64,000 nucleotides of DNA from an uncultured Acidobacteriota bacterium (GTDB lineage Bacteria; Acidobacteriota; Vicinamibacteria; Marinacidobacterales; SMYC01): NCBI GenBank assembly GCA_963820855.1, contig CAWGBY010000009.1:400034-464033 (forward strand). Direction: 5' to 3'. Shown piece after piece: positions 1-64,000 of the stretch. The notes beneath the pieces were generated by a model. That model searched no databases, was not told where the DNA came from, and was given only the letters and a program-made list of their open reading frames with translations. The stretch's first letter is position 1. Every line of letters begins with the position of its first letter. The position numbers and the translations under genes are program-made.

Positions 1-384
1 CTGATGCTCTCGGAGAACGACGTGCCCCTCCGCTATTGCCTGGGGAAGCTCTACTATCGCCTCTTCATGCTGGACGAGGCGCTCCGCCAGTTTCAGATGT
101 GCGAAGACCGGGTGAGCGGTCTTCCTTCGCTCCACCTCTACATCGCGCGGATTCTCGAGAACCAGGGAAAAATCGGCGCGGCCCTCGCGAAAACCAAGAT
201 GCTGGTGGCCGAAGTCGAAGGTCTGATGATGGACTACGTGTGCTCGGCCTGCGAGTTTCGTTCGTCCGAATGGAACGAGCGCTGCGCGCGTTGCCGACGG
301 TGGGACACCGTCGGTCTCCACCTTCCGGTGGTCGCCGCCCCCGAGCCGACAATCCAGCCCGCTCCCACCTGGTCCATTCCTTGA
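1..384 (+). CDS. C-terminal part of a TPR protein with rubredoxin-like Zn ribbon (LapB/YciM-like), truncated by window start
   Basis: Helical TPR-like segments followed by YVCSACEF..WNERCARCRRWDT, matching the CxxC-x10-CxxCxxW ribbon of the LapB family. Confidence 0.65.
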   Translation: MMLSENDVPLRYCLGKLYYRLFMLDEALRQFQMCEDRVSGLPSLHLYIARILENQGKIGAALAKTKMLVAEVEGLMMDYVCSACEFRSSEWNERCARCRRWDTVGLHLPVVAAPEPTIQPAPTWSIP

Positions 385-1124
385 GGGCCTCGCCGTCCTC
401 GGCGGTTCGGGCGGCGCTCCAGGGTCTTTCCGCGCTCCTCTTCCCTTCGAATTGTCTTCTGTGTCGCGGCTCTCTCGCTCTTCCACTCGACGGCCCGCTC
501 TGCGGCGAGTGTCTCGACCGCATGCCGAGGATCGAGGAGCCGTTCTGCCCGCGCTGCGGCCTTCCGTATCCGTTCGGCGTCGAGCCCGGTCTCTGCGGTC
601 CGTGTCGGAGCGGACCCCGATATTTCCGCCGCGCGCGGGCTGAGTCGCCCTACCTCGACGACGTGCGTCTCTCGCTGCACGCGCTGAAGTTCGGCGGGCG
701 ACGCCGGATCGGCTCGGTCCTCGGCCAGCGCGCCGGCCGCTCCTGGGTCGCGCGCGGGGATCTCGGCGGGGCTTCCGCGGTGGTTCCCGTCCCGCTGTCG
801 CCGCGACGGCTGCGGGAGCGCGGATTCAACCAGGCGGAGCTGATCGCCCGCGCGGTCGCCCGCGAGGCGGGTCTGCCGCTTCGAAGCCGAATCCTGAGAA
901 AGACGCGGGAGCGTCCCCCCCAGGCGGGGTTGTCCGCCGCGGCGCGCCGGAAGAACGCGCGGTCCGCCTATCGCGCGCGGCTCCCTCGTTCGCTTCGCGG
1001 CAAGACGCTCCTCCTCGTCGACGACGTGCTCACTACCGGCGCCACCGCCGAATCGGCGGCGCGCGCTCTCCTTGCCGCGGGGGCGGGAGCGGTCGACGTT
1101 CTCACTCTCGCGCGGGTTCCGTGA
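381..1124 (+). CDS. comF: ComF family protein (double zinc ribbon + phosphoribosyltransferase fold)
   Basis: LFPSNCLLC, CGEC, CPRC, CGPC ribbons; VPVPL, RGFNQAELIA, LLVDDVLTTGAT. Likely TTG start at 381 overlapping the upstream TGA. Confidence 0.9.
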   Translation: MRASPSSAVRAALQGLSALLFPSNCLLCRGSLALPLDGPLCGECLDRMPRIEEPFCPRCGLPYPFGVEPGLCGPCRSGPRYFRRARAESPYLDDVRLSLHALKFGGRRRIGSVLGQRAGRSWVARGDLGGASAVVPVPLSPRRLRERGFNQAELIARAVAREAGLPLRSRILRKTRERPPQAGLSAAARRKNARSAYRARLPRSLRGKTLLLVDDVLTTGATAESAARALLAAGAGAVDVLTLARVP

Positions 1125-1134
1125 GTCGTCTAGA

Positions 1135-1974
1135 ATGAACGGTCCGGCTGAAGGGGGGTGTGGATTGAGATGGATCTGGATCCTGGCCGCGGTTGCTGTC
1201 ACCTGCGTCTTTAGCGTCGGGACGGGGCGAACCTGGAACGACCTCGGCCACCGGCTCTACGTGGAGAAGGCCATCGACGCGCTCCCGAAACCGCTCAAGG
1301 GTTTCTACGAAAAGCACAAAGTCGTTCTCGCCGAGGCGGTCAGCGATCCCAGCCGCTTCGGCCGTTCGATCTTCGAGGTCGATCGCCTCGAGCCCTTTCC
1401 CTTCGCCGATCTCCCGACCGATCGCGAGCTCGCGGTACGCAAGTACGGCGAAGAAACGTTGAAGGAAGCGGGCGACGTTCCCTGGCGGCTCATCGAATCC
1501 TACCGGGCGCTGGTCGAGGACTTCCGCAAGAGCGACTTCAAGACCGCGGTCACGCACTCCGAAGAGATCGCATTTCTCGTCGGCGAGCTTTACGTTCCGT
1601 TGAACGTCTCGAAGGACGGCGACGGGGAGCCCACCGGCCAGCAGGGTCTGCGCGAGCGATTCGATTCGCGCCTGATGGAGGCTTTCGGCGACAAGCTGAA
1701 AGTCCCGACCATCGCCGCGGTCTACCTGGACCGGCCCGCGGAGTACGCCATTTCCATTCCGCTGAAGAGCTTCATCTTCGTCGACAACGTGCTCTACTTC
1801 GACTACCTCTCCCGCCGCGGCGTCGAAAGCTACGACCGGTTCTACTACGAAGGGATGTGGCTTCGCGCGCAGCCGGTCACCGAGCAGCTTCTCGCCGGCG
1901 CGGCGCAGGACTCGGCGAGCTTCTGGTACACCGCCTGGGTCGAGGCGAGAAAGCCCGAGCTCCCGAAGAGCTAG
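1135..1974 (+). CDS. Secreted S1/P1 nuclease / Zn-phospholipase C fold protein with degenerate metal sites
   Basis: Signal-like hydrophobic stretch, then WNDLGHR..A..LP, GDVPW, VPL, GEPTGQQGL..RFDS, FWYTAW pattern of the family. Confidence 0.7.
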   Translation: MNGPAEGGCGLRWIWILAAVAVTCVFSVGTGRTWNDLGHRLYVEKAIDALPKPLKGFYEKHKVVLAEAVSDPSRFGRSIFEVDRLEPFPFADLPTDRELAVRKYGEETLKEAGDVPWRLIESYRALVEDFRKSDFKTAVTHSEEIAFLVGELYVPLNVSKDGDGEPTGQQGLRERFDSRLMEAFGDKLKVPTIAAVYLDRPAEYAISIPLKSFIFVDNVLYFDYLSRRGVESYDRFYYEGMWLRAQPVTEQLLAGAAQDSASFWYTAWVEARKPELPKS

Positions 1975-2016
1975 CGGAGCACCCTCTAAAAGCCAGCGTG
2001 GTAGACTCGAAGCATA

Positions 2017-2655
2017 TTGCAGCAGGCGGAAGAAAAACGACCACCCGCATTCAGGGATCTCGGCGATCGCGAGCTCATCGAGCTCTGTCTCGCCAAAGGT
2101 CCGCGCACCGAGCTGGCGTGGGAGGAGATCGTGCGGCGCTATCGCCGGAAGGTGTTTGGCATCGCCTACAAGTTCACCGGAAGGTACGAGGAGTCGCAGG
2201 ATCTCTCGCAGGAGATATTCCTCCGGATCTTCCGTTCACTCGACAAGTTCGACCGCACGGCGGATTTCGGGACCTGGCTGTACTCGGTCAGCCGCAACCA
2301 CTGCATCGACCACTATCGGAGCGGTCGGCGGGAGCGGGAGATGGTGGTCCAGCACGAGGTGCCGCTCGAGGAGCTCGCGTCGGGTCGTTTCGATCCTCAT
2401 CGGCGCATCGAAGTGCGGGACAAACGCGAGATGCTTCTCGGGGCGCTCGCGAGTCTTCCGAAAAAGCTCCGGGAAGCGGTGGTGCTCCGGGACATCAAGG
2501 GGTTGAGCTACCAGGAGATCGTGGAGACCTTGAGACTACCGGAGGGAACGGTGAAGAGCCGCATCAATCGCGGCCGGCTCGAGCTCGGCCGCGCCTTGAT
2601 GATGGGGAAGAACGTGCCCGCTGCGGGCGCGCAGTCGCAGGGTAGGGTGCAATGA
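2017..2655 (+). CDS. ECF RNA polymerase sigma factor
   Basis: Region 2 DLSQEIFLRIF..FGTWLYSVSRNHCID; region 4 LSYQEIVETLRLPEGTVKSRINRGR. Confidence 0.93.
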   Translation: MQQAEEKRPPAFRDLGDRELIELCLAKGPRTELAWEEIVRRYRRKVFGIAYKFTGRYEESQDLSQEIFLRIFRSLDKFDRTADFGTWLYSVSRNHCIDHYRSGRREREMVVQHEVPLEELASGRFDPHRRIEVRDKREMLLGALASLPKKLREAVVLRDIKGLSYQEIVETLRLPEGTVKSRINRGRLELGRALMMGKNVPAAGAQSQGRVQ

Positions 2656-2999
2656 ACCTAGATATCGAAACTCGCGGCGACGTCAAGCTCGTTCGAGTGA
2701 AAGAGGAGCGGCTGGTCTACTCGATGCTCGGCTCCTTCTTCGCGGAGATCTCGAAGGTCATCGACGGGGGAGCGAAGAAAATCGTCCTCGACTTGTCCGC
2801 CGTCGCCTACATCGACAGCGCCTCGGTCGGGTGTCTCATGGACATCTATCGATCGATGGCGGAGAAGTCGGGGGTGATCCGACTTCTCGGGCTCCAGGAG
2901 CGCGTGGAGACCATGGTGAGCATGACCGGCCTTCACAACTTCATGGAGATCTATCGGGACGAAGGCGCCGCCGTCGAAAGTCTCGACGGAGATCCGTGA
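2652..2999 (+). CDS. STAS-domain anti-anti-sigma factor
   Basis: IVLDLSAVAYIDSASVG motif with phospho-acceptor Ser; 115 aa; ATGA overlap with the sigma gene. Confidence 0.88.
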   Translation: MNLDIETRGDVKLVRVKEERLVYSMLGSFFAEISKVIDGGAKKIVLDLSAVAYIDSASVGCLMDIYRSMAEKSGVIRLLGLQERVETMVSMTGLHNFMEIYRDEGAAVESLDGDP

Positions 3000-3011
3000 A
3001 GCCATGAAGCC

Positions 3012-3287
3012 ATGAAAAAAGTAAAGATGCTGACCGGGCACGAAGTCCCCCTGGACGGAGATCTGCTCTACGTTCTGGAATCGCTCTACCGCGAGGTGTC
3101 GCTGAAGCGCGAGCTCAAGGCCACCTTCGACGACATGATGAACGAGATCGTCCATATCGTCGAATCCATGGATGAAGACGCGCGAAAGCAGTACCTCATC
3201 GAGAGCCTATTCCTCAATACCGTGACCTACGAGAACGAGAGACTCGGGGCGTACATGAAGAAGCTCACTGGCCGGGCTGACTTCTGA
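3012..3287 (+). CDS. Small acidic helical hypothetical protein
   Basis: 91-aa ORF with natural composition, tightly spaced in the operon. Confidence 0.7.
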   Translation: MKKVKMLTGHEVPLDGDLLYVLESLYREVSLKRELKATFDDMMNEIVHIVESMDEDARKQYLIESLFLNTVTYENERLGAYMKKLTGRADF

Positions 3288-3315
3288 CGAGAGCGGGAAA
3301 CTGGAGTAGCGGGAA

Positions 3316-3712
3316 ATGAGAGCAAGCGCGCTCGCCGTCGCCTTCTGGGTCCTCTCCTCCTTCGCGCCTCTCGCCGCTCAGGTCTCGAAGGGCCCGCGGG
3401 TGGAAATCGAGCCCGCCGAGCACGACTTCGGTTCGGTTGGCCAGGATCAGAAGCTGGTGTTCGATTTCCTGGTGAAGAACACGGGGACGGAAGACCTGAT
3501 GCTCTCTCCGTATCGCGACGTCCTGCGGATGCACCGCCGCTCTTCCCGCCGAACGCCTCGTCCCGCCCGGAGGCAGCACCACGCTCTCGGTCACGCTCGA
3601 GACGAGGAAATACAAGGGCGCGGTCCAGAGGAGCATCTCCGTCGCATCGAACGACCGCAGACGGATCGCCACGGTTCGCGTGAACGCGTTCGTGGAAGTC
3701 CCGGAGCCCTGA
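3316..3712 (+). CDS. Secreted DUF1573-like (Ig-fold) protein, one apparent indel near 3505
   Basis: Signal peptide, HDFGSV..FLVKNTGTEDL, then in the shifted frame RIATSCGCTAA..VPPGGS..ISVASND to TGA 3710-3712. Confidence 0.8.
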
Positions 3713-3718
3713 CCGGGA

Positions 3719-4621
3719 TCAGCGGACGCTGCGAGCGAATTCCGGCGCGGCCATCTCGGCCGTGACCGCCGTTTCCAACGGCTCGGCGACGTACTCCGGT
3801 GTCGACTCCAGAATGGCCTTTACCAGCCGGGTGTGAAGGGCATGGCCCGCTCGGAGAGCGACGACGTGGGCGCGGAGGGGTCTCCCGAGGAGAACCAGAT
3901 CGCCGAGGAGATCGAGGATCTTGTGCCGCACGAACTCGTCCGGAAACCGGAGCGGGTTGTTCAGGACGCCGGTCTCTCCGAGCACGACGGCGTTGTCGAG
4001 TGAGCCTCCGAGAGCGAGTCCCGACTGCCGCATCAGCTCGACGTCTTTGAGAAAGCCGAAGGTTCGGGCGGGACCAATGTCTTCGACGAAGGAGCTCTCG
4101 TCCATCTCGACCGAATACTCCTGGTGCTTGAGGAGCGGATGGTCGAAGTTGATGGTGTACGAGAGGCGGAGCCGATCGCAGGGATAGGCCGCGACGAACC
4201 GTCCGTCATCGCCAACCGACACGGGCTTCGACAGCTCCAGATACGATCGCGACGCCGAGAGCGTGCGGATACCGGCTTCGTGAATCAGGTAGATGAAGGG
4301 AGCGGCGCTCCCGTCCATAATCGGAACTTCCGGGCCGTCGAGCTCCACCACCACGTTGTCGACGCCGAGAGCGTTCAGCGCCGCGAGCAAGTGCTCGATG
4401 GTCTCGATGCGCACTCCATCTTTCGCGAGGCAGGTGGCGTGGTTGATGTGCGAAAGATACTCGGCGGTCGCCGGAATCTCGATACCGGAAGCATCCATCC
4501 GTCGGAAAACGATTCCCCGATCCGCGCCGGCGGGCTTCAGCGAAAGCTTCACTTTGCGTCCGGAGTGGAGTCCGACTCCGTCGCAAGTCGCCTCTTCCTT
4601 GAGCGTCCTTTGTTTCTGCAT
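3719..4621 (-). CDS. lpxC: UDP-3-O-acyl-N-acetylglucosamine deacetylase
   Basis: QRTL..GVGLHSG, TIEHLLAAL, EVPIMDGSA, ARTFGF, GGSLDNAVV, EFVRHKILDLLGDL, AGH. Confidence 0.98.
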   Translation of the reverse strand: MQKQRTLKEEATCDGVGLHSGRKVKLSLKPAGADRGIVFRRMDASGIEIPATAEYLSHINHATCLAKDGVRIETIEHLLAALNALGVDNVVVELDGPEVPIMDGSAAPFIYLIHEAGIRTLSASRSYLELSKPVSVGDDGRFVAAYPCDRLRLSYTINFDHPLLKHQEYSVEMDESSFVEDIGPARTFGFLKDVELMRQSGLALGGSLDNAVVLGETGVLNNPLRFPDEFVRHKILDLLGDLVLLGRPLRAHVVALRAGHALHTRLVKAILESTPEYVAEPLETAVTAEMAAPEFARSVR

Positions 4622-4680
4622 TCTTCCTACGTTCTATGCGGCAAGCTCTGGGCGAGTGATGAACTATTGCCTACGTCTAA

Positions 4681-4695
4681 GCAATCTACATACCA
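4681..4695 (-). promoter_or_regulatory. Sigma-54 (-24/-12) promoter for lpxC
   Basis: Minus strand reads TGGTATG-TAGA-TTGC(T), exact GG-N10-GC spacing of the TGGCACG-N4-TTGC consensus, about 60 bp upstream of the lpxC ATG. Confidence 0.7.
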
Positions 4696-4777
4696 AAGGC
4701 ACGCAAAGCGTTATTTACACTCAAGTCTATCATTTTAAGATGTTTAGAGGCAAGTCCGGCAGCCATCATAGGAGAGC

Positions 4778-4803
4778 AAAGTGTGTCTGGAAAGACACAC
4801 TTT
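4778..4803. promoter_or_regulatory. Perfect 11-bp inverted repeat, candidate enhancer-binding-protein site
   Basis: AAAGTGTGTCT-GGAA-AGACACACTTT, about 85-110 bp upstream of the sigma-54 motif, with an AT-rich tract in between. Confidence 0.55.
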
Positions 4804-4907
4804 CCAGCCCGTGTTGTGTCTTTTGCGCCACTTTCGCCGCCGATCACCGAAGGACGATGGCGAGGCACTTTCTGATACGATAGCCGAATTCCGGGTATGA
4901 GCGAAGA

Positions 4908-5480
4908 GTGAGCGACGGAGAGTCTGCTTCCACCGATTCCACCGGGGAGCGGAGCGAACGCGTCGATCTCGGCGGCTACCTTCAGAAGGGTGTCCAGATC
5001 CTTCAACTCGATCTCAAGGTCGTCGACTCCGTCGCGCGGGATGAGGACGCTCTCCTTCCCGCGCTGTTGTTTTTCGCCGTCGCCGGTCTCGCGAACGGAG
5101 CGGGTCAGTTCAGTTTTCGCGGGATGATTTTCGGGCCCGTCGTGGCGACGCTGGTGTCGTTCGTCTTCGTGGGACTGCTGAGCGTTCTCTCGCGGGTTTT
5201 CGGCGGCACGGGCGAGTTCCTCGATATCTATCGCCCCCTCGGCGTCGCGTCGCCGATCTTCTGGGTGCAGGCGGTTCCGCTTCTCGGGCCGTTCCTTGTC
5301 TCGCTCGCCCTCGTCTACTACGCGGTCGTCGCGGTCCTCGTCGTCGAGCGAACGGGCGGTCTGCCGCGGGGCAAGTCGATCGCGATCGTCGCCCTTCTCG
5401 CGGGCATCAGTCTCTTTCTCGTGCTCGTGTTCCTTGCCCTGGTGGGCTCGATGTTCCTGTTTCGGTCGATTTTTTCCTGA
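4908..5480 (+). CDS. Yip1-like integral membrane protein
   Basis: About five hydrophobic helices, VFGGTGEF motif typical of bacterial YIP1 proteins. Confidence 0.65.
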   Translation: MSDGESASTDSTGERSERVDLGGYLQKGVQILQLDLKVVDSVARDEDALLPALLFFAVAGLANGAGQFSFRGMIFGPVVATLVSFVFVGLLSVLSRVFGGTGEFLDIYRPLGVASPIFWVQAVPLLGPFLVSLALVYYAVVAVLVVERTGGLPRGKSIAIVALLAGISLFLVLVFLALVGSMFLFRSIFS

Positions 5481-5573
5481 TCCAGGGCTTCCGGCCAAGC
5501 GTGCCGGCAACCGCATCGGCGGAAGGCCGCTTGACATCCTGACACGATCGGAAATAGGGTCTCCCGCATAGGA

Positions 5574-5609
5574 GCCCGCCTTCGCCGAAGGCTTCGGCAA
5601 GGCAAGCCC
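5574..5609. repeat. REP-like short palindrome
   Basis: CCCGCCTTCGCCGAAGGCTTCGGCAAGGCAAGCC containing a GCCGAAG-G-CTTCGGC hairpin; intergenic, just downstream of a TTGACA at 5531-5536. Confidence 0.45.
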
Positions 5610-5716
5610 GCGTCTCAGAAATGTTTCGGCGGGTTGGCCCGCCTCTCGAAGGCATCGGCGGGGCTCCGGGCCCCTTCTTTCCTGCCTATGTCCAGGTGTT
5701 TGTCCGGGAGGGCATC

Positions 5717-6088
5717 ATGACGCGAAAGACTTCGTTCCTGCTGCTTCTGGTATCAATGAGCTCGTCCATGGCCGCATTGGCCCAGACCTATCCGACGATC
5801 GCGTACAAAGACGCGGGAGGCTACGTCGATTCCATCGTCTGGGTCGAAGGCACCGTGCTCAAGACCGAAGGCACACCCGAGGGGGTCTACCTGGTGTTCA
5901 GCGCCAACGAGAAGTTCGTTCGGGTTCTCATTCCGAAGGCCAACGTCGATGCGTTCGGCGGAGGCATCCAGCACAAGTACACCGGAAAGAAGATCAAAGC
6001 CGTGGGAAAAGTCTCGAAGTACGGCCCAAAGCTCATCATCGGCGTGAACGAGCCCAAGCGGATCCAGATCGTCGAAGCGGGAACGTGA
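5717..6088 (+). CDS. Secreted small OB-fold-like protein
   Basis: GGGAGG RBS before ATG 5717, signal peptide ending ALA-Q, VWVEGTV..GKKIKAVGKV beta-barrel pattern. Confidence 0.7.
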   Translation: MTRKTSFLLLLVSMSSSMAALAQTYPTIAYKDAGGYVDSIVWVEGTVLKTEGTPEGVYLVFSANEKFVRVLIPKANVDAFGGGIQHKYTGKKIKAVGKVSKYGPKLIIGVNEPKRIQIVEAGT

Positions 6089-6177
6089 GGGGAAGAACGC
6101 GAAGGCGCGAAGATCCGCAAGGTCGCCAAGAAAGAGAGCGATAAGCGTTCAATCTCGGTGCCTTTGCGATCGGCGAC

Positions 6178-6361
6178 GGTGACGGCGGTTGAGTGGCGTG
6201 GCCAGCCTTGGGTGTATCGCTCTCGCTGAATGACCGAGATGGTGGTCATGCGAGCGCTGCCGTTTCCGAGAACGGCTCGAAGGTGACGGCGGTTGAGTGG
6301 CGTGGCCAGCCTTGAGCTAAGCTCTGCCGTTGGTCACACGGGCCACGTCCACTCCAACCGC
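6178..6361. repeat. Two identical 33-bp direct repeats plus an imperfect inverted copy (REP/REPIN-like)
   Basis: GGTGACGGCGGTTGAGTGGCGTGGCCAGCCTTG at 6178-6210 and 6282-6314; GGCCACGTCCACTCCAACCGC at 6341-6361 is its imperfect reverse complement. Confidence 0.85.
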
Positions 6362-6432
6362 AGTGCTCACTCCCCTTGCCATTAGGCGCGAGATTTCTCT
6401 AGTTTAGTGACTTCAGGAGGCAAGCGAGCCCA

Positions 6433-8963
<2,531 letters not shown>

Positions 8964-8967
<4 letters not shown>

Positions 8968-10880
8968 GCACCTCTTACACCGCCAAAGACATCACCGTCC
9001 TCCAGGGACTGGAGCCGGTGAGAAAGCGCCCCGGGATGTACATCGGCGGCGTTTCCGCGCAAGGCCTCCACCACCTCGTCTGGGAAATCCTCGACAACAG
9101 CGTCGACGAGGCGATGAACGGGTACGCCACCTCCATCCTGGTAACGCTCCACGACGACCATTCGTCCCTCACCGTAAGCGATGATGGCCGCGGAATCCCC
9201 GTCGACAAGCATCCCAAGGTGAAGAAGTCGGCGCTCGAAGTCATCCTCACGACGCTCCACGCGGGAGGAAAGTTCGATGGTCAGAACTACAAGACCGCGG
9301 GAGGTCTTCACGGGGTCGGCGCGTCGGTGGTGAACGCGCTCTCGTCCCATCTGGTCGCGACGGTGAAGCGCGACGGATACGTCTACCAGATGGAGTTCAA
9401 GCAGGGGCGGGCAGTCACGAAGCTCAAGACCGTCGGCCGGGGGCGGGGCTCGGGGACGACCATCACCTTCCACCCCGATCCGAAAATCTTCCCCAAGACC
9501 AAGTTTCAGCCCGAGATCATTCGGGAGAGGCTCGAGACCACGAGCTACCTGCACCAGGGGCTGCGCATCTCTTTTCACGACGAAGCGACGGACGAGAAAG
9601 TCGTTTTTCAGCAGAACGAGGGACTGACCGCCTACCTGAAGAAGATCCTCGAGGAACGCAAAGCGAAGCCGGCTCACGAGCTGCCCTTCGTCCTCAAGCG
9701 CGAGGGCGACGCCAGGGACTCGACGCGTATCGAGATCGTGATGCAGTGGACGGAGTCGACGGACGAGCTCGTGAAGAGTTACGTGAACGGCATCCCCACC
9801 GGTTCCGGTGGATCGCACGAGAACGGCTTCCGCTCGGGGCTCGGAAAGGCCCTTCGGAACTATGTCGACGCGCACAAGCTCACTCCCAAGGGGGTGACGC
9901 TCTCGACCGAGGACCTCCGCGAGGGTCTGACCGCGGTCCTGAGCGTCTTCATCACCGATCCGCAGTTTCAAGGGCAGACCAAGGATCGGCTCAACAACCC
10001 CGAGCTGCAACAGACTCTCGACGCCGCGGTTCGACCCGCGCTCGAGCTCTGGCTCAATCAGAACCGCTCGACCGGCGACGCCATCGTGGCGAGGGTCATC
10101 CTGGCCTCTCGGGCGCGGGAGGCCTCGCGCGCGGCCTCGGAAGCGATCGTGCGGAAAACGGCGACCAAGGGACGCATGATGCTGCCCGGGAAGCTCTCCG
10201 ACTGCGCCAGTTCGCGCTCGAGCGAGACGGAGCTCTTCATCGTCGAAGGAGACTCCGCCGGCGGATCGGCCAAGCAGGGCCGGGACCGCGAGCGCCAGGC
10301 GGTCCTGCCGCTCCGGGGAAAGGTCCTCAATACCGAGCAGGCGTCGCTCGCGAAGGTTCTCGAGAACAAGGAGCTGGTCGATCTCGTCCAGGCGCTCGGC
10401 TGCGGCCTCGGGAAGAGCTTCGAGCTCGACCGGCTGCGGTATCAGCGGGTCATCCTTCTCGCCGACGCCGACGCCGACGGGCATCACATCACGACGCTCC
10501 TCCTCACCTTCATCTACCGCCACATGCCCGAGCTCATCCGCGCGGGCCGGGTGTTCATCGCGCAGCCGCCGCTCTATCGCATCGATGTCGGCAAGGAAAC
10601 GTACTGGGCGGCGGACGATCTCCACAAGGATCGCTTGCTGCAGAAGCACGCGAAGAACGGCAGAGCGGACATCACGCGCTTCAAGGGACTCGGGGAGATG
10701 ATGCCCAAGGTTCTCTGGGACACGACGCTCAATCCGAAGACGCGACGCCTGCAGAGAGTGGTCATCGAAAACGCGCTGAAGACGGACCGGGTCATCTCCG
10801 ACCTGATGGGAAAGGATCCGGAGCCGCGGTTCAACCTGATCAAGGAGCGCGCCCCGGAAGTGGTCGAGCTGGATATTTGA
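8964..10880 (+). CDS. parE: Type IIA DNA topoisomerase subunit B (topo IV/ParE-like)
   Basis: [75 protein letters not shown]. Confidence 0.85.
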
Positions 10881-10881
10881 C

Positions 10882-10917
10882 CGGCAGGGTGCTGAACAAC
10901 TCATCTGCACCCTGCCG
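10882..10917 (+). terminator. Stem-loop after topoisomerase B gene
   Basis: CGGCAGGGTGC / GCACCCTGCCG 11-bp stem, 14-nt loop; no U-tail, so it may instead be the end of a repeat element. Confidence 0.45.
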
Positions 10918-11067
10918 AGCGGCGCCCATTTGGATCGGCCGCGAGAACGGCGCCCGCCGTCCGCAGCGAGCCGGCGAGCGGAGGACAGGGCGCGAACGAG
11001 GAGTGAGCGCCCGCTGATGGAAGCGCCGAACAATTTGCGGCCGTGGGGGTGGGGCCCCGCGGCATTG

Positions 11068-11988
11068 ATGAAAAGAAAGTCAGCGCTCTTCGCCGCACTC
11101 GCTTTGCTCGGAGCGCTCCTGACCGCGGCGCTCTTCCTTTCCTTCGATGCATCCGGGCTCGGGCGGGAGGTGGAAGAGCGGCTGCGATCGGCGGCCGGCA
11201 TCCGTCTCGAGTACTCGCGCCCTCGGATCGGCTTTCTCCGCGGACTTTCGCTCGAGGACGTGCGCGCCAGCGTCGGCAGCTACGATCTTCGGGTCCCTCG
11301 CGTGGTTCTCGAGCACCGGCCGCTCGCTCTCTTGTGGGGAGGGTTTCAGTTGACGGGGGTAAAGCTCGACGAAGCACGCGTCGGACGGTTCTCAATGGAG
11401 GCGCTCCGCTTGACCCTGGCCCGCCTCGACTACGACTCGCGCGCGGTCACCGCGCTCCACGGCATCGGCACCGAAGGGAGAATCGAGGTGAGACGTGCCG
11501 CGTTCGCGAGCTGGGAGGTCTCGGATCTCTCGGCCAGGATCGCCGCGACGGGCGGGCGCGTTCGATTCGAGCAGATGAAGCTCAGAACCGACCGCGGTGA
11601 CCTCTCGGGAGAGCTCGCTCTCGACTTCAACTCGCTTCCCTTCCGGTATCGGGCTTCCCTTCTCGGATCGTCGTTCGAAATGGAAGGCGTCGGACGGGGA
11701 GCGATCACCCTCGAGACCGCGGGCTTCGGCTCGAAAGCGCGGGACGTGACAGGCAGCGGCGTTTTCGCGCTCGCTCCCGGGCGTTTTTCGGACGCGTCCT
11801 GGGTGCGTGAGATCGATCCTTCGCTCGCCGGAGCGGAGCACGGGCCGATCGAGATTCCTTTCGAGATCCGCGACGAGCGCGTCTACATCGAAGGCGTCGA
11901 GATCGATGCCGCGGGAAGACGCATGGAAATCGAAGGCTCGTTCGGTCTCGATGGATCGCGGGACCTTCGCGTCTCGAAGCCGAGCTAG
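11068..11988 (+). CDS. AsmA-like periplasmic protein
   Basis: N-terminal basic residues plus TM anchor, followed by repeated amphipathic beta strands ending IEGSFGLDG, typical of AsmA-like beta-taco proteins. Confidence 0.6.
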   Translation: MKRKSALFAALALLGALLTAALFLSFDASGLGREVEERLRSAAGIRLEYSRPRIGFLRGLSLEDVRASVGSYDLRVPRVVLEHRPLALLWGGFQLTGVKLDEARVGRFSMEALRLTLARLDYDSRAVTALHGIGTEGRIEVRRAAFASWEVSDLSARIAATGGRVRFEQMKLRTDRGDLSGELALDFNSLPFRYRASLLGSSFEMEGVGRGAITLETAGFGSKARDVTGSGVFALAPGRFSDASWVREIDPSLAGAEHGPIEIPFEIRDERVYIEGVEIDAAGRRMEIEGSFGLDGSRDLRVSKPS

Positions 11989-13330
11989 CCCGTCGCGGGC
12001 CAAGGCACGATCAGGACGACCGCGAAGACCGCCAGAGAAACTCCAATGACCGCGGACACGAAGCGGTCTTGCGGCTCACCCTCGGCCCGGCCTCGCAGCA
12101 GCAGGATTCCCGAAACCGCCAGCAGAAGAAGGATGGGATCGTACGGAACGCGGTAGCGAAGCTCGCCAAAGTACATCGCCGCGGAATACACCATCGTCGC
12201 GACGTGCAGGGCGGCGAGCTCGAGTCCGGGGTTGTATACGCGGACGAGCGACACGAGGCCCAGGAATGAGAGAGGAACCAGAACGAAGGCAATCGCTCGC
12301 GACCCATATCGCAGCAGTGCTGCCCTGCGGCGGGTCGGAGGCCCCACCTCTCCCGACTCGGGCCAGAGCTGATTGCCGACCGCGAGCGTGAGCACGTTCC
12401 GCCGCACGAGGTAGGCGCGGTAGAGACGACCTTTGGTCGCCACGAACGCCCGCCGGGCCGGCTCGAGAACCGTCGCGTCGCACCGCCACCCGGCAAACTC
12501 GAAATCTCCCCGATATCGGGTCCGAGCCGGGGGAAGTAGCCGATCTGCCGATCCCGGCCATCGGGACCCGGCTGTCTCGCGACGATGCGCCGGTAGTCGG
12601 TGTCGGCGAAAAACCTCCCGACCACGCTGTTGGCCGAGATCAACCGCCACTCCCCGGTCAGCAGGCGGTTCCGGATCGAGCTGAAGCTCACTACGAGCAC
12701 CATGGGCAGGAGCAGCGCGGCGAATTTCTTCGACGATAGCCAGAGAAGCCGTTCGCGCCGAACGACCAGCCATACCAGGCTCAGAAGGAAGGTGAGGAGG
12801 ATCTGCGGCCGCACGGTGAATGCGAATGCCGTGACCAGCCCGGCGAGGAAAGGACCTTCGCCGTTTCGCACGAAGCGAGCGGTGAGCCAGAGACTCGCCA
12901 TGAGCAGCGCGGCGAAGGGAATTTCTGAAGAGAAGTAGCCGACGAAGACCAGTTGCGGGTGCCAGAGCGCAACGAGAAGTCCGACCGCGGGAACGACGAG
13001 GGGGGCGCGGAAGGTTTCACGTGCGGTCAGCATCGCGAACGGCGTCACGAGAGCGCCGCAGAACGCCTGCGCGATGGCCATCGCGCCGAATCGGCGCATG
13101 CCGAGGAGCAGCATCTCGAAGGCATAGAAGTAGTGAGCTCCGAATGGCATGCAGGACGGATACGAGTCGTGAAGGTCCGGCTCGCCGGTGAACATCTGGC
13201 GGGCTCGGAAGATGTACCCAGCCATATCCGAGTAGATGGTCTCGGATGGAGCTTGGACCTTGAGGACCCAAAGAAGCCTGACGGCCAGCGCTAGAACGAA
13301 CCCGGCGAGGAGCGAGACGCGGAACGGCAC
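11985..13330 (-). CDS. GT-C (ArnT/PMT-like) membrane glycosyltransferase, apparent indels near 12.5 kb
   Basis: LAVRLLW..YSDMAGY, FSSEIPF, TVRPQ motifs, many TM helices; C-terminus (GELRYRVPYDP) lies in another frame. Confidence 0.7.
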
Positions 13331-14211
13331 TAATCGTCGCCGCGATGCCTCAAGGCCGCGATCTGCTCGGAGAGGAGCCCGAAGAGAAAGAGCACCGCGG
13401 ACGCGAAGAAGAGCAGCACCGAGATATCCGTCACGTCCGTCTCGGTCACGATGGTGTAGGTGGTGTAGCCGACCCCCGCTAGAAAGAATCCGAAGGCCAC
13501 GGGAAGGGTGACCCGCAGCGGGCTGAAGAGCGTCGCGATCCGAAGAATGATCGCGAGAAATCGGAACCCCTCGCGCCAGGGCTTCATCTTGCTCTTCGAG
13601 TCGGAGGAGCGGCGCCGGCCTTCGACCGGAACGAAGACCACGTCATAGCCCGCCTTCACGAAAGCGAGAGTGCTGGTCGCGGGATAGCTGAACCCGTTCG
13701 GGTAGAGGTGGAGAAACTCACGGAATCGCGCCCGGCGCGCGGCGCGGAATCCGGAGGTGAGATCGTCGATACGGAATCTCGCGACCACGGACGCGAATCG
13801 GCTGAGGGCGGCGTTGCCGAGAGCGCGCGAGAAGCCGGCCTGGCTCTTGAAAGAGCGCGCTCCTACCACGAGGTCGTACTCGGCGAGCTTCTCCAGGAGC
13901 TTCGCGATCTCCCCGGGCGGGTGCTGCCCGTCGGCGTCGAGAAGGAGGATGAACTCACCTACCGCGGCGCGGACGGCCGTTTTCACCGCTGCCCCGTTTC
14001 CCTTGTTGTAGGGGTGCCGGATCACGGAAGCTCCGGCGGCCCGGGCGCATTCCGCCGTTCGGTCCTTGGACCCGTCGTCGACGACGACGATCTCCTTCCA
14101 GCTCCCGAGCGCGCGGAGGCTCTCGACGACGGCGCCGATTGACGATTCCTCTTCGAACGCGGGAACGAGAACGCTGACGCGCGAGTGAATGGTCTCTTCT
14201 CTCATCGGCAT
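13330..14211 (-). CDS. GT2 glycosyltransferase (polyprenol-phosphate sugar synthase-like)
   Basis: VLVPAFEEE, VVDDGSKD, NKGNGAAV, LDADGQH, DLTSGFRA, two C-terminal TM helices. Confidence 0.9.
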   Translation of the reverse strand: MPMREETIHSRVSVLVPAFEEESSIGAVVESLRALGSWKEIVVVDDGSKDRTAECARAAGASVIRHPYNKGNGAAVKTAVRAAVGEFILLLDADGQHPPGEIAKLLEKLAEYDLVVGARSFKSQAGFSRALGNAALSRFASVVARFRIDDLTSGFRAARRARFREFLHLYPNGFSYPATSTLAFVKAGYDVVFVPVEGRRRSSDSKSKMKPWREGFRFLAIILRIATLFSPLRVTLPVAFGFFLAGVGYTTYTIVTETDVTDISVLLFFASAVLFLFGLLSEQIAALRHRGDD

Positions 14212-15173
14212 CAGCGAGGCCGCTCCCGTTCCGCCTCCGCGAAGCGCTCCTCGAGGAGGCGCTGGCGATAGAGCACTTCTTCGAGAAGACGTCTCACCGA
14301 AGCGAGGATGTCGGCCACGAGACCGAACACGAGGGACCCGAACGCGAGGATCAGCAGGAGAATCGCGAGGAGCACCGACTGCACGTGCCCCCCTTCGCCC
14401 TTGTAGTGAAAGTAGAGATACCGGACGGAGAGATAGAAGCCGGGGAGAAAGAACGCGAGCGCGAGATAGCTGAAGATCTTGAGCGGCTCGTACATCGCGT
14501 AGATGCGCACGATGGTCGCCGCGGATCGCTTCACGTAGTCCCAGTTGCTGCGGATGAGCCGGCTCGGACGCGTTTCTCTCGCTTCGATCGGGACCTGGGC
14601 GACCGCGAGCCGCTTCTTGCCGGCCTGGATGATGGTCTCGAGGGTGTAGGTATAGTCCGAGACGAGGTTCATCCGAAGAGCCGCCTCCCGCGAGAACGCC
14701 CGGAATCCACTGGTGGTGTCGGGGACGTTGGTGCCCGAAACCTGGCGAACCACCCAGCTCCCGAGCGACTGCAGCCTTTTCTTGGTGAAGGAGAAGTGAT
14801 TCACCTCTTTCACCCTCCGGTCGCCGATGACCATGTCCGCCTCGCCCCTCAGGATCGGGCCGACGAGCGTCGGAACATCGCTCCCCGCGTACTGGTTGTC
14901 GCCGTCGGTGTTCACGATGACATCCGCCCCGAGCGCGAGCGCGGTCTCGAGGCCGGCCTTGAACGTGGCCGCGAGGCCGCGGCTGCGGGCGAAGCGCCGC
15001 ACGTGCTCGACCCCGTGCCGCCGAGCGACGTCCGCGGTCCCATCCGTGGATCCATCGTCGATGACCAGCACCTCCACCGCGTCGAAGCCGTCGATGTTCC
15101 TCGGGATCTCCGCGAGGGTCGCGGGGAGGGTATCGGCCTCGTTGAGGCAGGGAATCTGGACAATGAGCTTCAT
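14211..15173 (-). CDS. GT2 glycosyltransferase (polyprenol-phosphate sugar synthase-like)
   Basis: IPCLNEA, IDDGSTD, TDGDNQY, PDTTSGFRA, two C-terminal TM helices. Confidence 0.9.
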   Translation of the reverse strand: MKLIVQIPCLNEADTLPATLAEIPRNIDGFDAVEVLVIDDGSTDGTADVARRHGVEHVRRFARSRGLAATFKAGLETALALGADVIVNTDGDNQYAGSDVPTLVGPILRGEADMVIGDRRVKEVNHFSFTKKRLQSLGSWVVRQVSGTNVPDTTSGFRAFSREAALRMNLVSDYTYTLETIIQAGKKRLAVAQVPIEARETRPSRLIRSNWDYVKRSAATIVRIYAMYEPLKIFSYLALAFFLPGFYLSVRYLYFHYKGEGGHVQSVLLAILLLILAFGSLVFGLVADILASVRRLLEEVLYRQRLLEERFAEAERERPR

Positions 15174-15183
15174 GGCAGCTTCA

Positions 15184-16218
15184 TCACACGTTGAACCGGA
15201 AGTAGACCACGTCCGCTTCGACGATCGGATAGTCCTTGCCTTCGAGCCTCAGGAGCCCTTTGTCGCGGCAAGCGTTCCAGGAGCCTTCCCGCACCAGGAT
15301 GTCGTAGGAGACCACTTCGGCGCGGATGAACCCTCGTTCGATGTCGCTGTGGATGGTGCCCGCGGCTTTCACCGCGCGCGTCTTGCGGGGAACGATCCAG
15401 GCGCGCGATTCGGTGTCTCCCGCGGTGTAGAAGGTGATGACCCCCATGAGATCGAAGGCGGCGCGAACGACGCGCTCGACCGCCCCTTCCGAAAGCCCCA
15501 TCTCTTCCCGGAAGGCGAGAGCTTCTTCCGGCGGGAGCTCCGCGATCTCCGACTCGATGCGGGCGGAGACGTAGGCGACGGCGAATCCGGGCTTCTCCCC
15601 GAGATCGAGCGGCCCGAGGTCGCTCTCCCCCGCGTTCACCACCACCAGCATCGGCTTCGCGGTCAGGAGCGCGTAGCCTCGAAGAGCCTCCCGCTCTTCG
15701 AGAGAGAGCGCCTCGCGGAGCGGCCGGCCCTCGGACAGCGCTTCTTTCGCGCGGATCAGGATCGGGAGATCCTGAAGCTCGCCTTTCCGTCCCTTCTTCG
15801 CATCCGCCTCCAGCCTCTCGATCCGGTTCTCGACCACGCCGAGATCGGCGAGGGTCAGCTCGAGCTCCATCATCTCGATGTCGCGCCGCGCGTCGACGGA
15901 GCCCTCCGGGTGAGGCACGGCAGGATCTTCGAACGCCCGCACCACGTGGACCAGAACGTCGACGGCGCGGAGACTCGAAACGTCGAGCTTCTCCTTCGAG
16001 CGCCCCTTCACGAGGCCGGGAATGAGCACGAACGAAACCGTCGCGGGCGTGGTCTTGCGGGATTCATGCAATCGAGAAAGCGTCGAAAGCTTCGGATCGG
16101 GAACCTTCAGGACGCCGATCTGCTCGGTGCGGCTCGTCGAAGCGCCCGCCACCTGAGTCAGGAGCGCGAAGAGCGTGCGCTTTCCTACGCCTTCGAAACC
16201 GACGATACCGGCCTTCAT
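15184..16218 (-). CDS. ychF: YchF/OLA1 family P-loop protein with atypical nucleotide motifs
   Basis: VPDP, VHVVRAF, LLTAKP, ESRAW..AAGTIHSDIERGFIRAEV, LRLEGKDY..DVVYFRFNV; ATG at 16218. Confidence 0.88.
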   Translation of the reverse strand: MKAGIVGFEGVGKRTLFALLTQVAGASTSRTEQIGVLKVPDPKLSTLSRLHESRKTTPATVSFVLIPGLVKGRSKEKLDVSSLRAVDVLVHVVRAFEDPAVPHPEGSVDARRDIEMMELELTLADLGVVENRIERLEADAKKGRKGELQDLPILIRAKEALSEGRPLREALSLEEREALRGYALLTAKPMLVVVNAGESDLGPLDLGEKPGFAVAYVSARIESEIAELPPEEALAFREEMGLSEGAVERVVRAAFDLMGVITFYTAGDTESRAWIVPRKTRAVKAAGTIHSDIERGFIRAEVVSYDILVREGSWNACRDKGLLRLEGKDYPIVEADVVYFRFNV

Positions 16219-16359
16219 GGGAAACCGCCGAATCTTACTACAGCGCTTCACGCCACGACGGCCGATGGCTGACGCCTGGCGCCTGACGGCGATCTCTCTA
16301 TGTGGGTCATTGCCCACGGATCGATCGCACTGTTTCGCAACCGTCGATTCCCGCTAATT

Positions 16360-16442
16360 GTGGCTTGACAAGGAGATAGTGGCCATCTTAGGATCCCGGT
16401 GGAATTAAGTGGAATAAAGTGGTCTGAAACAGCCACTAGTGG
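16360..16442 (+). promoter_or_regulatory. dcw promoter with MraZ-binding GTGG repeats
   Basis: TTGACA 16365-16370, TAGGAT 16389-16394; GTGG at 16379, 16399, 16409, 16419, 16439 (10-bp phasing typical of MraZ operators). Confidence 0.8.
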
Positions 16443-16478
16443 TCTCGGTGTGAAAACCGAGGTTCTGGGGAGGTCCAG

Positions 16479-16919
16479 TTGCTCCGCGGCAATCATCCCG
16501 CGCGGGTAGACGAGAAGGGTCGACTGAAGATCCCTGCCGGGTTCTTCGAGCTCATCGAGACCAACTACGGCTCGGATGTTTTCGTCACCAGCGTGAGCGG
16601 CGACAACGTCCGCATTTACCCGATGAATGTGTGGGCGGAGGTCGAAAGAAAACTCGGCTCGATGCCGGACTCGCATCCGGCCAAGGTGAAGTTCCTGAAT
16701 CGAGTCCATTTTTTCGGGCAGGCGGCGCTCCTCGATCGACAAGGCCGGCTGGTCATTCCGGCGCTCCTTCGAGAGTCGGCGCAGATGAAGGGTAACGTCG
16801 CGGTCCTCGGGAAGTTCAACTTTCTCGAAGTGTGGAACCAGGAGTACTTCCTCGAAAAGCTCAATCGCGAGCCGATGACCGACGACGACCAGCGCGCGCT
16901 CTCGGACTTCGGGATCTGA
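16479..16919 (+). CDS. mraZ: Division/cell wall cluster transcriptional repressor MraZ
   Basis: VDEKGRLKIP and LDRQGRLVIP repeats, LEVWN. Confidence 0.96.
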   Translation: MLRGNHPARVDEKGRLKIPAGFFELIETNYGSDVFVTSVSGDNVRIYPMNVWAEVERKLGSMPDSHPAKVKFLNRVHFFGQAALLDRQGRLVIPALLRESAQMKGNVAVLGKFNFLEVWNQEYFLEKLNREPMTDDDQRALSDFGI

Positions 16920-16927
16920 GTCGAGGA

Positions 16928-17842
16928 GTGCAGGACGGAAAAGCTGATGGCGATCGAACGGAGCGAGCGAAAGCGCACGAGCCGGTGCTCCTCACCGAGG
17001 TCATCCAGCACGTCGGCGCGAAGCCGGGCGGCGTCTACGTGGACGCGACCCTCGGAGGAGGCGGCTACACGGAAGCGCTTCTCCGCGCGAGCCATCCTCT
17101 CGGACGGGTGGTCGCTTTCGATCGCGATCGAGGCGCGGTCGAAGCCGCGAGGGAGCGGCTCCGCGATCATGCCGAGCGGCTCTCACTGGTCTGGGCGTCG
17201 TTCGCGGATCTGGACGGGCATCTCGAGGGTCTCGTCGATGGAATCGTCGCCGACCTCGGTCTTTCGAGCCTGCAGCTCGACGCCGCCGAGCGAGGATTCG
17301 GCTTTTCCGCGGAGGGTCCGCTCGACATGAGATTCGACCGGTCCCAGGAGCTCACGGCGGCCCACATCGTGAACGAGACGGACGAACGCGAGCTCGAGCG
17401 GATCCTGCGGGACTACGGCGACGAGCGCCGCGCCCGCGCCATCGCGCGAAGGATCGTCGCGCGTCGTCCGCTCGGAACCACGACCGACCTGAGGCGCGCG
17501 GTGGTATCCGTCCTCGGTCCCTGGAAGGGTGGAATCGACCCGGCTACCCGGACGTTTCAGGCCCTGCGCATCGCGGTGAACCACGAGCTCGAAGCTCTCG
17601 AGAGCTTTCTCGACAAGGCCCCCCGCGCTCTTCGCGTCGAAGGGCGCCTGGTCGTGGTTTCGTATCACTCCCTCGAGGATCGCGCGGTGAAGCTCGCGTT
17701 CCGCGGCCTGGGAAAGAGCTCCGAAGAGGAGCGCCAGTTCCGCGTCCTCACCAAGAAGCCTCTCACCGCGACTCCCGCCGAGGTGGCCCGGAATCGGCGG
17801 TCCCGAAGCGCGAAGCTGCGCGCGCTGGAGCGGGTCGCATGA
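16928..17842 (+). CDS. rsmH: 16S rRNA m4C1402 methyltransferase
   Basis: HEPVLL, VDATLGGGG, DLGLSSLQLD, GPLDMR, PATRTFQALRIAVN, SYHSLEDR, SRSAKLR; start approximate. Confidence 0.96.
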   Translation: MQDGKADGDRTERAKAHEPVLLTEVIQHVGAKPGGVYVDATLGGGGYTEALLRASHPLGRVVAFDRDRGAVEAARERLRDHAERLSLVWASFADLDGHLEGLVDGIVADLGLSSLQLDAAERGFGFSAEGPLDMRFDRSQELTAAHIVNETDERELERILRDYGDERRARAIARRIVARRPLGTTTDLRRAVVSVLGPWKGGIDPATRTFQALRIAVNHELEALESFLDKAPRALRVEGRLVVVSYHSLEDRAVKLAFRGLGKSSEEERQFRVLTKKPLTATPAEVARNRRSRSAKLRALERVA

Positions 17843-18201
17843 AAGGCCAGAGCTTCACGCTGACCAAAGCCGTGAGGAACGAGCAGCTGGTGCGGGAGCT
17901 CGACCGGAAGCGGCACCGGGAGCTCTTCCGAGTGGCGTTCTTCGGAGTCATCCTGACGATCGCGGTCATCGTGTACGCGTGGCCTCACCTGGAGCTGATT
18001 CAGATCGGCTACCGGATGGAGGAACTGCGCCAGAGGCGCGACGAGCTGGTCGAAGTGAAGCATCATCTCGAGCTCCAGCGTGCCACCGAGTCCGATCCCG
18101 CGCGCATCGAGAGCATCGCCCGGGGCGAGCTCGGAATGATCTATCCCGGTCCCGAGGAGTTTCTCGTGGTCGAGCCCAGCGGCTCGGGAGAGGCGCCGTG
18201 A
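17839..18201 (+). CDS. ftsL: Cell division protein FtsL
   Basis: Single TM helix, coiled coil, P.RIE.IAR.ELGM motif; position between rsmH and ftsI. Confidence 0.88.
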   Translation: MKGQSFTLTKAVRNEQLVRELDRKRHRELFRVAFFGVILTIAVIVYAWPHLELIQIGYRMEELRQRRDELVEVKHHLELQRATESDPARIESIARGELGMIYPGPEEFLVVEPSGSGEAP

Positions 18202-20282
18202 AGACGGGAGAAGAAGCTCGGCCCCTGACCCGGGTGCGCGTCCGTCTTCTGCTCCTCGCGCTATTGACGTCGCTCGCCGTCGCCGCCATTGCCTTGAGGC
18301 TCTCTTTCCTCACCATCGTCGCGAAGGAAGAGTACGAATCGCGCGGCCTGGTCCAGTACCAGCGTCGTTTGAAGCTCGACGCGCGCCGCGGCACGATTCA
18401 CGATCGAAACGGGGGCGCGCTCGCGGAAAGCGTCGAGGTCGATTCGCTCTACGCGGTTCCGAGCGCGTTCACGCCGGAACGAGCGCAGGATGCGGCCGGT
18501 CCCATCGCGCGCTGTCTCGGACAGCCGCGGAGGAAAGTCCTCGGCCAGCTCCTGGGAGAGAGGGACTTCGCCTGGCTCGAGAGAAAGGCGGGCTCTGAAG
18601 CGCGCCGCTGCGTCGAGGCGCTGAACGTCTCCGGGGTCCACTCCGTCGAGGAGAGCCGCCGGTTCTATCCCAAGCGCCGGCTCGCCGCCCAGGTTCTGGG
18701 CTACGTGGGCACCGACAACGAAGGCATGGGCGGGGTGGAGTACGCGCTCGAAACGCGCATCAAGGGCGAGCCGGGGAGCCGCGTCATCTGGAGCGACGCT
18801 TTGAAGCGGCGCGCGGGCACCCGCGTCGAGAAGCGCCCCATCCCCGGCGAGTCCGTCTACCTGACTCTCGACGAGAACCTCCAGTACATCGCCGAGAGCG
18901 AGCTCTCGCAAGCGGTGCGCGAGAGCCGCTCGCACAGCGGGATCGCGATCGTGATGCGTCCCTCGACGGGCGAGCTCCTCGCGATGGCGTCGTTTCCAAG
19001 CTTCAACCCGAACCGGTTCGGCGACGCTTCCGAGATCCACCGGCGCAACCGCTCCGTGACGGACGTCTACGAGCCGGGGTCCACCTTCAAGATCGTCGCG
19101 GCGGCGGCGGCCCTCGAGGAGGGCGTCGTCACCGAGGACGAGCGCATCGATTGCGGGCAGGGCGGCATCCGCATCGCGGATCGCTTCATCCGCGACCACC
19201 GACCCTTCGACGTCCTGACGTTCCGCGAGGTGGTGGTGAACTCGAGTAACGTCGGAATGATCCGCATCGGCCAGCGGCTCGGTCGGAGCCGGCTCGAGTC
19301 CTATGTGAAGGCGTTCGGCTTCGGCGAGCCCACCGGCGTCGAGCTCACCGCGGAGAGCCGGGGAATCCTGCGGCCCTCGGAGCGCTGGGGTCCGGTGACG
19401 AGCGCCACCATCACCTTCGGCCAGGAGGTGAGCGTGACGCCGCTCCAGATGGTCGCGGCGGCGAACGTCTTCGCCACCTCGGGATACCTCATGCGACCGA
19501 GGCTCGTTCTCGGCTTCGGTGGGATCGGACGGTGCCCTCGTGCCCTCTCTTTCGCCCGAACCGGTGCGGAGGGTCGTGAGTGAAGCGACCGCCCGGCGCA
19601 TGTCGGACATTCTCACCGCGGTCGTGGAAAAGGGCACGGGGAAGGCCGCCGCTCTTCGCGGGTATCGAGTCGCGGGGAAGACCGGCACCGCCCAGAAGGC
19701 CGTTCCCGGCGGCTACTCGAAAACCGACTTCATCGCTTCTTTCGTAGGCTTCGCCCCCGCGCTCCGGCCGGAGCTGACCGCCCTCGTCATCCTGGATTCC
19801 CCGGAAGGCGATCACTCGGGGTCGCGGGCCGCCGCGGTATTCGCGCGGATCGTGGAGCGCTCGCTGGTGCACCTGGGCGTGCCGCGCGACGAGGAAGAGG
19901 TCGTCCGCGTCGCCAAAGTTTGGCCACAAACGGCACCTATTCTTTCCATAGAGGCCTCCGCGTCGAGCGCGGTCCGACCGGCGGCCTTCGCGACCCCCGA
20001 AGGTCCGGGCGCGCCCGACGTGGTCGGTCTTTCCGCGAGGGACGCGCTCGCGCGTTTCGTCGCCTCCGGACTGATGCCGGACCTCGCGGGAACGGGGTTC
20101 GTCGTCGAGCAGAGTCCCGCCGGCGGGAGAGTGGCTCGGGGAGGGCATCGAGGCCCGTCTGGTTCTTGGACCGAAACCTCTCGACCGCCGCGCCGGCTCC
20201 GCCTCCGCGCGCGGCGCCGGGAGAGATCCGGGTGGCGGGAGCCTCCCGTCCGGTGAATCGCGAGGTGAGCGAAGAATTCTGA
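18198..20282 (+). CDS. ftsI: Penicillin-binding protein 3 with PASTA domain (apparent indels near 19515 and 20140-20170)
   Basis: RRGTIHDRNG, YEPGSTFK (SxxK), SSNVG (SxN), AGKTGTAQK (KTG), PDVVGLS PASTA; probable end is the TGA overlapping the murE ATG. Confidence 0.92.
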
Positions 20283-21797
20283 TGAAAGCGACGACCGAGA
20301 TCGAGGGAGGAAAAAAACTGAACGTCGGTGGAAGCGGAGTGAGGCTCCAAGAGCTCCTCGCGCTCGTTCCGCTTCAGACCGTCCGCGGGCCACGCGACGC
20401 GGAGGTTCACGGAGTCGCGGTGGACTCCCGCGAAGTGCGCCCGGGCTTCGTCTTCGTCGCCCTCGAGGGCGAGAAGACCGACGGGCATCGCTTCCTCGCG
20501 GAGGCTCTCGCGCGAGGCGCTATCGGTCGTGGTGAGCGAGAAGCCGCCCGATCCGAAACTTTCCGCGGGCGCCACGTGGGTGCAGACGCCGGACGCGCGA
20601 AAGGCGGCGGGAGTCATGGCCGCCAAGGCTCTCGGCGAGCCGGCGAAGAAAATGGACCTCGTCGGCGTCACCGGCACGAACGGCAAGACCACCACCACCT
20701 ATCTCCTCGACGGACTCTTGACTCGCCTCGCACCGCCTTCGGCGATGCTCGGGACCGTGGTCTCGAAGATCGGGGACGAGAGCGAGCCCACGCGCCACAC
20801 CACTCCCGAGGCTCCGACGCTCCAGGCGTTCCTCGCCGAGGCGGCCGCCTTTGGCTGCCGCTACGGAGCTCTCGAGGTTTCGTCGCACGGTCTCGCGCTC
20901 TCCCGTCTCGAAGGCTCGGAGTTCCAGGTCGCGGTCTTCACCAACCTCTCCCGCGACCATCTGGACTTTCACGTCGACATGGAGAGCTATTTCGAGGCCA
21001 AACGGCTTCTTTTCACCCGCTACTTGAGGCCACACGGGCGCGCGGTCATCGCCATCGACGACGTCTACGGAGAACGGCTCGCCTCGAGCGTCGGCGCCGG
21101 CATCACGACTTTCGGCTTTTCTCCCACCGCGGACCTGTCCATCCGATCGGTCGAGACTTCGCTCGACGGGACGCGGCTCTCGTTTCGAGAGGGACAAGTC
21201 GAGCGCGAGATCCGAAGCCGTCTCGTTGGCCGTTACAACGCGATGAACCTCCTCGCGGCCTATGCGGCGATGCTCGCGCTCGGCTTCGAAGCCGGCGAGC
21301 TCTTGAGCGTGCTTCCGGACGTCGCGGGAGCGCCCGGACGCTTCGAGCGGGTTCCCGTCGGCCGGCCCTTCGACGTCGTCGTCGACTACGCCCATACCGA
21401 CGACGCGCTCCGAAAGCTCCTCGAGGCGGCGCGGCCGCTCACCCGCGGGAAGCTCTGGGTGGTCTTCGGCTGCGGCGGGGAGCGCGACCGGTCGAAGCGG
21501 CCGTTGATGGGAATGGTGGCGGCGCGGCTCGCGGACCGGGTGGTCTTGACCTCGGACAATCCGCGGGGAGAAGAGCCCGAGGCCATCGTGCGCGAGATCC
21601 AACTCGGCACGAAGGAGCATTCGGGAATCGACGTGGAGGTCGACCGGCGCAAGGCGATCGCTTTCGCGCTCGGGCAGGCCGGGACGGGAGACCTGGTGGT
21701 GATCGCCGGCAAGGGGCACGAGCCGTATCAAATCATCGGCGACCGCGTGCTGGACTTCGACGATCGAAAGGTCGTGAAGGAGATTCTGGGATCTTGA
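20282..21797 (+). CDS. murE: UDP-MurNAc-tripeptide synthetase (indel near 20525)
   Basis: DSREV..DGH, GVTGTNGKTT, EVSSH, DHLDFH, DYAHT, FGCGG, DNPR (meso-DAP type), AGKGHE. Confidence 0.95.
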
Positions 21798-23178
21798 AAT
21801 CGACGGCGGGTGAGTTGGCGCGCCTCGCGGGAGGAATTCTCGAGGCCGGCACGCCTTCCGACCCGTTCGAGGGAGGGGTATCCATCGACAGCCGCACCCT
21901 CCGCCGCGGGGACCTCTTCTTCGCCATCGCCGGACCGCGCCACGACGGCCACGATTTTCTCCGCGAGGTGGTCGAGAAGGGGGCCACGGGTGTCGTGATC
22001 CACAAGCGAAGCGATGTCCCGCCGCGCGCGTTCGCGATCCGCGTCGAAGACACCACGCGCGCGCTCCAGGAGCTCGCGGGAGGCTTCCGCAGAAGCCGCG
22101 CAGTCCGGGTGGTTGCGATCACCGGCAGCATGGGAAAGACCACCACCAAGGAGGCGGCGGCGACCGCGATCGCAAGCGCCCGCAGCGTGCTGAAGTCGGA
22201 AGGCAATCTGAACAATTTCTACGGACTTCCCCTGTCGCTGCTGCGGCTCGAGAACGAGGAGATCGCGGTCCTCGAAATGGGAATGTCCGCTCCTGGAGAA
22301 ATCGCGCGTCTCACCGAGATCGCGAGGCCCGACGTGGGGGTGCTCACCAACGTCGCCGAGGTGCACCTGGAGTTCTTCGGAACGGTTTCCGCCATCGCCG
22401 ATGCCAAGGGCGAGCTCTTTCGCGGGCTACCCGAAGGAGCGACCGCCGTGGTCAACGCCGACGACCCGCTGGTCCTGGAACAGGCGCGCGGTTTCTCCGG
22501 AACGCAGCTCCGCTTCGGAATCGAGGGAGAAGCCGACCTGCGGGCCTCGGCCATCCGAAGCGACCCCCGAGGGACTGCGCTTCACCGCGATCTTCCGCGG
22601 CGAGGAAGAGGAGATTGCGACCGTTCTTCGAGGACGGCACAACGTGTACAACCTCCTCGGAGGTCTCGCGGCCGCGAGCGCTCTCGACGTGCCCTTCCGG
22701 GACGCAGCCCGTGCCCTTTCCCGGCTCCGTCCGGCAACCCATCGCGGCGAGCGGCTGGATTTCGGAGGCGGGTTCGTTCTCCTCGACGAGACTTACAACT
22801 CCAACCCCCGCGCCCTTCGCGCGGCGCTCGCGTCGCTCTGCGAGGAGCGAGCCCTCCGGCGCATCGCGGTCGTGGGGGACATGCGGGAGCTGGGAGAAAA
22901 GGGAGCCGAGCTTCACCGTGAAGTGGGGCGCTTCGCCGCGGCGCTTCCCATCGATCGCCTCATCGGCGTCGGCCCGCTCGCTCGCGACCTCATCGCGGGA
23001 GCGCGCGGATGCCGGCGCGTGCCTGTCGCGGCTGAGCGCCGTCGAAAACGCCGAGGAAGCGGGGAAGCTCCTGCTTCGAGAGCTGCGCGAGGGTGACGTG
23101 GTCCTCCTGAAAGCCTCGCGAGGGATCGGGCTCGAGCGCGCGATCGAGACGGTGCGCCGCGGAGCGAAGGAGAAGTGA
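21794..23178 (+). CDS. murF: UDP-MurNAc-pentapeptide synthetase (indels near 22565 and 23008)
   Basis: IDSR, ITGSMGKTTTKE, GNLNN..GLP, EMGM, DETYNSNP, GDMRELG, LKASRG across three frames. Confidence 0.93.
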
Positions 23179-24264
23179 TGCTCTATCACCTCCTCTATCC
23201 GCTCCACACGCAGTACAGCTTTCTCAACGTGTTCCGCTACGTCACGTTCCGGACCGCCTGCGCGACCCTGACCGCTCTCGCCATCTCGTTCTTTCTCGGT
23301 CCCTGGCTCATCGCGCGGCTCCGGCAGTTCCAGATCGGGCAGCACATCCGTCAGGAAGGTCCGGAGACGCATCGCTCGAAAGCGGGGACACCCACCATGG
23401 GCGGCGTTCTCATCCTGACGGCCATTGCCGTGCCGACGCTCCTCTGGGCGAACCTCGGAAGCACTTTCGTCTGGTTGGCGCTCGGTACGACGATCGCCTT
23501 CGGCATCGTGGGCTTCGCCGATGACTACCGGAAGGTCGTGAAGAAGCGCTCGCTCGGACTGTCGGCGCGGGCGAAGTTCCTTCTCCAGACTGCGTCCGCC
23601 CTGGTGGTGGGCCTGACGCTCTATCTCGATGTCCCGAGAGGGCGACTTCTCGACGGTCATCCTTTTTCCCTTCGTGAAGGAGCTCCGGCCCGACCTGTCG
23701 TGGTTCTTCGTTCCCTTCGCCGTCCTCGTGATCGTGGGAGCGTCGAACGCGGTGAACCTCACCGACGGGCTCGACGGCCTCGCCATCGGAACGGTGCTCA
23801 TCGTCGCCTCGACGTATACCGTCCTGACCTACGTCACCGGACACGCGCAGTTCTCCGCCTATCTCGACCTGATCCACATCCCGAGAATCTGGGAGCTCAC
23901 CATCTTCGGCGGCGCGATGGTGGGGGCGAGCCTGGGGTTTCTCTGGTTCAACTCCTATCCGGCGCAGGTGTTCATGGGCGACGTGGGGTCGCTCGCTCTC
24001 GGAAGCGCCATCGGGACCATGGCCCTCCTCATCAAGCAGGAGATTCTCCTGACCCTCGTCGGCGGCGTCTTCGTTCTCGAGGCGCTCTCGGTGATCATTC
24101 AGGTCGCGTCGTTCAAGCTCACCGGCAAGCGGGTATTCCGCATGGCGCCGCTCCACCACCATTTCGAGCTCGCGGGCTGGAGCGAGCCCAAGGTGATCGT
24201 GCGGTTCTGGATTCTGGGGGTCATGTTCGCTCTCGCGAGCCTGACCACCCTGAAGTTGAGATGA
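23178..24264 (+). CDS. mraY: Phospho-MurNAc-pentapeptide transferase (indel near 23630)
   Basis: [43 protein letters not shown]. Confidence 0.96.
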
Positions 24265-24282
24265 GGAGAATGCAGGCGGGTC

Positions 24283-25685
24283 GTGACGCCAATGAGGCCA
24301 ATCAGCGAAGACTATCGGGGTCGGAGCGTCCTGGTGGTGGGGCTCGGTCTCTCGGGAGTCGCGGCCTCGCGAGCTCCTCCGGTCCCGGGGAGCGGTGGTA
24401 ACCGGCGGCGGACCGGCGGACGCGGGAGGAGCTCTCGCAGGAGGCGCTCGCTCTCGAGGCGGACGGAGTCCGCTTGCACCTCGGCTCGCATCCGCCGACG
24501 CTCTTGTCGGGAGTGGACCTCGTGGTCGCGAGCCCGGGCGTGAGAACCGACTCGCCGATACTTCAGGAGGCTCGCGCGCGCGGCGTTCCGGTCTGGGGCG
24601 AGCTCGAGCTCGGCTTTCGCGAAGCTCGAGGAGTCGTTGTCGCGATCACCGGCACCAAGGGGAAGTCCACCACGGCGTCTCTCCTCGCGGCGATGCTGCG
24701 AGCGGCGGGGCGGGACACGCGGCTCGCGGGGAACATCGGCGCACCACTGGTGACGGAGCTTTCGGGAAGCTCCGAGCAAACGGTCTTCGTCGTCGAGGTC
24801 TCGAGCTTTCAGCTCGAGACCATCGCATCGTTCCGTCCACGGGTCGCGGTGCTCCTCGACGTCACCCCCGATCACCTGGACTGGCATCCCGACTTTCCGG
24901 CGTACGTCGCCGCCAAGGCCCGCATCTTCGAAAACCAGCGGGAAGAAGACGCGGCCCTGGTCTTCGGCGGAAATCGATTGACGGTGTCCATGGCTGAAAA
25001 AGCGAAATCGAAGAAGTGGTACTTCGACCTGGACTGTGTCGGACTCCGTCCGGGCTCTCTCCGCACTTCCACCTGAACGAGCCCTGGATCGTGAAGCACG
25101 AGAACGGGGCGACCGAGCCCCTGGCCTCCCTCGAGGAGTTTCAGCTCGTGGGAAGGCACAACCGCTTGAACGCGATGGCCGCTTCGGCCGCCGCGGCCCT
25201 TCTTGGAGTCGCGGGGGACGAGATCGAGGACGCGCTCTCGCACTTCCAGGGTCTTCCCCACGCGCTCGAGAAAGTGGCGGAGGTGGACGGAGTGCGGTTC
25301 TACAACGACTCCAAGGCTACCAACGTGCAGGCGGTGGGAGCCGCGCTCGAGAGCTTCGACGGCGGAATCCTGCTGATCCTGGGCGGGCGCTTCAAGGGCG
25401 GGGATTTGCGGCAACTGCGCGATCTGGTGGCGCGCAAGGTGAAGCGCGTATTCGCCATCGGCGAGAGCCGGGATATGGTGCGTGACGCCCTGGAGGGGAC
25501 CGCGCCCATCGAGATGGCCAAGGACCTGGAGTCGGCGGTCGAAGCGAGCCCACCGGAGTGCTTCACCCGGAGACGTGGTGCTGCTCTCGCCCGCGGGCTC
25601 GAGCTTCGACATGTTCCGCGACTATCGCGAACGCGGGGAACGATTCCGGGCGGCGGTCGAGAGGCTCGCCGCGGGGAGGGAGTGA
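24283..25685 (+). CDS. murD: UDP-MurNAc-L-Ala-D-Glu ligase (several indels)
   Basis: [56 protein letters not shown]. Confidence 0.93.
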
Positions 25686-25688
25686 GGG

Positions 25689-26781
25689 GTGGCTTCGAAG
25701 CTCTCTCCCGACCGGACGCTCTTCATCGCGGCCATCGCCATCGTGGGCTTCGGCGTCGTCATGCTCTTCAGCGCGTCGTCGGTCGTGGCCCTCGAGTCGC
25801 ATCGGAGCCCCTATTTCTTCGTCGTGAAGCAGGGCACGTGGGCGGCGTTGGGCGTCCTCGTGATGATGGTGCTGGCCCGGATCGACTATCGAAAGTGGAA
25901 ACGTCCGGCGGTGGTCTACGGGCTTCTGGGCGTGACGTTCCTGCTGCTGGTCGCCGTCCTCTTCAGTCCGCCACTCAACAATGCCCACCGCTGGATTCGG
26001 CTGGGTCTGGTCTCATTCCAGCCTTCGGAGCTCGCGAAGATCGCGCTCGTTTTGACGCTCGCCCACCAGCTCGACCGCAAGAGCGAACGTCTCGAGGACT
26101 TCTGGTCCGGGCTGGTTCCCGTCGCTTCTGGTAACCGGGCTCCTCGCTTTCCTGGTGCTCATCGAGCCCGACTACGGGACGGCGTTCTGTCTCGTGTTCA
26201 TCGGATTCTGTCTCTTCTTCGTGTCCGGGGTTCCGCTCGGCCAGCTCACGCTCCTCTCGCTCTCTTCGACGCCGCTCCTCCTCTGGCTCATCTTCAGCGA
26301 GGACTACCGGCGCGAGCGGTTCCTGATCTTCTTCGATCCGGATCAGGATCCCCTGGGGAAGGGCTTCCAGATCCTTCAGTCCCTCATCGCCGTGGGCTCG
26401 GGCGGGGTCCTCGGAAAGGGCTTCATGGCGAGCCAGCAGAAGCATTTCTATCTTCCCGAGCCGCACTCCGACTTCATCTTCGCCGTCGTCGGCGAGGAGC
26501 TCGGTCTTTTGGGAGGGCTCGCGGTCCTCTGCGGGTTTTCCATCCTGTTGTGGCGGGGGCTGCACATCGCCGACCGCGCGCCCGACCGGTTCGGCTCGCT
26601 CCTCGCGGCGGGACTCACCATGTTCCTCGTCGGCCAGGGACTCATCAACATGGGCGTCGTCCTGGGGATGCTTCCCACCACGGGGATTCCGCTTCCGTTC
26701 GTGTCCGCGGGCGGCTCGTCGCTCCTCGCGGGGATGGCCGCGGTGGGGCTCATACTCTCGGTGTCCCAGCATGCGAGGTGA
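25689..26781 (+). CDS. ftsW: SEDS peptidoglycan polymerase FtsW (indel near 26125)
   Basis: RWI..FQPSELAK, EPDYGT, YLPEPHSDFIFAVVGEELG, LPTTGIPLPFVSAGGSS. Confidence 0.95.
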
Positions 26782-26784
26782 GGC

Positions 26785-27893
26785 GTGGCCGAGACAGCTC
26801 GTCGAATGCGGCTCCTCTTCGCCGCGGGCGGCACGGGAGGACATCTCTATCCGGCCATCGCCGTGGCGCGGCGAGTGCGCGAGCTCGCGGAGGGAGCCGA
26901 AGTGATCTTCGTCGGCACCGAGAGAGGACTCGAGTCATCCATCGTTCCCGCGGCGGGGTTTCCCCTCGAGTTGGTGCGCGCCGCTCCTCTTCGCGGAGGC
27001 TCGCTCGGGCGCAAGCTTCGAGGCGTGCAGGGACTCTTCCTCGGGCTCGTCGACTCGGTGCGTCTTCTGAAGCGGCTCGATCCGCAGGCGGTCATGGGAG
27101 TCGGCGCGTACGTCTCCGGCACCGTTCTCCTCGCCGCCTCGCTCAAAGGCGATTCCGACGCTCATCCTGGAGCCGAACGCGGAGCCGGGCCTCGCGAATC
27201 GCTGGCTCGCGCCCTTCGTCGACGAAGCCGCCTGCGCCTGGGAGGAAACGACGCGGTACTTCGGAAAGAAGGGATTCGTCTCCGGAAACCCGGTTCGGCG
27301 CGAGATTGCTGTCGGTTTCCCCGCTCGGCCCACAGAGCTCGCAGCGGATGCGGCTCCTCGTCTTCGGGGGGAGCCAGGGATCGGCGGCCCTGAATCGCGC
27401 GGTCGCCGGAGCCCTTTCTCTTCTCACTCCGGAGCTCCATCGGCTCGAATGGGTCCACCAGACGGGGCCCCGCGACCTTCCGTCGGTGAGCGAGGCCTAC
27501 GCGCTCCATTCCGTGAGGGCTCTCGTGGTTCCGTACATCGACGCGATGCACGAGGCGTACGAATCCGCGGACGTGGTCATCGCCCGGGCCGGCGCCACCA
27601 CCTGCGCGGAGCTCGCCTGCGCCGGGCGGGGATCGCTCCTCCTGCCGCTCTCGCTCGCGGGAGGCCACCAAGAGCGAAACGCGGAGATGATGGCGGGAGC
27701 GGGCGCCGCTCGCTTTCTGCGCGAGAGCGATCTCGATCCCGGCCGGCTCGCGCGGGAGATCCTCGATCTCCTCGACGCGCCCCAGGAACGAGCTCGCATG
27801 GCGGCTTCGGCCAGGGCGATGGCCCGACCCGACGCGGCGGATACCGTCGCGCGCCGGCTCCTGCGGCTCACCGGAAAGGAGGTGGCGGCGTGA
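26785..27893 (+). CDS. murG: Lipid II GlcNAc transferase (indels near 27145 and 27305)
   Basis: [38 protein letters not shown]. Confidence 0.94.
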
Positions 27894-29282
27894 GTGCCCC
27901 TCTCTTTTCCAAGAAGACCCGGGTGCATTTCGTCGGAATCGGCGGCATCGGGATGAGCGGTATCGCGGAAGTGCTCGTGAACCTGGGCTATACCGTGAGC
28001 GGATCCGACCTGAAGCTCTCTCATTCGACCGCGGCCCTCCGCGCGCTCGGAGTCCGATTGCACGAGGGTCACCGCGCCGAGAACGTCGAGGGAACGGACG
28101 TGGTGGTGGTGTCCTCCGCGGTGAAGCCTTCGAACCCCGAGATCGTCGAGGCGCGCCGCCTCCAGATTCCCATCATCCCCCGAGCGGAGATGCTGGCCGA
28201 GCTGATGCGCCTGAAGTACGGCATCGCCGTCGCTGGCTCCCACGGCAAGACCACCACCACCTCGATGATCGCCGTGGTCCTCGACCGCGCCGGGCTCGAC
28301 CCCACCATGGTGATCGGAGGACGCATCACCGCGTTCGGAACCAACGCCCGGCTCGGCGACTCCGGACCTGATGGTGGTGGAAGCGGACGAGTCCGATCGA
28401 AGCTTTCTCCAGCTCTCGCCGGTGGTGGCGGTCGTCACCGGGATCGATCGGGAGCACATGGAAGCCTACCGGGACATGGGAGATCTCGAGCAGGCGTTCG
28501 TCGACTTCGTGAACAAGGTCCCCTTCTACGGGGCGTCCGTCGTTTGCCTGGACGAAGAGAGGATTCAGGACATTTTGCCGCGGATTCGGCGGCGTCACGT
28601 GACCTACGGTTTTTCGGCGCAGGCCGACGTATCGGCCGACGAAGTGAAGCTCGATGGCGCGGGCTCGTCGTATCGATTGAAGTTCTCCGGCGAGCCGGTC
28701 GCGGAGATTCGCCTGCGGGTGCCCGGCCGGGTCGCGGTCCTCAACTCGCTCGCGGCGGCTGCCGTCGCGCGGGAGGTCGGTCTCGGTCTGCCGGAGATTG
28801 GAGTGGGACTCGAATCCTTCTCGGGCGTCGAGCGGCGGTTCCAGGTGAAGGCCGATTCGGCCGGCATCCTGGTGATCGACGACTACGGACACCACCCGAC
28901 GGAGATTCGCGCGACGCTCCAGACCGCGAAGGAGGCCTTCGGGCGCCGGACGGTCGTGGTCTTCCAGCCTCACCGGTATTCGCGGGTGCAGGATCTCTTC
29001 GAGGAGTTCTGCCGGGCGTTTCATCAGGCGGATGTCCTCCTGGTGACGGAGATCTACGCCGCGGGGGAAGACGCTCTCGAGGACGTCTCGGGAAAGAAGC
29101 TCGCGGAGGGAATCGAGCGGCACGGTCATCGTCACGTGCGGTTCGTTCCGGATCTCGACGAAGCGTTCTCGGTAGTGAAAGAGGAGCTCATCCCGGGCGA
29201 CCTGGTGATGACTCTCGGGGCCGGAAGCGTGACCGGGCTTTCCGATCGGCTGGCGGAGGCAGTGCATGAGCGGGCTAGCTAA
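27890..29282 (+). CDS. murC: UDP-MurNAc-L-alanine ligase (indel near 28363)
   Basis: [51 protein letters not shown]. Confidence 0.96.
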
Positions 29283-30183
29283 CGGCACCTCCTCGCTCGC
29301 GCGGGAGCTCCGCGATGCCGGAATCGACTTCCGCATGAACGAGCCTCTTTCGCGGCATACCACCATGGGACTCGGCGGGCCGGCCGACGTTCTTGCCCGT
29401 CCGAGCTCGGTCGCCGACATGGCCACGCTCTTCGCTCTCGCCCGGGCCGAGGATCTCCCGGTGAGAATCCTGGGCGCGGGAAGCAATCTCCTCATCGACG
29501 ACGCGGGGGTTCGCGGTCTGGTGATCGCCACCGGAAACCTCGAGGGAGTTCACTTTTCCGGAGACGGGCAGGTGGAAGCGGGCGCGGGGGTCAATTTCCC
29601 TGCGCTGGTAAGGCAAACCGCGGCGAGAGGTCTTCGAGGTCTGGAAGCAGGGGTCGGCATCCCCGGCTCTCTCGGGGGCATCCTCACCATGAACGCCGGC
29701 GCCTATCAGTTCTCGATCGGGCCCATGGTGCGCGAGGTCGAAGCGGTCTCTCCGGAAAGAGGAAGAGTCGTTCTGCGCGGGCAGGAGATCGATTTTCGAT
29801 ACCGTGCTTCGTCTTTCGGCGAAAACCTCGTCGTGGCCCGGGCGAAGCTCTCACTCACGCCCGATGATGCGCTCGCGATCAAAAGAGACCTGAACCAGCA
29901 CATGCGGTTCCGGAAGGAGACTCAGCCGGTGGGAGTCAAGAGCGCCGGCTGCATCTTCAAGAACCCCGCGGGAGACTCCGCCGGACGGCTCATCGATCGC
30001 GCCGGCCTCAAAGGCTTCTCCGTCGGAGGCGCGCGGGTCTCCGAAATCCACGCCAACTTCATCGTTCACGAGGGGAAGGCGAGAACCAAGGACGTTCTCG
30101 CGCTCATCGACGCGGTGCGCGAGAGGGTGCTGCGCGAAACCTCGGTCCTCCTGGAAACGGAGGTGATGACCTGGAACCCCTGA
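29266..30183 (+). CDS. murB: UDP-GlcNAc-enolpyruvate reductase
   Basis: [53 protein letters not shown]. Confidence 0.96.
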
Positions 30184-31066
30184 TGGAGAAGCCGGAGAAG
30201 CCGGAAGAAGAAAGTCGATGCCGGGTCCCGAAGAGCACTTTCTTCGGGGACAGCTTCGGGTCCGCAAAGCCTCCGGACGTCTGTCGGGAGCGCGTGTCGC
30301 GCGGCTCTTCCTGTTCCTGGTCCTTTTCATCTCCGCGCTCGCGGCGGTCTGGATCGCGTTCCTTCGCGGCGGCGCGGCGGATCTGGAGATCGACCGCATT
30401 CTCGTCGAGGGAAACGAACGTCTCTCCGAGGGAGAGATTCTGGAGCTCATCGAGGTCGAGGAAGCGGCGAATATCCTCACCCTCGATCTCGACGAGACGA
30501 AGCGGAAACTTCTCCGCTCGGCCTGGGTGAAGGACGTGGAGCTGAAGCGGATGCTTCCCGCGACTCTCACCCTCGAGATCGCCGAGCGTACGCCGGTTGC
30601 GGTCGCGGCGCTCTCGGAGCTCTACCTCCTCGCCGCCGACGGCACGATTCTCGATCAGCTCCCGCCGTTCTACGACATGGGTAAGCTCGTCTTGGTTCGA
30701 GGACTCGCGGATCGCGCCGGCGCTGTGTCGGCGGATCGCGCCGCCCTCGCCGGCCGGATGGCGGAGGCGCTCCTCGCCGACGAGCGCCTTTCGCGCCTGA
30801 TCTCGGATCTAGACGTCACGGAGGGAGCCGATTCCGTGACTCTGCGGCTGCGCGAATCGCCGCTCGCTCTCCTCGTCTCGGAGGGGAGCATGGTGACGCG
30901 GCTCACGGAGGTGGTCCCGCTCCTCGAGGGGATCGCCGAGCGTCTGCCTGGATTGGAAGTTCTGGATCTCCGTTTTCAGAACCGCGTATATGCGAGATTG
31001 AACCCGACCGCGCCCGGCGAAACGCAGGGCCCGACCGTTCCCCTCGCGGGAGGTGCGCCATTCTGA
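30183..31066 (+). CDS. ftsQ: Cell division protein FtsQ (start 30183 with an indel, or 30218)
   Basis: TM helix, POTRA (VEGNERLS..WVKDVELKR.LP.TL..IAERTPVA), C-terminal LDLRF. Confidence 0.9.
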
Positions 31067-32307
31067 GCAAGAAAGAGAAATACATCGTTGGCCTCGACAT
31101 CGGGACCACCAAGGTCACGGCGATCGTGGCGGAGGTGACCGAGGAAGGACGGGTCGACATCATCGGCATCGGCTCCTCGGAATCCAAGGGAATCCGCAAG
31201 GGAGTCGTCATCAACCTCGATCAGACCGTCGACTGCATCAAGAAGGTGGTGGAGGAGGCGGAGCTCATGGCCGGCGTCGAGATCGACTCCGCGCACGTGG
31301 GCCTCGCGGGAAGCCACATCAAAGGGTTCAATAGCCGCGCTGTCGTGGCCATCACCGGTAAGAACCGGGAGATCGCGCGCGAAGACGTATTCCGCGCCAT
31401 CGACGCCGCGAAGGCCATCTCGCTTCCGACCGACCGGGAGATCATCCACGTCCTGCCCCAGGAGTTCGTGGTCGACGGGCACGATGGAATCGACGATCCC
31501 ACGGGAATGACCGGCTCGCGCCTCGAGGCGAACGTCCACATCATCACCGCGAGCGCCACCGCGACATCCAACATCGTCACCTGCGTCAACCGCGCGGGAA
31601 TGGAAGTGACGGAGTCGGTCCTGGAGCAGCTGGCCGCGGCGGAAGCGGTGCTCACTCCGGACGAGAAGGAGCTCGGAGTGGTGCTGGTCGACATCGGCGG
31701 CGGCACCACCGACCTCGCCATCTTCGACAAAGGCAGCATCTGGCATACTTCGGTGCTGCCGACGGGCGGGGACCACTTCACGAGCGACGTGGCGGTGGGA
31801 TTGCGGACTCCCATCGCGGAAGCGGAGAAGATCAAAAAGAAATACGGATGCGCTCTGGCGACGATGATCTCGGAAGAAGACACCATCGAAGTCCCGAGCG
31901 TCGGCGGGAGGAAGTCCCGAATCCTGCCGCGGCAGCTTCTTTCGGATATCATCCAGCCACGGGCAGAGGAGATCTGCCATCTGATCTACGATGAGATCAG
32001 CCGTGCGGGGTACGAGCGGGTGCTGAATTCGGGAGTGGTCTTTACCGGGGGCTCGGCGGGGCTGGAGGGCCTTGCCGAGGTCGCGGATCGGATCTTCGAC
32101 ATGCCGATCCGCTGTGGAACGCCGACCGGGGTGGGCGGGCTTCTGGACGTGGTGGCGAATCCTTCTTACGCCACTTCCGTCGGTCTCGTGCTGTATGCCC
32201 ACCGGGTGCGCGCGAACAAGCTTCTCTCGAGCGTCGCCTCGACGCCGTGGTCGAAGATCTGGGATCGAGTTCGAAAAATGGTGAACGTTTCCGTTCACCT
32301 GGCCTGA
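31063..32307 (+). CDS. ftsA: Cell division protein FtsA
   Basis: YIVGLDIGTTK upstream of the called ORF, GIRKGVVIN, VDIGGGTT, GG.HFT.D, VFTGGSA, YATSVGL, amphipathic C-terminal helix. Confidence 0.96.
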   Translation: MSKKEKYIVGLDIGTTKVTAIVAEVTEEGRVDIIGIGSSESKGIRKGVVINLDQTVDCIKKVVEEAELMAGVEIDSAHVGLAGSHIKGFNSRAVVAITGKNREIAREDVFRAIDAAKAISLPTDREIIHVLPQEFVVDGHDGIDDPTGMTGSRLEANVHIITASATATSNIVTCVNRAGMEVTESVLEQLAAAEAVLTPDEKELGVVLVDIGGGTTDLAIFDKGSIWHTSVLPTGGDHFTSDVAVGLRTPIAEAEKIKKKYGCALATMISEEDTIEVPSVGGRKSRILPRQLLSDIIQPRAEEICHLIYDEISRAGYERVLNSGVVFTGGSAGLEGLAEVADRIFDMPIRCGTPTGVGGLLDVVANPSYATSVGLVLYAHRVRANKLLSSVASTPWSKIWDRVRKMVNVSVHLA

Positions 32308-32331
32308 TTAGGTCGAAAGGGAGGATACGCA

Positions 32332-33531
32332 ATGATTCGTTTCGATGATGAAAAGCCGGGAAGCGAGCCGGGTCGGCTCGTTTTCGGGGAAGGCGCCGAG
32401 CCCACCGCCCGCATCAAGGTCATCGGAGTCGGGGGAGGCGGCGGAAACGCGGTGAATCGGATGATCGCGTCCCGGATCACCGGAGTGGAGTTCCTCGTCG
32501 CGAACACCGACCTCCAGGCGCTCAAGGCGTCTCACGCGCCCGCGCGGGTCCAGCTCGGCGCGAAGCTGACGAAGGGGCTCGGGTGCGGGGCGGATCCGGA
32601 CATCGGCCGCCAGGCAGCGCTCGAGGATACCGAGCACATCCTCGAGGCCATCGAAGGCGCCGATATGGTGTTCATCACCTGCGGACTCGGAGGCGGCACC
32701 GGAACGGGAGGCGCTCCCATCGTGGCCTCTCTCGCCGCCGAGCTCGGCGCGCTTACCGTGGCCGTGGTCACCAAGCCGTTCACCTTCGAAGGCCGCCGGC
32801 GACAGATGCAGGCCGAAGAGGGAATGCGCGAGCTGCGGGAACAGGTGGACACGCTGATCTCGATCCCGAACGATCGCCTGCTCCAGACCGTCGAGCGGTC
32901 GACGCCCCTCTCCGACGCGTTCAACGTCGCCGACGACGTCCTCCGCCAGGCGGTCCAGGGCATCTCCGATCTCATCACCGTCCCCGGTCTCATCAACCTG
33001 GATTTCGCCGACGTGCGGACGATCATGCGGGGAATGGGCGACGCGGTGATGGGAACCGGCATCGCCGAAGGAGACAAGCGCGCGGAAGAAGCGGCGCACA
33101 AGGCGATCAGCAGTCCGCTGCTGGAGGAAGCGTCCGTCAAGGGAGCGAAGGGGGTCATCATCAATATCACCGGCGGCGAGGACATGAGTCTCGTCGAGGT
33201 GAACGAAGCGTCTTCCATCATTCACGCTGAAGCGGATTCCGAGGCCAACATCATCTTCGGCGCGGTGGTCGATCCGAGGATGCTGGGGCGGATGAAGATT
33301 ACGGTCATCGCGACGGGCTTTCACCGGGTTGCGCCCGCGGTCAAGAGGACCACGGTGACTCCGGTCGACATCGCCAACTACAAGAGGCCGACGGAAATGG
33401 CGGTAGGCTCGGAAGGCTTCTATCGCAAGGGCTCGGATGGGCTCGCCATGGACCTCGACTTCGGAGCCGTCGACCACGAGGGCGGCGAAGACCTGGATGT
33501 GCCGACGTTCCTGAGGAAGGGAAAAGGGTAG
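32332..33531 (+). CDS. ftsZ: Cell division protein FtsZ
   Basis: [28 protein letters not shown]-terminal LDVPTFLR. Confidence 0.99.
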
Positions 33532-33538
33532 AACAGCC

Positions 33539-33572
33539 GACAGCGATCAGCCGTCAGCAGCTCATCGCTGTC
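33539..33572 (+). terminator. Stem-loop after ftsZ
   Basis: GACAGCGAT / ATCGCTGTC inverted repeat 8 bp after the stop, between convergent genes. Confidence 0.5.
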
Positions 33573-33747
33573 CGTTGCCGGACTCGAAGTCCGCGCCCTA
33601 GTGTCGGGAGCGTTCAGGGTCTCGGCTGAACTGGATTCCTGTCGAGAGCGTAGATCACGGACCTATCCTCGAAAGCCCCGCACATCGAATCGCCACGTCC
33701 GCGACTCCCGGCTCTATATACGTTGGTCGCTGAGGATTCGCCGTCCT

Positions 33748-36409
33748 TCAGTTTGCCGTCACCTGCGTGGTTATCGTAGTCATGTTGTTGCTCATATTGG
33801 GATCACCAAGAGAAAAGACGGTTGCGGAATTCGACATGGAACCGGCCACCGTCGGCTGAAAGTGGATGCGTTTCGTGATGCTCGCGCCAGCCGCCATCGA
33901 GCCCAAATTGCAACTTACTTGAGTGGTAGAGGTTGGGGTACAACCCAGTTCGCCCCCCAGGAATCGAAAGGAGGCCGGGTGTATATCCGTGAGCTGGACC
34001 GAAGTGGCAGTCCCGGGACCGTTGTTCCGGACAGTAATCGTGTAGCTCACAACCTGACCTACCGCCACCGGGTCCGGATTGTCACTCTTGGTCACCGAAA
34101 CGTCGGGACCACCGCCCGGTCGTGTCGTTGTCGTGGTGGTCGGAGCGGTAGTTGTCGTGGTGGAGGGGGGGACGGTGGTCGTCGTGGAGGTCGCGACGGT
34201 GGTGGTCGTCGTGGAGGGCGGGACGGTGGTCGTTGTAGAGGTCGGGACGGTGGTCGTCGTGGTAGTCGGCATGCTGACGATCGCGTAGTCTACCTGGAGC
34301 TGGTTTCCCGTCGTGCCGAGGCTGCTTTCGATCCCGATGCCTACCCGGCCCGATGCGAGGTTCGTGTCCGTTCCGCTCCACGCGAGAACGCCGTTGATGT
34401 AGAACTTGAGGCTCGAGCCAGTGGCCACCACCCGAAGCACGTTCCACACGTTTCCCTGGTTGATGGCGGACGAGGCCGTCCACGCTTTGAGCACGGTCGT
34501 ATTGCGGTAAACCGAGAACCTCCCGTTCTGGTTGATCTGGAAACTAATAGCCCTGTGACCACTGATTCAGTGTCACCAGGTTCGGATTTCCCCGGATGAT
34601 GACACGGGAGGCGTCGTTGAGTCCGGTGCCATATCTCCGCAGCCGCACGCTGTAGTCCACGTTCGCGAAGTCCTGCGGGTAGCTCACCGACGCGTTCGAA
34701 CCGACGATACCCGTGCTGTGCAGGAACTTGGAAGACATGTTCGACCAGACACCGGAGTGCACTTGCCACGGCACTGTGGTTCCGTTGAACTGCGAATTGA
34801 ATCCGTCCAGTGCCACCACGTTGAACGCTCTGGTGGCGCTCCACGGACTTGACCCGCCTGAATTCGACGCCCGGACCCGGAAGTTGTGCGCCCCGAGCGC
34901 GAGAGCTGGAGCGGGCGTCGCCGAGCACACCGCGCCCGTCGCGCAACCGGCGGCGGTGGGGGAATAGCTCTGGGTGTAGACTTTCGCGGTACCTATCTGA
35001 ACCCGGAGTTGATAACTGGTGGCGCCAGCCACTGGATTCCACCGAAACGTGGGGGTGGTATCTGTGATGTCGCCTGTAGGCGAGAGCGTCGTCGGCGCTG
35101 CCGGCGGAAGTGGGTCCGGTGGCGGCGGCGGGGCCGCTTCGGTGCGGAAGTTCGCCACCGTCGTCCGCGTAGCGTCGAGCGAGAGGCGCTCGTTCGCCGG
35201 TCCGTCCGGGCTGGTGCTGGATGCCGCGCCCGGTACGCCCAGGGGGTCTCCGGTATGAGTCCTCGCCGGATCCGAGAAGTACATCAAACGGTTACAGCCG
35301 AAGCCGGCGGCAGCGCACTCGTCGTTGTAGGCCATCACCGTTCGCCAGCGCTTGTTCGTGGCGGCACCCGGGGCGAGTGCGGCCTGGTTCACGTACCCGT
35401 GGCTGTAAGAGAAGGGAGAGTTCGACAGGTTGACATACCGGTCGTGCTGCAGGCCCATGTTGTGCCCCATCTCGTGAGCGAAGCTGAGGTTGGGCGTAAC
35501 GCAGCTCCGCCTCGTGACCGCGAAAGCGAAGCTCGCGAAAGAGCTCGAGACGCTGTCCATCACGTAGCCGATGCCGCAGGAGCCGCCGCCCTCCACGATG
35601 AGGTGAACGAGATCGGCCCTGGTTCCGTCGCGGAGCGCATGCACCTGGTCCATGTGGCCGTCGGAAGTCATGCGAAAGCGGTTGAGATCGTCGCCCATGT
35701 CGCCGGACTCGGTGTACGCGAGCTCGGCCGTTCCGGCGAGGCGCACCCGCTGGATGACGCCGGAGTTGGCGTAGGCCTGGTTGGTCTCGGCGATGCCCAG
35801 GTTGATGAGCGCCTGCATGGCGGCCGTGCCTCCGGCGCCGGCACGCGCCGCAGGGGTGTAGGCGACGAGGACGTCGATGAGAGAACCATCGTCGGCCGCG
35901 GCCGCAACGGCTGCCGTTCCCATTGCATCGAGCTCGACCCCGGGGTCCAGAGGCTCGTCCTCGGAGGGCAGGAGGAGCGGGTCGATCTCTTGCACCTCGT
36001 GAATGCCGCCGCCTGCGAACCGGATCTGAAAGAGCTTTCCTCCTCCGCGGATGGTCCCGGCGACGATCCCGTTCTGCACGACGAGAAGCGCCTCGCCTTC
36101 ATCGCGGCCTTCGAGCCGGCCGAAATAGACCGTATGGGTCCGCAGGGCGTCGATACGCTCGATCCGAGCCCGGAGCGCGCGATCCGGGAAAAGGTTCAGG
36201 TCGAGGACCGCCGCTTCGGCGCCCTCGCGAAGGTTCCGGGAGCTCACCCGGACGAAGCGGCTTCTCGTGACCGCCTCATCGGCCCTGTCCGGCTCACCCG
36301 GCACGGCCGAATCGATGAAAATCGGGCGGCGCTGTGCGAGGACCGCGGGCGGGCCTGAAAGCAAAGACACGAGCAGAAGGAACCAGAGTTGGAACCGCGG
36401 GGTTTTCAT
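33748..36409 (-). CDS. Secreted metzincin (reprolysin-like/peptidyl-Asp type) peptidase with FN3-like, beta-sandwich, Thr-rich and DUF11 domains (indel near 34546)
   Basis: Signal peptide from ATG 36409; HEMGHNMGLQH and TVMAY Met-turn; PTFRW FN3-like; removing one T in TATTAGTTT joins the two ORFs (QGYSFQINQNG); C-terminal DVSVTK..PDPV..YTITVRNNGP..D..NN. Confidence 0.85.
34121..34270 (-). repeat. Coding tandem repeat for a Thr-rich mucin-like linker
   Basis: Imperfect 24-27 bp units encoding PTTTTTTVPTSTTTTVPPSTTTTTVATSTTTTVPPSTTTTTAPTTTTTT. Confidence 0.9.
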
Positions 36410-36562
36410 GGTTTCAAGTCTTTCGTTTTCCGCCCCCTCAGTCTGTGAGAAGGTCTGTTGGGCGATCCCCCGGAGTAAATGTGGGCAAAGCCCTACATGG
36501 TTTTCCTTAAGGAGACGCAAGTCGGGGATTATAGCAAGTGCGCCTATTATAATGAGGTGGTC

Positions 36563-38209
36563 GTGAGCAGGATTCTACAGGCCCGGGCCCGCAGGCGTTT
36601 GGCCGCAGAGATCGGGACCATCCGCAAACCGCACGGGACCTTGCTGCGCGTGGCGCTCGCCTACCCGAACCGCTATTACATCGGGATGTCGAACGTCGGC
36701 TTCCAGGCGGTGTACAAGTTCTGGAACGAGCTGCCGGACGTCGTCTGCGAACGGGTGTTCCTCCCCGACGCGGAGGAGCTCCGCGAGTACCAGAGGACGG
36801 GCCTTCCTCTCCTGACGCTCGAATCGCAGGTCCCGGTCTCCGACTTCGACGTTCTCGCGTTCTCCATCACCTTCGAGCCCGACGAGCTGAACCTGGTGCG
36901 GATGCTCGAGCTCGCGCGGATCCCCCCGCTCGCCCGCGATCGCGGCGAATCACATCCTCTGGTCGTGGCCGGGGGTCCGATTACTTTCCTGAATCCCGAG
37001 CCCATGGCTCCGTTTCTCGACGTCGTTGCGATCGGAGAAGCCGAAGCTCTTCTTCCTTCTCTTACCGAGGCCCTCCGCAGCCGGCTTTCCCGCGCCGAGC
37101 TCCTGCAGTCTCTGGCCGCGGAGGAAGGATTCTACGTCCCTTCGGCCGAACGTGACGGTCGGGTCGTGCGCGCCAAGATGGGAAGACGGGCCGGGCTTTC
37201 TCCACCCGCGACATACGTCCTGACCTCCGACACGGAGATGTCCGGAAAGTTTCTGGTCGAGGTGTCCCGGGGCTGTCCGACGCTTTGCAGCTTCTGCTGG
37301 GCGGGCTACAACTACCTTCCCAAACGCTCCTTCGAGGTCGACCGCATTCTGGACGCGGCGCGAACGGCGCGTGAGCACACCTCGGACATCGGCCTGGTCT
37401 CGACGGCGGTCGGCGCGCATCCGGAGATCGTGCCTCTCCTCGAAGCGCTGAAGGAGCTGAAGTTTCGCATCAGCGTTTCGTCGCTCCGGTTCGAGGATCT
37501 GAGGGCCGAGCTTCTCGAGCCGCTTTCCGCAAGCGGCGAAAGGACGCTCGCTGTCGCGCCGGAGGTGGGAACCGACCGTCTGCGCTTCGCGATCCACAAG
37601 CGCATCTCGAACGAGGAAATCTTCGAGAAGACGGATCTCATTCTGTCGCGAGGCATCGAGAACCTGAAGCTCTACCTCATGGTCGGCCTTCCCACGGAGG
37701 GCGAGGAAGACCTGGACGGAATGATCGATCTCGTCGAGCGGATCCGGGAAATCCTCCTCGTGCACGGACGGGCGCGGGGCCGCCTCGGACGAATCATACC
37801 GAGCGTCAACCCCTTCATCCCGAAGCCCGGAACGCCGTTCCAGCGGCACCCGATGGATAGCACCGCCGACCTCACGCGGAAGATGCGCAAGCTCGAACGA
37901 GCTTTCGCGCGGATGCCGAACGTCGAAGCGCATTTCAAATCGCCCCGCCAGGAGAAGCTCCAGGCGCTCCTTTCGGTGGGCGATCGAAGGCTCGCGCCGG
38001 TCCTGATCCGCATGGCCCGGGGCGAGGCGGACTTGCGGCGCGCGATGAAAGAGGAAGGTCTCGATCTCGATTCCTATATCCACCGCCAGAAGCCGCGGGA
38101 CGAAGTGCTTCCCTGGGCCCACATCGACAACGGAATGAAGCCGGAGCTCCTCGATCGGCAGTACGAAAAGGCTCTGAGCTCGGTCTCTCCGGCGCTCAGC
38201 CTCGCTTGA
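36563..38209 (+). CDS. Radical SAM protein (TIGR03960-like family)
   Basis: YPNRYYIGMSNVG, EVSRGCPTLCSFC (CxxxCxxC), LKLYLMVGLPTE, PFIPKPGTPF, LPWAHID; TATAAT at 36548 upstream. Confidence 0.88.
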   Translation: MSRILQARARRRLAAEIGTIRKPHGTLLRVALAYPNRYYIGMSNVGFQAVYKFWNELPDVVCERVFLPDAEELREYQRTGLPLLTLESQVPVSDFDVLAFSITFEPDELNLVRMLELARIPPLARDRGESHPLVVAGGPITFLNPEPMAPFLDVVAIGEAEALLPSLTEALRSRLSRAELLQSLAAEEGFYVPSAERDGRVVRAKMGRRAGLSPPATYVLTSDTEMSGKFLVEVSRGCPTLCSFCWAGYNYLPKRSFEVDRILDAARTAREHTSDIGLVSTAVGAHPEIVPLLEALKELKFRISVSSLRFEDLRAELLEPLSASGERTLAVAPEVGTDRLRFAIHKRISNEEIFEKTDLILSRGIENLKLYLMVGLPTEGEEDLDGMIDLVERIREILLVHGRARGRLGRIIPSVNPFIPKPGTPFQRHPMDSTADLTRKMRKLERAFARMPNVEAHFKSPRQEKLQALLSVGDRRLAPVLIRMARGEADLRRAMKEEGLDLDSYIHRQKPRDEVLPWAHIDNGMKPELLDRQYEKALSSVSPALSLA

Positions 38210-38953
38210 AAGAGCCTTCCGTTCGAGTCGCCGCCCTCGAAGGGCTCGAGCTGCTTCAGTTCCCAGCTCTTCGCGAAGCGGGCGTCCCCCATGGATTCAC
38301 CCTCCGGACGGGCGGGTTCGGGGCTCGCGGCAGAGGCGAGGCGGACCGTCAGAAGCTCGCGCCCGCCCTCGGTCTTTCGCGGCTCGCCTCGATGCGGCAG
38401 GTGCACGGGAATGAAATCCGCGTGCTCGAGGCAAACGGAGCGCACGGGGGCGAGCACTGCGATGGGCTTCTGACCGATCAAATCGGTGTCGGTCTCGTCG
38501 TCGAGAGCGCGGACTGCGTGCCGCTCCTCTTCTGGGCGCCGAAAGCGAGGGCCGCCGCCGCCGTTCACGCGGGCTGGCGCGGAACGCTCGCCCGCATCGC
38601 GGCCCGAGCGGTCTCGAGCCTGCACGATGTTTATCGCGCGGAAAGCGACGACCTCGTCGTCGCGATCGGTCCCGCGATCCGGGCCTGCTGCTATGAAGTC
38701 GGGGACGAGGTGATCGCTTCTTTCTCCGAGGACGGCCGCGACGTCGACCGGATCTCCCGGCCCGGCCCTCGCGGCCGCCGCCACCTCGACCTCGCGGAGG
38801 AAAACCGATCGCAGCTCGCCGCGTCCGGGGTCTCCCTCGAGCGGGTATACGACAGCGGCGTCTGCACCCGCTGTCGAGAGCGATCGCTTCTATTCCTTCC
38901 GGGGGGAGGGAGAAGGCGTCGGGCGGATTTTCGGAGTCATCGGCCTCTTGTAG
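38206..38953 (+). CDS. pgeF: Peptidoglycan editing factor / purine nucleoside phosphorylase (YfiH family), indel near 38880
   Basis: HGFTLR, QVHG, ADCVP, HAGWRG, GPAI..CYEV, CT.C, then FYSFR..GR in the shifted frame. Confidence 0.9.
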
Positions 38954-38963
38954 ACTACGGAGC

Positions 38964-40815
38964 ATGAAACGGCGGGAGTTCCTGGTAGCCGCGCCTCTCG
39001 CCGCGTACGGGCTCACCCGGGTCGCCTCCAGAAGCGGGCTATCGAAACTCGAAGCCTTCGACTACGAAGGCGTGCGGCTCCTTCCGAGCCGATGGCAATC
39101 TCAAGTTCAGGCGGGCCGCGATTTCTACGCTCGCGTCGACGACGACGATATCCTCCATGGTTTCCGCGCGGCCGCGGGCAGGAACGCGCCGGGAAAGCCG
39201 CTCGGCGGATGGTGCGGGATCGACAGCAGCACCGTCTTCGGTCAGTGGCTGAGCGGGATGTCGCGGCTTTCGAGAGCGACCGGGGATGGGGCGCTCCGTG
39301 AGAAAGCCGTTCGGCTCTTCAACGCATGGGTCGAGACGCTACCATCCGATGACGATGCCCGCATGGGGCACTACCGCTTCGACAAGCTCGTGGGAGGCCT
39401 CGTCGACCTCTCGCTCTACGCGGGAGAGAGCTCCGCCGAAGACGTCCTTTCCCGTGTCACCGTGAAGGCCACGAAGAGTCTCGAGCGGCCTGAGAACCCG
39501 CGTCAGGCGCTCGCGGATCCATCGCACAACCAGCGCTACTACGGGGCCCCGCAAGAGTGGTACACGCTCTCCGAGAATCTCTATCGCGCCTTCCGGCTCA
39601 CCTCGGAGCCGCTCTTCCGCGATTTCGCCTCTGAGTGGCTCTATTCCGCGTACTGGGGCAAGTTCCGTAACTCCTCCTCGCCGCCGGACGCTCACGGCGT
39701 CCATGCCTACAGCCACGTGAACACGTTCTCGAGCGCGGCTTCGGCCTACGAGACGACGGGGGACCCCTCGTATCTCGCGACGATCCGGAATGCCTTCGAG
39801 TACTCTGACGAAACACCAGTTGTTCGCGACGGGCGGGTACGGTCCGAACGAACGGTTCATGGCTCTCGACGGAAGCCTCGGGAAGTCGCTCGAGACGCGC
39901 TCCGATACCTTCGAGACGTCCTGCGGGTCCTGGGCCGGCTTCAAGCTGTGCCGCTATCTCCTCGGCTTCACGGGAGAGGCGCGCTACGGCGACTGGATCG
40001 AGCGCCTCCTCTATAACGGCGTCGGCGCGGCGCTTCCGATTCGAGATGAAGGACGGACTTTCTATTACGGGGACTATCGTCTCGGCGGCGGAATGAAAGT
40101 CTACAACTGGGACACCTACACCTGCTGTTCCGGGACGTACATCCAGAACCTCGCCGAGTACCACAACCTCATCTACTTCAAGGATGCGGACGGGCTCTTC
40201 GTGAACCTCTACGTTCCCTCGGAAGTGACGTGGAACGGAGTGACGCTCACCCAGGAGACCCGGTATCCCGACGTCGAGACGACGGCGCTCACGCTCGCGG
40301 CCGATGGACCAAAGTCGTTCTCCCTTCGGTTCCGCGTGCCCGCATGGACCCGCGGGCTTCTCAGTGCGAGTGAACGGGGAGGACGCCCGCGTCGACGCCG
40401 TCCCCGGTTCCTGGGCCGCATTGCATCGAACGTGGTCGCCGGGAGATCGCATCGAGATCCGAATCCCGCTCACGCTGCGGATGGAGCCGGTCGACCTGTA
40501 TCACCCCAACCGGGTCGCGGTGGTGCGCGGTCCCGCGGTGTTCGTCCTCGAGGGCGCGTATCACGATCCGGCGTTCGCGCTCCCGATGCGCGACGAGGAG
40601 CTCGAGCGCTGGCTCGTGCCAGAGGAGGGGAGCCTTCCTCGCGGCGATCTGGTCGACGGGGCTTGCCGGAGGCCGAGTACCCGACGAGCCTCCGCGTCGC
40701 GCCTCCCGACGGGCGCTCGGTTCGGCTCCGCTTCCGCCCCTTCTACGAAGTCGGGGAGAACTATCCCTACTTCATGTACTTCGATCGCGACGCGCTGCCC
40801 TGGCGCCTATGGTGA
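38964..40815 (+). CDS. GH127/GH146-like beta-L-arabinofuranosidase with Tat-like signal (several indels)
   Basis: MKRREFL signal; GGW, FGQWLSG, HAYSH, ETSC, ERLLYN, CCSGT, LFVNLYVPS, RFRVPAW, RGP motifs. Confidence 0.8.
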
Positions 40816-42714
40816 TCGCGCCGCGCGGAAGGGCGAACGCCATGAGCTTCGCGTCCTCGCCCTGGCCCTTCGACGTTCCGACGACGACGATCTGTCTTCC
40901 CGACGGAGATCGGTAGGTCATCGGGCTTCCGAATCCGCCTCCTCCGCCGAGCTCCGTTCGAAAGAGGAGCTCGCCGTTCGTCTTGTCGAAGACATAGAGG
41001 TAGGGGCTCGCGCTCGCGATGAAGAGAAGTCCTCCCGCGGTCACCAGGGGACCGGACTGCCCGTGCTGTGGCGGGGCCTCTCCGGTCTGCGGAATCTCGA
41101 CGCCCTGGAGGAGCGGATGGCTCCGAAGCGACGGCATGTCTCCGAACGGCACCTGCCAGGCGTGCTCGCCGCGGTTCAAATCGATCGCCGTCAGCGTGGC
41201 GTACGGGGGCTTATGGATGGGAATCCCATCGATCTCGAGAGGCGGCGCTCCGGCGATGACGTAGTCGGCGTCGGCGCTTCCGGGCTCGGGCAGGCCCGAG
41301 CTTGAACACGAACGGCCACTCGATACTCCTCACGTAAAGGAGCCCGGTCTCCGGGTCGAACGCGGCGCCGCCCCAGTTCGCGCCGCCCCAGACGCCGGGG
41401 AGAATCACCGTGCCCTCGAGCGTCGGCGCGTCGAACATCGAGCCGAAGCGATAGCCTTCCATCGCTTTCCGCGCCTTCGCCTTGAGCTCGGGGGTGAAGT
41501 CGACGAGATCGTTCTCCGTGAACGCCTGCCGGATGAAGGGCGGCGGCTTCGTGGGATAGGGCTGCGTCTTCGCCAGGCGCTCTCCCGGCACCGAGCTCGC
41601 GGGAACGGGCCGCTCCTCGATGGGCCAGACCGGCTCTCCGGTGACGCGGTCGAACACGTAGGTGAAGCCGGTCTTCGCCACGACGGCGACGGCGTCGATG
41701 CGCTTGCCCTCGACCTCGATTTCGACCAGGTTCGGGGGCGCGGGAAGATCGTAGTCCCAGACTCCGTGGTGAACGGTCTGAAAGTGCCACACGCGTCTTC
41801 CCGTACGGGCATCGAGGCAGACGATCGACTCCGCGAACAGGTTGTCGCCTTTGCGGTGGCCGCCGTAGAAGTCGTTGTTGGGCGTCCCGATCGGGAGGTA
41901 GACCAGGCCCCGCTTCTCGTCGATCGAGAACGGACCCCACACGTTCGTCGATCCGGTGTAGGACCAGGACTCGTCTTCCCACGTTTCGTTTCCCGCCTCG
42001 CCCTTCTGGGGAACGGTGTGGAAGCTCCAGACTCTCTCGCCGGTCCGGACGTCGAAGGCCTGGACGTCTCCGGGCGGGTTCTTCGTGATAGACCCGGTTG
42101 TCCGGCATTCCGCTTCCGGTGATCACCAGGTTCTCGAAGACGAGCGGAGGCGACGTATGGGTGAAATGGAGCCGGTTCACTTCCCAGACCAAACCTTCCG
42201 TCAGATCGACTTCGCCGCGCTGTCCGAAGGTCGTGACGGGCTCGCCCGTGCGGCCGTCGAGAGCGATGAGTCTCCAACGGGTGTTGATGAAGACGCGGAC
42301 GTCCGCGCCGTCGGTCCAGACGGCGACCCCACGATGGCAGAAGCCGCATCCCCGCGGGAGCGGCCCCCAGTCGTACGCGCGAGGATCGTACCGCCACTTC
42401 TCCGCGCCCGTTTCCGCGTCGAGCGCCGCCACCTGGGTGAACGAGGTCGTGATGTAGAGGGTGTCGCCGACGAGAACCGGCGTCCCCTGAAACTTTCCGG
42501 GCGCGAGAGCCCTTCCCGGGAACGTCGTCGCCGACGCGGCAATGGGCTCTTCCCGCGCCTCCCAGGTCCAGGCGAGCTCGAGCCGTGACACGTTCTCGCG
42601 GTTGATGTCGGTCAAACGCGAATACTTTGCCGCGCCGAGGTCTCCGTCGTGGGTAGGCCACTCCTGGGCCGCGGCGAGGAAAACGAGCGCAATGAGTGTC
42701 GAAGGGCTTGTCAC
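40772..42714 (-). CDS. PQQ-dependent (glucose/quinate-type) dehydrogenase, several indels, 3' end approximate
   Basis: WP..GD...[69 protein letters not shown]. Confidence 0.88.
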
Positions 42715-42723
42715 GCGGGCATT

Positions 42724-44218
42724 CTAGGGAATCGCCGAATCCGGAGCAACGCGCGAAAGCGGCTCCAGATCGAAGAGGTAGTAGTCGTCGAGCATGTAGG
42801 CCCGGCAGCAGTCGTCGAGGACTTGGAAGAGCGGCTTTTCCGACCGCTCGCGGTAGGGCTGCTGCGGCACCACGAAGTAGCGATACGGCACGCCTCCACG
42901 GAGGGCTTCTTCGAAGAGCGAGAGGCGATTGACTCGATCGAGGATCGCCCGGTCGGCGTAGTACGCGTCGCGGGCGTCGATGGGGTTCAGCAAGAGCACC
43001 CCTTCCTCGGGCTTCGTGAGCTCGTTGAGCTTACGGCCGAGGACGACTTCCTCTTTCGGAAGCGCTTCCACGCGGCGGATCCCCGAGATCAGGAGAAAGG
43101 CGGAGAACGCCGTCGCCGCCCCGATGAGGAAGGGCCTTCTCCGCCTCCCCAGAGCGTTCGCGATCGAAACGAGCCCCGACGCCGCCGCGAGCGCGACGCC
43201 CGGACCGAGATAAAGAGACCAGTAATCATGAACGAAGGCCCCCAGAGGGAACAGAACGATGTGCGCGACTCCCCAGAGCAGCAGGATCGAGAGAGCGGCC
43301 GGACCTCTTCGTGACCACGCGACTCCGGCTCCGAGGACAGCGAGGGAGAGCAGAGGGATGGTGAACAATCCGCGGAACGTGTTTCCCATTTGCAGAAGCC
43401 ACGACGGGACTCCGGGCGCTTCGATGGGACGGCCCGGGATCCGGTCGGGAGGGACCCGGACTCCCGTCCAGAACAGGAACGAATCGACGGGCGTCGCCTT
43501 CAGGTATTGATTCTGTGAATTCGGGGCCACGAAGCGCGCGTAGAGCAGGAAACCCGCGAGGAGAAAGAGCGAGCCCGCGAGAAGTCCTGCGCTCCATTTT
43601 TTCAGGCCCTTCATCTCTCCGCGGAAGAACCACGCGTGGACCGCGATGAGAAACGCGAGATAGTGAATGGGCCAATCGAACGCGGCGCCGAGAACGAGAG
43701 CGGCGGCGCCGAGAAGAAAACGCCGCTCCTCGTAGGCGAGGAGAAGCAGCAGCCCGAAAAAGGTGACGGGCGGGCCCTGCGGATCGACGTGCGCTCCGTA
43801 GAGCGTCTCGAGAGGCAGGAAAGAAAAGAACGCAGCCGCGACGAGTGCGACCTCCCGGGAGTAGACCTTCTCCGCGAGCCGGTAGAGGAGAAAAATCGAG
43901 CCCAGACTGAAGAGGAGTGGCACCAGTCGCGCGGCCCATTCGCGCTCGCCGAAGAGCGCGAAGGACAAGCGAGAGCGCGAGCCCGATGCCCGGCGGGTGC
44001 GTGAGGTAGTACCGACGGTTCTCGGGCGGCACGGTGCCGGTGCTGACGACCGGGGCGAAGCGGGTTTCGACGTAGCCGTACCGCGCGTAGTTGCGCGCGA
44101 TATTGCTGTAGAAAGCGCCGCCCCAGCCGTTATGATCGCCGTGGCTCCAGGGGTCGGCGATGCCGCGGCTCCGCGCGACCGCGGCGAGCACCAGAATGAC
44201 GAGAAGAATGCGATTCAC
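42724..44218 (-). CDS. GT-C (ArnT/PMT-like) membrane glycosyltransferase (indel near 43970)
   Basis: YSNIARNY, YLTHPP, LFGEREWAARL, multiple TM helices, periplasmic C-terminal domain. Confidence 0.75.
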
Positions 44219-44241
44219 GGCGGAGTAGCTTCCCGGGACGA

Positions 44242-45733
44242 ATGACGCGCTTGTTGAAATGGACCCTTCCGCTGCTCCTCGCCGCGGCCCTCCGCTTCTG
44301 GTCGCTCGATTTCGGGCTCGAAATCGAGCGGGTCCGGCCGGACGAAGAGTTCGTCGTAGGGAACGCCGTGAGGATTCTCGAGTCTTCGGATCCGAATCCT
44401 CATTTCTTCCACTATCCGAGTTTCCTCATGTATTTCGACGCGGCCCTGATCCGCGTCGCCGGACCCGCCGTGGAGCCTCGTCTCGTCGGCCGTGTCGTCT
44501 CGGTCGTCTGCGGCGTCGGAACGGTTCTCCTTCTCGGGTTTCTCGGGTCGAAGATATTTTCAGCCCAGGTCGGCTTCCTGGCTGCCCTCTTCATCGCGGT
44601 CGCCTATGCGCACGTCCGGGATTCCCATTTCGCGACGACGGACATTCCGTTTCTGTTCCTCGTGACCGCGAGCATCGCCGCGGCGGTCGAAGGCCGTCTC
44701 CGGCGGAGGCTCTCGCTCTTCCGGCTCGCGACGCTCCTCGCGGGTCTCGCGGCTTCGACGAAATACCCCGGGGTTCTCGCACTCGTGCCCGTCCTCTTTC
44801 TGGGTGCCGGGCTTCCGGGTGCTTCACTCCGAGAGAAAGCGCGTGAGGTGTCTGATCGGAACCGGCCTTTTCATCGCCGCCTTCGCCCTCACCTCGCCCT
44901 TCGTTCTACTCGACCCCGGAGGCGCGCGCCAGAGCCTCACGGAGCTTTTCCACGAGATGTGGGGCGCCAGTAGCCTTTCTTCTCGAGACCCGCTTCATCC
45001 CCTCACCTTCTCGCTCCGCTACGGCCTCGGGTTGCCTTTGCTCTCGCTCGGACTACTCGGAATGGCCGCAGTTGTCTTTCCGCGAGACGTCGAGAGCCGG
45101 TGGAAGGGTCATCTGGTGGTGCTGTGGTTCGCGACATTCTATGCCGTGGCCGCGGTCACACCAACCAGGTTCGCGCGCTACTCCCTTCCGACCGTGCCCC
45201 CTCTTTGTCTCGGCGCGGCGGCCTTCGTCAACTCCCTCCCCACGCGACGGCTCGCGAAACTCGGTCTCGCTCTCGTGGCGCTCGGCCCGCCTCTGTACGA
45301 TTCCGTCTCCTTCGACCGCGTGCTGGGTCGTGAGGACACGCGCGCCCAGGCGTCCGCGTGGATCGAGGAGCACCTCGCCTCTGGCACGCCCATCATGGTC
45401 TCGGAGGGTTACGGCGCTCCGCGGATTCCTCCGGGATACCCGGTTCGGAAGGTGCGCTTCCGGCTGGGAGCGGTCCGTGAGGGGGAGAGGGCGGGATTCA
45501 CCCATCTCGTCACCCATGAGCACCCGGCCCTCTACCGCTACTCGCGAATCGACGAGAGCCTCGAAAAGCGCCTGGAGTCGGCGGCGCTTCTCGCGCGGTT
45601 CGACCCGATTCGAGAGGGAGAATCACCGCCGCTCTATGACGAGCTCGACGCGTTCTATCTCCCCTACGAGCGGCCCGGCAGCGTCGAGCGCCCTGGCCCC
45701 GTGGTTTCGATATGGCGACTCGCTCGCGAGTAG
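44242..45733 (+). CDS. GT-C (PMT/ArnT-like) membrane glycosyltransferase (indel near 44845)
   Basis: LRFW..RPDE acidic motif, NPHFFHYPS, HFATTD, ASTKY, RY.LP, DTR..A..WI. Confidence 0.8.
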
Positions 45734-45801
45734 GAACAACTTCACCTACCAGCCGAACGTCCACGCTGAGGCACAAGGCCCCCCGACTCACGCCTGTGAA
45801 A

Positions 45802-46796
45802 TCAGCGCCGTCCGATGCGCACGTTCGAGAATATCGCGCCGATGCACGACTCGTTTCGAGACTCGTTGACGCCCATCTCGACGGTGTGCATCCGCGGCTC
45901 GTAGACGGGCGTATAGGTGACTTGCATCACCTCGATTCCGTTCACGAGAACGCGCGCCGTGTTGCGATCGGTTCCCGGTCCCCACTCGACGCGCCAGCGA
46001 TACCGCTGCGAAGGGTCCCAGTCGAGGAAGTTGTAGCCGGTATTGCGCTCGTCGCCGTCGGATATGAAACGCAGGCGGACGTAAGGCGGGTTGTGCTCGG
46101 TGTCGAGCTTCTGGATGTTGACCCGGAAAGGGTTCGTTCGGAACTCGCCGCTTCCGGGATCCCACATGGCGAACAGCATGTAGGCCTCTTCGTTCTCGTT
46201 CATCCGGCGAAGCCCGAGATTTTCCCATTCGACGAACCCGTTCGAGGTCGACGGAATCTCGTAGCGGATATATTCGTCGAGGTTGTTGATGCGCCATCCG
46301 TCGGGCGTGAACTCGCCGCCGCGCACGCTTCCCACCGAGGTCCCGTTGGTCAGTGGGTCCGAAATCAAGAGCGTCCCGCCGGTGACCCCTCGGCGTCGAC
46401 GTGAACCGGTCGTTCGCCGGAAAAGGGCCCGCTCGCCGAGCTCACTTGCGCCCTTGCGTGCCAGAAGTAGGTTCCGGGCGCGAGCGGAACGTTGACCCTC
46501 CACGACGTCTGACCCGAGCCGCCCTGCGCGACTCCCGTCTGCTCGGCGGCGATCGGGCTGTACGTGTCGCTCGCCGACACTTGAAAATGATAGGTGGGCG
46601 TGCTGCCGTCGCTCGGGGTGACGTTCGAGACGGTCAGGGTCGGCTGTTCGTCCACGAAGCTTCCGCTCGCGGGCGAGACGTGAACCGGGGCGGCGAGAGT
46701 CGGAGCGGGGCCGCTCGGCGAGTCGTCATCACCGCACCGCGCGAGACTGAACGCGAGCGCGAACACGAGCAGGCCAACGCCGATCTTAGGGACCAA
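45802..46796 (-). CDS. Putative lipoprotein with Ig/FN3-like and beta-sandwich domains (indel near 46390)
   Basis: Signal ending SLARC-GDDDSPSGP; SP..G..PTL..YHFQVS..YFWHARA Ig-like unit; Trp-rich beta C-terminal domain. Confidence 0.6.
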
Positions 46797-46872
46797 GCTT
46801 CATTCGTTCCTCCTGGATGGGTGTACGGGATGAGCCCCCGTGTGCAAGTCGAGTGCCAGTAAGAGATATGGT

Positions 46873-48419
46873 TCATCGGGGCCGTCCGGCAATGAGAAGC
46901 AAATCCCGCGGTTCACCGGAATCTTCGCTCGATGCGCGAAGCTCGACGAACGCGATGGTCCTTCTCGGCCATGGGTACTCCACCCGACGGCTCTCTCCAA
47001 TCGCGAGGATCTCCCGTCCGGCGGGTCTGCCTCCGATCCGCACTTCCACGACCGTATCTTCATGTCTCTCCTGGCGACGGTCGAGCGCGAACCTCGAGGG
47101 CAATGATTCCGTTGCGCACCCGCACGTTGTATCCGGCGCTTCCCCTCACGAGGGTCCGCCAGCCCCTGGGCCGGTGCTGCCAACGAATGCCGTAGTCGGG
47201 CCAGCCCTCGAGCGACCTCGGAACCTGCGGAATGACGACCAAGGCGGCCGCGAGCGACGCCGCTCCCGCGAGGGCCATCGCCCGAGGTCGAAGCGCGCGC
47301 ACACCTTCGATCGCGGCGACGCTCGCGAGCACGATCAGGTGGGGCTCGAAAGGGGTCCGCAGGCGTGGTCCCGCGAAGCCGCCGAGCGCCACGAGCGCCA
47401 GGTTGAGACCGATCCATGACCCGCAGAGGAAGCTCGCGTCCCTCCGCTCGGCGCGCGCGATACCGAAAGGCGCTAGAAGCAAAGAGAGAACGAAGGCGCC
47501 GTCGTTGAAGAGATGAGCGGCGATCTTCCAGAGCGACAGCGAAGGTTCGGTCGCGGGCCCCGATGTAGGTCTGGAGGAGACGCCCTCCGTTCACGTGCAG
47601 TACCGAACGAAGCGAGCCGTAGAGCTCCTCGACAAAACGGAGAGGACCTCCCGCGGTGGATCGGAGGAGCGCGGTGAGAGTCGCTCCCGCTCCCGCGCTG
47701 TCGCCGGAATCGGGGTCCTCCTTCAGAAGAATGATGCCGCCGTGGTTCTCGATCAACGTGGGCTCGCCCAGGTGCCTCGAGAGCGCGGCGCTGTAGGGAA
47801 GGACGACGGCCGCGAAGCCGAGGACCAACGCCGGCGCGCGACGCACGCGGAAGGCGATGAGGAACGGCAAGAAGTAGAGCGGCATGGAACGGGTGAGCGC
47901 CGCGAGACCGAATACGGCGCCCGCGAGGCCGAACGCTCGATGACTCTCCGCGCGGAGATAGAGAACGAAGGCGAGGAGCAGGAGCGGGACGTAGAGAGTC
48001 TCCTGGTAGAACCAGGCGGTGATGACGGACGAAAACCAGACGGCGGAGACCGCGGCGGCGAGAAGGCCGACCCTCACCGAGTGGACGAGCCTTCCGAGCT
48101 CGTAGACCAGCCCAATCGAAGCGACTCCGAGGACGAGCTGCCCCACCTGGGCCGCAACGGCCATGTTGGAGAAGATCGCGAACAGAGAGAGGAAAATCGG
48201 ATAGAGGGGAGGAAGGAAGAAGTAGCGGCCCGCCCATTCGTATCGGACCGCGCGGAACGTCCAATCCCAGCCGTCTCGAGTGAGGAGCTTCGCCCCCATC
48301 AGGTAGTGATCGGGGTCCGGCCAGTCGAACCGAGGGTCGAGCGCGAGCGGGATCAGATAGAAGAGACGGAGCGCCAAAGCGCCCAGCAGAATCGCGCCGA
48401 GCAGGTTCCTCGCGGCCAA
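46873..48419 (-). CDS. GT-C (ArnT/PMT-like) membrane glycosyltransferase (indels near 47530, 47485, 47100)
   Basis: ALRL..PDPDHY, PPLYP.FL, QETLY, AALTR, RLR.PFEP motifs with many TM helices. Confidence 0.72.
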
Positions 48420-48436
48420 CGGGCCGAATGATACCG

Positions 48437-49168
48437 TTAACGCCCGATCTTTACCGGCCAGTCGGAGTCGCGCTCGACGCCGAATTCCTTCCGCAGCGCC
48501 TCGATGCGGCCCTCTCGCTCCAGAGCGTCGAGAGCTTCATCGAAGGCACTCTTGAGATCCGTGTGCTTGCGCGGCAAGACGAACGCGTACTCCTCGCGCG
48601 CGACCGGCTCCTCGAGAACGCGGAGGCGACCTTGTGAGGCGCGGGCCGCGCGGACCGCTCCGAACTCGTCGAGGATGAGGGCGTCGACCTTGCCGGCCTC
48701 GAGCGCCGGGATTCCCGCCTCGCCCTTGCCGAGAGCGACCGCCTCGACGCCGGAAAGCCCCGCCAGGGCTCGGGCCGAGGTTCCCTCACCCGAAGCGCCG
48801 ACTCGCCGGCCCGAGAAATCGGCGAGAGTCTCGGGCTCGTCGTCTCCGGCGCGCACCAGAGCGGCCTGGCAGGTCTCGAAATAGGGTTTCGTGAAGAGAT
48901 AGAGCTTCTCGCGCTCCGGGGTGATGCCGGTCGTGGCGGCCACGAGGTGATGTCTCGAAGCCGCGAGGCCCGGGAGCAATTCGTCGTACGGAAGCACCAA
49001 CACCTGCGGCACGAAGCCTTCACGCTGCACGACGAGGCGCGCGAGCTCGATCTCGAACCCCGTCGCCTCTTTCGATTCGCCGACGAAATGAAACGGCGGA
49101 AAGGTGGCGTCGGTCGCGATGCGAAGGGAAGGCTGGAGCGCGCCGAGGAGCATCAGCAGTTGTAGCAA
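48437..49168 (-). CDS. Polar amino acid ABC-type substrate-binding protein (family 3)
   Basis: ATDATFPPF, GFEIEL, GITPER..FTKPYF, GKVDA; AGGAG RBS before TTG. Confidence 0.88.
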   Translation of the reverse strand: MLQLLMLLGALQPSLRIATDATFPPFHFVGESKEATGFEIELARLVVQREGFVPQVLVLPYDELLPGLAASRHHLVAATTGITPEREKLYLFTKPYFETCQAALVRAGDDEPETLADFSGRRVGASGEGTSARALAGLSGVEAVALGKGEAGIPALEAGKVDALILDEFGAVRAARASQGRLRVLEEPVAREEYAFVLPRKHTDLKSAFDEALDALEREGRIEALRKEFGVERDSDWPVKIGR

Positions 49169-49233
49169 GTCGTATCTCCTTTGGCGCCATTGTAGCTCTT
49201 GACGCGGAGGTGGACCGCCTCTACCCTCCCGCC

Positions 49234-50381
49234 ATGCACGCTCTCGTTTCTCTTCTTCTCGCTGCCCAGGTCTCCGCCGCCGAGGCGATGGCCCGGATCG
49301 AAGCTGCCCAGAGTCCCAACCGGCAAGGCTACGATCCGTTCACGCTCCAGGAGATCCTGGACAAGTACGACGTCCCCGGTCTCAGCATCGCCGTGATCCG
49401 CGACTTCGAGATTCACTGGGCGAAGGGATACGGCTCCGGGACGTCGAGAGCGGGGAGCCGGTCGAGAACGACACGCTCTTCCAGGCGGCGTCGATCAGCA
49501 AGCCCGTCGCGGCGATGGCGGTGCTGAAGGCGGTCGAGGAGGGAAAGCTCTCGCTCGACGACGACATCAACAAGATTCTGAAATCGTGGAAGCTCCCGGT
49601 CGAGGGCTTTACCGACGGCGGTCCGGTCACACCGAGATCTCTTCTGAGCCACACTTCCGGCATGGGAGACGGGTTCGGCTTCCCCGGCTACCATCCTTCG
49701 GCGCCTCTTCCCACCGTCCCGCAGATCCTCGACGGCCAGAGTCCTTCGAACGTCGGCGCCGTGCGGATGGAGCGCGCGCCCTTCACCGGCATGAAGTATT
49801 CGGGCGGCGGAACCACCATCATGCAGCTCGCGCTCGTCGATGCGGTGGGAAAGCCTTTCCCCGAGATCCTCGCGGAATGGGTGCTCGGGCCCATCGGCAT
49901 GACCGTGAGCGCGTACGAGCAGCCGCTCGGGCCGGAGAGGGACCGGAAAGCCGCCCGGGCCCACGACGGACAGGGCAAATCGATGGATGCGAAGTGGCAC
50001 GTCTACCCCGAGCTCGAAGCGGCGGGTCTCTGGACGAGCGCGGTCGATCTCGCGAAATTCGCGATCGAGGTCCAGAAATCTCTCCGGAACGAATCGAACC
50101 GCGTTCTGAAGCGGGAGACCATGCGGGAGATGCTGGAGCCGGTGGGCGTTGGGGAGTTCGCGGTCGGTTTCGAGATCGAGAAGCTGGGAGAAGGATGGTA
50201 CTTCGGTCACAGCGGGGGCAACTGGGGCTTCCGCTGCGACCTCCGCGCGCACAAAGTGAAGGGCTACGGCGTCGCGATCATGACCAACGGCGACAATGGA
50301 ACTCCCGTCATCCGTGAGCTCCGGGAGCGAGTCGCGCGCGCGTACGACTGGGATTCTCTCGACAAGCCGATCGTTCGCTGA
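49234..50381 (+). CDS. Serine hydrolase, beta-lactamase class C-like family (indel near 49435)
   Basis: VPGLSIAVI, FQAASISK (SxxK), LLSHTSG, YSGGG, AAGLW, GHSG. Confidence 0.88.
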
Positions 50382-50429
50382 GTGATTCGGGGCGGCTCAC
50401 GGCGGACGGCGAGCAGCAGGCCCGCCGAA

Positions 50430-51254
50430 TCAAGGAGCCCGGGGAATGAACGGCCGGGACTCGACCCCGGACGATCGGACGATGAGCGCGGTGCGCTGTG
50501 GGATCTCGTTCCATGCCGCGGCCAGGTTTCCCAGAGGCTCGGAAACGACGGCGCGGGCATCCCGCGCGAAGACCCGGGAAAGCGCCGGATTGATTCGGTA
50601 GAGGTCGTCCATCTCGCGACTGTGGAAGAGCGTTGGAGCGTCGCCGTCGGTCGCGTAGCGCACGGCATAGAGCGTCTCGCCATCGCTGTATCCGAGGGTC
50701 ATCCAGAGCGGGTCGGAAACCCCCGTCCTTCTTGCCGCCGTCTCGACGAAGCCCGCCATCTTTTCCGCGGCCCCGATCGGGTCCTGGTCGAGGCCGAAGG
50801 ACAGCATCAGGTAGAACATCACTTCCGAATCCGTGGTGCCGTTGATGTGCGGAAAGAGCTCGGGGTCGACGGCGAACAGGAGCTCGCGGCGGATCTTCTC
50901 GATTCCGTGGATCTCTCCGTTGTGGACGAAGAGCCACCGGCCCTTGCGAAAGGGATGACAGTTCGATTCCTGGACCGCCGCTTGAGATGCCGCGCGAACG
51001 TGCGCGAGGAAGAGCGGCGACTCGATGATCGAGCAGATCTCCCGCAGGTTGAAATCGTTCCACGCCGGGCGAATGCTCCGGAAGAGCGTCGGGCGTCCCC
51101 GCGGGTCGTACCACCCCACCCCGAAGCCGTCGCCGTTGGTCACGGTGTCCGCCGCCTTCGCGCTCATGCTCTGGTCGATGAGCGAATGCCTGGGCTTGAA
51201 CAGGAGCTCGTCGAGGAGCACGGGAGAGCCCGAATAGGCGAGCCAACGGCACAT
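50430..51254 (-). CDS. Class II glutamine amidotransferase (EgtC/YafJ-like)
   Basis: N-terminal MCR nucleophile, NGDGFGVGWY, AHVRAA, NCHPF, HNG, GTTDSE, SEPL. Confidence 0.92.
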   Translation of the reverse strand: MCRWLAYSGSPVLLDELLFKPRHSLIDQSMSAKAADTVTNGDGFGVGWYDPRGRPTLFRSIRPAWNDFNLREICSIIESPLFLAHVRAASQAAVQESNCHPFRKGRWLFVHNGEIHGIEKIRRELLFAVDPELFPHINGTTDSEVMFYLMLSFGLDQDPIGAAEKMAGFVETAARRTGVSDPLWMTLGYSDGETLYAVRYATDGDAPTLFHSREMDDLYRINPALSRVFARDARAVVSEPLGNLAAAWNEIPQRTALIVRSSGVESRPFIPRAP

Positions 51255-51315
51255 GGATGGACCTCCTGAACTCGACCGGGAGTGGCCTCTGAACAGGATA
51301 CCAGGAGCCTCGCGC

Positions 51316-51972
51316 TCAGGAGAGGAGGTCGACGAGCGCCTGCTGCTTCGCGTCTCGCGCGATTTCGAGCGCGTTTCGTCCGTCGGCCGCCCTCGCGCCC
51401 GGGTCCGCTCCCCGGGCGAGGAGGAGCTTCGCGAGCTCGAGCTGGCCGGTCATGGCCGCCGCGTGCAGCAGAGTGAGCCCCGCCTGCTGAACGGCGTTCA
51501 CGTTCGCTCCCGCCTCGATCAAGAGGCGCGTGATTCCGATACCTCCTTCGACGCTCGCGTGGATCGCGGCGACTTTCAGCGCGTTCTTCGCCGCGAGGTC
51601 GACGTTCGCTCCGCGCGCGAGGAGAAGCCGCACCGCCGCTTCGCGTCCGAAGAAGGAGGCGAGTCCGAGAGGGAAGAACCCGTCCTGGGCGTAGGCATCG
51701 ACCAGCGCCGGTTCTTCGTCGAGGATGGCTTCGAGCCGAGCGACCTGTCCGAAGGCCGCGGCCTCGAAAACGTCGAGAGGCTCGAGCGCTTCCTTGAGGC
51801 CGATGAGAAACTCCGCGGTCTCTCGCTTTCGGTGATAGAGGGCGAGGAGAGGCGCGGAGACGCCGCTCTCGTTTCTCGCCGCGGCGAGTGAGGGGGACTC
51901 TTCGACGAGAGCTTTCACGCGATCCGGATCTTCTCTGGTTATGGCGGTCAGAAACTCTTCCTTCGAGACCAT
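51316..51972 (-). CDS. Ankyrin repeat protein
   Basis: Repeats GFFPLGLA..G...VRLLLARGANVD, LLIEAGANVN, LLHAAA..G..LLLARGADP. Confidence 0.92.
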   Translation of the reverse strand: MVSKEEFLTAITREDPDRVKALVEESPSLAAARNESGVSAPLLALYHRKRETAEFLIGLKEALEPLDVFEAAAFGQVARLEAILDEEPALVDAYAQDGFFPLGLASFFGREAAVRLLLARGANVDLAAKNALKVAAIHASVEGGIGITRLLIEAGANVNAVQQAGLTLLHAAAMTGQLELAKLLLARGADPGARAADGRNALEIARDAKQQALVDLLS

Positions 51973-51974
51973 GG

Positions 51975-53243
51975 TCAGGATTCCTTTCGCGTGAGGAGCC
52001 GGGCGGCCTCCTCGGAAGCGACGTCGAGAGCCGTCGCCCCCGATTCGTCTCGCGCAGTAACGGAAGCTCCTCTCTCGAGGAGCAGTGAAACGATTTCCAG
52101 AAACCCGTAAGCGGCGGCGTAATGGAGGGCGCTCCAGCCGGCGCGGGGGAAGCCCTTTCCGCCGCGCCTCGCGGATACGTCGGCGCCACTTCCGATCAGA
52201 ATCTTCGCGGCCTCGAGGCGGCGCCCGAAAAGCGCCGCGATGAGAGGGGTCACCTCGATGGGATGCTTCGATACGACGTTCACGCTGGCGCCGCGGTCGA
52301 GGAGGAGACGAATCGCGTCCGCATGCCCGAAGTGCGCCGCGAGCGCGAGGGCGGTGAATCCCTCACCCGAGAACGAATCGACGAGCCCGGGCGTCTCGTC
52401 CAGGATCGAAAGAAGGCGCTCCGTGTCGCCGATGGCGGCGGCTTCGTGGAGGTCGACCGGGCCCGAGGCTTCCCGAAGGAGTGCTCCGAGCTCCTGGTGT
52501 CCGTTCGCGGCCGCAAGGATGAGTGCGGTGTTCCCCATGATGTCCCGGCCGTGTCGGAGGCGCGGATTGGAAAGAAGCAGGGACCGGACCCGCGCGGTGT
52601 CTCCCGTCCGCGCCGCGTGAAGGATCTCGACGACGCCGTGCGCGAACCGCGAGTCCCGCGAAGGCCGGCGGCTCCTGAGACCGTCGGCGAGCTCGTCGGT
52701 CAGGATCTCGCGGAGCTTTTCTCTGCCGTCGTAGAGGCGCTTCTTGATCGTTCCCACGGGCGCGTTCAAGAAAGCCGATAGCTCCGCGAGCGAGTGGCCG
52801 CTCATGTAATGAAGCACCAGGACCGCCCGCTGTTTTTCAGGAATCTGGTGGAGCGCATCGGTCAACCGATCCGTCATCTCGTTCCTCTCGGCGATGTCCT
52901 CGGGGGAGGGCGCATTCGATCGGGTCTCGGAAACTTCCTCGAAGGACACCATTCGGGGCGAGCGCTTGCGGGTGCGCCGGTCGCAGTGCTTGAAAACGAT
53001 GCGTCGAAGCCAGCTGGGGAAAGCGAGCGGCTCCCGCAGATCGCCGAGATGTCGATAGGCGTCGAGGAACGCCTCCTGGGCGGCGTCTTCGGCGAGGTGG
53101 AAGTCTCCGAGGATCGAGTACCCGTAGCCGACCGCCATATCCTGAAAGCTCGACACCAGCTCCGAGAAGGCGAGCGGCTCGCCTTCTTTCACGCGCGCAA
53201 TGGCTTCCGTGAAGGGCGGATTCGAGGACGGGAGTGGGCTCAT
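51975..53243 (-). CDS. ECF sigma factor fused to C-terminal ankyrin repeats
   Basis: AEDAAQEAF, FPSWLRRIV, GTIKKRLYDGR; then GNTALILAA, GFTALALAA, TPLIAA, GWSALHYAA, GATALDVA in one uninterrupted ORF. Confidence 0.93.
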   Translation of the reverse strand: MSPLPSSNPPFTEAIARVKEGEPLAFSELVSSFQDMAVGYGYSILGDFHLAEDAAQEAFLDAYRHLGDLREPLAFPSWLRRIVFKHCDRRTRKRSPRMVSFEEVSETRSNAPSPEDIAERNEMTDRLTDALHQIPEKQRAVLVLHYMSGHSLAELSAFLNAPVGTIKKRLYDGREKLREILTDELADGLRSRRPSRDSRFAHGVVEILHAARTGDTARVRSLLLSNPRLRHGRDIMGNTALILAAANGHQELGALLREASGPVDLHEAAAIGDTERLLSILDETPGLVDSFSGEGFTALALAAHFGHADAIRLLLDRGASVNVVSKHPIEVTPLIAALFGRRLEAAKILIGSGADVSARRGGKGFPRAGWSALHYAAAYGFLEIVSLLLERGASVTARDESGATALDVASEEAARLLTRKES

Positions 53244-53261
53244 CTTCGCTCTCGATGGTAA

Positions 53262-53289
53262 AGACCCTCGCCGGCCGGAGAAGGTTACC
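53262..53289 (-). promoter_or_regulatory. ECF-type promoter, probably autoregulatory
   Basis: Minus strand GGTAACC-N17-GTCT ending 19 bp before the sigma ATG; fits the AAC...GTC ECF pattern. Confidence 0.6.
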
Positions 53290-53460
53290 CGACTCCGGGG
53301 GGGTGGGGCGGACCGGTTTTGGATTTGACAACCGGGTGAGTTTGATCGAGCATGGAGCGTCTGGCCATCCGATGGTTTTCGTAGAATCCTTTCAGCTGGT
53401 GACTTCCACCAACTTCCGTTAGCCCTCGCCTAGGCCGTTTCGTGTAGGAGTATCGTTTCC

Positions 53461-53763
53461 ATGGCTAAGATTTACGTCGGCAATTGTTCTTTTGACGTCA
53501 CCGAGCAGCAGCTCCGCGACGTCTTTTCGGCTTACGGCGAGGTGAACAGCGTCAGCGTCATCACCGACCGGGACACCGGACGCCCCCGCGGGTTCGCCTT
53601 CGTCGAAATGGCGGATGCCTCGGCTGCTCAGGCGGCCATCCGCGGCGTCAACGGCACCGAGCTCGGCGGCCGGACCCTCAACGTCAACGAAGCCCGGCCC
53701 AAGGCCAATGGCGGCGGCGGCGGCGGTGGCGGTCGTGGCGGCGGCGGCGGCCGTCGCTGGTAA
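53461..53763 (+). CDS. RRM RNA-binding protein with Gly-rich tail
   Basis: RNP2 IYVGN, RNP1 RGFAFVEM, GRTLNVNEARP, GGG-rich C-terminus; AGGAG RBS. Confidence 0.96.
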   Translation: MAKIYVGNCSFDVTEQQLRDVFSAYGEVNSVSVITDRDTGRPRGFAFVEMADASAAQAAIRGVNGTELGGRTLNVNEARPKANGGGGGGGGRGGGGGRRW

Positions 53764-53781
53764 TTTCGTCAACGTAGTCTG

Positions 53782-53829
53782 CGCGATCCCCGCACTTCGC
53801 AAGTCGGAGTGCGGGGATTCCGCGTTTTT
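53782..53829 (+). terminator. Intrinsic terminator
   Basis: ATCCCCGCACT / AGTGCGGGGAT stem followed by a T-run, between convergent genes. Confidence 0.8.
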
Positions 53830-55641
53830 ACCAGCTTCCCCCGCCTCCTCCTCCGAAACCCCCTCCACTTCCGCCGCCGCCGCCGAACCCGCTCGAGCCG
53901 CGGCCGGCGCCGAACGAAATTCCGCCAAGGTGCCGCTCGGGCGCGGCTGCCGAGGTCAATGTCGAGCCCATGGAGTGCATGCTTCGCCCGAGGTCGGAAA
54001 CGAGAGACCGCGAGTCGAAGCGACCCGGCGTGAGCGACGCCGAGCGATACCACGCGGGAGGCTCGGTCAGGAGTCCCTCGAAGCGCTCCGCCCATTCGTC
54101 GGCGCACCCCAGGACCACGGCGTAGGGTAGAACGCGCTCGAAGAGCGTCGGGTCCTCTTTCGACATCCGTTCGAGCCGGTCCTTCTCCACGCGGGTCACG
54201 AACTCCTGAAAGCCGAGACAGTACCGGGCGAGTCGCGCGCCCTTCGCGGTCTTCGCCGGCATGGCGCTCGCGAAGAGACGAATGGCGAGCATCGTCAGAA
54301 CGAGGCAGACGCCGGTGAACACGAAGAAGACGCCGGGCTCGGGGGGAAGGAAGGACCTCACCCGGCCCGAGCTGAGGAGAAAGATGCCGAGGAAAACGGG
54401 AACGACGGCGGCGGCTCCAGCGACCGTGCGATAGAACTTCCGGACCTTCTCGGGGTCGCGGGGGAAGAGTCCCTCGCCGAGCATCTGCCGCGAGATTGCG
54501 CTTTTGATCGACGGAATCGAGCGGTAGAAATTGTTCTTCAGGCTCGACAGGAGCACGGAGTCGCCCGTCGCGAAGAGCCCGTTGTAGAACGCTCGCTCAT
54601 GGGCCTTCAGGTCGTCATCCGCCGGCTTCCGCTTCTCGAAGCGGTAGTCCTTGTTGGTGAGGAAGAGCAACCGGGTGGTCTCTTCCTCCTGGATGGTCAG
54701 GTACCCGCGGACCGCGAGATCGATCGCCGTCGAGACGATGTCCGGTGTGTCGATGCGCTCGTCGAGGAGGCTCCCCACTTCCGCGGGTGAGAGATCCTCG
54801 GGAGGCTCGTACTCGACGACGATCGGCGTACGGCGGCCCGGGTCGCGGCCGAAGCGAAGGTAACAGGAAGAGCATGGCGACGAACGCGAGGATGGGCACC
54901 AGTGCCACGAGAAAGAAGGCGGCGTTGTCGGAGAGCTTCCACCAGAGCTCGCGCGACTGCCGAGGGAGGCTCGAGAACGCCTTTCGGAAAACCGAGCACG
55001 AAGGTAAGGCCCTCGCCGGGCCCGAGGCCGGCCATTTCCGCTTCGTACGTCTTCGCGCTCACCCGCTCCGTCGCTACCGTTGTCTGCGAGCCGAAGACGC
55101 CGGTGAACGTCTTGTGGCGCAAATCCTCGGTGCGAACCTCGACCGGAAGGTGGACGCGCACCTTCGTCTGGAGGATGGGCCAGTCCCACTCCGTTCCCGT
55201 CACGTTCCAGTAGAGCTCGTCGTGCGCTTCGAACCAGTTGATGGCGCGCTGGACGCGGTATGTGATCATGTACGTCTGCTTTCCCGTCACCGTCCGGTCG
55301 GGGTCTCCGATTCGGATGAAGACGCTCCGATCTTCGGGCCAGGTCGTGTATCGAAGAGGCCTCCCCTCGCCATCGACGACGCCGAGGACCCGCAGCCGGA
55401 TCGTGTACCTCGTGCCCACGGAGAGCCCGGCCACGGTTTCCGTTCGCGCGTAGCTCACGGGAATGGTTCGGAAGATGCCGTGCTTCTGCTGGTCGAAGAA
55501 ATCGACCTGGATGGTCTCGGTCACGAAGAGCGTGCCGTCCGGGTCGAGGAGGATGGAAACGTCGAACTCATCGATCTGGCTCGCACTCGCGCCTACGGCC
55601 GCGATCAGAAAAGCCGCGAAGAGAAGCGAGATTCTCGCCAC
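53828..55641 (-). CDS. DUF2207 membrane protein (indels near 54955 and 54860)
   Basis: V.ETI..F..HGIFR.IP, ELYWNVTG.EW, EGLT, DLAVRGYL, LPYAVVLG..W, C-terminal GFGGGG.GGG.GGGGGGSW; adjacent to lemA. Confidence 0.88.
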
Positions 55642-55643
55642 GT

Positions 55644-56189
55644 TCAGAGCCGCACGCTCACGGCGTCACGTTCGGAGGCGTCGGCCTGGAAGAAAGAGCG
55701 TGTCTGGAAGCCGAGGAAGCCGGCGAGAAGGTTCGAGGGAAAGACTTCCTGCTTGGTATTGAAATCGCGCACCACCGCGTTGTAGTAGCGGCGCGCGTTC
55801 GCGATGTCATCCTCGATCGCCGAGAGATCCCGCTGGAGCCCGAGAAAGCCTTCGTTGGCCTTGAGGTCCGGATAGGACTCCGCGAGGGCGAAGAGCCCCC
55901 GGAGGCTCTGGGTCAGAGCGGTTTCCGCCGTCGCCCTCGCCGGGGTCGATGCCGCATCCATCGCCTGGTTACGCGCCCGAACGACTCGTTCCAGCGTCTC
56001 CTGCTCGTGCCGCGCGTAGCCTTTGACGGTCTCGACCAGATTGGGAACGAGGTCGTGTCTCTTCTTGAGATGAACGTCGACGTCGCTCCATGCGTTGTCA
56101 CTGGTGTTGCGCAGACGGATGAGGCCGTTGAAGAGCACCACCACCCAGATGCCAACGGCGAGAACCGCGACCAGACCCACGGCCCACAT
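55644..56189 (-). CDS. lemA: LemA family protein
   Basis: NAWSDVDV.LKKRHDLVPNLVETVKGY, ESYPDLKAN, RRYYN, FPSNL. Confidence 0.95.
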   Translation of the reverse strand: MWAVGLVAVLAVGIWVVVLFNGLIRLRNTSDNAWSDVDVHLKKRHDLVPNLVETVKGYARHEQETLERVVRARNQAMDAASTPARATAETALTQSLRGLFALAESYPDLKANEGFLGLQRDLSAIEDDIANARRYYNAVVRDFNTKQEVFPSNLLAGFLGFQTRSFFQADASERDAVSVRL

Positions 56190-56195
56190 CTCCCG

Positions 56196-57209
56196 TTACC
56201 GTTCCAGAAAGGCGCGAATCGCCTTCTCCACCCGCTCTCCGTCGCAGAGGGAAAGAACGTGGCCGCAGTCATTCTCGAGTGCGAGGGAGCCCTGGCCGAG
56301 GAGCTCCGCGAACTCGAGTGCTGGCCCCGGGGTCACCATGTGGTCGGTGAGCCCGACCACGTTCAGCACGTCGGCCGAAACGACGCCGGCCGCTTTCGCC
56401 ATCGAGCCGCCAAAGGAGCGCGAGACATCGTGGCCGAGCATCGCCTGGAGCTGTGCCCTTTGATCGTACATGCTCTCCATCGCGCCCGCTTTCGCATCCT
56501 CCAGGAGCTTCCCGAGGGAATCCCGGGGTGTCGTGCGCGCGTGATACTCCGGCGTCTCGAGGGCGAGAGCGCTCACCATTCCCACGACGGGGGCCGCGTT
56601 CTCGATGTCTCCGGACTGGCGCGCGAGCTCGATCGCTTCGAGCTCCGTCCGCCACAAGAGCAAATCATACGTACCGAGCCGCGGCGATCCCACGATCGGC
56701 ACGGCCTTCTTCATGAAACCGGGATGAGCGACCATCCATTCGAAGGTCTGCATTCCTCCCATGGAGATTCCCATGACCGCGTGAAGCCGCTCGATGCCGA
56801 GGATCTCCGTCACGAGGCGGCGCTGGGCCTTCACCATGTCGCCGATCCCGATCCGGGGGAACGCGTCGTCTCTCTGACGGGCGCTGTTCGATGGTGAGGA
56901 CGAGACCCCGTTCGCGAAGGCGTCGACGGCGATGAGGAAGAACTTCGTCGTATCCACCGCGGATACGGACCCCGTGGTGAAAAGATCCTCCGAAGTGCCG
57001 GTGAACCAGGTGGGAAAAAGGATCGCGTTCGTCTTCCGCGCGTCGAGCGTCCCAGCGGTGCGGTAAGCGAGCTTCGCGTCGAGAAGGGTCTCGCCGCTCT
57101 CGAGCTCGAAGTCGCCGAGCTCGGCTGTCTGGAGTGGCGGCGCTTCGAGCGCGACGACGGAGGCAGAGGCGTATAGAGTGAAAGACAAAAGGACGAATCG
57201 ATGGATCAC
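56196..57209 (-). CDS. Alpha/beta hydrolase, homoserine acetyltransferase-like, with signal peptide
   Basis: FELESGE, YRT.G.L, PTWF.G, SSSPSN, GISMGGMQ nucleophile elbow, D..V.P, CGH. Confidence 0.85.
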   Translation of the reverse strand: MIHRFVLLSFTLYASASVVALEAPPLQTAELGDFELESGETLLDAKLAYRTAGTLDARKTNAILFPTWFTGTSEDLFTTGSVSAVDTTKFFLIAVDAFANGVSSSPSNSARQRDDAFPRIGIGDMVKAQRRLVTEILGIERLHAVMGISMGGMQTFEWMVAHPGFMKKAVPIVGSPRLGTYDLLLWRTELEAIELARQSGDIENAAPVVGMVSALALETPEYHARTTPRDSLGKLLEDAKAGAMESMYDQRAQLQAMLGHDVSRSFGGSMAKAAGVVSADVLNVVGLTDHMVTPGPALEFAELLGQGSLALENDCGHVLSLCDGERVEKAIRAFLER

Positions 57210-57274
57210 AATTCGGATATTCTATCTTCACTCATTCCTGAGAGGTTGCGTCCGTTCAGGCGAAGCCGGCCATC

Positions 57275-57958
57275 TCACTGACTCTTTGGTTGAGGTTCCC
57301 TGGAAACAATCTCGTGGCACCGAGCGCGAATCGAACGCGGGATTGGCCACGAGACCCGACCTTCCTTGCCTTTGATTCGAACGACCAGTTCTGCCTCGCG
57401 ATCTTCTTCCCCGAACAGTGGCACGCCTTCGGAAGTCACCAGCGGGAATACGAGCCAGAAAACGTCATACGCGTAGTCCCTGCGATTCGTACCCGATAGT
57501 GCTTTGACGGTCCTCAGCTCCGGCTGGTAGACGCCGCGGACGGCGGGTTCGGACACGTCGGGCGACTTGGCCCGCAGGAATGCCGCCCAGTCGTTGGGAA
57601 CGATTCCCGAGCCCTCTCGCGGGTCTATCTCCACGAGGATCACCGAATCGCCGCGGCGCTCCGCGTCTCGAACCAGCTCCATCGCGGTTTCGTCGTCGAG
57701 GGCTTCTTGAAGCTGGTGTATTCGCGCGGAGGCACGAATCACCTCGGGGGTCAGCCAGGTGGATCGCAGCTTGTAGTTGTATGAATTCTCCGTGCCGATG
57801 ACACGAGTATCCAACCAGCCGCCCACCCGGCCGTCGACTCTCATCGACTTTCCAATTTCGCTGGCTTGCTTGTCGCTCCAGGAGAGAAACGGTTCCCGTT
57901 CCTGTGCCGACTCTCCGGCGCCCGCCACGAAAGCGGAGATGAGAATTGCCGCGATCAA
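57275..57958 (-). CDS. Secreted hypothetical protein
   Basis: Signal-like N-terminus, protein-like composition, 4-bp overlap with upstream gene. Confidence 0.65.
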   Translation of the reverse strand: MIAAILISAFVAGAGESAQEREPFLSWSDKQASEIGKSMRVDGRVGGWLDTRVIGTENSYNYKLRSTWLTPEVIRASARIHQLQEALDDETAMELVRDAERRGDSVILVEIDPREGSGIVPNDWAAFLRAKSPDVSEPAVRGVYQPELRTVKALSGTNRRDYAYDVFWLVFPLVTSEGVPLFGEEDREAELVVRIKGKEGRVSWPIPRSIRARCHEIVSREPQPKSQ

Positions 57959-58593
57959 TGCGAGCGATCCCGCCGGAGCACCGTGATGAGCTCCGACCCG
58001 CCGAAAGCGCTGGACGCGACGGTCATCCCCACGACCTCGAACCCGCCTTCCGTCGCCTCTTGCAGTTCTTTCTGCATCGTCGACGTCTTGTTCGTCGCGA
58101 GAAGCTTGAACTCACGCATTTTCGGCGCCGCCCCCGCCTGTCGCTCGCTGATCAATACAACTTCCTGGCCTCCAAAGGTCGACGAGAAAACCGTCTGCCC
58201 TCGATACTCGAATCCCGCATCGGCTGCCTCTTGCAGTTCTTTCTGCATGGTGGAGGTCTTGCTCGTCGCGAGGAGCTTGTATTCGAAGTGCTCGTCGCTA
58301 GGCGTCCCCACGGGCTTATTCATAATCACGACGACTTCCGACCCGCCAAAGCCGGTCTCGCCTCCCATCACTGCCACGAAACGATATCCAGCTTCGCCGG
58401 CTTCGTTGAGCTCCTTTTCCATGGTCGAGGTCTTCTTCGTCGCCAGCACCCTGTAGTCCTTTTGGATCGAAGCCTCCTCCTGTCCCGAAGATACAACTGC
58501 TTTGGACAGTGCCTCGGCACTGATGGTGGCTGCCGCTCCCAAGCAGAAGAATATCCACACGAACGCGTTGAGGGATTTCCACAGATTTAGCAT
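57955..58593 (-). CDS. Secreted protein with three tandem ~55-aa repeats (DUF4177-like)
   Basis: AGGAGG RBS; signal peptide; three copies of (Y/F)(R/K)xLATxKTSTMxKELxEAxxxG(Y/F)...FGGxE. Confidence 0.8.
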   Translation of the reverse strand: MLNLWKSLNAFVWIFFCLGAAATISAEALSKAVVSSGQEEASIQKDYRVLATKKTSTMEKELNEAGEAGYRFVAVMGGETGFGGSEVVVIMNKPVGTPSDEHFEYKLLATSKTSTMQKELQEAADAGFEYRGQTVFSSTFGGQEVVLISERQAGAAPKMREFKLLATNKTSTMQKELQEATEGGFEVVGMTVASSAFGGSELITVLRRDRSH

Positions 58594-58894
58594 GTTTCCT
58601 CCTACGGGCGTCTATTGAAACGCTGGGCGAGCGGTAGGTTCACCCAGGCCGGTTGAAGTTTTCAGTTGGATTTCGATCTGCAAATAGGCTACCAGCCACT
58701 GCTGGATGAGTCAACGGGTGAGCGCGCGATCGGAATCCAATCCACGCCGTGGCGCCGCCGTAAACGTGGCAAGCGTTCGAACTGCGCTTCGAACCGCATC
58801 GATCAGCGGTCGCGTTTGACTTCGGTTGTGCCCGTCTGCTTTCGACGTCAATACGCAGCAGTGTCTTCGGCTGCCTTTGGCCCGGCCATGATGG

Positions 58895-60820
58895 TCAAGG
58901 GTTCGTGGGAGGTCGGTCCACTCCGTTCCAGAGCGTTCCGAGAACGTAGGGACGCGAGACGTCCCCGTGCTCGAAGGCGACCAGTACCTCGTCGTCGACC
59001 TCGGGGAGCGTGAACCCTGCACCCACGATCGGAACCGCAAGTCGGGCCCAGTTGCTCTGTGCGCCAGGAAGCCACGGGAAGCGCACCTTCACGCGAAAGA
59101 GGCGATCGGGGTCCGTGTTGTCCGTGACGATCGCCGACACGGTGCCCGGAAAACTCGGAACGGGAGTGCGCGCTTCCGGCCGGAAGGGAACGTCCGACGG
59201 AATCGCCGTGAACGCGTTTCCATAGGCGAAACAATTCTCGGTCTTGTGCACCACGTGGCGGACGCCGGTCACGACGTAGCTTCCATTGAACGCGGAGCCC
59301 ACGCCCGCGATAGCGATCTGCTTTCCGGCGCGAATGCCGGGAGAGTTGCTGGTGCCGGTGCGTGCTTCGGCGCTCGAGCGCTCGCGCCCGAGGATTGCCT
59401 GCGCGCGACTCCGAGCCCGCTCCGGGCTGACGGCGTCCGCGGCATAGGTGCTGATTTCCCCGAGTCCCGCGGACGTGGCTTCTCCCGTCACGACATTCTT
59501 TCTCACGTAGTCCCATCCACGGACGGTCACTCTCGCCGGGCTCGATGAGCCGCCTACCCGGAAGCTGCTGACGATCTCCGCCGTCCCCGGATCGGCGAAA
59601 TGTCCGTTGTACGGAAGCGCGGGGCCCGCGCTGAAGACGCTGTTGACGTTCGCGATGACGATGCGGCCGTCATCAGCGATGTGATAGTGGATGCCCTCCC
59701 GCTCCAGCAGGCGGCTCACGAAGTCGAGTGCGCTCTCGTCCCACTGCGCTTCGTAGTCGATATTGCCCGGGCCCCCGATGACGCTGAACGAGAAAAGGAG
59801 GTCGAAATCTTGCAATACGATTTCGACGATGTTGGAGAGACTCTGCTGCTCGAACGTAGAGAAGCCGCTGACGGATCGCGCTCGAACCAGAGCGGGCTCG
59901 ATGGTCAGGACGTGAACCGAGCCGCCGGGAATCGTTCCGCCGTACTCCACGGAGGTCACGATTCCTCGCAACGTCGCGGCCGAAAGGTTCGCGATCTGAA
60001 GCGACACATCGCTTCCCACGAGAGCGGGCGGGTCGGAGCTCGCGGTTCGCACCGCGACGCGGAACAAGAAGGGGGAGGAAAGGAGCTCCTCGCCGTAGAC
60101 GCCCACCACTTCGCCACCGGCTCCCGCGAGCGTGACCGCGGCCCCCGAGCCGCACTGGGCGGGCGTCAGGGCGGCGAGAGGAACCGCCACCTGGGCGGCG
60201 TCGACTCCGAGAAGGGCCGCGAGGTTCTCCCTCGGATCGGACGAAGCCCCCGGCGGACCTTGAGGACCCTCCGGTCCCAGGAGAGAAGCAAACCGAGCCC
60301 AGCTTCCGTCGTTTCGATACGCGTCACCCGAGCTTCCGTCGAGGTAGAGGTCCCCCGGTTTCCCCAGTGCCGAAGGTGGTGGGCCATCGCCGGTGAACCA
60401 GAGACTTCCGTCTCTTCCGGGAATCCCCGTCTCGCCTCGATCCCCTTGCCGTCCTTCCGGCCCCGGCGGTCCTTCGGGCCCTTGCGGACCGAGCGCGCCG
60501 AGAGTCACGTCCATGGCGGACAAGTCGTCGATTCGGAGCGATTGCTTTCCCGAGCGGGTGACGATCAGAAGGTAGGTTCCGGGCTCGAGGGATGGCAGCT
60601 CCGCCTGGATCGATGAATCCGTAGAGTGCAGCACGTGGAGCCGGATCCCGTCCAGCCACACCGCGGGGTCCTTCCCGAAGCTCGCGCCCTGAACGAAGAG
60701 AATCTCGCGGGCTTCATCCGGTATCACCCTGGAAATGAACGGTTTCGAGTTGGCGTCGGCCTCCATCACCCGAAGGAAGACGAGAACGAGAACGGAACCG
60801 AGACGCGCGAACTTCCCCAT
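58895..60820 (-). CDS. Signal peptide + Ig/TIG-like + collagen + VgrG (gp27 hub and gp5 OB-fold) fusion lacking the spike
   Basis: Uninterrupted 641-aa ORF; GEELLSSPFLF, YEAQWDESALDFVSRLLEREGIHY, IPSDVPFRP..TP, RVKVRFPW, WAR, LPEVDDEVLVAFEHGD..PYVLGTLWN. Confidence 0.88.
   Translation of the reverse strand: MGKFARLGSVLVLVFLRVMEADANSKPFISRVIPDEAREILFVQGASFGKDPAVWLDGIRLHVLHSTDSSIQAELPSLEPGTYLLIVTRSGKQSLRIDDLSAMDVTLGALGPQGPEGPPGPEGRQGDRGETGIPGRDGSLWFTGDGPPPSALGKPGDLYLDGSSGDAYRNDGSWARFASLLGPEGPQGPPGASSDPRENLAALLGVDAAQVAVPLAALTPAQCGSGAAVTLAGAGGEVVGVYGEELLSSPFLFRVAVRTASSDPPALVGSDVSLQIANLSAATLRGIVTSVEYGGTIPGGSVHVLTIEPALVRARSVSGFSTFEQQSLSNIVEIVLQDFDLLFSFSVIGGPGNIDYEAQWDESALDFVSRLLEREGIHYHIADDGRIVIANVNSVFSAGPALPYNGHFADPGTAEIVSSFRVGGSSSPARVTVRGWDYVRKNVVTGEATSAGLGEISTYAADAVSPERARSRAQAILGRERSSAEARTGTSNSPGIRAGKQIAIAGVGSAFNGSYVVTGVRHVVHKTENCFAYGNAFTAIPSDVPFRPEARTPVPSFPGTVSAIVTDNTDPDRLFRVKVRFPWLPGAQSNWARLAVPIVGAGFTLPEVDDEVLVAFEHGDVSRPYVLGTLWNGVDRPPTNP
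60242..60499 (-). repeat. Collagen-like Gly-X-Y repeats
   Basis: Ten triplets (GAL GPQ GPE GPP GPE GRQ GDR GET GIP GRD) and four more (GPE GPQ GPP GAS), separated by a WFTGDGPP..GKPGDLYLD..GDAY..W unit. Confidence 0.85.
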
Positions 60821-60878
60821 AGACCCCCCCTTTTGGTTTGCTTCGCGCCGATCATTATATGATCCCTCGCGGACCGGG

Positions 60879-62068
60879 ATGACGAACGCTTCGGAAGCTG
60901 GAGATGGTCGGGAAGCGCCTCGTTCCGACGACAGAATGACGCGAGTCGGCCCCGGAACGCCGGCGGGTGAGCTTCTCCGTCGCTACTGGCAGCCGGTGGG
61001 GGTCGCTTCGGACCACCCGCTGCCGCGGATCTGGCAAAGCCCGTTCGGGTTCTGGGAGAGGATCTCGTTCTCTTTCGCGACGGAGAAGGGAAGCTCGGAC
61101 TTCTCGATTCCCATTGCTGCCATCGAGGGACGTCACTCCACTACGGCCGAGTGGAGCGCGCAGGGAATCCGCTGCTGCTACCACGGCTGGCTCTTCGACG
61201 TCGCCGGCCGGTGTCTCGATCAGCCGTGCGAGCCCGCCGAGAGCACGTACAAGGAGCGCGTGCGCCAGCCGTCGTATCCATGCCGCGAGTACCACGGTCT
61301 CGATCTTCGCGTACATGGGTCCTCCCGATCGGATGCCCGCGTTTCCCCGTTTCGACATTCTCGAAGAAGGCGACGGTGTCGTCGTCGCCGACGGAACCTC
61401 ATACGGCCTCGGCGGAGGAGAGATCCTCGAGTGCAACTGGCTCCAGATCTTCGAGAATGTGATGGATCCCTTCCACGTCTTCGTCCTGCACAATGCGTTC
61501 AGCGGGCAGCAGTTCACGACAAGCCCTCGCCGTTCGTCCTCGGGTGAGCTGGGAGACGACGGCAGGAGGAATGCGCTCGATCCAGGATCGCGATACCGCC
61601 AGGACGGAGGAGTCTTCCGGCGGATCACGGAAGTGCTGCTGCCCAACGTGCGCATCGTGCCGAGCGTAGGCGGCGAAGGGGCGATCGGCGCGCGCCCGCC
61701 ACGTGGGGTGGATTCTTCCGATCGACGACACCAGGACGCGTATGTACTCTCTTCTTCGCGTTGCGGTCGAGGCTTCCGGTCCCGTTCTTCCGCCACGGGC
61801 GCGCCACGGAGGAAAGCTCTGGGCGGAGCTCACGGAAGAGGAGCACCGGCGAATGCCGGGCGACGCCGAGGCAATGGTGAGTCAGGGACCGATCGTCGCG
61901 CGCAACCGCGAGCATCTCGCATCGAGCGACCGCGGCGTCATCCTCATTCGCCAGCGCATCCGGGAGGCTCTGGATTCCGTCGAGCGAGGCGAGGATCCGC
62001 CCGGGGTCACGCGCGTCGCCGGCGATCCAATCGTCACCACCACCGCCGGAAATCTCGTCCTGGCATGA
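60879..62068 (+). CDS. Rieske non-heme iron oxygenase (phthalate dioxygenase/LigX-like), several indels
   Basis: TRVGPGTPAGELLRRYWQP, HCCHRG in a shifted frame, CCYHGWLFD, CNWLQ..ENVMDPFH..LH, QGPI..EHLASSDRGV. Confidence 0.88.
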
Positions 62069-63754
62069 CGTCGTTCTCGCGCCCTCGTCTGGGTGTGGGC
62101 CTTCTCGTCCTGGTCCTCGCCGTTCTCACGCTCCCTCCCCTTCTCATGCTCCTCTACGGAAGCCTTCACACGACTCCTCCTGGGAGAGCCGGGGGAGTTC
62201 TCTTTGGCGGGTTACCGGGCGCTCGCGAACTTCGAGGACCGCCGCGGTCCTCGCCAACACCGTGGGCATCTCGCTCGTAAAGACCGTTCTCTCCATGGTT
62301 CTCGCGCTCGGCCTCGCGTGGATCGTCGCGCGCACCGATACGCCCGGGCGAGGGACGCTCGAAGCGTTGATCGCTCTTCCCTTCTTCATTCCTCCGATTC
62401 TCACCGCGACCGCGTGGGGAATGCTCGGAACCCCCCGGGGCGGGCTCATCAATCTGGCGTGGACCGCTCTCAGCGGATCCGCCGAGCCTCTCGTGAACGT
62501 TTACTCGTACGGCGGAGTGGTCTGGCACATGATGCAGTACACGACGCCGTTCCTGTTCCTGCTCTTCACGACCGCTTTCCGCTCCATGGATCCCTCCCTC
62601 GAGGAATCGAGTCGGATGTCGGGAGCGTCCTCCTGGGCGACGTTTCGACGAGTGACTCTCTCGCTTGATGCTTCCCGTCACCACGAGCGCTTTCATTCTC
62701 GCGTTCATCCGCGGCGTCGAGGCCTTCGAATCCCCGATGTTCTTCGGGACGCCGGCCCGCATTCAGGTCCTCACGACCGAGATCTACAACTCGATCCATC
62801 ACGACACCGAGCCCGACTACCAGGCGGCGACGGCGCTCGCTCTCTTCGTCGCCGGACTCCTCTCGCTCCTCATCGTCTGGCAGTGGCGCCTTCTGGGTAC
62901 GCGCAGCTTTCTGACCGTCACCGGACGGGGCTATCGGCCGCGGGTGACGCCGCTCGGCTCGCTCCGATGGGTCACCTTCGGCATCGCCCTCGCCTTCGTC
63001 GTCGTGACCGTCGCGCTTCCCGTCGGCCAGCTTCTCCTCGGCTCGTTCTTCAAGTTCTTCGGTTTCTACCAGAGGGAGATGCTCACTCTCGAGCACTACC
63101 GCGAAGTCTGGAAAAGCCGTCTCGTCTGGAGAGCGCTCGGAAATACGCTCCTCCTGGGATTCGGCGCGTCGACCGCCGCGATGCTTCTGGGATCCGTGGC
63201 GGCCTATGTCGTCGTGCGCACGCGGCTTCCGATGCGGCGGGTCGTCGAGGTCCTCGCCTGGCTCCCCTGGTTGATGCCGGGAATGGTCCTCGGGGTGGGT
63301 CTCCTCTGGGCCTACGCGTTCTTGCCCGGACCTTTCGCTCTCTACGGAACGAGGTGGGCGCTTCTCTTCGCGTATCTCACGCTCTCGATTCCGCTCGCGG
63401 TGCGGACCATGGCGGGAGCGTTCTCCCGCATCGGGGCCGACCTCGAGGAATGCTCGCGGGTCCATGGCGCGGGCTTCTGGACGACGTTCCGGAGGATCCT
63501 TCTGTCGCTCTCCTGGCCCAGTTTCGCCGTCGGCTGGATCTTCTCTGTTCTTCATCATCCTGCGCGAGCTCTCGGCCTCGATCCTGCTCTACGGTCCGGG
63601 AAGCGAGGTATTGTCGGTCGTGATGATGCGCCTCTGGAGCGAAGGAAAGGCCGAGGAGGTGAGCGTCGTCGCGCTCATCATGCTGGTATTCGTCTTCGCG
63701 TTTCGCTTCCTCGAATCACGCATCGCAAAAAAGCACGAGGTGGGCTCATGGTGA
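62065..63754 (+). CDS. ABC transporter permease, FbpB/ThiP-type with two repeats (several indels)
   Basis: RTD.PGR, MDPSLEESSRMSGA and LEECSRVHGA EAA loops, many TM helices. Confidence 0.87.
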
Positions 63755-64000
63755 TTGCTCTCGCCGCGGCGATACTCGCCGCGGGTCTGGGCCAGAATTC
63801 CGCCGAATGGCAAAAGGTCGTCGAGGCCGCGAAGCGGGAAGGTGAAGTCGTTCTCTACAGCGCTCTCGTCGGCGCGCCCTCGACGGAGAGGATCGCCGAG
63901 GCCTTCGAGGCGAAGTATGGGATTCCCGTCGAGACCCTCGAGGCGCGCGCGAGCGAGCTTCTCGAGCGCGTCCGCACCGAGCAGGCTTCCGGCCGATCGC
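63748..64000 (+). CDS. ABC substrate-binding protein (Fe3+/thiamine-type), truncated by window end
   Basis: ATG 63748, signal peptide, WQKVVEAAKREGEVVLYS..FEAKYGI.V..ELLERVRTE. Confidence 0.8.
   Translation, partial: MVIALAAAILAAGLGQNSAEWQKVVEAAKREGEVVLYSALVGAPSTERIAEAFEAKYGIPVETLEARASELLERVRTEQASGRS

Follow-up and report, generated by a model that had tools for sequence, protein, structure and literature searches.

A collagen–VgrG fusion protein with a putative export signal and no needle in soil Acidobacteriota

The collagen–VgrG gene and its parts

The window (the whole 64-kb stretch of DNA analyzed) derives from a soil Acidobacteriota and contains, on its minus strand at 58895..60820, a single intact ORF of 641 aa with an ATG start. 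This agrees with the one uninterrupted frame described in an earlier examination of the letters alone (the sequence-only reading), here placed on the minus strand; the plus-strand reading of 58895-60820 is broken by stops. The stop-to-stop frame extends to 60982, and the ATG at 60820 is the first in-frame ATG, GTG, or TTG. A consensus promoter scan upstream of the ORF detected no promoter. The ORF is intact, although three neighboring genes in the same assembly (G000) have frame breaks. Two short contigs in metatranscriptome run X12 (97.6-98.8% likeness) cover 60077-60240 and 60464-60631, which indicates presence only and is not proof of expression, because RNA libraries can hold DNA. The sequencing runs contain only small shares of the gene (at most 0.15 of the sampled words), and the uncovered parts are uninformative. 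The features of the gene, in the direction of its reading, are:

60854-60859, upstream of the minus-strand ATG: TATAAT hexamer, seen by eye
60824..60830, minus strand: G-run of seven G, Shine-Dalgarno-like, 3 nt upstream of the ATG, read directly off the sequence
60752..60820, minus strand: signal-peptide-like segment, aa 1-23; basic n-region, hydrophobic core, A-D-A before N24; pLDDT <50
60500..60751, minus strand: TIG/IPT Ig-like domain, aa 24-107 (Pfam TIG); all-beta, pLDDT 85-91; TIG–TIG contacts in the trimer model
60401..60499, minus strand: collagen run I, aa 108-140; 10 Gly-X-Y triplets plus GSL; staggered inter-chain contacts at 108-143
60278..60400, minus strand: beta-structured phage-fibre-type insert, W.TG.G.P..G..GD.YLD..GD.Y..W, aa 141-181 (phrog_3904); four strands, pLDDT ~80-85
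60242..60277, minus strand: collagen run II, aa 182-193; 4 triplets; inter-chain contacts at 177-194
60110..60241, minus strand: pre-hub linker, aa 194-237; two short helices; invariant Cys223
59171..60109, minus strand: gp27-type baseplate hub (Phage_GPD), aa 238-550; contains invariant Cys530; by Pfam and Foldseek
58925..59170, minus strand: gp5-type OB fold (Phage_base_V), aa 551-632; by Pfam; aligned with the OB folds of solved VgrG, Afp8, and Pvc8
58895..58924, minus strand: proline-rich tail, aa 633-641, and stop codon; no beta-helix beyond

From N- to C-terminus, the protein therefore consists of a signal-like segment, a TIG domain, collagen runs of 10 and 4 triplets with a fibre-type insert between them, a Cys-bearing linker, a gp27-type hub, a gp5 OB fold, and the stop. 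The proposed succession of VgrG gp27-type hub and gp5 OB fold is borne out by the Pfam HMM scan, with Phage_GPD matched over residues 245-525 (E 2.8e-42) and Phage_base_V over 562-631 (E 4.6e-22). Of the VgrG family models, TIGR01646 (vgr_GE) scores over its cut-off (136.2; cut-off 121.8), TIGR03361 just under it (183.9; cut-off 186.35), and NF033848 (VgrG_rel) under it (148.5; cut-off 275). In the N-terminal part, TIG is matched over residues 27-92 just under the cut-off (E 6.5e-4; 20.1 bits, cut-off 20.9), and Collagen over 108-165, also under the cut-off (E 1.6e-5). All 22 aligned family members match Phage_GPD, Phage_base_V, and Collagen, and 13 of them match TIG (best E 4.6e-7); the Ig/TIG-like domain proposed earlier is supported by these family matches, by the near-cut-off match of the query, and by the all-beta model. 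The description of 10+4 Gly-X-Y triplets around a phage-fibre-type unit also holds, with the two runs flanking an insert that matches phage tail-fibre PHROGs (phrog_3904, E 3.7e-12). This insert is kept in 18 of 22 family homologues, and the collagen glycines are invariant in all 22 members. The collagen proteins P0027 and P0029 carry many repeats of the fibre-type insert. A search of the ESM Atlas with residues 24-236 gave no usable match, and no paralogue of the N-terminal module was found in G000.

Conservation, putative export signal, and trimer model

The same order of parts is found in 21 metagenomic and genomic homologues (38-74% identity), and the gene is present in all four species of the genus (that of the query and all three others). 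A scan of genome contigs yielded 80 loci, including one true family member (L040, on the same contig as G444), the others being ordinary VgrG or eCIS hubs with 23-50% identity; a metagenome scan yielded 8 loci. The shared layout of 21 independent homologues, together with a DNA contig of another sample that spans the collagen–hub junction, rules out a chimeric assembly. Across four orthologue pairs, dN/dS is 0.12-0.39 for the TIG, collagen, and linker parts vs. 0.25-0.29 for the hub, these figures being rough because dS is ~1. Because the N-terminal parts are under purifying selection as strong as that on the hub, an internal start near residue 228 is unlikely.

The N-terminal signal-like segment (residues 1-23) of the sequence-only reading is recovered by a layout heuristic, from a basic n-region, a hydrophobic core (~10-12 residues; Kyte-Doolittle maximum of 2.94 in a 10-residue window), and A-D-A ahead of N24. 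The same n-h-c layout occurs in 20 of 22 family members, the exceptions being one miscalled start and one 5′-truncated sequence, and it persists while the sequence of the segment drifts among members. By eye, most members have small residues at -3/-1 (A-x-A or A-x-S) after the core. TIG and collagen are typical extracytoplasmic modules. Taken from sequence features, we infer that the protein is putatively Sec-exported by a cleavable N-terminal signal. No lipobox, sorting signal, or outer-membrane targeting motif is seen in the query protein.

The query protein has exactly two cysteines, Cys223 in the pre-hub linker and Cys530 in the hub, and both are invariant in 22 of 22 members. In 82 relatives, both cysteines are present in 46 and both absent in 33; the first occurs alone in 3, where signal peptides are misaligned to that column, and the second never occurs alone. 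Canonical VgrGs have no Cys-bearing pre-hub linker. A Cys223–Cys530 disulfide is predicted from this covariation. In a FastTree phylogeny of 82 hubs, which is unrooted and has many open forks, the query belongs to clades of 2, 4, and 8 rows that have good support, and every row in them has both cysteines and a signal-like N-terminus.

Residues 24-240, modeled in three copies, give an ipSAE of 0.79 (runs of 0.80, 0.79, and 0.79) vs. 0.00 for the best of three controls, with a partner pLDDT of 78 and at least 84% of contacts shared between runs. In a calibration done with two copies rather than three, 20 of 30 proteins solved as pairs attained the ipSAE mark, as did 1 of 23 solved as single chains. 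The model contains staggered collagen contacts as well as TIG–TIG contacts. These N-terminal 217 residues thus model as a homotrimer, which fits the earlier suggestion of a trimerization base for a collagen stalk as far as residues 24-240 are concerned.

Absence of a needle and of injection genes

In all 16 solved relatives, with chains of 491-1879 aa, the OB fold ends at ~438-503, and the query protein stops 2-10 residues past this end point. The end points of 18 of 22 aligned members (query included) fall within 4 residues of one another, and the TIGR03361 match ends at profile position 452 of 513. The earlier claim that no gp5 beta-helix lies downstream is sustained: the three minus-strand frames downstream have no valine-glycine repeats, and encode nothing but a signal-bearing protein in which DUF4177 occurs three times. 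The family-wide colinearity and the common end point rule out a needle concealed by an indel. Both sequence artifacts that could have undone the original reading, a chimeric join and an indel restoring a beta-helix tail, are therefore excluded by the 21 homologues, the 18 of 22 co-terminal members, and the contig over the junction.

Neither the window nor the remainder of the G000 assembly yielded any injection genes, which extends to the whole assembly the claim that no hcp/tube, sheath, baseplate, PAAR, or tss gene lies in these 64 kb. Phage_sheath_1, Hcp, VipB, gp25, PAAR, and Baseplate_J are all without a match in G000, and the single Phage_GPD match is the collagen–VgrG gene itself. The G000 assembly is 8.26 Mb and 74.5% complete by marker genes; because it is incomplete, the absence of an injector rests mainly on four other genomes that carry the gene (91-95% complete), in which gp25 (TssE), Phage_sheath_1, Baseplate_J, and VipB (TssC) are without a match. 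Hcp and PAAR were searched in G000 alone, and HMM searches may miss very divergent injector parts. The search for T6SS/eCIS loci beyond the window that the sequence-only reading had called for is thereby negative for these components. Rather than sitting inside a complete injection locus, the gene occurs in five carrier genomes without the injector core genes searched, beside unrelated neighbors.

No neighboring gene is conserved across the nine loci compared, and synteny is confined to close relatives (common to G444, L120, and L121); at L037, L038, L122, L124, and L125, the gene itself is the sole element in common. The neighbors scanned include genes for a Rieske oxygenase, LigB, an ABC permease, GGDEF, PQQ, and an amidohydrolase. 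The window belongs to the core chromosome, with genes for gyrase/topoisomerase, PBP, Mur ligase, and FtsA. A tblastn search against 50,697 phage records found no close relative, with five weak hub matches at 23-29% identity. A prophage or island setting is ruled out by the core-chromosome window, the synteny with G444, L120, and L121, and the lack of a close phage relative. Assignment to a known defense system was also rejected, as neither the protein nor either of the two neighbors downstream of it matched in PADLOC.

Comparison with known systems and interpretation

The closest structural likeness described here is to the T6SS spike protein VgrG/TssI (PA0091 VgrG1, 4mtk_A), which resembles the query in hub and OB fold (Foldseek E 1.4e-32; TM ~0.58; ~450 columns). 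The query differs by its signal-like N-terminus, a 237-residue N-terminal extension, and the Cys-bearing linker. In T6SS VgrG, PAAR or effectors are borne by a trimeric beta-helical needle at the C-terminus, whereas the query has no needle; T6SS VgrG assembles in the cytoplasm with no Sec signal and with the hub at its N-terminus, whereas the query has a predicted signal before the hub; and it is encoded in genomes with the TssB/C sheath, Hcp, and TssE, whereas no T6SS genes were found in the five carriers of the query gene. The spikes of eCIS and cytoplasmic CIS (Afp8, 6rbk; Pvc8, 6j0m; Streptomyces, 9gtr_q; Algoriphagus, 7aef_q; Anabaena, 7b5h) are also alike in hub and OB fold (Foldseek E 1e-22 to 1e-28; phmmer against Streptomyces 9gtr_q, E 6.9e-19). 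However, these spikes start at the hub and run 80-180 residues beyond the OB fold into a spike that carries the tip protein, neither of which applies to the query; the Afp8, Pvc8, and PlPVC1 chains are 529, 538, and 533 aa long and reach 83-91 residues beyond the aligned OB fold. They are encoded inside sheath/tube/baseplate operons, in contrast to the unrelated neighbors of the query gene. The phage hubs Mu gp44, P2 gpD, and T4 gp27 share the Phage_GPD fold (Foldseek E 1e-12 to 1e-15), but, unlike the query, they occur with a separate OB/needle protein (gpV, gp45, or gp5), and hub and needle both belong to a tail.

In overall plan, the protein resembles BclA, Scl1/Scl2, and Legionella Lcl, in which a short Gly-X-Y stalk and a globular trimerizing domain are combined with a signal peptide, a putative one in the query. 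These collagen-like proteins likely provide the working analogy, although the head of the query is a VgrG hub, its TIG domain is at the other end, and neither LPXTG nor any other anchor is present; only the collagen part is matched by the SclB, SclA, and Lcl models (15-24 bits; cut-offs 325-500). The same leader, composed of a signal-like segment, a TIG-like domain, and collagen, is found in P0041 (504 aa; NCBI source), a protein from another lineage in which the C-terminal part is two Hcp (tube) domains rather than a hub.

On the best reading, the protein is a trimeric fibre that is exported through Sec, clamped by disulfides, and headed by an exapted VgrG hub. The monomer would cross Sec unfolded, directed by the cleavable signal peptide. 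Outside the cytoplasm, the C-terminal gp27/gp5-OB module would trimerize as VgrG hubs do, judging from its fold, and the Cys223–Cys530 disulfide suggested by covariation would clamp the family-specific pre-hub linker onto the hub. The hub trimer would then bring into register the two short collagen triple helices, along with the fibre-type insert and the TIG domains of the three chains, for which a trimer is modeled. By the expected geometry, the collagen/TIG part would extend from the face that in real spikes docks on the Hcp tube, giving a secreted or envelope-associated collagen-like protein with the hub displayed. Because tube, sheath, baseplate, and needle are all missing, we infer that the hub acts independently of contractile injection systems. 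Overall, we hold with modest confidence that the product is an extracytoplasmic, homotrimeric, lollipop-like fibre, injector-independent, in which the hub serves as a trimerizing, displayed head. Our guess at its activity is binding: the hub/OB head or the TIG tip would adhere to a glycan, to peptidoglycan, or to some other surface.

Alternatively, the protein could be the hub of an unrecognized apparatus, either assembled outside the cytoplasm or too divergent for HMMs, with the collagen stalk as a link. Signal-like N-termini on two other VgrG-like proteins, P0129 (with a beta-helix) and P0068 (with PAAR), would accord with this, as would the leader of the tandem-Hcp protein P0041 and a relative in G093 (1564 aa) that is preceded by four large ORFs without a Pfam match. 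We nevertheless consider it unlikely, given that gp25, Baseplate_J, Phage_sheath_1, and VipB are lacking in five of five carrier genomes, Hcp and PAAR in G000, and a conserved neighbor at the nine loci. A P0041-type Hcp partner is also absent from G000 and the four relatives, where the TIG–collagen part alone was matched; in a 401-genome sample of the phylum, there are 7 genomes in which the Hcp part of P0041 matches, no more than weakly, small Hcp genes of the ordinary kind. Similarly small is the probability that the signal is an uncleaved anchor, holding the trimer on the inner membrane so that stalk and hub lie in the periplasm, for example with the OB folds on peptidoglycan. In its favor, the hydrophobic core is conserved, no motif for outer-membrane targeting or anchoring is seen, and the T4 gp5 OB fold has reportedly been proposed as a binder of peptidoglycan glycans; however, the A-x-A/A-x-S pattern of most members is like that of cleaved signals, and the core is short.

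A surface or secreted decoy or sink, which would titrate or mimic the tube, baseplate, or tip proteins of phage tails, tailocins, eCIS, or T6SS, could explain why an orphan hub gene has kept its fold so well (as measured by the Foldseek match to VgrG1) in a genome that encodes no partner. We regard this as very improbable: PADLOC defense models gave no match, and the stalk would exit the tube-docking face, perhaps occluding it. Least plausible, to the point of being barely credible, is the view that the gene is what remains of a lost T6SS or prophage, a cytoplasmic VgrG that is decaying or truncated, with its N-terminal part fused by chance. The vgr_GE score above its cut-off and the source annotations, which name relatives “VgrG family protein,” are compatible with such an origin, but the full architecture recurs in the 21 homologues and throughout the genus, every part is under purifying selection, the ORF is intact beside frame-broken neighbors, and the setting is core chromosome.

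A broader extension of the exported-fibre reading is that CIS hub modules (in P0041, tube modules) have been repeatedly exapted into Sec-exported, disulfide-stabilized scaffolds on stalks of collagen or other kinds, forming an undescribed, injection-less class of VgrG-like proteins, of which the Acidobacteriota fibre might capture or mimic tail-like particles (phage tails, tailocins, eCIS, or incoming T6SS spikes) or nucleate a new extracellular assembly; this is speculative and rather unlikely. A VgrG-type hub is taken as the mark of a contractile injection system and is labeled “T6SS VgrG” automatically by annotation pipelines, as the relatives of this gene are. If the preferred reading of an exported fibre is correct, the hub fold has been put to a second use outside the cytoplasm, and such genes would be false positives when T6SS and eCIS are counted in soil metagenomes. 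It would also bear on the reuse of trimeric phage-derived modules as heads of bacterial collagen-like fibres, and on the biology of the cell surface in Vicinamibacteria-like Acidobacteriota, which are abundant but poorly known.

The originality claimed for the architecture stands in part. No description of a signal-bearing or collagen-fused VgrG was found in the open full-text literature searched, PMC3482391 included; yet the protein is not unique, being one branch of a larger set of VgrG-like hubs with signal-like N-termini. The claim that such a protein cannot work in an injector is too strong for the class as a whole, of which a few keep a beta-helix or PAAR: the beta-helix (DUF2345) is retained in the signal-bearing relative P0129, and a PAAR motif in P0068. 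The nearest relatives outside the family also have signal-like N-termini, but with other N-terminal modules, and this wider set suggests that the phenomenon may extend beyond one genus. In related genomes, other C-terminal domains follow the same signal–TIG–collagen leader. The signal-like N-termini of P0129 and P0068 hint that some exported hubs may still be spikes.

Domain architecture and conservation

The 641-aa collagen–VgrG-like protein (the query) comprises a signal-like segment (residues 1-23), a TIG domain, two collagen runs flanking a W.TG insert, a Cys-bearing linker, a gp27 hub and a gp5 OB fold, with the following features:

58895..60820, minus strand: query ORF, ATG start, 641 aa, single uninterrupted frame
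aa 27-92: TIG (Pfam E 6.5e-4; 20.1 bits vs. cut-off 20.9)
aa 108-165: Collagen (Pfam E 1.6e-5, under cut-off)
aa 108-140: Gly-X-Y run I, 10 triplets plus GSL
aa 182-193: Gly-X-Y run II, 4 triplets
aa 245-525: Phage_GPD (Pfam E 2.8e-42)
aa 562-631: Phage_base_V (Pfam E 4.6e-22)

The plus strand of this interval is interrupted by stops. The query frame is open upstream to 60982, with no ATG, GTG or TTG ahead of the ATG at 60820; read by eye, a run of seven G lies 3 nt upstream of this ATG and a TATAAT hexamer at 60854-60859, and a simple promoter scan returned no promoter. The protein scores 136.2 bits against NCBIfam TIGR01646 (cut-off 121.8) and 183.9 bits against TIGR03361 (cut-off 186.35), the latter alignment being confined to profile positions 15-452 of 513. 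Residues 106-185 match tail-fibre PHROGs (phrog_3904, E 3.7e-12). There are exactly two cysteines, C223 and C530.

A search of 5.8 billion proteins gave 49 matches, 17 of which align over 93% or more of the query, with identities of 40-73%; P0023, P0025, P0026 and P0028 reach a coverage of only ~70% because they are without the insert. The query and these 21 proteins form the family alignment (22 rows, 38-74% identical to the query), in which the order of parts is identical throughout, bearing out the fusion architecture proposed in the sequence-only reading. All rows agree at the collagen glycines, at C223 and C530, and at many hub and OB positions, and the W.TG...GD.YLD insert is present in 18 of the 22. 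Pfam finds GPD, base_V and Collagen in all 22 and TIG in 13. The C-terminal end lies within 4 residues of the query's in 18 rows; P0021 to P0023 carry 8-25 extra residues and P0020 ~90. A signal-like start (Met, basic residues, a hydrophobic run with a 10-residue Kyte–Doolittle maximum of at least 1.9, and small A-x-A/S-type residues) is present in 20 of 22; P0004 (start miscalled) and P0021 (gene truncated at the 5' end) are the exceptions.

Between the query and four orthologues, dN/dS ratios (rough, with dS near 1) are 0.22-0.39 for TIG, 0.12-0.16 for collagen plus insert, 0.15-0.35 for the linker, 0.25-0.29 for the hub and 0.16-0.23 for the OB fold; the signal segment is the sole part evolving faster (0.37-0.65). 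The architecture is thus conserved and selected. Initiation inside the frame near aa 228 is not credible, because the upstream parts (TIG, collagen, linker) evolve under dN/dS of 0.12-0.39, comparable to that of the hub.

Cysteine pair and proposed export

A HMMER scan of 1.84 billion proteins gave 19,043 matches at E ≤ 1e-3 and 164 at E ≤ 1e-30; the best 150 representatives comprise 46 collagen-repeat and 104 hub-type proteins. Among the latter, 85 were tabulated (19 short pieces or partial matches were set aside by eye), and 80 of these (five N-terminally truncated ones were dropped), together with the query and a protein of the compared genome G093, make up an 82-row set. Both cysteines are present in 46 rows and neither in 33; the first occurs alone in 3, in each of which a signal peptide is misaligned to the column, and the second never does. 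C223 and C530 are therefore seen to covary in the aligned sequences, and such a both-or-neither pattern is expected if they form a disulfide. Disulfides are typical of exported proteins. Wherever their N-terminus is complete, the Cys-pair rows carry a hydrophobic run there. Seven Cys-pair rows fall under the 2.0 threshold: three start with V, as in fragments or miscalled starts, three score 1.81-1.98, and one is the G093 frame, the true start of which lies inside the ORF as read. From these sequence patterns we infer that the query is Sec-exported and that its family carries a disulfide clamp.

Occurrence, injector genes and genomic context

Homologues at E ≤ 1e-30 occur in five of the 55 genomes of the order and not in the other 50. 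Besides the source genome (G000), the carriers are the three remaining species of its genus and the only genome of another genus in the taxonomic family. Beyond these, a 401-genome phylum sample gave no full-length match; the next best was a 1564-aa G093 protein, and the unpublished genomes G024 and G152, on which no conclusion here depends, gave partial hub matches. Source names indicate Vicinamibacteria/Acidobacteriota. Metagenome contigs from soil and sediment contain fragments of 95-99% likeness, and a DNA contig from another sample, X2, spans the collagen–hub junction (60030-60491).

In G000 the one Phage_GPD match is the query gene itself, and Phage_sheath_1, T6SS_HCP, VipB/TssC, GPW_gp25/TssE, PAAR and Baseplate_J gave none. 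The four other carriers likewise gave none for Phage_sheath_1, VipB/TssC, GPW_gp25/TssE and Baseplate_J (Phage_GPD, T6SS_HCP and PAAR were searched in G000 alone among the carriers). Each search gave positives in control genomes. By marker genes, G000 is 74.5% complete and the other carriers 91-95%. There are therefore no detectable injector genes across the five carrier genomes; the genome-wide T6SS/eCIS search suggested from sequence alone agrees with the orphan status proposed there, within the completeness of G000.

The window also encodes gyrase/topoisomerase subunits, a PBP, a Mur ligase and FtsA, and so represents core chromosome. The query gene is flanked on one side by an ECF-sigma/ankyrin fusion, DUF2207, LemA, an alpha/beta hydrolase and a DUF4177 protein, and on the other by a divergent Rieske oxygenase and an ABC permease. 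Two of these neighbors in more detail:

51975-53243, minus strand: 422-aa protein, ECF-type sigma-70 regions 2 and 4 plus C-terminal ankyrin repeats
57955-58593, minus strand: 212-aa protein, three DUF4177-like repeats behind a signal-like N-terminus, located 300 bp downstream of the query

The upstream side of the locus is common to G444 and the loci L120 and L121; in these three a LigB-type dioxygenase starts 7 bp downstream of the hub gene, and the DUF4177-repeat protein was not found at the corresponding position. In L037, L038, L122, L124 and L125 the query homologue is the sole gene in common with the query locus. Pfam searches of neighbors (ten in the window, four in L120, two each in L124 and L038, one in L122) found no injection-system part. 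DUF2207 (53912-55647), the Rieske oxygenase (60837-62065) and the ABC permease (62155-63748) each fall into three frames where the G444 orthologues are intact. The G000 assembly probably carries indel errors; the split neighbors either reflect such errors, in which case the 74.5% completeness would be accounted for as well, or are pseudogenes. The query ORF is intact and colinear with its homologues despite frame breaks in adjoining genes. In L037 (7836-10952, minus strand; G445, one species of the genus) the frame continues ~390 residues beyond the OB fold, with an alpha/beta domain and a pair of Ig-like domains of the Y_Y_Y type; the near-identical P0008 ends at residue 643, so that the extension may be a natural fusion or else an artefact of assembly.

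Predicted structure, possible roles and wider relatives

An AlphaFold2 monomer model built on the family alignment has a mean pLDDT of 81.7; confidence is low in residues 1-23, in both collagen runs and over the nine C-terminal residues, as expected where a trimer is modelled as a monomer. The top Foldseek match in the PDB is T6SS VgrG1 (4mtk_A, E 1.4e-32), followed by other VgrGs, eCIS/CIS spikes (7aef_q, 7b5h, 9qgm, 9gtr_q, 6j0m, 6rbk) and phage hubs. Searching the PDB by sequence gave 16 solved relatives, in all of which the chain continues past the end of the aligned OB fold (chain residue ~438-503), whereas the query chain stops at that point; the downstream frames hold no needle-like sequence, a DUF4177-repeat protein being there instead. 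The earlier description of the protein as needle-less was thus correct.

Three copies of residues 24-240 were modelled on the family alignment (three runs, three controls), giving an ipSAE of 0.79 (0.80, 0.79, 0.79) vs. 0.00 for the best control, a partner pLDDT of 78, and at least 84% contact agreement between runs. In the tool's calibration, 20 of 30 proteins with paired structures reached the mark, as did 1 of 23 with single-chain structures; this calibration used two copies and so is only roughly valid here. Predicted inter-chain contacts run along 108-143 and 177-194 with a one-residue stagger, as in a triple helix, and TIG–TIG contacts join 29-34 with 79-84 and 103-106. The model lends support, short of proof, to trimerisation of the N-terminal part; collagen-like trimers are also a shape familiar to the modelling method.

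With somewhat better than even confidence, we regard the query as a Sec-exported, trimerising hub, displayed as the head of a collagen-like fibre and held by a disulfide clamp. The stalk would leave the hub at its tube-docking face, and the activity, at a guess, may be binding or adhesion. That the protein is instead the hub of an unrecognised apparatus is unlikely, the carriers having no detectable injector genes; a periplasmic form tethered to the inner membrane is doubtful to a similar degree. A decoy, as also floated in the sequence-only reading, is improbable, and a decaying VgrG, set against an intact and selected frame, highly so. Two relatives fit the displayed-head reading poorly: P0129 has a signal-like N-terminus and retains a DUF2345 beta-helix, and P0068 has such an N-terminus and retains a C-terminal PAAR motif; they speak against a simple history of repurposing, which does not explain them.

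The family is already in databases under automatic "VgrG" names. Full-text literature searches (subscription journals and supplements being outside their scope) found no paper on a signal-bearing, collagen-fused or injector-less exported VgrG, and PMC3482391 treats VgrG only as a T6SS/PVC module. The architecture would surprise injection-system specialists.

The nearest relatives outside the family have signal-like N-termini with other modules (dockerin-like NGDVNGDG, YQGRL/YEGVLRD) or nothing ahead of the hub. Many end directly after the OB fold (P0054, P0056 to P0059, P0067, P0076, P0079, P0087, P0141, P0144), and others continue for 80-840 residues. Among the best 150 representatives, canonical VgrGs without a signal-like segment first appear at E ~1e-32 to 1e-37. 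In a FastTree of hub and OB columns, the well-supported clades around the query number 2, 4 and 8 rows, and every member has the Cys pair and a signal-like N-terminus. The G093 protein (L136:7766-12460, plus strand), with a signal-like start within its ORF, comprises a YEGVLRD module, a Cys-bearing linker, hub and OB fold, and extends 770 residues further at the C-terminus; ahead of its gene lie four large ORFs without Pfam match, and the locus may be a different system.

P0041 (504 aa), one of the proteins from the 5.8-billion-protein search, joins the same leader as in the query, a signal-like segment, a TIG-like domain and a long collagen run to two T6SS_HCP domains; no such protein was found in G000 or its relatives. 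By analogy with the gp27 trimer, a P0041 trimer would form, on its collagen stalk, a tube ring of pseudo-hexameric symmetry. P0027, P0029, P0033 and more than 40 rows of the HMMER scan are large signal-bearing proteins in which collagen runs alternate many times with the W.TG.G.P...GD.YLD...Y.K..G.W unit, which has no Pfam family and occurs once in the query. The signal–TIG–collagen leader also precedes other small C-terminal domains in L128, L129, L133 and L135 (G438, G443, G445), and appears to serve as a reusable cassette within this family of bacteria.
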